Shown here: positions 1 to 64,000 of the stretch, piece by piece
Layout of the letters: each line of letters begins with the position of its first letter
Position numbering within the stretch: the stretch's first letter is position 1
Assembly (NCBI GenBank): GCA_964057225.1
Contig: CAXKVF010000072.1
Coordinates: 558,001-622,000 of the forward strand
Direction of reading: 5' to 3'
DNA length: 64,000 bases
Origin: Auanema rhodensis
Taxonomy: Eukaryota; Animalia; Nematoda
Translations under genes and position numbers: made by a program
Notes under the pieces: generated by a model
The model's input: the letters and a program-made list of their open reading frames with translations, nothing else
Database searches by the model: none
Told to the model about the DNA's origin: nothing

Positions 1-1936
1 ATAAATTAAAGTTCACGTAAATTTCAAAGTCATGGTTACCATGAACCAGTATCAATAAAAATTTGTTTTTAGACTAATATGGACATGGGGAATCTAATTT
101 TGAAAACCGCATCACTTTATCTTTCACGTGAAGCGAGTTACATTCCAAGTGCACATCACGTGTACATTTAATTAGCATAAATTAAAGTTCACGTAAATTT
201 CAAAGTCATGGTTACCATGCACCAATATCAATAAAAATTTGTTTTTAGACTAATATGGACATGGGGAATCTAATGTTGAAAACCGCATCTTTTTATCTTT
301 CACGTGAAGCGAGTTACATACCAAGTGCACATCACGTGTACATTTAATTAGCATAAATTAAAGTTCACGTAAATTTCAAAGTCATGGTTACCATGAACCA
401 ATATCAATAAAAATTTGTTTTTAGACTAATATGGACATGGGGAATCTAATTTTGAAAACCGCATCTCTTTATCTTTCACGTGAAGCGAGTTACATACCAA
501 GTGCACATCACGTGTACTTTTAATCAGCATAAATTAAAGTTCACGTAAATTTCAAAGTCATGGTTACCATGCACCAATATCAATAAAAATTTGTTTTTAG
601 ACTAATATGGACATGGGGAATCTAATTTTGAAAACCGCATCTCTTTATCTTCCACGTGAAGCGAGTTACATACCAAGTGCACATCACGTGTACATTTAAT
701 TAGCATAAATTAAAGTTCACGTAAATTTCAAAGTCATGGTTACCATGAACCAATATCAATAAAAATTTGTTTTTAGACTAATATGGACATGGGGAATCTA
801 ATTTTGAAAACCGCATCTCTTTATCTTCCACGTGAAGCGAGTTACATACCAAGTGCACATCACGTGTACATTTAATTAGCATAAATTAAAGTTCACGTAA
901 ATTTCAAAGTCATGGTTACCATGAACCAATATCAATAAAAATTTGTTTTTAGACTAATATGGACATGGGGAATCAAATTTTGAAAACCGCATCTCTTTAT
1001 CTTTCACGTGAAGCGAGTTACATACCAAGTGCACATCACGTGTACATTTAATTAGCATAAATTAAAGTTCACGTAAATTTCAAAGTCATGGTTACCATGA
1101 ACCAATATCAATAAAAATTTGTTTTTAGACTAATATGGACATGGGGAATCTAATTTTGGAAACCGCATCACTTTATCTTTCACGTGAAGCGAGTTACATA
1201 CCAAGTGCACATCACGTGTACATTTAATTAGCATAAATTAAAGTTCACGTAAATTTCAAAGTCATGGTTACCATGCACCAATATCAATAAAAATTTGTTT
1301 TTAGACTAATATGGACATGGGGAATCTAATTTTGAAAACCGCATCTCTTTATCTTTCACGTGAAGCGAGTTACATACCAAGTGCACATCACGTGTACATT
1401 TAATTAGCATAAATTAAAGTTCACGTAAATTTCAAAGTCATGGTTACCATTAACCAATATCAATAAAAATTTGTTTTTAGACTAATATGGACATGGGGAA
1501 TCTAATTTTGAAAACCGCATCTCTTTATCTTTCACGTGAAGCGAGTTACATACCAAGTGCACATCACGTGTACATTTAATTAGCATAAATTAAAGTTCAC
1601 GTAAATTTCAAAGTCATGGTTACTATGAAGCAATATCAATAAAAATTTGTTTTTAGACTAATATGGACATGGGGAAGCTAATTTTGAAAACCGCATCTCT
1701 TTATCTTTCACGTGAAGCGAGTTACATACCAAGTGCACATCACGTGTACAATTAATTAGCATAAATTAAAGTTCACGTAAATTTCAAAGTCATGGTTACC
1801 ATTAACCAATATCAATAAAAATTTGTTTTTAGACTAATATGGACATGGGGAATCTAATTTTGAAAACCGCATCTCTTTATCTTTCACGTGAAGCGAGTTA
1901 CATATCAAGTGCACATCACGTGTACATTTAATTAGC

Positions 1937-4900
1937 ATAAATTAAAGTTCACGTAAATTTCAAAGTCATGGTTACCATTAACCAATATCAATAAAAATTT
2001 GTTTTTAGACTAATATGGACATGGGGAATCTAATTTTGAAAACCGCATCTCTTTATCTTTCAAGTGAAGCGAGTTACATACCAAGTGCACATCACGTGTA
2101 CATTTAATTAGCATAAATTAAAGTTCACGTAAATTTCAAAGTCATGGTTACCATGAAGCAATATCAATAAAAATTTGTTTTTAGACTAATATGGACATGG
2201 GGAATCTAATTTTGAAAACCGCATCTCTTCATCTTTCACGTGAAGCGAGTTACATACCAAGTGCACATCACGTGTACATTTAATTAGCATAAATTAAAGT
2301 TCACGTAAATTTCAAAGTCATGGTTACCATGCACCAATATCAATAAAAATTTGTTTTTAGACTAATATGGACATGGGGAATCTAATTTTGAAAACCGCAT
2401 CTCTTTATCTTTCATGTGAAGCGAGTTACATACCAAGTGCACATCACGTGTACATTTAATTAGCATAAATTAAAGTTCACGTAAATTTCAAAGTCATGGT
2501 TACCATGAAGCATTATCAATAAAAATTTGTTTTTAGACTAATATGGACATGGGGAATCTAATTTTGAAAACCGCATCTCTTTATCTTTCACGTGAAGCGA
2601 GTTACATACCAAGTGCACATCACGTGTACATTTAATTAGCATAAATTAAAGTTCACGTAAATTTCAAAGTCATGGTTACCATGAACCAATATCAATAAAA
2701 ATTTGTTTTTAGACTAATATGGACATGGGGAATCTAATTTTGAAAACCGCATCTCTTCATCTTTCACGTGAAGCGAGTTACATACCAAGTGCACATCACG
2801 TGTACATTTAATTAGCATAAATTAAAGTTCACGTAAATTTCAAAGTCATGGTTACCATGAACCAATATCAATAAAAATTTGTTTTTAGACTAATATGGAC
2901 ATGGGGAATCTAATTTTGAAAACCGCATCTCTTTATCTTTCACGTGAAGCGAGTTACATACCAAGTGCACATCACGTGTACATTTAATTAGCATAAATTA
3001 AAGTTCACGTAAATTTCAAAGTCATGGTTACTATGAAGCAATATCAATAAAAATTTGTTTTTAGACTAATATGGACATGGGGAAGCTAATTTTGAAAACC
3101 GCATCTCTTTATCTTTCACGTGAAGCGAGTTACATACCAAGTGCACATCACGTGTACATTTAATTAGCATAAATTAAAGTTCACGTAAATTTCAAAGTCA
3201 TGGTTACCATGAAGCAATATCAATAAAAATTTGTTTTTAGACTAATATGGACATGGGGAATCTAATTTTGAAAACCGCATCTCTTCATCTTTCACGTGAA
3301 GCGAGTTACATACCAAGTGCACATCACGTGTACATTTAATTAGCATAAATTAAAGTTCACGTAAATTTCAAAGTCATGGTTACCATGCACCAATATCAAT
3401 AAAAATTTGTTTTTAGACTAATATGGACATGGGGAATCTAATTTTGAAAACCGCATCTCTTTATCTTTCATGTGAAGCGAGTTACATACCAAGTGCACAT
3501 CACGTGTACATTTAATTAGCATAAATTAAAGTTCACGTAAATTTCAAAGTCATGGTTACCATGAAGCATTATCAATAAAAATTTGTTTTTAGACTAATAT
3601 GGACATGGGGAATCTAATTTTGAAAACCGCATCTCTTTATCTTTCACGTGAAGCGAGTTACATACCAAGTGCACATCACGTGTACATTTAATTAGCATAA
3701 ATTAAAGTTCACGTAAATTTCAAAGTCATGGTTACCATGAACCAATATCAATAAAAATTTGTTTTTAGACTAATATGGACATGGGGAATCTAATTTTGAA
3801 AACCGCATCTCTTTATCTTTCAAGTGAAGCGAGTTACATACCAAGTGCACATCACGTGTACATTTAATTAGCATAAATTAAAGTTCACGTAAATTTCAAA
3901 GTCATGGTTACCATGAAGCAATATCAATAAAAATTTGTTTTTAGACTAATATGGACATGGGGAATCTAATTTTGAAAACCGCATCTCTTCATCTTTCACG
4001 TGAAGCGAGTTACATACCAAGTGCACATCACGTGTACATTTAATTAGCATAAATTAAAGTTCACGTAAATTTCAAAGTCATGGTTACCATGCACCAATAT
4101 CAATAAAAATTTGTTTTTAGACTAATATGGACATGGGGAATCTAATTTTGAAAACCGCATCTCTTTATCTTTCATGTGAAGCGAGTTACATACCAAGTGC
4201 ACATCACGTGTACATTTAATTAGCATAAATTAAAGTTCACGTAAATTTCAAAGTCATGGTTACCATGAACCAATATCAATAAAAATTTGTTTTTAGACTA
4301 ATATGGACATGGGGAATCTAATTTTGAAAACCGCATCTCTTTATCTTTCACGTGAAGCGAGTTACATACCAAGTGCACATCACGTGTACATTTAATTAGC
4401 ATAAATTAAAGTTCACGTAAATTTCAAAGTCATGGTTACCATGAACCAATATCAATAAAAATTTGTTTTTAGACTAATATGGACATGGGGAATCTAATTT
4501 TGAAAACCGCATCTCTTTATCTTTCACGTGAAGCGAGTTACATACCAAGTGCACATCACGTGTACATTTAATTAGCATAAATTAAAGTTCACGTAAATTT
4601 TAAAGTCATGGTTACCATGAACCAATATCAATAAAAATTTGTTTTTAGACTAATATGGACATGGGGAATCTAATTTTGAAAACCGCATCTCTTTATCTTT
4701 CAAGTGAAGCGAGTTACATACCAAGTGCACATCACGTGTACATTTAATTAGCATAAATTAAAGTTCACGTAAATTTCAAAGTCATGGTTACCATGAAGCA
4801 ATATCAATAAAAATTTGTTTTTAGACTAATATGGACATGGGGAATCTAATTTTGAAAACCGCATCTCTTCATCTTTCACGTGAAGCGAGTTACATACCAA

Positions 4901-6400
4901 GTGCACATCACGTGTACATTTAATTAGCATAAATTAAAGTTCACGTAAATTTCAAAGTCATGGTTACCATGCACCAATATCAATAAAAATTTGTTTTTAG
5001 ACTAATATGGACATGGGGAATCTAATTTTGAAAACCGCATCTCTTTATCTTTCATGTGAAGCGAGTTACATACCAAGTGCACATCACGTGTACATTTAAT
5101 TAGCATAAATTAAAGTTTACGTAAATTTCAAAGTCATGGTTACCATGAAGCATTATCAATAAAAATTTGTTTTTAGACTAATATGGACATGGGGAATCTA
5201 ATTTTGAAAACCGCATCTCTTTATCTTTCACGTGAAGCGAGTTACATACCAAGTGCACATCACGTGTACATTTAATTAGCATAAATTAAAGTTCACGTAA
5301 ATTTCAAAGTCATGGTTACCATGAACCAATATCAATAAAAATTTGTTTTTAGACTAATATGGACATGGGGAATCTAATTTTGAAAACCGCATCTCTTTAT
5401 CTTTCACGTGAAGCGAGTTACATACCAAGTGCACATCACGTGTACATTTAATTAGCATAAATTAAAGTTCACGTAAATTTCAAAGTCATGGTTACCATGA
5501 ACCAATATCAATAAAAATTTGTTTTTAGACTAATATGGACATGGGGAATCTAATTTTGAAAACCGCATCTCTTTATCTTTCACGTGAAGCGAGTTACATA
5601 CCAAGTGCACATCACGTGTACATTTAATTAGCATAAATTAAAGTTCACGTAAATTTCAAAGTCATGGTTACTATGAAGCAATATCAATAAAAATTTGTTT
5701 TTAGACTAATATGGACATGGGGAAGCTAATTTTGAAAACCGCATCTCTTTATCTTTCACGTGAAGCGAGTTACATACCAAGTGCACATCACGTGTACATT
5801 TAATTAGCATAAATTAAAGTTCACGTAAATTTCAAAGTCATGGTTACCATGAAGCAATATCAATAAAAATTTGTTTTTAGACTAATATGGACATGGGGAA
5901 TCTAATTTTGAAAACCGCATCTCTTCATCTTTCACGTGAAGCGAGTTACATACCAAGTGCACATCACGTGTACATTTAATTAGCATAAATTAAAGTTCAC
6001 GTAAATTTCAAAGTCATGGTTACCATGCACCAATATCAATAAAAATTTGTTTTTAGACTAATATGGACATGGGGAATCTAATTTTGAAAACCGCATCTCT
6101 TTATCTTTCATGTGAAGCGAGTTACATACCAAGTGCACATCACGTGTACATTTAAATAGCATAAATTAAAGTTCACGTAAATTTCAAAGTCATGGTTACC
6201 ATGAAGCATTATCAATAAAAATTTGTTTTTAGACTAATATGGACATGGGGAATCTAATTTTGAAAACCGCATCTCTTTATCTTTCACGTGAAGCGAGTTA
6301 CATACCAAGTGCACATCACGTGTACATTTAATTAGCATAAATTAAAGTTCACGTAAATTTCAAAGTCATGGTTACCATGAACCAATATCAATAAAAATTT
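1937..6400. repeat. Nested block duplications with 15-monomer (2640 bp) and 6-monomer (1056 bp) offsets; boundaries approximate
   Basis: CTCTTC variant at 2230/4870 and 3286/5926; CTATGAAGC plus GGAAGCT monomer at 3032/5672; CAAGTG at 2063/4703 (all 2640 apart). 2230 to 3286 and 4870 to 5926 are each 1056 apart. Confidence 0.8.
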
Positions 6401-8448
6401 GTTTTTAGACTAATATGGACATGGGGAATCTAATTTTGAAAACCGCATCTCTTTATCTTTCACGTGAAGCGAGTTACATACCAAGTGCACATCACGTGTA
6501 CATTTAATTAGCATAAATTAAAGTTCACGTAAATTTCAAAGTCATGGTTACTATGAAGCAATATCAATAAAAATTTGTTTTTAGACTAATATGGACATGG
6601 GGAATCTAATTTTGAAAACCGCATCTCTTTATCTTTCACGTGAAGCGAGTTACATACCAAGTGCACATCACGTGTACATTTAATTAGCATAAATTAAAGT
6701 TCACGTAAATTTCAAAGTCATGGTTACCATGAAGCAATATCAATAAAAATTTGTTTTTAGACTAATATGGACATGGGGAATCTAATTTTGAAAACCGCAT
6801 CTCTTTATCTTTCACGTGAAGCGAGTTACATACCAAGTGCACATCACGTGTACATTTAATTAGCATAAATTAAAGTTCACGTAAATTTTAAAGTCATGGT
6901 TACCATGAACCAATATCAATAAAAACTTGTTTTTAGACTAATATGGACATGGGGAATCTAATTTTGAAAACCGCATCTCTTTATCTTTCACGTGAAGCGA
7001 GTTACATACCAAGTGCACATCACGTGTACATTTAATTAGCATAAATTAAAGTTCACGTAAATTTCAAAGTCATGGTTACCATGAACCAATATCAATAAAA
7101 ATTTGTTTTTAGACTAATATGGACATGGGGAATCTAATTTTGAAAACCGCATCTCTTTATCTTTCACGTGAAGCGAGTTACATACCAAGTGCACATCACG
7201 TGTACATTTAATTAGCATAAATTAAAGTTCACGTAAATTTCAAAGTCATGGTTACCATGAACCAATATCAATAAAAATTTGTTTTTAGACTAATATGGAC
7301 ATGAGGAATCTAATTTTGAAAACCGCATCTCTTTATCTTTCACGTGAAGCGAGTTACATACCAAGTGCACATCACGTGTACATTTAATTAGCATAAATTA
7401 AAGTTCACGTAAATTTCAAAGTCATGGTTACCATGCACCAATATCAATAAAAATTTGTTTTTAGACTAATATGGACATGGGGAATCTAATTTTGAAAACC
7501 GCATCTCTTTATCTTTCACGTGAAGCGAGTTACATACCAAGTGCACATCACGTGTACATTTAATTAGCATAAATTAAAGTTCACGTAAAATTCAAAGTCA
7601 TGGTTACCATGAAGCAATATAAATAAAAATTTGTTTTTAGACTAATATGGACATGGGGAATCTAATTTTGAAAACCGCATCTCTTTATCTTTCATGTGAA
7701 GCGAGTTACATACCAAGTGCACATCACGTGTACATTTAATTAGCATAAATTAAAGTTCACGTAAATTTTAAAGTCATGGTTACCATGAACCAATATCAAT
7801 AAAAATTTGTTTTTAGACTAATATGGACATGGGGAATCTAATTTTGAAAACCGCATCTCTTTATCTTTCACGTGAAGCGAGTTACATACCAAGTGCACAT
7901 CACGTGTACATTTAATTAGCATAAATTAAAGTTCACGTAAATTTCAAAGTCATGGTTACCATGAACCAATATCAATAAAAATTTGTTTTTAGACTAATAT
8001 GGACATGGGGAATCTAATTTTGAAAACCGCATCTCTTTATCTTTCACGTGAAGCGAGTTACATACCAAGTGCACATCACGTGTACATTTAATTAGCATAA
8101 ATTAAAGTTCACGTAAATTTCAAAGTCATGGTTACCATGAACCAATATCAATAAAAATTTGTTTTTAGACTAATATGGACATGGGGAATCTAATTTTGAA
8201 AACCGCATCTCTTTATCTTTCACGTGAAGCGAGTTACATACCAAGTGCACATCACGTGTACATTTAATTAGCATAAATTAAAGTTCACGTAAAATTCAAA
8301 GTCATGGTTACCATGAAGCAATATCAATAAAAATTTGGTTTTAGACTAATATGGACATGGGGAATCTAATTTTGAAAACCGCATCTCTTTATCTTTCACG
8401 TGAAGCGAGTTACATACCAAGTGCACATCACGTGTACATTTAATTAGC

Positions 8449-10560
8449 ATAAATTAAAGTTCACGTAAATTTCAAAGTCATGGTTACAATGAACCAATAT
8501 CAATAAAAATTTGTTTTTAGACTAATATGGACATGGGGAATCTAATTTTGAAAACCGCATCTCTTTCTCTTTCACGTGAAGCGAGTTACATACCAAGTGC
8601 ACATCACGTGTACATTTAATTAGCATAAATTAAAGTTCACGTAAATTTCAAAGTCATGGTTACCATGAACCAATATCAATAAAAATTTGTTTTTAGACTA
8701 ATATGGACATGGGGAATCTAATTTTGAAAACCGCATCTCTTTATCTTTCACGTGAAGCGAGTTACATACCAAGTGCACATCACGTGTACATTTAATTAGC
8801 ATAAATTAAAGTTCACGTAAATTTCAAAGTCATGGTTACCATGAACCAATATCAATAAAAATTTGTTTTTAGACTAATATGGACATGGGGAATCTAATTT
8901 TGAAAACCGCATTTCTTTATCTTTCACGTGAAGCGAGTTACATACCAAGTGCACATCACGTGTACATTTAATTAGCATAAATTAAAGTTCACGTAAATTT
9001 CAAAGTCATGGTTACCATGCACCAATATCAATAAAAATTTGTTTTTAGACTAATATGGACATGGGGAATCTAATTTTGAAAACCGCATCTCTTTATCTTT
9101 CACGTGAAGCGAGTTACATACCAAGTGCACATCACGTGTACATTTAATTAGCATAAATTAAAGTTCACGTAAATTTCAAAGTCATGGTTACAATGAACCA
9201 ATATCAATAAAAATTTGTTTTTAGACTAATATGGACATGGGGAATCTAATTTTGAAAACCGCATCTCTTTCTCTTTCACGTGAAGCGAGTTACATACCAA
9301 GTGCACATCACGTGTACATTTAATTAGCATAAATTAAAGTTCACGTAAATTTCAAAGTCATGGTTACCATGAACCAATATCAATAAAAATTTGTTTTTAG
9401 ACTAATATGGACATGGGGAATCTAATTTTGAAAACCGCATCTCTTTATCTTTCACGTGAAGCGAGTTACATACCAAGTGCACATCACGTGTACATTTAAT
9501 TAGCATAAATTAAAGTTCACGTAAATTTCAAAGTCATGGTTACCATGAACCAATATCAATAAAAATTTGTTTTTAGACTAATATGGACATGGGGAATCTA
9601 ATTTTGAAAACCGCATTTCTTTATCTTTCACGTGAAGCGAGTTACATACCAAGTGCACATCACGTGTACATTTAATTAGCATAAATTAAAGTTCACGTAA
9701 ATTTCAAAGTCATGGTTACCATGCACCAATATCAATAAAAATTTGTTTTTAGACTAATATGGACATGGGGAATCTAATTTTGAAAACCGCATCTCTTTAT
9801 CTTTCACGTGAAGCGAGTTACATACCAAGTGCACATCACGTGTACATTTAATTAGCATAAATTAAAGTTCACGTAAATTTCAAAGTCATGGTTACAATGA
9901 ACCAATATCAATAAAAATTTGTTTTTAGACTAATATGGACATGGGGAATCTAATTTTGAAAACCGCATCTCTTTCTCTTTCACGTGAAGCGAGTTACATA
10001 CCAAGTGCACATCACGTGTACATTTAATTAGCATAAATTAAAGTTCACGTAAATTTCAAAGTCATGGTTACCATGAACCAATATCAATAAAAATTTGTTT
10101 TTAGACTAATATGGACATGGGGAATCTAATTTTGAAAACCGCATCTCTTTATCTTTCACGTGAAGCGAGTTACATACCAAGTGCACATCACGTGTACATT
10201 TAATTAGCATAAATTAAAGTTCACGTAAATTTCAAAGTCATGGTTACCATGAACCAATATCAATAAAAATTTGTTTTTAGACTAATATGGACATGGGGAA
10301 TCTAATTTTGAAAACCGCATTTCTTTATCTTTCACGTGAAGCGAGTTACATACCAAGTGCACATCACGTGTACATTTAATTAGCATAAATTAAAGTTCAC
10401 GTAAATTTCAAAGTCATGGTTACCATGCACCAATATCAATAAAAATTTGTTTTTAGACTAATATGGACATGGGGAATCTAATTTTGAAAACCGCATCTCT
10501 TTATCTTTCACGTGAAGCGAGTTACATACCAAGTGCACATCACGTGTACATTTAATTAGC
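8449..10560. repeat. Local 4-monomer higher-order repeat (704 bp), 3 copies plus the start of a fourth
   Basis: TTACAATG variant at 8488, 9192, 9896 and 10600. In the three full copies it is accompanied by CTTTCTCT and followed in order by consensus, GCATTTCT and ATGCACC monomers. Confidence 0.9.
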
Positions 10561-13500
10561 ATAAATTAAAGTTCACGTAAATTTCAAAGTCATGGTTACA
10601 ATGAACCAATATCAATAAAAATTTGTTTTTAGACTAATATGGACATGGGGAATCTAATTTTGAAAACCGCATCTCTTTATCTTTCACGTGAAGCGAGTTA
10701 CATACCAAGTGCACATCACGTGTACATTTAATTAGCATAAATTAAAGTTCACGTAAATTTCAAAGTCATGGTTACCATGAACCAATATCAATAAAAATTT
10801 GTTTTTAGACTAATATGGACATGGGGAATCTAATTTTGAAAACCGCATCTCTTTATCTTTCACGTGAAGCGAGTTACATACCAAGTGCACATCACGTGTA
10901 AATTTAATTAGCATAAATTAAAGTTCACGTAAATTTCAAAGTCATGGTTACCATGAACCAATATCAATAAAAATTTGTTTTTAGACTAATATGGACATGG
11001 GGAATCTAATTTTGGAAACCGCATCTCTTTATCTTTCAAGTGAAGCGAGTTACATACCAAGTGCACATCACGTGTACATTTAATTAGCATAAATTAAAGT
11101 TCACGTAAATTTCAAAGTCATGGTTACCATGAACCAATATCAATAAAAATTTGTTTTTAGACTAATATGGACATGGGGAATCTAATTTTGAAAACCGCAT
11201 CTCTTTATCTTTCACGTGAAGCGAGTTACATACCAAGTGCACATCACGTGTACATTTAATTAGCATAAATTAAAGTTCACGTAAACTTCAAAGTCATGGT
11301 TACCATGAAGCAATATCAATAAAAATTTGTTTTTAGACTAATATGGACATGGGGAATCTAATTTTGAAAACCGCATCTCTTTATCTTTCACGTGAAGCGA
11401 GTTACATACCAAGTGCACATCACGTGTACATTTAATTAGCATAAATTAAAGTTCACGTAAATTTCAAAGTCATGGTTACCATGAACCAATATCAATAAAA
11501 ATTTGTTTTTAGACTAATATGGACATGGGGAATCTAATTTTGAAAACCGCATCTCTTTATCTTTCACGTGAAGCGAGTTACATACCAAGTGCACATCACG
11601 TGTAAATTTAATTAGCATAAATTAAAGTTCACGTAAATTTCAAAGTCATGGTTACCATGAACCAATATCAATAAAAATTTGTTTTTAGACTAATATGGAC
11701 ATGGGGAATCTAATTTTGAAAACCGCATCTCTTTATCTTTCACGTGAAGCGAGTTACATACCAAGTGCACATCACGTGTACATTTAATTAGCATAAATTA
11801 AAGTTCACGTAAATTTCAAAGTCATGGTTACCATGAACCAATATCAATAAAAATTTGTTTTTAGACTAATATGGACATGGGGAATCTAATTTTGAAAACC
11901 GCATCTCTTTATCTTTCACGTGAAGCGAGTTACATACCAAGTGCACATCACGTGTACATTTAATTAGCATAAATTAAAGTTCACGTAAATTTCAAAGTCA
12001 TGGTTACCATGAACCAATATCAATAAAAATTTGTTTTTAGACTAATATGGACATGGGGAATCTAATTTTGAAAACCGCATCTCTTTATCTTTCACGTGAA
12101 GCGAGTTACATACCAAGTGCACATCACGTGTACATTTAATTAGCATAAATTAAAGTTCACGTAAATTTCAAAGTCATGGTTACCATGAACCAATATCAAT
12201 AAAAATTTGTTTTTAGACTAATATGGACATGGGGAATCTAATTTTGAAAACCGCATTTCTTTATCTTTCACGTGAAGCGAGTTACATACCAAGTGCACAT
12301 CACGTGTACATTTAATTAGCATAAATTAAAGTTCACGTAAATTTCAAAGTCATGGTTACCATGAAGCAATATCAATAAAAATTTGTTTTTAGACTAATAT
12401 GGACATGGGGAATCTAATTTTGAAAACCGCATATCTTTATCTTTCACGTGAAGCGAGTTACATACCAAGTGCACATCACGTGTACATTTAATTAGCATAA
12501 ATTAAAGTTCACGTAAATTTTAAAGTCATGGTTACCATGAAGCAATATCAATAAAAATTTGTTTTTAGACTAATATGGACATGGGGAATCTAATTTTGAA
12601 AACCGCATCTCTTTATCTTTCACGTGAAGCGAGTTACATACCAAGTGCACATCACGTGTACATTTAATTAGCATAAATTAAAGTTCACGTAAATTTCAAA
12701 GTCATGGTTACCATGAACCAATATCAATAAAAATTTGTTTTTAGACTAATATGGACATGGGGAATCTAATTTTGAAAACCGCATCTCTTTATCTTTCACG
12801 TGAAGCGAGTTACATACCAAGTGCACATCACGTGTACATTTAATTAGCATAAATTAAAGTTCACGTAAATTTCAAAGTCATGGTTACCATGCACCAATAT
12901 CAATAAAAATTTGTTTTTAGACTAATATGGACATGGGGAATCTAATTTTGAAAACCGCATCTCTTTATCTTTCACGTGAAGCGAGTTACATACCAAGTGC
13001 ACATCACGTGTACATTTAATTAGCATAAATTTAAGTTCACGTAAATTTCAAAGTCATGGTTACCATGCACCAATATCAATAAAAATTTGTTTTTAGACTA
13101 ATATGGACATGGGGGATCTAATTTCGAAAACCGCATCTCTTTATCTTTCACGTGAAGCGAGTTACATACCAAGTGCACATCACGTGTACATTTAATTAGC
13201 ATAAATTAAAGTTCACGTAAATTTCAAAGTCATGGTTACCATGAACCAATATCAATAAAAATTTGTTTTTAGACTAATATGGACATGGGTAATCTAATTT
13301 TGAAAACCGCATCTCTTTATCTTTCACGTGAAGCGAGTTACATACCAAGTGCACATCACGTGTACATTTAATTAGCATAAATTAAAGTTCACGTAAATTT
13401 CAAAGTCATGGTTACCATGCACCAATATCAATAAAAATTTGTTTTTAGACTAATATGGACATGGGGAATCTAATTTTGAAAACCGCATCTCTTTATCTTT

Positions 13501-16500
13501 CACGTGAAGCGAGTTACATACCAAGTGCACATCACGTGTACATTTAATTAGCATAAATTAAAGTTCACGTAAATTTCAAAGTCATGGTTACCATGCACCA
13601 ATATCAATAAAAATTTGTTTTTAGACTAATATGGACATGGGGAATCTAATTTTGAAAACCGCATCTCTTTATCTTTCACGTGAAGCGAGTTACATACCAA
13701 GTGCACAGCACGTGTACATTTAATTAGCATAAATTAAAGTTCACGTAAATTTCAAAGTCATGGTTACCATGAACCAATATCAATAAAAATTTGTTTTTAG
13801 ACTAATATGGACATGGGGAATCTAATTTTGAAAACCGTATCTCTTTATCTTTCACGTAAAGCGAGTTACATACCAAGTGCACATCACGTGTACATTTAAT
13901 TAGCATAAATTAAAGTTCACGTAAATTTCAAAGTCATGGTTACCATGAACCAATGTCAATAAAAATTTGTTTTTAGACTAATATGGACATGGGGAATCTA
14001 ATTTTGAAAACCGCATCTCTTTATCTTTCACGTGAAGCGAGTTACATACCAAGTGCACATCACGTGTACATTTAATTAGCATAAATTAAAGTTCACGTAA
14101 ATTTCAAAGTCATGGTTACCATGAAGCAATATCAATAAAAATTTGTTTTTAGACTAATATGGACATGGGGAATCTAATTTTGAAAACCGCATCTCTTTAT
14201 CTTTCACGTGAAGCGAGTTACATACCAAGTGCACATCACGTGTACATTTAATTAGCATAAATTAAAGTTCACGTAAATTTCAAAGTCATGGTTACCATGA
14301 ACCAATATCAATAAAAATTTGTTTTTAGACTAATATGGACATGGGGAATCTAATTTTGAAAACCGCATCTCTTTATCTTTCACGTGAAGCGAGTTACATA
14401 CCAAGTGCACATCACGTGTACATTTAATTAGCATAAATTAAAGTTCACGTAAATTTCAAAGTCATGGTTACCATGAAGCAATATCAATAAAAATTTGTTT
14501 TTCGACTAATATGGACATGGAGAATCTAATTTTGAAAACCGCATTTCTTTATCTTTCACGTGAAGCGAGTTACATACCAAGTGCACATCACGTGTACATT
14601 TAATTAGCATAAATTAAAGTTCACGTAAATTTCAAAGTCATGGTTACCATGCACCAATATCAATAAAAATTTGTTTTCAGACTAATATGGACATGGGGAA
14701 TCTAATTTTGAAAACCGCATCTCTTTATTTTTCACGTGAAGCGAGTTACATACCAAGTGCACATCACGTGTACATTTAATTAGCATAAATTAAAGTTCAC
14801 GTAAATTTCAAAGTCATGGTTACCATGAACCAATATCAATAAAAATTTGTTTTTAGACTAATATGGACATGGGGAATCTAATTTTGAAAACCGCATCTCT
14901 TTATCTTTCACGTGAAGCGAGTTACATACCAAGTGCACATCACGTGTACATTTAATTAGCATAAATTAAAGTTCACGTAAATTTCAAAGTCATGGTTACC
15001 ATGAACCAATATCAATAAAAATTTGTTTTTAGACTAATATGGACATGGGGAATCTAATTTTGAAAACCGCATCTCTTTATCTTTCACGTGAAGCGAGTTA
15101 CATACCAAGTGCACATCACGTGTACATTTAATTAGCATAAATTAAAGTTCACGTAAATTTCAAAGTCATGGTTACCATGAACCAATATCAATAAAAATTT
15201 GTTTTTAGACTAATATGGACATGGGGAATCTAATTTTGAAAACCGCATTTCTTTATCTTTCACGTGAAGCGAGTTACATACCAAGTGCACATCACGTGTA
15301 CATTTAATTAGCATAAATTAAAGTTCACGTAAATTTCAAAGTCATGGTTACCATGCACCAATATCAATAAAAATTTGTTTTTAGACTAATATGGACATGG
15401 GGAATCTAATTTTGAAAACCGCATCTCTTTATCTTTCACGTGAAGCGAGTTACATACCAAGTGCACATCACGTGTACATTTAATTAGCATAAATTAAAGT
15501 TCACGTAAATTTCAAAGTCATGGTTACAATGAACCAATATCAATAAAAATTTGTTTTTAGACTAATATGGACATGGGGAATCTAATTTTGAAAACCGCAT
15601 CTCTTTCTCTTTCACGTGAAGCGAGTTACATACCAAGTGCACATCACGTGTACATTTAATTAGCATAAATTAAAGTTCACGTAAATTTCAAAGTCATGGT
15701 TACCATGAACCAATATCAATAAAAATTTGTTTTTAGACTAATATGGACATGGGGAATCTAATTTTGAAAACCGCATCTCTTTATCTTTCACGTGAAGCGA
15801 GTTACATACCAAGTGCACATCACGTGTACATTTAATTAGCATAAATTAAAGTTCACGTAAAGTTCAAAGTCATGGTTACCATGAACCAATATCAATAAAA
15901 ATTTGTTTTTAGACTAATATGGACATGGGGAATCTAATTTTGAAAACCGCATTTCTTTATCTTTCACGTGAAGCGAGTTACATACCAAGTGCACATCACG
16001 TGTACATTTAATTAGCATAAATTAAAGTTCACGTAAATTTCAAAGTCATGGTTACCATGCACCAATATCAATAAAAATTTGTTTTTAGACTAATATGGAC
16101 ATGGGGAATCTAATTTTGAAAACCGCATCTCTTTATCTTTCACGTGAAGCGAGTTACATACCAAGTGCACATCACGTGTACATTTAATTAGCATAAATTA
16201 AAGTTCACGTAAATTTCAAAGTCATGGTTACAATGAACCAATATCAATAAAAATTTGTTTTTAGACTAATATGGACATGGGGAATCTAATTTTGAAAACC
16301 GCATCTCTTTATCTTTCACGTGAAGCGAGTTACATACCAAGTGCACATCACGTGTACATTTAATTAGCATAAATTAAAGTTCACGTAAATTTCAAAGTCA
16401 TGGTTACCATGAACCAATATCAATAAAAATTTGTTTTTAGACTAATATGGACATGGGGAATCTAATTTTGAAAACCGCATCTCTTTATCTTTCACGTGAA

Positions 16501-19500
16501 GCGAGTTACATACCAAGTGCACATCACGTGTAAATTTAATTAGCATAAATTAAAGTTCACGTAAATTTCAAAGTCATGGTTACCATGAACCAATATCAAT
16601 AAAAATTTGTTTTTAGACTAATATGGACATGGGGAATCTAATTTTGGAAACCGCATCTCTTTATCTTTCAAGTGAAGCGAGTTACATACCAAGTGCACAT
16701 CACGTGTACATTTAATTAGCATAAATTAAAGTTCACGTAAATTTCAAAGTCATGGTTACCATGAACCAATATCAATAAAAATTTGTTTTTAGACTAATAT
16801 GGACATGGGGAATCTAATTTTGAAAACCGCATCTCTTTATCTTTCACGTGAAGCGAGTTACATACCAAGTGCACATCACGTGTACATTTAATTAGCATAA
16901 ATTAAAGTTCACGTAAACTTCAAAGTCATGGTTACCATGAAGCAATATCAATAAAAATTTGTTTTTAGACTAATATGGACATGGGGAATCTAATTTTGAA
17001 AACCGCATCTCTTTATCTTTCACGTGAAGCGAGTTACATACCAAGTGCACATCACGTGTACATTTAATTAGCATAAATTAAAGTTCACGTAAATTTCAAA
17101 GTCATGGTTACCATGAACCAATATCAATAAAAATTTGTTTTTAGACTAATATGGACATGGGGAATCTAATTTTGAAAACCGCATCTCTTTATCTTTCACG
17201 TGAAGCGAGTTACATACCAAGTGCACATCACGTGTAAATTTAATTAGCATAAATTAAAGTTCACGTAAATTTCAAAGTCATGGTTACCATGAACCAATAT
17301 CAATAAAAATTTGTTTTTAGACTAATATGGACATGGGGAATCTAATTTTGAAAACCGCATCTCTTTATCTTTCACGTGAAGCGAGTTACATACCAAGTGC
17401 ACATCACGTGTACATTTAATTAGCATAAATTAAAGTTCACGTAAATTTCAAAGTCATGGTTACCATGAACCAATATCAATAAAAATTTGTTTTTAGACTA
17501 ATATGGACATGGGGAATCTAATTTTGAAAACCGCATCTCTTTATCTTTCACGTGAAGCGAGTTACATACCAAGTGCACATCACGTGTACATTTAATTAGC
17601 ATAAATTAAAGTTCACGTAAATTTCAAAGTCATGGTTACCATGAACCAATATCAATAAAAATTTGTTTTTAGACTAATATGGACATGGGGAATCTAATTT
17701 TGAAAACCGCATCTCTTTATCTTTCACGTGAAGCGAGTTACATACCAAGTGCACATCACGTGTACATTTAATTAGCATAAATTAAAGTTCACGTAAATTT
17801 CAAAGTCATGGTTACCATGAACCAATATCAATAAAAATTTGTTTTTAGACTAATATGGACATGGGGAATCTAATTTTGAAAACCGCATTTCTTTATCTTT
17901 CACGTGAAGCGAGTTACATACCAAGTGCACATCACGTGTACATTTAATTAGCATAAATTAAAGTTCACGTAAATTTCAAAGTCATGGTTACCATGAAGCA
18001 ATATCAATAAAAATTTGTTTTTAGACTAATATGGACATGGGGAATCTAATTTTGAAAACCGCATATCTTTATCTTTCACGTGAAGCGAGTTACATACCAA
18101 GTGCACATCACGTGTACATTTAATTAGCATAAATTAAAGTTCACGTAAATTTTAAAGTCATGGTTACCATGAAGCAATATCAATAAAAATTTGTTTTTAG
18201 ACTAATATGGACATGGGGAATCTAATTTTGAAAACCGCATCTCTTTATCTTTCACGTGAAGCGAGTTACATACCAAGTGCACATCACGTGTACATTTAAT
18301 TAGCATAAATTAAAGTTCACGTAAATTTCAAAGTCATGGTTACCATGAACCAATATCAATAAAAATTTGTTTTTAGACTAATATGGACATGGGGAATCTA
18401 ATTTTGAAAACCGCATCTCTTTATCTTTCACGTGAAGCGAGTTACATACCAAGTGCACATCACGTGTACATTTAATTAGCATAAATTAAAGTTCACGTAA
18501 ATTTCAAAGTCATGGTTACCATGCACCAATATCAATAAAAATTTGTTTTTAGACTAATATGGACATGGGGAATCTAATTTTGAAAACCGCATCTCTTTAT
18601 CTTTCACGTGAAGCGAGTTACATACCAAGTGCACATCACGTGTACATTTAATTAGCATAAATTTAAGTTCACGTAAATTTCAAAGTCATGGTTACCATGC
18701 ACCAATATCAATAAAAATTTGTTTTTAGACTAATATGGACATGGGGGATCTAATTTCGAAAACCGCATCTCTTTATCTTTCACGTGAAGCGAGTTACATA
18801 CCAAGTGCACATCACGTGTACATTTAATTAGCATAAATTAAAGTTCACGTAAATTTCAAAGTCATGGTTACCATGAACCAATATCAATAAAAATTTGTTT
18901 TTAGACTAATATGGACATGGGTAATCTAATTTTGAAAACCGCATCTCTTTATCTTTCACGTGAAGCGAGTTACATACCAAGTGCACATCACGTGTACATT
19001 TAATTAGCATAAATTAAAGTTCACGTAAATTTCAAAGTCATGGTTACCATGCACCAATATCAATAAAAATTTGTTTTTAGACTAATATGGACATGGGGAA
19101 TCTAATTTTGAAAACCGCATCTCTTTATCTTTCACGTGAAGCGAGTTACATACCAAGTGCACATCACGTGTACATTTAATTAGCATAAATTAAAGTTCAC
19201 GTAAATTTCAAAGTCATGGTTACCATGCACCAATATCAATAAAAATTTGTTTTTAGACTAATATGGACATGGGGAATCTAATTTTGAAAACCGCATCTCT
19301 TTATCTTTCACGTGAAGCGAGTTACATACCAAGTGCACAGCACGTGTACATTTAATTAGCATAAATTAAAGTTCACGTAAATTTCAAAGTCATGGTTACC
19401 ATGAACCAATATCAATAAAAATTTGTTTTTAGACTAATATGGACATGGGGAATCTAATTTTGAAAACCGTATCTCTTTATCTTTCACGTGAAGCGAGTTA

Positions 19501-20416
19501 CATACCAAGTGCACATCACGTGTACATTTAATTAGCATAAATTAAAGTTCACGTAAATTTCAAAGTCATGGTTACCATGAACCAATGTCAATAAAAATTT
19601 GTTTTTAGACTAATATGGACATGGGGAATCTAATTTTGAAAACCGCATCTCTTTATCTTTCACGTGAAGCGAGTTACATACCAAGTGCACATCACGTGTA
19701 CATTTAATTAGCATAAATTAAAGTTCACGTAAATTTCAAAGTCATGGTTACCATGAAGCAATATCAATAAAAATTTGTTTTTAGACTAATATGGACATGG
19801 GGAATCTAATTTTGAAAACCGCATCTCTTTATCTTTCACGTGAAGCGAGTTACATACCAAGTGCACATCACGTGTACATTTAATTAGCATAAATTAAAGT
19901 TCACGTAAATTTCAAAGTCATGGTTACCATGAACCAATATCAATAAAAATTTGTTTTTAGACTAATATGGACATGGGGAATCTAATTTTGAAAACCGCAT
20001 CTCTTTATCTTTCACGTGAAGCGAGTTACATACCAAGTGCACATCACGTGTACATTTAATTAGCATAAATTAAAGTTCACGTAAATTTCAAAGTCATGGT
20101 TACCATGAAGCAATATCAATAAAAATTTGTTTTTCGACTAATATGGACATGGAGAATCTAATTTTGAAAACCGCATTTCTTTATCTTTCACGTGAAGCGA
20201 GTTACATACCAAGTGCACATCACGTGTACATTTAATTAGCATAAATTAAAGTTCACGTAAATTTCAAAGTCATGGTTACCATGCACCAATATCAATAAAA
20301 ATTTGTTTTTAGACTAATATGGACATGGGGAATCTAATTTTGAAAACCGCATCTCTTTATTTTTCACGTGAAGCGAGTTACATACCAAGTGCACATCACG
20401 TGTACATTTAATTAGC
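9329..20416. repeat. Near-tandem duplication with a 32-monomer (5632 bp) offset: 9329-14784 vs 14961-20416
   Basis: Rare variants pair at exactly 5632 bp: AAACTTC 11286/16918, GCATATC 12433/18065, GGGGGATC..TTTCG 13111/18743, and the CGACT-GGAG monomer 14433/20065. I noticed only about 3 differences between copies (near 13858, 14678, 15862). Confidence 0.92.
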
Positions 20417-22352
20417 ATAAATTAAAGTTCACGTAAATTTCAAAGTCATGGTTACCATGAAGCAATATCAATAAAAATTTGTTTTTAGACTAATATGGAC
20501 ATGGGGAATCTAATTTTGAAAACCGCATCTCTTTATCTTTCACGTGAAGCGAGTTACATACCAAGTGCACATCACGTGTACATTTAATTAGCATAAATTA
20601 AAGTTCACGTAAATTTTAAAGTCATGGTTACCATGAACCAATATCAATAAAAATTTGTTTTTAGACTAATATGGACATGGGGAATCTAATTTTGAAAACC
20701 GCATCTCTTTATCTTTCACGTGAAGCGAGTTACATACCAAGTGCACATCACGTGTACATTTAATTAGCATAAATTAAAGTTCACGTAAATTTCAAAGTCA
20801 TGGTTACCATGAAGCAATATCAATAAAAATTTGTTTTTAGACTAATATGGACATGGGGAATCTAATTTTGAAAACCGCATCTCTTTATCTTTCACGTGAA
20901 GCGAGTTACATACCAAATGCACAGCACGTGTACATTTAATTAGCATAAATTAAAGTTCACGTAAATTTCAAAGTCATGGTTACCATGAACCAATATCAAT
21001 AAAAATTTGTTTTTAGACTAATATGGACATGGGGAATCTAATTTTGAAAACCGTATCTCTTTATCTTTCACGTGAAGCGAGTTACATACCAAGTGCACAT
21101 CACGTGTACATTTAATTAGCATAAATTAAAGTTCACGTAAATTTCAAAGTCATGGTTACCATGAACCAATGTCAATAAAAATTTGTTTTTAGACTAATAT
21201 GGACATGGGGAATCTAATTTTGAAAACCGCATCTCTTTATCTTTCACGTGAAGCGAGTTACATACCAAGTGCACATCACGTGTACATTTAATTAGCATAA
21301 ATTAAAGTTCACGTAAATTTCAAAGTCATGGTTACCATGAAGCAATATCAATAAAAATTTGTTTTTAGACTAATATGGACATGGGGAATCTAATTTTGAA
21401 AACCGCATCTCTTTATCTTTCACGTGAAGCGAGTTACATACCAAGTGCACATCACGTGTACATTTAATTAGCATAAATTAAAGTTCACGTAAATTTCAAA
21501 GTCATGGTTACCATGAACCAATATCAATAAAAATTTGTTTTTAGACTAATATGGACATGGGGAATCTAATTTTGAAAACCGCATCTCTTTATCTTTCACG
21601 TGAAGCGAGTTACATACCAAGTGCACATCACGTGTACATTTAATTAGCATAAATTAAAGTTCACGTAAATTTCAAAGTCATGGTTACCATGAAGCAATAT
21701 CAATAAAAATTTGTTTTTCGACTAATATGGACATGGAGAATCTAATTTTGAAAACCGCATTTCTTTATCTTTCACGTGAAGCGAGTTACATACCAAGTGC
21801 ACATCACGTGTACATTTAATTAGCATAAATTAAAGTTCACGTAAATTTCAAAGTCATGGTTACCATGCACCAATATCAATAAAAATTTGTTTTTAGACTA
21901 ATATGGACATGGGGAATCTAATTTTGAAAACCGCATCTCTTTATTTTTCACGTGAAGCGAGTTACATACCAAGTGCACATCACGTGTACATTTAATTAGC
22001 ATAAATTAAAGTTCACGTAAATTTCAAAGTCATGGTTACCATGAAGCAATATCAATAAAAATTTGTTTTTAGACTAATATGGACATGGGGAATCTAATTT
22101 TGAAAACCGCATCTCTTTATCTTTCACGTGAAGCGAGTTACATACCAAGTGCACATCACGTGTACATTTAATTAGCATAAATTAAAGTTCACGTAAATTT
22201 TAAAGTCATGGTTACCATGAACCAATATCAATAAAAATTTGTTTTTAGACTAATATGGACATGGGGAATCTAATTTTGAAAACCGCATCTCTTTATCTTT
22301 CACGTGAAGCGAGTTACATACCAAGTGCACATCACGTGTACATTTAATTAGC
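19185..22352. repeat. 9-monomer (1584 bp) tandem duplication; boundaries approximate
   Basis: CACAGCAC at 19340/20924 and TTCGACT at 20135/21719, with CCGTAT, CAATGTC and TTATTTT variants at the same offset. Confidence 0.85.
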
Positions 22353-24973
22353 ATAAATTAAAGTTCACGTAAATTTCAAAGTCATGGTTACCATGAACCA
22401 ATGTCAATAAAAATTTGTTTTTAGACTAATATGGACATGGGGAATCTAATTTTGAAAACCGCATCTCTTTATCTTTCACGTGAAGCGAGTTACATACCAA
22501 GTGCACATCACGTGTACATTTAATTAGCATAAATTAAAGTTCACGTAAATTTCAAAGTCATGGTTACCATGAAGCAATATCAATAAAAATTTGTTTTTAG
22601 ACTAATATGGACATGGGGAATCTAATTTTGAAAACCGCATCTCTTTATCTTTCACGTGAAGCGAGTTACATACCAAGTGCACATCACGTGTACATTTAAT
22701 TAGCATAAATTAAAGTTCACGTAAATTTCAAAGTCATGGTTACCATGAACCAATATCAATAAAAATTTGTTTTTAGACTAATATGGACATGGGGAATCTA
22801 ATTTTGAAAACCGCATCTCTTTATCTTTCACGTGAAGCGAGTTACATACCAAGTGCACATCACGTGTACATTTAATTAGCATAAATTAAAGTTCACGTAA
22901 ATTTCAAAGTCATGGTTACCATGAAGCAATATCAATAAAAATTTGTTTTTCGACTAATATGGACATGGAGAATCTAATTTTGAAAACCGCATTTCTTTAT
23001 CTTTCACGTGAAGCGAGTTACATACCAAGTGCACATCACGTGTACATTTAATTAGCATAAATTAAAGTTCACGTAAATTTCAAAGTCATGGTTACCATGC
23101 ACCAATATCAATAAAAATTTGTTTTTAGACTAATATGGACATGGGGAATCTAATTTTGAAAACCGCATCTCTTTATCTTTCACGTGAAGCGAGTTACATA
23201 CCAAGTGCACATCACGTGTACATTTAATTAGCATAAATTAAAGTTCACGTAAAGTTCAAAGTCATGGTTACCATGAAGCAATATCAATAAAAATTTGTTT
23301 TTAGACTAATATGGACATGGGGAATCTAATTTTGAAAACCGCATCTCTTTATCTTTCACGTGAAGCGAGTTACATACCAAGTGCACATCACGTGTACATT
23401 TAATTAGCATAAATTAAAGTTCACGTAAATTTCAAAGTCATGGTTACCATGAACCAATATCAATAAAAATTTGTTTTTAGACTAATATGGACATGGGGAA
23501 TCTAATTTTGAAAACCGCATCTCTTTATCTTTCACGTGAAGCGAGTTACATACCAAGTGCACATCACGTGTACATTTAATTAGCATAAATTAAAGTTCAC
23601 GTAAATTTCAAAGTCATGGTTACCATGAACCAATATCAATAAAAATTTGTTTTTAGACTAATATGGACATGGGGAATCTAATTTTGAAAACCGCATCTCT
23701 TTATCTTTCACGTGAAGCGAGTTACATACCAAGTGCACATCACGTGTACATTTAATTATCATAAATTAAAGTTCACGTAAATTTCAAAGTCATGGTTACC
23801 ATGAACCAATATCAATAAAAATTTGTTTTTAGACTAATATGGACATGGGGAATCTAATTTTGAAAACCGCATCTCTTTATCTTTCACGTGAAGCGAGTTA
23901 CATACCAAGTGCACATCACGTGTACATTTAATTAGCATAAATTAAAGTTCACGTAAATTTCAAAGTCATGGTTACCATGAACCAATATCAATAAAAATTT
24001 GTTTTTAGACTAATATGGACATGGGGAATCTAATTTTGAAAACCGCATCTCTTTATCTTTCACGTGAAGCGAGTTACATACCAAGTGCACATCACGTGTA
24101 CATTTAATTAGCATAAATTAAAGTTCACGTAAATTTCAAAGTCATGGTTACCATGAAGCAATATCAATAAAAATTTGTTTTTCGACTAATATGGACATGG
24201 AGAATCTAATTTTGAAAACCGCATTTCTTTATCTTTCACGTGAAGCGAGTTACATACCAAGTGCACATCACGTGTACATTTAATTAGCATAAATTAAAGT
24301 TCACGTAAATTTCAAAGTCATGGTTACCATGCACCAATATCAATAAAAATTTGTTTTTAGACTAATATGGACATGGGGAATCTAATTTTGAAAACCGCAT
24401 CTCTTTATCTTTCACGTGAAGCGAGTTACATACCAAGTGCACATCACGTGTACATTTAATTAGCATAAATTAAAGTTCACGTAAAGTTCAAAGTCATGGT
24501 TACCATGAAGCAATATCAATAAAAATTTGTTTTTAGACTAATATGGACATGGGGAATCTAATTTTGAAAACCGCATCTCTTTATCTTTCACGTGAAGCGA
24601 GTTACATACCAAGTGCACATCACGTGTACATTTAATTAGCATAAATTAAAGTTCACGTAAATTTTAAAGTCATGGTTACCATGAACCAATATCAATAAAA
24701 ATTTGTTTTTAGACTAATATGGACATGGGGAATCTAATTTTGAAAACCGCATCTCTTTATCTTTCACGTGAAGCGAGTTACATACCAAGTGCACATCACG
24801 TGTACATTTAATTAGCATAAATTAAAGTTCACGTAAATTTCAAAGTCATGGTTACCATGAACCAATATCAATAAAAATTTGTTTTTAGACTAATATGGAC
24901 ATGGGGAATCTAATTTTGAAAACCGCATCTCTTTATCTTTCACGTGAAGCGAGTTACATACCAAGTGCACATC

Positions 24974-24977
24974 ACGT
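24974..24977. repeat. Left copy of ACGT target-site duplication
   Basis: ACGT immediately precedes the foreign sequence; all uninterrupted monomers have a single ACGT at this position. Confidence 0.9.
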
Positions 24978-25117
24978 ACTCGTTTCTTTACATATATCAA
25001 GCCAATTATTATTATGTATGTTTGTATTGTAAGGTTCTTCTGTATATCTTTAATTTTCTCTAATTATTAACACTATTTCCGCTCTTAACCTGTGATTCGA
25101 ACAATAAACCCGTTCAA
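24978..25117 (+). mobile_element. 140-bp non-satellite insertion with 4-bp target-site duplication (ACGT); probable retroelement-derived fragment (5'-truncated non-LTR 3' end, or atypical solo LTR), family unidentified
   Basis: The normal site reads GCACATC-ACGT-GTACATTT. Here it reads GCACATC-ACGT-[ACTCGTTTCTTTAC...ACAATAAACCCGTTCAA]-ACGT-GTACATTT. The monomer register shifts by exactly 144 bp (next monomer expected at 24993, seen at 25137), which equals 140+4. The insert is about 29% GC and T-rich on the + strand, with AATAAA at 25103-25108. It has no TIRs, no TG..CA termini and no poly(A) tail. The insertion itself is certain; mobile-element origin and strand are inferred. Confidence 0.7.
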
Positions 25118-25121
25118 ACGT
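25118..25121. repeat. Right copy of ACGT target-site duplication
   Basis: ACGT immediately follows the foreign sequence and continues into GTACATTTAATT with no satellite bases lost. Confidence 0.9.
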
Positions 25122-28100
25122 GTACATTTAATTATCATAAATTAAAGTTCACGTAAATTTCAAAGTCATGGTTACCATGAACCAATATCAATAAAAATTT
25201 GTTTTTAGACTAATATGGACATGGGGAATCTAATTTTGAAAACCGCATCTCTTTATCTTTCACGTGAAGCGAGTTACATACCAAGTGCACATCACGTGTA
25301 CATTTAATTAGCATAAATTAAAGTTCACGTAAATTTCAAAGTCATGGTTACCATGAACCAATATCAATAAAATTTTGTTTTTAGACTAATATGGACATGG
25401 GGAATCTAATTTTGAAAACCGCATCTCTTTATCTTTCACGTGAAGCGAGTTACATACCAAGTGCACATCACGTGTACATTTAATTAGCATAAATTAAAGT
25501 TCACGTAAATTTCAAAGTCATGGTTACCATGAAGCAATATCAATAAAAATTTGTTTTTAGACTAATATGGACATGGGGAATCTAATTTTGAAAACCGCAT
25601 CTCTTTATCTTTCACGTGAAGCGAGTTACATACCAAGTGCACATCACGTGTACATTTAATTAGCATAAATTAAAGTTCACGTAAATTTCAAAGTCATGGT
25701 TACCATGAACCAATATCAATAAAAATTTGTTTTTAGACTAATATGGACATGGGGAATCTAATTTTGAAAACCGCATCTCTTTATCTTTCACGTGAAGCGA
25801 GTTACATACCAAGTGCACATCACGTGTACATTTAATTAGCATAAATTAAAGTTCACGTAAATTTCAAAGTCATGGTTACCATGAACCAATATCAATAAAA
25901 ATTTGTTTTTAGACTAATATGGACATGGGGAATCTAATTTTGGAAACCGCATCTCTTTATCTTTCACGTGAAGCGAGTTACATACCAAGTGCACATCACG
26001 TGTACATTTAATTAGCATAAATTAAAGTTCACGTAAATTTCAAAGTCATGGTTACCATGAAGCAATATCAATAAAAATTTGTTTTTAGACTAATATGGAC
26101 ATGGGGAATCTAATTTTGAAAACCGCATCTCTTTATCTTTCACGTGAAGCGAGTTACATACCAAGTGCACATCACGTGTACATTTAATTAGCATAAATTA
26201 AAGTTCACGTAAATTTCAAAGTCATGGTTACCATGAACCAATATCAATAAAAATTTGTTTTTAGACTAATATGGACATGGGGAATCTAATTTTGAAAACC
26301 GCATTTCTTTATCTTTCACGTGAAGCGAGTTACATACCAAGTGCACATCACGTGTACATTTAATTAGCATAAATTAAAGTTCACGTAAATTTCAAAGTCA
26401 TGGTTACCATGAACCAATATCAATAAAAATTTGTTTTTAGACTAATATGGACATGGGGAATCTAATTTTGAAAACCGCATCTCTTTATCTTTCACGTGAA
26501 GCGAGTTACATACCAAGTGCACATCACGTGTACATTTAATTAGCATAAATTAAAGTTCACGTAAATTTCAAAGTCATGGTTACCATGAAGCAATATCAAT
26601 AAAAATTTGTTTTTAGACTAATATGGACATGGGGAATCTAATTTTGAAAACCGCATCTCTTTATCTTTCACGTGAAGCGAGTTACATACCAAGTGCACAT
26701 CACGTGTACATTTAATTAGCATAAATTAAAGTTCACGTAAAATTCAAAGTCATGGTTACCATGCACCAATATCAATAAAAATTTGTTTTTAGACTAATAT
26801 GGACATGGGGAATCTAATTTTGAAAACCGCATCTCTTTATCTTTCACGTGAAGCGAGTTACATACCAAGTGCACATCACGTGTACATTTAATTAGCATAA
26901 ATTAAAGTTCACGTAAATTTCAAAGTCATGGTTACCATGAACCAATATCAATAAAAATTTGTTTTTAGACTAATATGGACATGGGGAATCTAATTTTGAA
27001 AACCGCATCTCTTTATCTTTCACGTGAAGCGAGTTACATACCAAGTGCACATCACGTGTACATTTAATTAGCATAAATTAAAGTTCACGTAAAATTCAAA
27101 GTCATGGTTACCATGAAGCAATATCAATAAAAATTTGTTTTTAGACTAATATGGACATGGGGAATCTAATTTTGAAAACCGCATCTCTTTATCTTTCACG
27201 TGAAGCGAGTTACATACCAAGTGCACATCACGTGTACATTTAATTAGCATAAATTAAAGTTCACGTAAATTTCAAAGTCATGGTTACCATGCACCAATAT
27301 CAATAAAAATTTGTTTTTAGACTAATATGGACATGGGGAATCTAATTTTGAAAACCGCATCTCTTTATCTTTCACGTGAAGCGAGTTACATACCAAGTGC
27401 ACATCACGTGTACATTTAATTAGCATAAATTAAAGTTCACGTAAATTTCAAAGTCATGGTTACCATGAACCAATATCAATAAAAATTTGTTTTTAGACTA
27501 ATATGGACATGGGGAATCTAATTTTGAAAACCGCATCTCTTTATCTTTCACGTGAAGCGAGTTACATACCAAGTGCACATCACGTGTACATTTAATTAGC
27601 ATAAATTAAAGTTCACGTAAATTTCAAAGTCATGGTTACCATGAACCAATATCAATAAAAATTTGTTTTTAGACTAATATGGACATGGGGAATCTAATTT
27701 TGAAAACCGCATTTCTTTATCTTTCACGTGAAGCGAGTTACATACCAAGTGCACATCACGTGTACATTTAATTAGCATAAATTAAAGTTCACGTAAATTT
27801 CAAAGTCATGGTTACCATGCACCAATATCAATAAAAATTTGTTTTTAGACTAATATGGACATGGGGAATCTAATTTTGAAAACCGCATCTCTTTATCTTT
27901 CACGTGAAGCGAGTTACATACCAAGTGCACATCACGTGTACATTTAATTAGCATAAATTAAAGTTCACGTAAATTTCAAAGTCATGGTTACCATGCACCA
28001 ATATCAATAAAAATTTGTTTTTAGACTAATATGGACATGGGGAATCTAATTTTGAAAACCGCATTTCTTTATCTTTCACGTGAAGCGAGTTACATACCAA

Positions 28101-29008
28101 GTGCACATCACGTGTACATTTAATTAGCATAAATTAAAGTTCACGTAAATTTCAAAGTCATGGTTACCATGCACCAATATCAATAAAAATTTGTTTTTAG
28201 ACTAATATGGACATGGGGAATCTAATTTTGAAAACCGCATCTCTTTATCTTTCACGTGAAGCGAGTTACATACCAAGTGCACATCACGTGTACATTTAAT
28301 TAGCATAAATTAAAGTTCACGTAAATTTCAAAGTCATGGTTACCATAAACCAATATCAATAAAAATTTGTTTTTAGACTAATATGGACATGGGGAATCTA
28401 ATTTTGAAAACCGCATCTCTTTATCTTTCACGTGAAGCGAGTTACATACCAAGTGCACATCACGTGTACATTTAATTAGCATAAATTAAAGTTCACGTAA
28501 AATTCAAAGTCATGGTTACCATGAACCAATATCAATAAAAATTTGTTTTTAGACTAATATGGACATGGGGAATCTAATTTTGAAAACCGCATCTCTTTAT
28601 CTTTCACGTGAAGCGAGTTACATACCAAGTGCACATCACGTGTACATTTAATTAGCATAAATTAAAGTTCACGTAAATTTCAAAGTCATGGTTACCATGA
28701 ACCAATATCAATAAAAATTTGTTTTTAGACTAATATGGACATGAGGAATCTAATTTTGAAAACCGCATCTCTTTATCTTTCACGTGAAGCGAGTTACATA
28801 CCAAGTGCACATCACGTGTACATTTAATTAGCATAAATTAAAGTTCACGTAAATTTCAAAGTCATGGTTACCATGAAGCAATATCAATAAAAATTTGTTT
28901 TTAGACTAATATGGACATGGGGAATCTAATTTTGAAAACCGCTTCTCTTTATCTTTCACGTGAAGCGAGTTACATACCAAGTGCACATCACGTGTACATT
29001 TAATTAGC

Positions 29009-32000
29009 ATAAATTAAAGTTCACGTAAATTTCAAAGTCATGGTTACCATGAACCAATATCAATAAAAATTTGTTTTTAGACTAATATGGACATGGGGAA
29101 TCTAATTTTGAAAACCGCATCTCTTTATCTTTCACGTGAAGCGAGTTACATACCAAGTGCACATCACGTGTACATTTAATTAGCATAAATTAAAGTTCAC
29201 GTAAATTTCAAAGTCATGGTTACCATGAACCAATATCAATAAAAATTTGTTTTTAGACTAATATGGACATGGGTAATCTAATTTTGAAAACCGCATCTCT
29301 TTATCTTTCACGTGAAGCGAGTTACATACCAAGTGCACATCACGTGTACATTTAATTAGCATAAATTAAAGTTCACGTAAATTTCAAAGTCATGGTTACC
29401 ATGCACCAATATCAATAAAAATTTGTTTTTAGACTAATATGGACATGGGGAATCTAATTTTGAAAACCGCATCTCTTTATCTTTCACGTGAAGCGAGTTA
29501 CATACCAAGTGCACATCACGTGTACATTTAATTAGCATAAATTAAAGTTCACGTAAATTTCAAAGTTATGGTTACCATGCACCAATATCAATAAAAATTT
29601 GTTTTTAGACTAATATGGACATGGGGAATCTAATTTTGAAAACCGCATCTCTTTATCTTTCACGTGAAGCGAGTTACATACCAAGTGCACATCACGTGTA
29701 CATTTAATTAGCATAAATTAAAGTTCACGTAAATTTCAAAGTCATGGTTACCATGAACCAATATCAATAAAAATTTGTTTTTAGACTAATATGGACATGG
29801 GGAATCTAATTTTGAAAACCGCATCTCTTTATCTTTCACGTGAAGCGAGTTACATACCAAGTGCACATCACGTGTACATTTAATAAGCATAAATTAAAGT
29901 TCACGTAAATTTCAAAGTCATGGTTACCATGAACCAATATCAATAAAAATTTGTTTTTAGACTAATATGCACATGGGGAATCTAATTTTGAAAACCGCAT
30001 CTCTTTATCTTTCACGTGAAGCGAGTTACATACCAAGCGCACATCACGTGTACATTTAATTAGCATAAATTAAAGTTCACGTAAATTTCAAAGTCATGGT
30101 TACCATGAACCAATATCAATAAAAATTTGTTTTTAGACTAATATGGACATGGGGAATCTAATTTTGAAAACCGCATCTCTTTATCTTTCACGTGAAGCGA
30201 GTTACATACCAAGTGCACATCACGTGTACATTTAATTAGCATAAATTAAAGTTCACGTAAATTTCAAAGTCATGGTTACCATGAAGCAATATCAATAAAA
30301 ATTTGTTTTTAGACTAATATGGACATGGGGAATCTAATTTTGAAAACCGCTTCTCTTTATCTTTCACGTGAAGCGAGTTACATACCAAGTGCACATCACG
30401 TGTACATTTAATTAGCATAAATTAAAGTTCACGTAAATTTCAAAGTCATGGTTACCATGAAGCAATATCAATAAAAATTTGTTTTTAGACTAATATGGAC
30501 ATGAAGAATCTAATTTTGAAAACCGCATCTCTTTATCTTTCACGTGAAGCGAGTTACATACCAAGTGCACATCACGTGTACATTTAATTAGCATAAATTA
30601 AAGTTCACGTAAATTTCAAAGTCAAGGTTACCATGAACCAATATCAATAAAAATTTGTTTTTAGACTAATATGGACATGGGGAATCTAATTTTGAAAACC
30701 GCATCTCTTTATCTTTCACGTGAAGCGAGTTACATACCAAGTGCACATCACGTGTACATTTAATTAGCATAAATTAAAGTTCACGTAAATTTCAAAGTCA
30801 TGGTTACCATGAACCAATATCAATAAAAATTTGTTTTTAGACTAATATGGACATGGGTAATCTAATTTTGAAAACCGCATCTCTTTATCTTTCACGTGAA
30901 GCGAGTTACATACCAAGTGCACATCACGTGTACATTTAATTAGCATAAATTAAAGTTCACGTAAATTTCAAAGTCATGGTTACCATGCACCAATATCAAT
31001 AAAAATTTGTTTTTAGACTAATATGGACATGGGGAATCTAATTTTGAAAACCGCATCTCTTTATCTTTCACGTGAAGCGAGTTACATACCAAGTGCACAT
31101 CACGTGTACATTTAATTAGCATAAATTAAAGTTCACGTAAATTTCAAAGTCATGGTTACCATGAACCAATATCAATAAAAATTTGTTTTTAGACTAATAT
31201 GGACATGGGGAATCTAATTTTGAAAACCGCATCTCTTTATCTTTCACGTGAAGCGAGTTACATACCAAGTGCACATCACGTGTACATTTAATTAGCATAA
31301 ATTAAAGTTCACGTAAATTTCAAAGTCATGGTTACCATGAACCAATATCAATAAAAATTTGTTTTTAGACTAATATGGACATGGGTAATCTAATTTTGAA
31401 AACCGCATCTCTTTATCTTTCACGTGAAGCGAGTTACATACCAAGTGCACATCACGTATACATTTAATTAGCATAAATTAAAGTTCACGTAAATTTCAAA
31501 GTCATGGTTACCATGCACCAATATCAATAAAAATTTGTTTTTAGACTAATATGGACATGGGGAATCTAATTTTGAAAACCGCATCTCTTTATCTTTCACG
31601 TGAAGCGAGTTACATACCAAGTGCACATCACGTGTACATTTAATTAGCATAAATTAAAGTTCACGTAAATTTCAAAGTCATGGTTACCATGAACCAATAT
31701 CAATAAAAATTTGTTTTTAGACTAATATGGACATGGGGAATCTAATTTTGAAAACCGCATCTCTTTATCTTTCACGTGAAGCGAGTTACATACCAAGTGC
31801 ACATCACGTGTACATTTAATTAGCATAAATTAAAGTTCACGTAAATTTCAAAGTCATGGTTACCATGAAGCAATATCAATAAAAATTTGTTTTTAGACTA
31901 ATATGGACATGGGGAATCTAATTTTGAAAACCGCATCTCTTTATCTTTCACGTGAAGCGAGTTACATACCAAGTGCACATCACGTGTACATTTAATTAGC

Positions 32001-34992
32001 ATAAATTAAAGTTCACGTAAATTTCAAAGTCATGGTTACCATGAACCAATATCAATAAAAATTTGTTTTTAGACTAATATGGACATGGGGAATCTAATTT
32101 TGAAAACCGCATCTCTTTATCTTTCACGTGAAGCGAGTTACATACCAAGTGCACATCACGTGTACATTTAATTAGCATAAATTAAAGTTCACGTAAATTT
32201 CAAAGTCATGGTTACCATGAACCAATATCAATAAAAATTTGTTTTTAGACTAATATGGACATGGGTAATCTAATTTTGAAAACCGCATCTCTTTATCTTT
32301 CACGTGAAGCGAGTTACATACCAAGTGCACATCACGTGTACATTTAATTAGCATAAATTAAAGTTCACGTAAATTTCAAAGTCATGGTTACCATGCACCA
32401 ATATCAATAAAAATTTGTTTTTAGACTAATATGGACATGGGGAATCTAATTTTGAAAACCGCATCTCTTTATCTTTCACGTGAAGCGAGTTACATACCAA
32501 GTGCACATCACGTGTACATTTAATTAGCATAAATTAAAGTTCACGTAAATTTCAAAGTTATGGTTACCATGCACCAATATCAATAAAAATTTGTTTTTAG
32601 ACTAATATGGACATGGGGAATCTAATTTTGAAAACCGCATCTCTTTATCTTTCACGTGAAGCGAGTTACATACCAAGTGCACATCACGTGTACATTTAAT
32701 TAGCATAAATTAAAGTTCACGTAAATTTCAAAGTCATGGTTACCATGAACCAATATCAATAAAAATTTGTTTTTAGACTAATATGGACATGGGGAATCTA
32801 ATTTTGAAAACCGCATCTCTTTATCTTTCACGTGAAGCGAGTTACATACCAAGTGCACATCACGTGTACATTTAATTAGCATAAATTAAAGTTCACGTAA
32901 ATTTCAAAGTCATGGTTACCATGAACCAATATCAATAAAAATTTGTTTTTAGACTAATATGCACATGGGGAATCTAATTTTGAAAACCGCATCTCTTTAT
33001 CTTTCACGTGAAGCGAGTTACATACCAAGCGCACATCACGTGTACATTTAATTAGCATAAATTAAAGTTCACGTAAATTTCAAAGTCATGGTTACCATGA
33101 ACCAATATCAATAAAAATTTGTTTTTAGACTAATATGGACATGGGGAATCTAATTTTGAAAACCGCATCTCTTTATCTTTCACGTGAAGCGAGTTACATA
33201 CCAAGTGCACATCACGTGTACATTTAATTAGCATAAATTAAAGTTCACGTAAATTTCAAAGTCATGGTTACCATGAAGCAATATCAATAAAAATTTGTTT
33301 TTAGACTAATATGGACATGGGGAATCTAATTTTGAAAACCGCTTCTCTTTATCTTTCACGTGAAGCGAGTTACATACCAAGTGCACATCACGTGTACATT
33401 TAATTAGCATAAATTAAAGTTCACGTAAATTTCAAAGTCATGGTTACCATGAAGCAATATCAATAAAAATTTGTTTTTAGACTAATATGGACATGAAGAA
33501 TCTAATTTTGAAAACCGCATCTCTTTATCTTTCACGTGAAGCGAGTTACATACCAAGTGCACATCACGTGTACATTTAATTAGCATAAATTAAAGTTCAC
33601 GTAAATTTCAAAGTCAAGGTTACCATGAACCAATATCAATAAAAATTTGTTTTTAGACTAATATGGACATGGGGAATCTAATTTTGAAAACCGCATCTCT
33701 TTATCTTTCACGTGAAGCGAGTTACATACCAAGTGCACATCACGTGTACATTTAATTAGCATAAATTAAAGTTCACGTAAATTTCAAAGTCATGGTTACC
33801 ATGAACCAATATCAATAAAAATTTGTTTTTAGACTAATATGGACATGGGTAATCTAATTTTGAAAACCGCATCTCTTTATCTTTCACGTGAAGCGAGTTA
33901 CATACCAAGTGCACATCACGTGTACATTTAATTAGCATAAATTAAAGTTCACGTAAATTTCAAAGTCATGGTTACCATGCACCAATATCAATAAAAATTT
34001 GTTTTTAGACTAATATGGACATGGGGAATCTAATTTTGAAAACCGCATCTCTTTATCTTTCACGTGAAGCGAGTTACATACCAAGTGCACATCACGTGTA
34101 CATTTAATTAGCATAAATTAAAGTTCACGTAAATTTCAAAGTCATGGTTACCATGAACCAATATCAATAAAAATTTGTTTTTAGACTAATATGGACATGG
34201 GGAATCTAATTTTGAAAACCGCATCTCTTTATCTTTCACGTGAAGCGAGTTACATACCAAGTGCACATCACGTGTACATTTAATTAGCATAAATTAAAGT
34301 TCACGTAAATTTCAAAGTCATGGTTACCATGAACCAATATCAATAAAAATTTGTTTTTAGACTAATATGGACATGGGTAATCTAATTTTGAAAACCGCAT
34401 CTCTTTATCTTTCACGTGAAGCGAGTTACATACCAAGTGCACATCACGTATACATTTAATTAGCATAAATTAAAGTTCACGTAAATTTCAAAGTCATGGT
34501 TACCATGCACCAATATCAATAAAAATTTGTTTTTAGACTAATATGGACATGGGGAATCTAATTTTGAAAACCGCATCTCTTTATCTTTCACGTGAAGCGA
34601 GTTACATACCAAGTGCACATCACGTGTACATTTAATTAGCATAAATTAAAGTTCACGTAAATTTCAAAGTCATGGTTACCATGAACCAATATCAATAAAA
34701 ATTTGTTTTTAGACTAATATGGACATGGGGAATCTAATTTTGAAAACCGCATCTCTTTATCTTTCACGTGAAGCGAGTTACATACCAAGTGCACATCACG
34801 TGTACATTTAATTAGCATAAATTAAAGTTCACGTAAATTTCAAAGTCATGGTTACCATGAAGCAATATCAATAAAAATTTGTTTTTAGACTAATATGGAC
34901 ATGGGGAATCTAATTTTGAAAACCGCATCTCTTTATCTTTCACGTGAAGCGAGTTACATACCAAGTGCACATCACGTGTACATTTAATTAGC
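29009..34992. repeat. 17-monomer (2992 bp) tandem duplication
   Basis: ATGCAC 29970/32962, ATGAAGAATC 30501/33493 and GTCAAGG 30625/33617, plus AAGCGC, GCTTCT, GTTATG and CACGTATA variants, all at a 2992-bp offset. Confidence 0.92.
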
Positions 34993-37900
34993 ATAAATTA
35001 AAGTTCACGTAAATTTCAAAGTCATGGTTACCATGAACCAATATCAATAAAAATTTGTTTTTAGACTAATATGGACATGGGGAATCTAATTTTGAAAACC
35101 GCATCTCTTTATCATTCACGTGAAGCGAGTTACATACCAAGTGCACATCACGTGTACATTTAATTAGCATAAATTAAAGTTCACGTAAATTTCAAAGTCA
35201 TGGTTACCATGAAGCAATATCAATAAAAATTTGTTTTTAGACTAATATGGACATGGGGAATCTAATTTTGAAAACCGCATCTCTTTATCTTTCACGTGAA
35301 GCGAGTTACATACCAAGTGCACATCACGTGTACATTTAATTAGCATAAATTAAAGTTCACGTAAATTTCAAAGTCATGGTTACCATGAAGCAATATCAAT
35401 AAAAATTTGTTTTTAGACTAATATGGACATGGGGAATCTAATTTTGAAAACCGCATCTCTTTATCTTTCACGTGAAGCGAGTTACATACCAAGTGCACAT
35501 CACGTGTACATTTAATTAGCATAAATTAAAGTTCACGTAAATTTTAAAGTCATGGTTACCATGAACCAATATCAATAAAAATTTGTTTTTAGACTAATAT
35601 GGACATGGGGAATCTAATTTTGAAAACCGCATCTCTTTATCTTTCACGTGAAGCGAGTTACATACCAAGTGCACATCACGTGTACATTTAATTAGCATAA
35701 ATTAAAGTTCACGTAAATTTCAAAGTCATGGTTACCATGAACCAATATCAATAAAAATTTGTTTTTAGACTAATATGGACATGGGGAATCTAATTTTGAA
35801 AACCGCATCTCTTTATCTTTCACGTGAAGCGAGTTACATACCAAGTGCACATCACGTGTACATTTAATTAGCATAAATTAAAGTTCACGTAAATTTCAAA
35901 GTCATGGTTACCATGAACCAATATCAATAAAAATTTGTTTTTAGACTAATATGGACATGGGGAATCTAATTTTGAAAACCGCATCTCTTTATCTTTCACG
36001 TGAAGCGAGTTACATACCAAGTGCACATCACGTGTACATTTAATTAGCATAAATTAAAGTTCACGTAAATTTCAAAGTCATGGTTACCATGAACCAATAT
36101 CAATAAAAATTTGTTTTTAGACTAATATGGACATGGGGAATCTAATTTTGAAAACCGCATTTCTTTATCTTTCACGTGAAGCGAGTTACATACCAAGTGC
36201 ACATCACGTGTACATTTAATTAGCATAAATTAAAGTTCACGTAAATTTCAAAGTCATGGTTACCATGAAGCAATATCAATAAAAATTTGTTTTTAGACTA
36301 ATATGGACATGGGGAATCTAATTTTGAAAACCGCATATCTTTATCTTTCACGTGAAGCGAGTTACATACCAAGTGCACATCACGTGTACATTTAATTAGC
36401 ATAAATTAAAGTTCACGTAAAATTTAAAGTCATGGTTACCATGAAGCAATATCAATAAAAATTTGTTTTTAGACTAATATGGACATGGGGAATCTAATTT
36501 TGAAAACCGCATCTCTTTATCTTTCACGTGAAGCGAGTTACATACCAAGTGCACATCACGTGTACATTTAATTAGCATAAATTAAAGTTCACGTAAATTT
36601 CAAAGTCATGGTTACCATGAACCAATATCAATAAAAATTTGTTTTTAGACTAATATGGACATGGGGAATCTAATTTTGAAAACCGCATCTCTTTATCTTT
36701 CACGTGAAGCGAGTTACATACCAAGTGCACATCACGTGTACATTTAATTAGCATAAATTAAAGTTCACGTAAATTTCAAAGTCATGGTTACTATGAAGCA
36801 ATATCAATAAAAATTTGTTTTTAGACTAATATGGACATGGGGAATCTAATTTTGAAAGCCGCATCTCTTTATCTTTCACGTGAAGCGAGTTACATACCAA
36901 GTGCACATCACGTGTACATTTAATTAGCATAAATTAAAGTTCACGTAAATTTCAAAGTCATGGTTACCATGCACCAATATCAATAAAAATTTGTTTTTAG
37001 ACTAATATGGACATGGGGAATCTAATTTTGAAAACCGCATCTCTTTATCTTTCACGTGAAGCGAGTTACATACCAAGTGCACATCACGTGTACATTTAAT
37101 TAGCATAAATTTAAGTTCACGTAAATTTCAAAGTCATGGTTACCATGCACCAATATCAATAAAAATTTGTTTTTAGACTAATATGGACATGGGGGATCTA
37201 ATTTCGAAAACCGCATCTCTTTATCTTTCACGTGAAGCGAGTTACATACCAAGTGCACATCACGTGTACATTTAATTAGCATAAATTTAAGTTCACGTAA
37301 ATTTCAAAGTCATGGTTACCATGCACCAATATCAATAAAAATTTGTTTTTAGACTAATATGGACATGGGGAATCTAATTTTGAAAACCGCATCTCTTTAT
37401 CTTTCACGTGAAGCGAGTTACATACCAAGTGCACAGCACGTGTACATTTAATTAGCATAAATTAAAGTTCACGTAAATTTCAAAGTCATGGTTACCATGA
37501 ACCAATATCAATAAAAATTTGTTTTTAGACTAATATGGACATGGGGAATCTAATTTTGAAAACCGTATCTCTTTATCTTTCACGTGAAGCGAGTTACATA
37601 CCAAGTGCACATCACGTGTACATTTAATTAGCATAAATTAAAGTTCACGTAAATTTCAAAGTCATGGTTACCATGAACCAATGTCAATAAAAATTTGTTT
37701 TTAGACTAATATGGACATGGGGAATCTAATTTTGAAAACCGCATCTCTTTATCTTTCACGTGAAGCGAGTTACATACCAAGTGCACATCACGTGTACATT
37801 TAATTAGCATAAATTAAAGTTCACGTAAATTTCAAAGTCATGGTTACCATGAAGCAATATCAATAAAAATTTGTTTTTAGACTAATATGGACATGGGGAA

Positions 37901-38688
37901 TCTAATTTTGAAAACCGCATCTCTTTATCTTTCACGTGAAGCGAGTTACATACCAAGTGCACATCACGTGTACATTTAATTAGCATAAATTAAAGTTCAC
38001 GTAAATTTCAAAGTCATGGTTACCATGAACCAATATCAATAAAAATTTGTTTTTAGACTAATATGGACATGGGGAATCTAATTTTGAAAACCGCATCTCT
38101 TTATCTTTCACGTGAAGCGAGTTACATACCAAGTGCACATCACGTGTACATTTAATTAGCATAAATTAAAGTTCACGTAAATTTCAAAGTCATGGTTACC
38201 ATGAAGCAATATCAATAAAAATTTGTTTTTCGACTAATATGGACATGGAGAATCTAATTTTGAAAACCGCATTTCTTTATCTTTCACGTGAAGCGAGTTA
38301 CATACCAAGTGCACATCACGTGTACATTTAATTAGCATAAATTAAAGTTCACGTAAATTTCAAAGTCATGGTTACCATGCACCAATATCAATAAAAATTT
38401 GTTTTTAGACTAATATGGACATGGGGAATCTAATTTTGAAAACCGCATCTCTTTATCTTTCACGTGAAGCGAGTTACATACCAAGTGCACATCACGTGTA
38501 CATTTAATTAGCATAAATTAAAGTTCACGTAAATTTCAAAGTCATGGTTACCATGAAGCAATATCAATACAAATTTGTTTTTAGACTAATATGGACATGG
38601 GGAATCTAATTTTGAAAACCGCATCTCTTTATCTTTCACGTGAAGCGAGTTACATACCAAGTGCACATCACGTGTACATTTAATTAGC

Positions 38689-41600
38689 ATAAATTAAAGT
38701 TCACGTAAATTTTAAAGTCATGGTTACCATGAACCAATATCAATAAAAATTTGTTTTTAGACTAATATGGACATGGGGAATCTAATTTTGAAAACCGCAT
38801 ATCTTTATCTTTCACGTGAAGCGAGTTACATACCAAGTGCACATCACGTGTACATGTAATTAGCATAAATTAAAGTTCACGTAAATTTCAAAGTCATGGT
38901 TACCATGAACCAATGTCAATAAAAATTTGTTTTTAGACTAATATGGACATGGAGAATCTAATTTTGAAAACCGCATCTCTTTATCTTTCACGTGAAGCGA
39001 GTTACATACCAAGTGCACATCACGTGTACATTTAATTAGCATAAATTAAAGTTCACGTAAATTTCAAAGTCATGGTTACCATGAAGCAATATCAATAAAA
39101 ATTTGTTTTTAGACTAATATGGACATGGGGAATCTAATTTTGAAAACCGCATCTCTTTATCTTTCACGTGAAGCGAGTTACATACCAAGTGCACATCACG
39201 TGTACATTTAATTAGCATAAATTAAAGTTCACGTAAATTTCAAAGTCATGGTTACCATGAACCAATATCAATAAAAATTTGTTTTTAGACTAATATGGAC
39301 ATGGGGAATCTAATTTTGAAAACCGCATCTCTTTATCTTTCACGTGAAGCGAGTTACATACCAAGTGCACATCACGTGTACATTTAATTAGCATAAATTA
39401 AAGTTCACGTAAATTTCAAAGTCATGGTTACCATGAAGCAATATCAATAAAAATTTGTTTTTCGACTAATATGGACATGGAGAATCTAATTTTGAAAACC
39501 GCATTTCTTTATCTTTCACGTGAAGCGAGTTACATACCAAGTGCACATCACGTGTACATTTAATTAGCATAAATTAAAGTTCACGTAAATTTCAAAGTCA
39601 TGGTTACCATGCACCAATATCAATAAAAATTTGTTTTTAGACTAATATGGACATGGGGAATCTAATTTTGAAAACCGCATCTCTTTATCTTTCACGTGAA
39701 GCGAGTTACATACCAAGTGCACATCACGTGTACATTTAATTAGCATAAATTAAAGTTCACGTAAATTTTAAAGTCATGGTTACCATGAACCAATATCAAT
39801 AAAAATTTGTTTTTAGACTAATATGGACATGGGGAATCTAATTTTGAAAACCGCATCTCTTTATCTTTCACGTGAAGCGAGTTACATACCAAGTGCACAT
39901 CACGTGTACATTTAATTAGCATAAATTAAAGTTCACGTAAATTTCAAAGTCATGGTTACCATGAACCAATATCAATAAAAATTTGTTTTTAGACTAATAT
40001 GGACATGGGGAATCTAATTTTGAAAACCGCATCTCTTTATCTTTCACGTGAAGCGAGTTACATACCAAGTGCACATCACGTGTACATTTAATTATCATAA
40101 ATTAAAGTTCACGTAAATTTCAAAGTCATGGTTACCATGAACCAATATCAATAAAAATTTGTTTTTAGACTAATATGGACATGGGGAATCTAATTTTGAA
40201 AACCGCATCTCTTTATCTTTCACGTGAAGCGAGTTACATACCAAGTGCACATCACGTGTACATTTAATTAGCATAAATTAAAGTTCACGTAAATTTCAAA
40301 GTCATGGTTACCATGAACCAATATCAATAAAAATTTGTTTTTAGACTAATATGGACATGGGGAATCTAATTTTGAAAACCGCATCTCTTTATCTTTCACG
40401 TGAAGCGAGTTACATACCAAGTGCACATCACGTGTACATTTAATTAGCATAAATTAAAGTTCACGTAAATTTCAAAGTCATGGTTACCATGAAGCAATAT
40501 CAATAAAAATTTGTTTTTAGACTAATATGGACATGGGGAATCTAATTTTGAAAACCGCATCTCTTTATCTTTCACGTGAAGCGAGTTACATACCAAGTGC
40601 ACATCACGTGTACATTTAATTAGCATAAATTAAAGTTCACGTAAATTTCAAAGTCATGGTTACCATGAACCAATATCAATAAAAATTTGTTTTTAGACTA
40701 ATATGGACATGGGGAATCTAATTTTGAAAACCGCATCTCTTTATCTTTCACGTGAAGCGAGTTACATACCAAGTGCACATCACGTGTACATTTAATTATC
40801 ATAAATTAAAGTTCACGTAAATTTCAAAGTCATGGTTACCATGAACCAATATCAATAAAAATTTGTTTTTAGACTAATATGGACATGGGGAATCTAATTT
40901 TGAAAACCGCATATCTTTATCTTTCACGTGAAGCGAGTTACATACCAAGTGCACATCACGTGTACATGTAATTAGCATAAATTAAAGTTCACGTAAATTT
41001 CAAAGTCATGGTTACCATGAACCAATGTCAATAAAAATTTGTTTTTAGACTAATATGGACATGGAGAATCTAATTTTGAAAACCGCATCTCTTTATCTTT
41101 CACGTGAAGCGAGTTACATACCAAGTGCACATCACGTGTACATTTAATTAGCATAAATTAAAGTTCACGTAAATTTCAAAGTCATGGTTACCATGAAGCA
41201 ATATCAATAAAAATTTGTTTTTAGACTAATATGGACATGGGGAATCTAATTTTGAAAACCGCATCTCTTTATCTTTCACGTGAAGCGAGTTACATACCAA
41301 GTGCACATCACGTGTACATTTAATTAGCATAAATTAAAGTTCACGTAAATTTCAAAGTCATGGTTACCATGAACCAATATCAATAAAAATTTGTTTTTAG
41401 ACTAATATGGACATGGGGAATCTAATTTTGAAAACCGCATCTCTTTATCTTTCACGTGAAGCGAGTTACATACCAAGTGCACATCACGTGTACATTTAAT
41501 TAGCATAAATTAAAGTTCACGTAAATTTCAAAGTCATGGTTACCATGAAGCAATATCAATAAAAATTTGTTTTTCGACTAATATGGACATGGAGAATCTA

Positions 41601-42912
41601 ATTTTGAAAACCGCATTTCTTTATCTTTCACGTGAAGCGAGTTACATACCAAGTGCACATCACGTGTACATTTAATTAGCATAAATTAAAGTTCACGTAA
41701 ATTTCAAAGTCATGGTTACCATGCACCAATATCAATAAAAATTTGTTTTTAGACTAATATGGACATGGGGAATCTAATTTTGAAAACCGCATCTCTTTAT
41801 CTTTCACGTGAAGCGAGTTACATACCAAGTGCACATCACGTGTACATTTAATTAGCATAAATTAAAGTTCACGTAAATTTTAAAGTCATGGTTACCATGA
41901 ACCAATATCAATAAAAATTTGTTTTTAGACTAATATGGACATGGGGAATCTAATTTTGAAAACCGCATCTCTTTATCTTTCACGTGAAGCGAGTTACATA
42001 CCAAGTGCACATCACGTGTACATTTAATTAGCATAAATTAAAGTTCACGTAAATTTCAAAGTCATGGTTACCATGAACCAATATCAATAAAAATTTGTTT
42101 TTAGACTAATATGGACATGGGGAATCTAATTTTGAAAACCGCATCTCTTTATCTTTCACGTGAAGCGAGTTACATACCAAGTGCACATCACGTGTACATT
42201 TAATTATCATAAATTAAAGTTCACGTAAATTTCAAAGTCATGGTTACCATGAACCAATATCAATAAAAATTTGTTTTTAGACTAATATGGACATGGGGAA
42301 TCTAATTTTGAAAACCGCATCTCTTTATCTTTCACGTGAAGCGAGTTACATACCAAGTGCACATCACGTGTACATTTAATTAGCATAAATTAAAGTTCAC
42401 GTAAATTTCAAAGTCATGGTTACCATGAACCAATATCAATAAAAATTTGTTTTTAGACTAATATGGACATGGGGAATCTAATTTTGAAAACCGCATCTCT
42501 TTATCTTTCACGTGAAGCGAGTTACATACCAAGTGCACATCACGTGTACATTTAATTAGCATAAATTAAAGTTCACGTAAATTTCAAAGTCATGGTTACC
42601 ATGAAGCAATATCAATAAAAATTTGTTTTTAGACTAATATGGACATGGGGAATCTAATTTTGAAAACCGCATCTCTTTATCTTTCACGTGAAGCGAGTTA
42701 CATACCAAGTGCACATCACGTGTACATTTAATTAGCATAAATTAAAGTTCACGTAAATTTCAAAGTCATGGTTACCATGAACCAATATCAATAAAAATTT
42801 GTTTTTAGACTAATATGGACATGGGGAATCTAATTTTGAAAACCGCATCTCTTTATCTTTCACGTGAAGCGAGTTACATACCAAGTGCACATCACGTGTA
42901 CATTTAATTATC
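38689..42912. repeat. 12-monomer (2112 bp) tandem duplication
   Basis: GCATATC 38801/40913, ACATGTA 38856/40968, CGACT-GGAG monomer 39393/41505, and ATTATC 40095/42207 and 40799/42911. Confidence 0.9.
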
Positions 42913-45900
42913 ATAAATTAAAGTTCACGTAAATTTCAAAGTCATGGTTACCATGAACCAATATCAATAAAAATTTGTTTTTAGACTAATATGGACATGG
43001 GGAATCTAATTTTGAAAACCGCATCTCTTTATCTCTCACGTGAAGCGAGTTACATACCAAGTGCACATCACGTGTACATTTAATTAGCATAAATTAAAGT
43101 TCACGTAAATTTCAAAGTCATGGTTACCATGAACCAATGTCAATAAAAATTTGTTTTTAGACTAATATGGACATGGGGAATCTAATTTTGAAAACCGCAT
43201 CTCTTTATCTTTCACGTGAAGCGAGTTACATACCAAGTGCACATCACGTGTACATTTAATTAGCATAAATTAAAGTTCACGTAAATTTCAAAGTCATGGT
43301 TACCATGAACCAATATCAATAAAAATTTGTTTTTAGACTAATATGGACATGGGGAATCTAATTTTGAAAACCGCATCTCTTTATCTTTCACGTGAAGCGA
43401 GTTACATACCAAGTGCACATCACGTGTACATTTAATTAGCATAAATTAAAGTTCACGTAAATTTCAAAGTCATGGTTACCATGAACCAATATCAATAAAA
43501 ATTTGTTTTTAGACTAATATGGACATGGGGAATCTAATTTTGAAAACCGCATCTCTTTATCTTTCACGTGAAGCGAGTTACATACCAAGTGCACATCACG
43601 TGTACATTTAATTAGCATAAATTAAAGTTCACGTAAATTTCAAAGTCATGGTTACCATGAAGCAATATCAATAAAAATTTGTTTTTAGACTAATATGGAC
43701 ATGGGGAATCTAATTTTGAAAACCGCATCTCTTTATCTTTCACGTGAAGCGAGTTACATACCAAGTGCACATCACGTGTACATTTAATTAGCATAAATTA
43801 AAGTTCACGTAAATTTCAAAGTCATGGTTACCATGAACCAATATCAATAAAAATTTGTTTTTAGACTAATATGGACATGGGGAATCTAATTTTGAAAACC
43901 GCATCTCTTTATCTTTCACGTGAAGCGAGTTACATACCAAGTGCACATCACGTGTACATTTAATTAGCATAAATTAAAGTTCACGTAAATTTCAAAGTCA
44001 TGGTTACCATGAACCAATATCAATAAAAATTTGTTTTTAGACTAATATGGACATGGGGAATCTAATTTTGGAAACCGCATCTCTTTATCTTTCACGTGAA
44101 GCGAGTTACATACCAAGTGCACATCACGTGTACATTTAATTAGCATAAATTAAAGTTCACGTAAATTTCAAAGTCATGGTTACCATGAAGCAATATCAAT
44201 AAAAATTTGTTTTTAGACTAATATGGACATGGGGAATCTAATTTTGAAAACCGCATCTCTTTATCTTTCACGTGAAGCGAGTTACATACCAAGTGCACAT
44301 CACGTGTACATTTAATTAGCATAAATTAAAGTTCACGTAAATTTCAAAGTCATGGTTACCATGAACCAATATCAATAAAAATTTGTTTTTAGACTAATAT
44401 GGACATGGGGAATCTAATTTTGAAAACCGCATCTCTTTATCTTTCACGTGAAGCGAGTTACATACCAAGTGCACATCACGTGTACATTTAATTAGCATAA
44501 ATTAAAGTTCACGTAAATTTCAAAGTCATGGTTACCATGAAGCAATATCAATAAAAATTTGTTTTTAGACTAATATGGACATGGGGAATCTAATTTTGAA
44601 AACCGTATCTCTTTATCTTTCACGTGAAGCGAGTTACATACCAAGTGCACATCACGTGTACATTTAATTAGCATAAATTAAAGTTCACGTAAATTTCAAA
44701 GTCATGGTTACCATGAACCAATATCAATAAAAATTTGTTTTTAGACTAATATGGACATGGGGAATCTAATTTTGAAAACCGCATCTCTTTATCTTTCACG
44801 TGAAGCGAGTTACATACCAAGTGCACATCACGTGTACATTTAATTAGCATAAATTAAAGTTCACGTAAATTTCAAAGTCATGGTTACCATGAAGCAATAT
44901 CAATAAAAATTTGTTTTTAGACTAATATGGACATGGGGAATCTAATTTTGAAAACCGTATCTCTTTATCTTTCACGTGAAGCGAGTTACATACCAAGTGC
45001 ACATCACGTGTACATTTAATTAGCATAAATTAAAGTTCACGTAAATTTCAAAGTCATGGTTACCATGAAGCAATATCAATAAAAATTTGTTTTTAGACTA
45101 ATATGGACATGGGGAATCTAATTTTGAAAACCGCATCTCTTTATCTTTCACGTGAAGCGAGTTACATACCAAGTGCACATCACGTGTACATTTAATTAGC
45201 ATAAATTAAAGTTCACGTAAATTTCAAAGTCATGGTTACCATGAACCAATATCAATAAAAATTTGTTTTTAGACTAATATGGACATGGGGAATCTAATTT
45301 TGAAAACCGCATCTCTTTATCTTTCACGTGAAGCGAGTTACATACCAAGTGCACATCACGTGTACATTTAATTAGCATAAATTAAAGTTCACGTAAATTT
45401 CAAAGTCATGGTTACCATGAAGCAATATCAATAAAAATTTGTTTTTAGACTAATATGGACATGGGGAATCTAATTTTGAAAACCGCATCTCTTTATCTTT
45501 CACGTGAAGCGAGTTACATACCAAGTGCACATCACGTGTACATTTAATTAGCATAAATTAAAGTTCACGTAAAATTCAAAGTCATGGTTACCATGCACCA
45601 ATATCAATAAAAATTTGTTTTTAGACTAATATGGACATGGGGAATCTAATTTTGAAAACCGCATCTCTTTATCTTTCACGTGAAGCGAGTTACATACCAA
45701 GTGCACATCACGTGTACATTTAATTAGCATAAATTAAAGTTCACGTAAATTTCAAAGTCATGGTTACCATGCACCAATATCAATAAAAATTTGTTTTTAG
45801 ACTAATATGGACATGGGGAATCTAATTTTGAAAACCGCATCTCTTTATCTTTCACGTGAAGCGAGTTACATACCAAGTGCACATCACGTGTACATTTAAT

Positions 45901-48192
45901 TAGCATAAATTAAAGTTCACGTAAATTTCAAAGTCATGGTTACCATGCACCAATATCAATAAAAATTTGTTTTTAGACTAATATGGACATGGGGGATCTA
46001 ATTTTGAAAACCGCATCTCTTTATCTTTCACGTGAAGCGAGTTACATACCAAGTGCACATCACGTGTACATTTAATTAGCATAAATTAAAGTTCACGTAA
46101 ATTTCAAAGTCATGGTTACCATGAACCAATATCAATAAAAATTTGTTTTTAGACTAATATGGACATGGGTAATCTAATTTTGAAAACCGCATCTCTTTAT
46201 CTTTCACGTGAAGCGAGTTACATACCAAGTGCACATCACGTGTACATTTAATTAGCATAAATTAAAGTTCACGTAAATTTCAAAGTCATGGTTACCATGC
46301 ACCAATATCAATAAAAATTTGTTTTTAGACTAATATGGACATGGGGAATCTAATTTTGAAAACCGCATCTCTTTATCTTTCACGTGAAGCGAGTTACATA
46401 CCAAGTGCACATCACGTGTACATTTAATTAGCATAAATTAAAGTTCACGTAAAATTCAAAGTCATGGTTACCATGCACCAATATCAATAAAAATTTGTTT
46501 TTAGACTAATATGGACATGGGGAATCTAATTTTGAAAACCGCATCTCTTTATCTTTCACGTGAAGCGAGTTACATACCAAGTGCACATCACGTGTACATT
46601 TAATTAGCATAAATTAAAGTTCACGTAAATTTCAAAGTCATGGTTACCATGCACCAATATCAATAAAAATTTGTTTTTAGACTAATATGGACATGGGTAA
46701 TCTAATTTTGAAAACCGCATCTCTTTATCTTTCACGTGAAGCGAGTTACATACCAAGTGCACATCACGTGTACATTTAATTAGCATAAATTAAAGTTCAC
46801 GTAAATTTCAAAGTCATGGTTACCATGCACCAATATCAATAAAAATTTGTTTTTAGACTAATATGGACATGGGGAATCTAATTTTGAAAACCGCATCTCT
46901 TTATCTTTCACGTGAAGCGAGTTACATACCAAGTGCACATCACGTGTACATTTAATTAGCATAAATTAAAGTTCACGTAAAATTCAAAGTCATGGTTACC
47001 ATGCACCAATATCAATAAAAATTTGTTTTTAGACTAATATGGACATGGGGAATCTAATTTTGAAAACCGCATCTCTTTATCTTTCACGTGAAGCGAGTTA
47101 CATACCAAGTGCACATCACGTGTACATTTAATTAGCATAAATTAAAGTTCACGTAAATTTCAAAGTCATGGTTACCATGCACCAATATCAATAAAAATTT
47201 GTTTTTAGACTAATATGGACATGGGGAATCTAATTTTGAAAACCGCATCTCTTTATCTTTCACGTGAAGCGAGTTACATACCAAGTGCACATCACGTGTA
47301 CATTTAATTAGCATAAATTAAAGTTCACGTAAATTTCAAAGTCATGGTTACCATGCACCAATATCAATAAAAATTTGTTTTTAGACTAATATGGACATGG
47401 GGAATCTAATTTTGAAAACCGCATCTCTTTATCTTTCACGTGAAGCGAGTTACATACCAAGTGCACATCACGTGTACATTTAATTAGCATAAATTAAAGT
47501 TCACGTAAAATTCAAAGTCATGGTTACCATGCACCAATATCAATAAAAATTTGTTTTTAGACTAATATGGACATGGGGAATCTAATTTTGAAAACCGCAT
47601 CTCTTTATCTTTCACGTGAAGCGAGTTACATACCAAGTGCACATCACGTGTACATTTAATTAGCATAAATTAAAGTTCACGTAAATTTCAAAGTCATGGT
47701 TACCATGCACCAATATCAATAAAAATTTGTTTTTAGACTAATATGGACATGGGGAATCTAATTTTGAAAACCGCATCTCTTTATCTTTCACGTGAAGCGA
47801 GTTACATACCAAGTGCACATCACGTGTACATTTAATTAGCATAAATTAAAGTTCACGTAAATTTCAAAGTCATGGTTACCATGAACCAATATCAATAAAA
47901 ATTTGTTTTTAGACTAATATGGACATGGGGAATCTAATTTTGAAAACCGCATCTCTTTATCTTTCACGTGAAGCGAGTTACATACCAAGTGCACATCACG
48001 TGTACATTTAATTAGCATAAATTAAAGTTCACGTAAATTTCAAAGTCATGGTTACCATGCACCAATATCAATAAAAATTTGTTTTTAGACTAATATGGAC
48101 ATGGGGAATCTAATTTTGAAAACCGCATCTCTTTATCTTTCACGTGAAGCGAGTTACATACCAAGTGCACATCACGTGTACATTTAATTAGC

Positions 48193-49776
48193 ATAAATTA
48201 AAGTTCACGTAAAATTCAAAGTCATGGTTACCATGAACCAATATCAATAAAAATTTGTTTTTAGACTAATATGGACATGGGGAATCTAATTTTGAAAACC
48301 GCATCTCTTTATCTTTCACGTGAAGCGAGTTACATACCATATGCACATCACGTGTACATTTAATTAGCATAAATTAAAGTTCACGTAAATTTCAAAGTCA
48401 TGGTTACCATGAACCAATATCAATAAAAATTTGTTTTTAGACTAATATGGACATGGGGAATCTAATTTTGAAAACCGCATCTCTTCATCTTTCACGTGAA
48501 GCGAGTTACATACCAAGTGCACATCACGTGTACATTTAATTAGCATAAATTAAAGTTCACGTAAATTTCAAAGTCATGGTTACCATGAAGCAATATCAAT
48601 AAAAATTTGTTTTTAGACTAATATGGACATGGGGAATCTAATTTTGAAAACCGCATCTCTTTATCTTTCACGTGAAGCGAGTTACATACCAAGTGCACAT
48701 CACGTGTACATTTAATTAGCATAAATTAAAGTTCACGTAAAATTCAAAGTCATGGTTACCATGAACCAATATCAATAAAAATTTGTTTTTAGACTAATAT
48801 GGACATGGGGAATCTAATTTTGAAAACCGCATCTCTTTATCTTTCACGTGAAGCGAGTTACATACCATATGCACATCACGTGTACATTTAATTAGCATAA
48901 ATTAAAGTTCACGTAAATTTCAAAGTCATGGTTACCATGAACCAATATCAATAAAAATTTGTTTTTAGACTAATATGGACATGGGGAATCTAATTTTGAA
49001 AACCGCATCTCTTCATCTTTCACGTGAAGCGAGTTACATACCAAGTGCACATCACGTGTACATTTAATTAGCATAAATTAAAGTTCACGTAAATTTCAAA
49101 GTCATGGTTACCATGAAGCAATATCAATAAAAATTTGTTTTTAGACTAATATGGACATGGGGAATCTAATTTTGAAAACCGCATCTCTTTATCTTTCACG
49201 TGAAGCGAGTTACATACCAAGTGCACATCACGTGTACATTTAATTAGCATAAATTAAAGTTCACGTAAAATTCAAAGTCATGGTTACCATGAACCAATAT
49301 CAATAAAAATTTGTTTTTAGACTAATATGGACATGGGGAATCTAATTTTGAAAACCGCATCTCTTTATCTTTCACGTGAAGCGAGTTACATACCATATGC
49401 ACATCACGTGTACATTTAATTAGCATAAATTAAAGTTCACGTAAATTTCAAAGTCATGGTTACCATGAACCAATATCAATAAAAATTTGTTTTTAGACTA
49501 ATATGGACATGGGGAATCTAATTTTGAAAACCGCATCTCTTCATCTTTCACGTGAAGCGAGTTACATACCAAGTGCACATCACGTGTACATTTAATTAGC
49601 ATAAATTAAAGTTCACGTAAATTTCAAAGTCATGGTTACCATGCACCAATATCAATAAAAATTTGTTTTTAGACTAATATGGACATGGGGAATCTAATTT
49701 TGAAAACCGCATCTCTTTATCTTTCACGTGAAGCGAGTTACATACCAAGTGCACATCACGTGTACATTTAATTAGC
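48193..49776. repeat. Local 3-monomer higher-order repeat (528 bp), 3 copies
   Basis: CCATATGC double variant at 48340, 48868 and 49396, each with AAAATTC in the same monomer and CTCTTC in the next. Confidence 0.9.
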
Positions 49777-50959
49777 ATAAATTAAAGTTCACGTAAAATT
49801 CAAAGTCATGGTTACCATGAACCAATATCAATAAAAATTTGTTTTTAGACTAATATGGACATGGGGAATCTAATTTTGAAAACCGCATCTCTTTATCTTT
49901 CACGTGAAGCGAGTTACATACCAAGTGCACATCACGTGTACATTTAATTAGCATAAATTAAAGTTCACGTAAATTTCAAAGTCATGGTTACCATGAACCA
50001 ATATCAATAAAAATTTGTTTTTAGACTAATATGGACATGGGGAATCTAATTTTGAAAACCGCATCTCTTCATCTTTCACGTGAAGCGAGTTACATACCAA
50101 GTGCACATCACGTGTACATTTAATTAGCATAAATTAAAGTTCACGTAAATTTCAAAGTCATGGTTACCATGCACCAATATCAATAAAAATTTGTTTTTAG
50201 ACTAATATGGACATGGGGAATCTAATTTTGAAAACCGCATCTCTTTATCTTTCACGTGAAGCGAGTTACATACCAAGTGCACATCACGTGTACATTTAAT
50301 TAGCATAAATTAAAGTTCACGTAAAATTCAAAGTCATGGTTACCATGAACCAATATCAATAAAAATTTGTTTTTAGACTAATATGGACATGGGGAATCTA
50401 ATTTTGAAAACCGCATCTCTTTATCTTTCACGTGAAGCGAGTTACATACCAAGTGCACATCACGTGTACATTTAATTAGCATAAATTAAAGTTCACGTAA
50501 AATTCAAAGTCATGGTTACCATGCACCAATATCAATAAAAATTTGTTTTTAGACTAATATGCACATGGGGAATCTAATTTTGAAAACCGCATCTCTTTAT
50601 CTTTCACGTGAAGCGAGTTACATACCAAGTGCACATCACGTGTACATTTAATTAGCATAAATTAAAGTTCACGTAAATTTCAAAGTCATGGTTACCATGC
50701 ACCAATATCAATAAAAATTTGTTTTTAGACTAATATGGACATGGGGAATCTAATTTTGAAAACCGCATCTCTTTATCTTTCACGTGAAGCGAGTTACATA
50801 CCAAGTGCACATCACGTGTACATTTAATTAGCATAAATTAAAGTTCACGTAAATTTCAAAGTCATGGTTACCATGAACCAATATCAATAAAAATTTGTTT
50901 TTAGACTAATATGGACATGAGGAATCTAATTTTGAAAACCGCATCTCTTTATCTTTCAC

Positions 50960-53560
50960 GTGAAGCGACTTACATACCAAGTGCACATCACGTGTACATT
51001 TAATTAGCATAAATTAAAGTTCACGTAAATTTCAAAGTCATGGTTACCATGAACCAATATCAATAAAAATTTGTTTTTAGACTAATATGGACATGTTGAA
51101 TCTAATTTTGAAAACCGCATCTCTTTATCTTTCACGTGAAGCGAGTTACATACCAAGTGCACATCACGTGTACATTTAATTAGCATAAATTAAAGTTCAC
51201 GTAAATTTCAAAGTCATGGTTACCATGAAGCAATATCAATAAAAATTTGTTTTTAGACTAATATGGACATGGGTAATCTAATTTTGAAAACCGCATCTCT
51301 TTATCTTTCACGTGAAGCGAGTTACATACCAAGTGCACATCACGTGTACAATTAATTAGCATAAATTAAAGTTCACGTAAATTTCAAAGTCATGGTTACC
51401 ATGAACCAATATCAATAAAAATTTGTTTTTAGACTAATATGGACATGGGGAATCTAATTTTGAAAACCGCATTTCTTTATCTTTCACGTGAAGCGAGTCA
51501 CATACCAAGTGCACATCACGTGTACATTTAATTAGCATAAATTAAAGTTCACGTAAATTTCAAAGTCATGGTTACCATGCACCAATATCAATAAAAATTT
51601 GTTTTTAGACTAATATGGACATGGGGAATCTAATTTTGAAAACCGCATCTCTTTATCTTTCACGTGAAGCGAGTTACATACCAAGTGCACATCACGTGTA
51701 CATTTAATTAGCATAAATTAAAGTTCACGTAAATTTCAAAGTCATGGTTACCATGCACCAATATCAATAAAAATTTGTTTTTAGACTAATATGGACATGG
51801 GGAATCTAATTTTGAAAACCGCATCTCTTTATCTTCCACGTGAAGCGAGTTACATACCAAGTGCACATCACGTGTACATTTAATTAGCATAAATTAAAGT
51901 TCACGTAAATTTCAAAGTCATGGTTACCATGAACCAATATCAATAAAAATTTGTTTTTAGACTAATATGTACATGGGGAATCTAATTTTGAAAACCGCAT
52001 CTCTTCATATTTCACGTGAAGCGAGTTACATACCAAGTGCACATCACGTGTACATTTAATTAGCATAAATTAAAGTTCACGTAAATTTCAAAGTCATGGT
52101 TACCATGCACCAATATCAATAAAAATTTGTTTTTAGACTAATATGGACATGGGGAATCTAATTTTGAAAACCGCATCTCTTTATCTTTCACGTGAAGCGA
52201 GTTACATACCAAGTGCACATCACGTGTACATTTAATTAGCATAAATTAAAGTTCACGTAAATTTCAAAGTTATGGTTACCATGCACCAATATCAATAAAA
52301 ATTTGTTTTTAGACTAATATGGACATGGGGAATCTAATTTTGAAAACCGCATCTCTTTATCTTTCACGTGAAGCGAGTTACATACCAAGTGCACATCACG
52401 TGTACAATTAATTAGCATAAATTAAAGTTCACGTAAATTTCAAAGTCATGGTTACCATGAACCAATATCAATAAAAATTTGTTTTTAGACTAATATGGAC
52501 ATGGGGAATCTAATGTTGAAAACCGCATCTCTTCATATTTCACGTGAAGCGAGTTACATACCAAGTGCACATCACGTGTACATTTAATTAGCATAAATTA
52601 AAGTTCACGTAAATTTCAAAGTCATGGTTACCATGCACCAATATCAATAAAAATTTGTTTTTAGACTAATATGGACATGGGGAATCTAATTTTGAAAACC
52701 GCATCTCTTTATCTTTCACGTGAAGCGACTTACATACCAAGTGCACATCACGTGTACATTTAATTAGCATAAATTAAAGTTCACGTAAATTTCAAAGTCA
52801 TGGTTACCATGAACCAATATCAATAAAAATTTGTTTTTAGACTAATATGGACATGTTGAATCTAATTTTGAAAACCGCATCTCTTTATCTTTCACGTGAA
52901 GCGAGTTACATACCAAGTGCACATCACGTGTACATTTAATTAGCATAAATTAAAGTTCACGTAAATTTCAAAGTCATGGTTACCATGAAGCAATATCAAT
53001 AAAAATTTGTTTTTAGACTAATATGGACATGGGTAATCTAATTTTGAAAACCGCATCTCTTTATCTTTCACGTGAAGCGAGTTACATACCAAGTGCACAT
53101 CACGTGTACAATTAATTAGCATAAATTAAAGTTCACGTAAATTTCAAAGTCATGGTTACCATGAACCAATATCAATAAAAATTTGTTTTTAGACTAATAT
53201 GGACATGGGGAATCTAATTTTGAAAACCGCATTTCTTTATCTTTCACGTGAAGCGAGTCACATACCAAGTGCACATCACGTGTACATTTAATTAGCATAA
53301 ATTAAAGTTCACGTAAATTTCAAAGTCATGGTTACCATGCACCAATATCAATAAAAATTTGTTTTTAGACTAATATGGACATGGGGAATCTAATTTTGAA
53401 AACCGCATCTCTTTATCTTTCACGTGAAGCGAGTTACATACCAAGTGCACATCACGTGTACATTTAATTAGCATAAATTAAAGTTCACGTAAATTTCAAA
53501 GTCATGGTTACCATGCACCAATATCAATAAAAATTTGTTTTTAGACTAATATGGACATGG
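50960..53560. repeat. Partial block duplication at a 10-monomer (1760 bp) offset; boundaries approximate
   Basis: GCGACT, ACATGTTGAA (51091/52851), GGGTAA plus ACAATT, and GCATTT plus GAGTCA variants recur in the same order 1760 bp apart. Confidence 0.85.
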
Positions 53561-53745
53561 GGAATCTAATTTTGAAAACCGCATCTCTTCATATTTCACG
53601 TGAAGCGAGTTACATACCAAGTGCACATCACGTGTACATTTAATTAGCATAAATTAAAGTTCACGTAAATTTCAAAGTCATGGTTACCATGCACCAATAT
53701 CAATAAAAATTTGTTTTTAGACTAATATGGACATGGGGAATCTAA

Positions 53746-53751
53746 TTTTTT
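53746..53751. other. Single 177-bp monomer (TTTTG changed to TTTTTT, net +1 bp)
   Basis: TCTAATTTTTTAAAACCG replaces TCTAATTTTGAAAACCG, and the downstream register shifts by +1. Confidence 0.85.
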
Positions 53752-56700
53752 AAAACCGCATCTCTTTATCTTTCACGTGAAGCGAGTTACATACCAAGTG
53801 CACATCACGTGTACATTTAATTAGCATAAATTAAAGTTCACGTAAATTTCAAAGTCATGGTTACCATGCACCAATATCAATAAAAATTTGTTTTTAGACT
53901 AATATGGACATGGGGAATCTAATTTTGAAAACCGCATCTCTTTATCTTCCACGTGAAGCGAGTTACATACCAAGTGCACATCACGTGTACATTTAATTAG
54001 CATAAATTAAAGTTCACGTAAATTTCAAAGTCATGGTTACCATGAACCAATATCAATAAAAATTTGTTTTTAGACTAATATGTACATGGGGAATCTAATT
54101 TTGAAAACCGCATCTCTTCATATTTCACGTGAAGCGAGTTACATACCAAGTGCACATCACGTGTACATTTAATTAGCATAAATTAAAGTTCACGTAAATT
54201 TCAAAGTCATGGTTACCATGAACCAATATCAATAAAAATTTGTTTTTAGACTAATATGGACATGGGGAATCTAATTTTGAAAACCGCATCACTTTATCTT
54301 TCACGTGAAGCGAGTTACATACCAAGTGCACATCACGTGTACATTTAATTAGCATAAATTAAAGTTCACGTAAATTTCAAAGTCATGGTTACCATGCACC
54401 AATATCAATAAAAATTTGTTTTTAGACTAATATGGACATGGGGAATCTAATGTTGAAAACCGCATCTTTTTATCTTTCACGTGAAGCGAGTTACATACCA
54501 AGTGCACATCACGTGTACATTTAATTAGCATAAATTAAAGTTCACGTAAATTTCAAAGTCATGGTTACCATGAACCAATATCAATAAAAATTTGTTTTTA
54601 GACTAATATGGACATGGGGAATCTAATTTTGAAAACCGCATCTCTTTATCTTTCACGTGAAGCGAGTTACATACCAAGTGCACATCACGTGTACATTTAA
54701 TTAGCATAAATTAAAGTTCACGTAAATTTCAAAGTCATGGTTACCATGAAGCAATATCAATAAAAATTTGTTTTTAGACTAATATGGACATGGGGAATCT
54801 AATTTTGAAAACCGCATCTCTTTATCTTTCACGTGAAGCGAGTTACATACCAAGTGCACATCACGTGTACATTTAATTAGCATAAATTAAAGTTCACGTA
54901 AAATTCAAAGTCATGGTTACCATGCACCAATATCAATAAAAATTTGTTTTTAGACTAATATGGACATGGGGAATCTAATTTTGAAAACCGCATCTCTTTA
55001 TCTTTCACGTGAAGCGAGTTACATACCAAGTGCACATCACGTGTACATTTAATTAGCATAAATTAAAGTTCACGTAAATTTCAAAGTCATGGTTACCATG
55101 CACCAATATCAATAAAAATTTGTTTTTAGACTAATATGGACATGGGGAATCTAATTTTGAAAACCGCATCTCTTTATCTTTCACGTGAAGCGAGTTACAT
55201 ACCAAGTGCACATCACGTGTACATTTAATTAGCATAAATTAAAGTTCACGTAAATTTCAAAGTCATGGTTACCATGCACCAATATCAATAAAAATTTGTT
55301 TTTAGACTAATATGGACATGGGGGATCTAATTTTGAAAACCGCATCTCTTTATCTTTCACGTGAAGCGAGTTACATACCAAGTGCACATCACGTGTACAT
55401 TTAATTAGCATAAATTAAAGTTCACGTAAATTTCAAAGTCATGGTTACCATGCACCAATATCAATAAAAATTTGTTTTTAGACTAATATGGACATGGGGA
55501 ATCTAATTTTGAAAACCGCATCTCTTTATCTTTCACGTGAAGCGAGTTACATACCAAGTGCACATCACGTGTACATTTAATTAGCATAAATTAAAGTTCA
55601 CGTAAAATTCAAAGTCATGGTTACCATGCACCAATATCAATAAAAATTTGTTTTTAGACTAATATGGACATGGGGAATCTAATTTTGAAAACCGCATCTC
55701 TTTATCTTTCACGTGAAGCGAGTTACATACCAAGTGCACATCACGTGTACATTTAATTAGCATAAATTAAAGTTCACGTAAATTTCAAAGTCATGGTTAC
55801 CATGCACCAATATCAATAAAAATTTGTTTTTAGACTAATATGGACATGGGTAATCTAATTTTGAAAACCGCATCTCTTTATCTTTCACGTGAAGCGAGTT
55901 ACATACCAAGTGCACATCACGTGTACATTTAATTAGCATAAATTAAAGTTCACGTAAATTTCAAAGTCATGGTTACCATGCACCAATATCAATAAAAATT
56001 TGTTTTTAGACTAATATGGACATGGGGAATCTAATTTTGAAAACCGCATCTCTTTATCTTTCACGTGAAGCGAGTTACATACCAAGTGCACATCACGTGT
56101 ACATTTAATTAGCATAAATTAAAGTTCACGTAAAATTCAAAGTCATGGTTACCATGCACCAATATCAATAAAAATTTGTTTTTAGACTAATATGGACATG
56201 GGGAATCTAATTTTGAAAACCGCATCTCTTTATCTTTCACGTGAAGCGAGTTACATACCAAGTGCACATCACGTGTACATTTAATTAGCATAAATTAAAG
56301 TTCACGTAAAATTCAAAGTCATGGTTACCATGCACCAATATCAATAAAAATTTGTTTTTAGACTAATATGGACATGGGGAATCTAATTTTGAAAACCGCA
56401 TCTCTTTATCTTTCACGTGAAGCGAGTTACATACCAAGTGCACATCACGTGTACATTTAATTAGCATAAATTAAAGTTCACGTAAATTTCAAAGTCATGG
56501 TTACCATGCACCAATATCAATAAAAATTTGTTTTTAGACTAATATGGACATGGGTAATCTAATTTTGAAAACCGCATCTCTTTATCTTTCACGTGAAGCG
56601 AGTTACATACCAAGTGCACATCACGTGTACATTTAATTAGCATAAATTAAAGTTCACGTAAATTTCAAAGTCATGGTTACCATGCACCAATATCAATAAA

Positions 56701-58049
56701 AATTTGTTTTTAGACTAATATGGACATGGGGAATCTAATTTTGAAAACCGCATCTCTTTATCTTTCACGTGAAGCGAGTTACATACCAAGTGCACATCAC
56801 GTGTACATTTAATTAGCATAAATTAAAGTTCACGTAAAATTCAAAGTCATGGTTACCATGCACCAATATCAATAAAAATTTGTTTTTAGACTAATATGGA
56901 CATGGGGAATCTAATTTTGAAAACCGCATCTCTTTATCTTTCACGTGAAGCGAGTTACATACCAAGTGCACATCACGTGTACATTTAATTAGCATAAATT
57001 AAAGTTCACGTAAATTTCAAAGTCATGGTTACCATGCACCAATATCAATAAAAATTTGTTTTTAGACTAATATGGACATGGGGAATCTAATTTTGAAAAC
57101 CGCATCTCTTTATCTTTCACGTGAAGCGAGTTACATACCAAGTGCACATCACGTGTACATTTAATTAGCATAAATTAAAGTTCACGTAAATTTCAAAGTC
57201 ATGGTTACCATGCACCAATATCAATAAAAATTTGTTTTTAGACTAATATGGACATGGGGAATCTAATTTTGAAAACCGCATCTCTTTATCTTTCACGTGA
57301 AGCGAGTTACATACCAAGTGCACATCACGTGTACATTTAATTAGCATAAATTAAAGTTCACGTAAAATTCAAAGTCATGGTTACCATGCACCAATATCAA
57401 TAAAAATTTGTTTTTAGACTAATATGGACATGGGGAATCTAATTTTGAAAACCGCATCTCTTTATCTTTCACGTGAAGCGAGTTACATACCAAGTGCACA
57501 TCACGTGTACATTTAATTAGCATAAATTAAAGTTCACGTAAATTTCAAAGTCATGGTTACCATGCACCAATATCAATAAAAATTTGTTTTTAGACTAATA
57601 TGGACATGGGGAATCTAATTTTGAAAACCGCATCTCTTTATCTTTCACGTGAAGCGAGTTACATACCAAGTGCACATCACGTGTACATTTAATTAGCATA
57701 AATTAAAGTTCACGTAAATTTCAAAGTCATGGTTACCATGAACCAATATCAATAAAAATTTGTTTTTAGACTAATATGGACATGGGGAATCTAATTTTGA
57801 AAACCGCATCTCTTTATCTTTCACGTGAAGCGAGTTACATACCAAGTGCACATCACGTGTACATTTAATTAGCATAAATTAAAGTTCACGTAAATTTCAA
57901 AGTCATGGTTACCATGCACCAATATCAATAAAAATTTGTTTTTAGACTAATATGGACATGGGGAATCTAATTTTGAAAACCGCATCTCTTTATCTTTCAC
58001 GTGAAGCGAGTTACATACCAAGTGCACATCACGTGTACATTTAATTAGC

Positions 58050-61000
58050 ATAAATTAAAGTTCACGTAAAATTCAAAGTCATGGTTACCATGAACCAATA
58101 TCAATAAAAATTTGTTTTTAGACTAATATGGACATGGGGAATCTAATTTTGAAAACCGCATCTCTTTATCTTTCACGTGAAGCGAGTTACATACCATATG
58201 CACATCACGTGTACATTTAATTAGCATAAATTAAAGTTCACGTAAATTTCAAAGTCATGGTTACCATGAACCAATATCAATAAAAATTTGTTTTTAGACT
58301 AATATGGACATGGGGAATCTAATTTTGAAAACCGCATCTCTTCATCTTTCACGTGAAGCGAGTTACATACCAAGTGCACATCACGTGTACATTTAATTAG
58401 CATAAATTAAAGTTCACGTAAATTTCAAAGTCATGGTTACCATGAAGCAATATCAATAAAAATTTGTTTTTAGACTAATATGGACATGGGGAATCTAATT
58501 TTGAAAACCGCATCTCTTTATCTTTCACGTGAAGCGAGTTACATACCAAGTGCACATCACGTGTACATTTAATTAGCATAAATTAAAGTTCACGTAAAAT
58601 TCAAAGTCATGGTTACCATGAACCAATATCAATAAAAATTTGTTTTTAGACTAATATGGACATGGGGAATCTAATTTTGAAAACCGCATCTCTTTATCTT
58701 TCACGTGAAGCGAGTTACATACCATATGCACATCACGTGTACATTTAATTAGCATAAATTAAAGTTCACGTAAATTTCAAAGTCATGGTTACCATGAACC
58801 AATATCAATAAAAATTTGTTTTTAGACTAATATGGACATGGGGAATCTAATTTTGAAAACCGCATCTCTTCATCTTTCACGTGAAGCGAGTTACATACCA
58901 AGTGCACATCACGTGTACATTTAATTAGCATAAATTAAAGTTCACGTAAATTTCAAAGTCATGGTTACCATGCACCAATATCAATAAAAATTTGTTTTTA
59001 GACTAGTATGGACATGGGGAATCTAATTTTGAAAACCGCATCTCTTTATCTTTCACGTGAAGCGAGTTACATACCAAGTGCACATCACGTGTACATTTAA
59101 TTAGCATAAATTAAAGTTCACGTAAATTTCAAAGTCATGGTTACCATGAACCAATATCAATAAAAATTTCTTTTTAGACTAATATGGACATGGGGAATCT
59201 AATTTTGAAAACCGCATCTCTTTATCTTTCACGTGAAGCGAGTTACATACCAAGTGCACATCACGTGTACATTTAATTAGCATAAATTAAAGTTCACGTA
59301 AATTTCAAAGTCATGGTTACCATGAAGTAATATCAATAAAAATTTGTTTTTAGACTAATATGGACATGGGGAATCTAATTTTGAAAACCGCATCTCTTTA
59401 TCTTTCACGTGAAGCGAGTTACATACCAAGTGCACATCACGTGTACATTTAATTAGCATGAATCAAAGTTCACGTAAATTTCAAAGTCATGGTTACCATG
59501 CACCAATATCAATAAAAATTTGTTTTTAGACTAATATGGACATGGGGAATCTAATTTTGAAAACCGCATCTCTTTATCTTTCACGTGAAGCGAGTTACAT
59601 ACCAAGTGCACATCACGTGTACATTTAATTAGCATAAATTAAAGTTCACGTAAATTTCAAAGTCATGGTTACCATGAACCAATATCAATAAAAATTTGTT
59701 TTTAGACTAATATGGACATGGGGAATCTAATTTTGAAAACCGCATCTCTTTATCTTTCACGTGAAGCGAGTTACATACCAAGTGCACATCACGTGTACAT
59801 TTAATTAGCATAAATTAAAGTTCACGTAAATTTCAAAGTCATGGTTACCATGCACCAATATCAATAAAAATTTGTTTTTAGACTAATATGGACATGGGGA
59901 ATCTATTTTTGAAAACCGCATCTCTTTATCTTTCACGTGAAGCGAGTTACATACCAAGTGCACATCACGTGTACATTTAATTAGCATAAATTAAAGTTCA
60001 CGTAAATTTCAAAGTCATGGTTACCATGAACCAATATCAATAAAAATTTGTTTTTAGACTAATATGGACATGGGGAATCTAATTTTGAAAACCGCATCTC
60101 TTTATCTTTCACGTGAAGCGAGTTACATACCAAGTGCACATCACGTGTACATTTAATTAGCATAAATTAAAGTTCACGTAAAATTCAAAGTCATGGTTAC
60201 CATGAACCAATATCAATAAAAATTTGTTTTTAGACTAATATGGACATGGGGAATCTAATTTTGAAAACCGCATCTCTTTATCTTTCACGTGAAGCGAGTT
60301 ACATACCATATGCACATCACGTGTACATTTAATTAGCATAAATTAAAGTTCACGTAAATTTCAAAGTCATGGTTACCATGAACCAATATCAATAAAAATT
60401 TGTTTTTAGACTAATATGGACATGGGGAATCTAATTTTGAAAACCGCATCTCTTCATCTTTCACGTGAAGCGAGTTACATACCAAGTGCACATCACGTGT
60501 ACATTTAATTAGCATAAATTAAAGTTCACGTAAATTTCAAAGTCATGGTTACCATGAAGCAATATCAATAAAAATTTGTTTTTAGACTAATATGGACATG
60601 GGGAATCTAATTTTGAAAACCGCATCTCTTTATCTTTCACGTGAAGCGAGTTACATACCAAGTGCACATCACGTGTACATTTAATTAGCATAAATTAAAG
60701 TTCACGTAAAATTCAAAGTCATGGTTACCATGAACCAATATCAATAAAAATTTGTTTTTAGACTAATATGGACATGGGGAATCTAATTTTGAAAACCGCA
60801 TCTCTTTATCTTTCACGTGAAGCGAGTTACATACCATATGCACATCACGTGTACATTTAATTAGCATAAATTAAAGTTCACGTAAATTTCAAAGTCATGG
60901 TTACCATGAACCAATATCAATAAAAATTTGTTTTTAGACTAATATGGACATGGGGAATCTAATTTTGAAAACCGCATCTCTTCATCTTTCACGTGAAGCG

Positions 61001-62273
61001 AGTTACATACCAAGTGCACATCACGTGTACATTTAATTAGCATAAATTAAAGTTCACGTAAATTTCAAAGTCATGGTTACCATGCACCAATATCAATAAA
61101 AATTTGTTTTTAGACTAGTATGGACATGGGGAATCTAATTTTGAAAACCGCATCTCTTTATCTTTCACGTGAAGCGAGTTACATACCAAGTGCACATCAC
61201 GTGTACATTTAATTAGCATAAATTAAAGTTCACGTAAATTTCAAAGTCATGGTTACCATGAACCAATATCAATAAAAATTTCTTTTTAGACTAATATGGA
61301 CATGGGGAATCTAATTTTGAAAACCGCATCTCTTTATCTTTCACGTGAAGCGAGTTACATACCAAGTGCACATCACGTGTACATTTAATTAGCATAAATT
61401 AAAGTTCACGTAAATTTCAAAGTCATGGTTACCATGAAGTAATATCAATAAAAATTTGTTTTTAGACTAATATGGACATGGGGAATCTAATTTTGAAAAC
61501 CGCATCTCTTTATCTTTCACGTGAAGCGAGTTACATACCAAGTGCACATCACGTGTACATTTAATTAGCATGAATCAAAGTTCACGTAAATTTCAAAGTC
61601 ATGGTTACCATGCACCAATATCAATAAAAATTTGTTTTTAGACTAATATGGACATGGGGAATCTAATTTTGAAAACCGCATCTCTTTATCTTTCACGTGA
61701 AGCGAGTTACATACCAAGTGCACATCACGTGTACATTTAATTAGCATAAATTAAAGTTCACGTAAATTTCAAAGTCATGGTTACCATGAACCAATATCAA
61801 TAAAAATTTGTTTTTAGACTAATATGGACATGGGGAATCTAATTTTGAAAACCGCATCTCTTTATCTTTCACGTGAAGCGAGTTACATACCAAGTGCACA
61901 TCACGTGTACATTTAATTAGCATAAATTAAAGTTCACGTAAATTTCAAAGTCATGGTTACCATGCACCAATATCAATAAAAATTTGTTTTTAGACTAATA
62001 TGGACATGGGGAATCTACTTTTGAAAACCGCATCTCTTTATCTTTCACGTGAAGCGAGTTACATACCAAGTGCACATCACGTGTACATTTAATTAGCATA
62101 AATTAAAGTTCACGTAAATTTCAAAGTCATGGTTACCATGAACCAATATCAATAAAAATTTGTTTTTAGACTAATATGGACATGGGGAATCTAATTTTGA
62201 AAACCGCATCTCTTTATCTTTCACGTGAAGCGAGTTACATACCAAGTGCACATCACGTGTACATTTAATTAGC
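58050..62273. repeat. 12-monomer (2112 bp) tandem duplication containing the 3-mer higher-order repeat
   Basis: CCATATG 58197/60309 and 58725/60837, CTAGTA 59006/61118, AATTTC 59170/61282, GAAGTA 59328/61440, GCATGAATC 59460/61572. Confidence 0.92.
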
Positions 62274-64000
62274 ATAAATTAAAGTTCACGTAAATTTCAA
62301 AGTCATGGTTACCATGAACCAATATCAATAAAAATTTGTTTTTAGACTAATATGGACATGGGGAATCTAATTTTGAAAACCGCATCTCTTCATCTTTCAC
62401 GTGAAGCGAGTTACATACCAAGTGCACATCACGTGTACATTTAATTAGCATAAATTAAAGTTCACGTAAATTTCAAAGTCATGGTTACCATGCACCAATA
62501 TCAATAAAAATTTGTTTTTAGACTAATATGGACATGGGGAATCTAATTTTGAAAACCGCATCTCTTTATCTTTCACGTGAAGCGAGTTACATACCAAGTG
62601 CACATCACGTGTACATTTAATTAGCATAAATTAAAGTTCACGTAAAATTCAAAGTCATGGTTACCATGAACCAATATCAATAAATATTTGTTTTTAGACT
62701 AATATGGACATGGGGAATCTAATTTTGAAAACCGCATCTCTTTATCTTTCACGTGAAGCGAGTTACATACCAAGTGCACATCACGTGTACATTTAATTAG
62801 CATAAATTAAAGTTCACGTAAAATTCAAAGTCATGGTTACCATGCACCAATATCAATAAAAATTTGTTTTTAGACTAATATGCACATGGGGAATCTAATT
62901 TTGAAAACCGCATCTCTTTATCTTTCACGTGAAGCGAGTTACATACCAAGTGCACATCACGTGTACATTTAATTAGCATAAATTAAAGTTCACGTAAATT
63001 TCAAAGTCATGGTTACCATGCACCAATATCAATAAAAATTTGTTTTTAGACTAATATGGACATGGGGAATCTAATTTTGAAAACCGCATCTCTTTATCTT
63101 TCACGTGAAGCGAGTTACATACCAAGTGCACATCACGTGTACATTTAATTAGCATAAATTAAAGTTCACGTAAATTTCAAAGTCATGGTTACCATGAACC
63201 AATATCAATAAAAATTTGTTTTTAGACTAATATGGACATGAGGAATCTAATTTTGAAAACCGCATCTCTTTATCTTTCACGTGAAGCGACTTACATACCA
63301 AGTGCACATCACGTGTACATTTAATTAGCATAAATTAAAGTTCACGTAAATTTCAAAGTCATGGTTACCATGAACCAATATCAATAAAAATTTGTTTTTA
63401 GACTAATATGGACATGTTGAATCTAATTTTGAAAACCGCATCTCTTTATCTTTCACGTGAAGCGAGTTACATACCAAGTGCACATCACGTGTACATTTAA
63501 TTAGCATAAATTAAAGTTCACGTAAATTTCAAAGTCATGGTTACCATGAAGCAATATCAATAAAAATTTGTTTTTAGACTAATATGGACATGGGGAATCT
63601 AATTTTGAAAACCGCTTCTCTTTATCTTTCACGTGAAGCGAGTTACATACCAAGTGCACATCACGTGTACATTTAATTAGCATAAATTAAAGTTCACGTA
63701 AATTTCAAAGTCATGGTTACCATGAAGCAATATCAATAAAAATTTGTTTTTAGACTAATATGGACATGAAGAATCTAATTTTGAAAACCGCATCTCTTTA
63801 TCTTTCACGTGAAGCGAGTTACATACCAAGTGCACATCACGTGTACATTTAATTAGCATAAATTAAAGTTCACGTAAATTTCAAAGTCATGGTTACCATG
63901 AACCAATATCAATAAAAATTTGTTTTTAGACTAATATGGACATGGGGAATCTAATTTTGAAAACCGCATCTCTTTATCTTTCACGTGAAGCGAGTTACAT

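Follow-up and report, generated by a model that had tools for sequence, protein, structure and literature searches.

The question raised by this locus is what the single piece of foreign DNA in a satellite array is, and whether its position was reached by chance. The window, that is, the whole 64-kb stretch of DNA that was analysed, is an array of a 176-bp satellite (AT-1), and 140 bp at 24978-25117 are the sole non-satellite DNA in it. A conserved 15-mer of the satellite was used as an anchor word and its spacing was followed across the whole window. The spacing was a multiple of 176 throughout, except for one distance of 320 (176+140+4) at 24847-25167 and one +1 indel, and TRF likewise split the 176-bp array at 24977/25118. 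The earlier note, which had called the insert the only non-satellite DNA in 64 kb, was thus borne out. Once 24978-25121 was taken out, the array was in phase again. The monomer rebuilt without the insert, which carries the variant 175G>T, was equal over 176/176 nt to five uninterrupted monomers (starting at 23585, 39921, 40625, 42033 and 42737), confirming the claim that no satellite bases were lost. The insertion lies at monomer position 158-161, within ATCACGTGTAC, and the ACGT core of the palindrome is duplicated at 24974-24977 and 25118-25121, as the same note had read it. The order across the site is ...CATCACGT / ACTCG...CCCGTTCAA / ACGTGTACATTT..., and the features are as follows.

23585-23760, + strand: unoccupied paralogue of the host monomer at a distance of 7 monomers upstream; its ATCACGTGTAC is intact (ACGT at 23742-23745)
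24817-24977, + strand: left part of the host AT-1 monomer, positions 1-161, ending in the left ACGT
24974-24977, no strand: left ACGT copy, the centre of the palindrome CACGTG (monomer positions 157-162)
24978-25117, + strand: the 140-bp insert, the 3'-terminal part of a longer repeated element, truncated on its 5' side
25083-25117, + strand: last 35 nt of the element, common to a second family at 88% or more (from contig alignments)
25103-25108, + strand: AATAAA, 9 nt before the 3' junction (position by pattern)
25118-25121, no strand: right ACGT copy, where the satellite restarts with GTACATTT; a contig of run X6 crosses this junction
25122-25136, + strand: remainder of the host monomer on the right (positions 162-176), with 175G>T

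In Auanema rhodense, AT-1 is an autosomal-terminal repeat that is present on all autosomes, forms multi-megabase blocks at the autosome ends, and is lost from the soma by elimination that starts at the 12-cell stage (bioRxiv 10.64898/2026.08.27.747507). The FISH probe published for AT-1, ACATACCAAGTGCACATCACGTGTACAT (bioRxiv 10.64898/2026.08.27.747507), matches the monomer consensus exactly and covers the insertion site; the insert therefore sits in DNA restricted to the germline of this species or a very close relative. The array is about 98% uniform in its 176-bp monomer, which holds two CACGTG palindromes and a further ACGT inside CACGTA. The consensus 20-mers with the palindromes at monomer positions 125-130 and 157-162 were kept in 329/361 and 344/361 monomers, respectively, and rare variants altered the hexamer itself (CATGTG, CAAGTG and CACGTA). 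About 700 intact target hexamers are present in the window, against only one insertion.

The composition of the insert (T 61, A 39, C 26 and G 14 of 140 bases) agrees with its earlier description as T-rich on the + strand, and AATAAA was found where it had been placed, 9 nt before the right junction. Its termini are ACTCGTTTC and TTGAACGGG, the outermost letters being AC...AA. No terminal repeats, inverted or direct, were found in the insert, which also lacks TG..CA ends and TC..CTRR ends, again as described before. A 3' tail, either poly(A) or a short repeat, is absent, and the insert ends in ...CCCGTTCAA. Such a tail-less end does not exclude membership of the LINEs, because R1, R2 and CR1-type groups need no tail.

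Frame 1 of the insert is open for 30 codons, up to a TAA at 25068. The protein-family search of the insert gave only a sub-threshold chance hit to the Pfam family YtcA (E 0.011), so that there is no sign of coding. Neither Rfam (E-value up to 10) nor ARAGORN detected a tRNA, an rRNA or a SINE head in 24700-25400 and 24800-25300; the Rfam search returned two chance-level lncRNA hits, both in the satellite. An RNA fold signal was missing on both strands of the insert (z-scores 0.02 and 0.91), the + strand being predicted to form only a 4-bp GAAC/GUUC stem (z-score 0.02) whose GTTC arm is altered in the second family described below. Inside the insert, the best look-alikes of the target site were no better than those in shuffles. 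The segment 24978-25003, with which the insert begins (26 bases), did not occur a second time in the window, even when 3 mismatches were allowed. The minus strand of the insert showed a 16/19 AT-rich match to the satellite, which was set aside as low-complexity.

Relatives of the insert were sought in public sequencing runs, and five of the nine sampled insert words were found in six runs from three studies with three organism labels, none of them an RNA run. The contigs of four of these six runs (three studies) were aligned on 24898-25197 with a likeness cut-off of 88%. One contig per run (224, 284, 309 and 315 nt) matched 24978-25114/25115, and these contigs, here called family 1, agreed with the insert at 137/138 positions over 24978-25115, the sole change being 25063 A>T. 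In all four runs, the match ended exactly at 24978, and the contigs went on to the left of it for 86, 147, 171 and 147 nt with sequence unlike the satellite or any part of the window; no second piece of these contigs was listed on the satellite flank. On the other side, the family-1 contig of X6 (record 29) passed the right junction and ran 28 nt into the satellite, to 25145. In three of the four runs, the family-1 contig halted at 25114/25115, 2-3 nt short of the element end; the copies therefore diverge there, in the last bases or at the exact junction.

A second and more diverged version, family 2, was represented by record 14 of X4 (687 nt) and record 30 of X6 (362 nt), and X5 has it too. 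The match of these contigs was confined to 25083-25144/25145 and contained 3 changes plus 4 gap letters. Within 25083-25117, they carried one inserted A, three deleted bases and a G>A at 25112; no change was listed inside AATAAA (25103-25108), which is apparently kept. Upstream, 301-627 nt of family 2 were too unlike the insert to align at 88%. From 25118, family 2 ran into the satellite, the junction being exact to within 1-2 nt given the alignment gaps. The summed contig depth climbed stepwise from 25078 to 25117 in all four runs, which would follow if several versions had the last 35-40 nt in common. Since the last 35 nt are the sole part common to the diverged family 2, they are a candidate for the recognition end of the reverse transcriptase, judged from the alignments. 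The depths of both contig families were modest and alike, and the copy number may therefore be low. An exact-pattern scan of metagenome and prokaryote contig collections for the last 24 nt of the insert gave 0 hits.

The 140 bp thus represent the 3' terminus, constant among copies, of a longer repeated element, and the copy in the window has been shortened from its 5' side. The contigs reach upstream by 86-171 nt in family 1 and by up to 627 nt in family 2 while sharing the right end, and the same right end is followed by the same satellite junction. This is part of the outcome that the earlier note had named as a test, a common 3' end with variable 5' ends, and it appeared in all four runs. 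Of its two proposals for the identity of the insert, the 3' end of a longer element stood and the solo terminal repeat fell. Target-primed reverse transcription by a non-LTR retrotransposon is recognised by a 3' end that stays constant while the 5' side is truncated, together with a short target-site duplication and the absence of terminal repeats. Here, copies with a constant 3' end and variable 5' truncation were found in the contigs of the four runs, and the target-site duplication is present without terminal repeats. Accordingly, the insert is very probably a dead, 5'-truncated copy of a site-specific LINE-type retrotransposon that was integrated by target-primed reverse transcription at the CACGTG at positions 157-162 of AT-1. 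The insert probably corresponds to a LINE 3' UTR, and its sense strand is the + strand of the window. The copy has no function of its own; it is the fossil of a single, young insertion.

A non-autonomous element with a LINE tail would look the same. The insert might accordingly be a fragment or copy of a short, SINE-like retroposon of a few hundred bases that borrowed both its 3' end and its machinery from a satellite LINE. The continuous element sequence in the contigs is only 224-315 nt in family 1 and 362-687 nt in family 2, and the shared last 35 nt are the kind of tail that SINEs borrow. However, the length of a contig is set by branching of the assembly graph, not by the element, and no tRNA-, 5S- or 7SL-like part lies in or near the insert, so we consider this origin improbable; were it true, the mechanism and its meaning would be nearly unchanged. 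Endonuclease-free repair, in which a piece of LINE DNA, RNA or cDNA was copied or captured to close a double-strand break of the satellite, would suit a short insert in a satellite array, such arrays being prone to breaks. Endonuclease-independent captures are usually without target duplications and have ragged 3' ends, whereas this insert has a clean 4-bp duplication with no loss, and its 3' end and junction are the same as in the longer copies and in family 2. Such repair filler is a rather remote prospect here. The related idea that the earlier note had given as its main alternative, a repair insertion templated by one unique locus or an organelle genome, is hard to square with a diverged family 2 at the same junction.

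Other classes of insert are harder still to reconcile with these junctions. Some LTR integrases give a 4-bp duplication, which would suit a solo LTR, and the insert is AT-rich like nematode mitochondrial DNA, which would suit an organelle-derived insert (NUMT). The insert has neither TG..CA ends nor TIRs, and other copies extend past its left end but not past its right end, which argues against a solo LTR and a MITE. A NUMT is opposed by the recurrence of two diverged versions at one satellite base and by the lack of any rRNA or tRNA match. Helitrons make no duplication, and a Helitron fragment was rejected given the 4-bp duplication and given ends and a site that differ from TC...CTRR between A and T. 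Altogether, a solo LTR, a MITE, a Helitron fragment or a NUMT is very unlikely. Finally, an artefact of assembly, through a chimeric read or a mis-join, could be suspected because no public run was listed for the 2 sampled words of the 60-nt left junction of the window copy, and no contig bridging it was listed in the four runs. That search rested on these 2 words, however, and contigs drop rare variants, so that the missing left junction is not evidence against the locus. A mis-join would yield neither an exact 4-bp duplication in an in-phase monomer nor a stop exactly at the natural 3' junction of the element, and this explanation is scarcely credible.

If the insert is a LINE copy, as we consider very probable, its position deserves attention. 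In the window copy, the 3' end of the element, ...AATAAACCCGTTCAA, adjoins the satellite ACGTGTAC, and this junction, 25117/25118, is common to three versions in the same orientation: the window copy, a longer family-1 copy and family 2. Repeated insertion at monomer position 158-161, which the earlier note had named as support for target specificity, was thus observed, the longer family-1 copy and family 2 both joining the satellite there. Apparently independent insertions were thus found at the same nucleotide and in the same orientation, the pattern expected of target specificity. With sites chosen at random among the 352 combinations of position and orientation, the chance that two further events hit the same one is about 1e-5, a figure which assumes that the three versions are separate events. 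They are argued to be separate because their 5' ends differ and their sequences have diverged; nevertheless, the copies that share the junction could partly be duplicates from satellite amplification and not separate insertions.

The junctions allow a mechanism to be proposed. The endonuclease of the element would nick CACGT^G on the bottom strand, so that an end reading ...GTACACGT-3' becomes the primer. Reverse transcription would begin at the 3' end of the RNA and, in the copy seen here, would have halted early, after 140 nt. The top strand would then be nicked at the mirror CACGT^G, 4 bp off, and fill-in would produce the ACGT duplication. Given the palindromic site, an enzyme with a single nicking specificity could cut both strands. 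With AATAAA only 9 nt from the end and no A-tail on the integrated copies, transcripts may extend into the satellite and terminate there, carrying a read-through tag (ACGUGUAC...). This tag might anneal to the nicked target and thereby fix the exact 3' junction and the orientation; such pairing of a read-through tag with the target has been described for R1/R2-type elements. Both the nick geometry and the read-through pairing may apply to this element, as far as the junctions indicate. It is quite possible, though somewhat short of probable, that LINEs of one lineage, comprising at least two diverged families, home to a single exact CACGTG of AT-1 as a germline-only safe haven created by programmed DNA elimination, with the palindrome nicked on both strands and read-through satellite RNA setting the junction.

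We compared the AT-1 element with the target-specific non-LTR clades, both the APE-type R1/Tx1 elements (R1, TRAS/SART, Waldo, Mino, Kibi/Koshi and Keno) and the RLE clades (R2, R4, NeSL, CRE and Utopia/YURE). Like these, it uses one exact base of a multicopy tandem sequence in a fixed orientation, has a precise, tail-less 3' junction and is frequently 5'-truncated. Unlike theirs, its target is a non-genic 176-bp satellite that is restricted to the germline and lost from the soma. R2 leaves a small deletion and R1 gives a 14-bp duplication; the AT-1 element appears to make a symmetric cut in the CACGTG palindrome with a 4-bp duplication, and its clade may differ.

A different resemblance is to the CR1/L2-group LINEs (chicken CR1, and Sam and Frodo of C. 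elegans), which have no poly(A), heavy 5' truncation and short or absent duplications, and in which a conserved 3'-terminal stretch is common to diverged subfamilies. The AT-1 element is similarly tail-less and 5'-truncated and has a 3' stretch common to diverged families. Unlike members of the CR1 clade, whose 3' UTR ends in a hairpin plus a short tandem repeat, the insert has neither a terminal microsatellite nor a clear 3' hairpin. CR1-group elements are not known for site-specific integration; should the two families belong to this group, they would bring target specificity to a group not known for it.

Retroelements enriched in centromeres or inside satellite arrays are also represented by Drosophila G2/Jockey-3 and plant CRM, which the AT-1 element resembles in this respect. 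Those elements prefer regions, or are guided by chromatin, and do not return to one nucleotide position, whereas the junction of the AT-1 element is base-exact in three separate versions. The targets of known target-specific non-LTR families are multicopy genes, microsatellites and telomeric repeats, and YURE prefers a U2-derived satellite (PMC4640811). The reported target-specific families belong mainly to early-branched, Tx1 and R1 groups (PMC4640811), and a target-specific element of the CR1 group would therefore be outside the reported groups. Concerning the host, reverse-transcriptase genes have been described in the eliminated DNA, and transposable element-type domains occur in half of the eliminated protein-coding genes, with no such targeting reported (bioRxiv 10.64898/2026.08.27.747507). 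Our search of the literature on satellite-targeting LINEs in nematodes with DNA elimination found nothing specific, and no published account of such elements in A. rhodense was found.

Taken alone, the insert is an ordinary dead-on-arrival LINE fragment, and it becomes moderately interesting within the wider pattern. Its value is that of a clean, young and independently truncated event with an empty paralogue 1.2 kb away, at a base that others have reused, and it strengthens the case that the retrotransposons of A. rhodense include some directed at a satellite lost from the soma. If the targeting is true, the AT-1 element would be a testable example of a mobile element that exploits programmed DNA elimination as a safe haven, and a simple system for a LINE endonuclease that uses a palindromic site for both nicks.

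The age of the insertion can be bracketed from the array itself. The site lies in a 7-monomer (1232-bp) duplicate that differs by 1 base in about 1.4 kb from its upstream partner, and this partner is empty. Since a near-identical partner is empty and the insert differs at only 1/138 positions from the family contigs, the insertion is younger than the last local duplication of the array. The array as a whole has a nested higher-order structure, with 96 distinct monomer types among 362. Runs of monomer types repeat at a distance of 32 monomers (5632 bp), monomers 60-77 and 92-109 being one instance, and shorter periods of 3 and 4 monomers are present in other parts of the array. The sole length variant is a 177-nt monomer at about 53649-53825, in which AATTTTGAAAACC is changed to AATTTTTTAAAACC, with an additional 44A>C. 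In each of the four public runs, the satellite variant 24945 T>G accounted for about 4-11% of the depth of satellite contigs, and it is therefore a common monomer subtype across samples.
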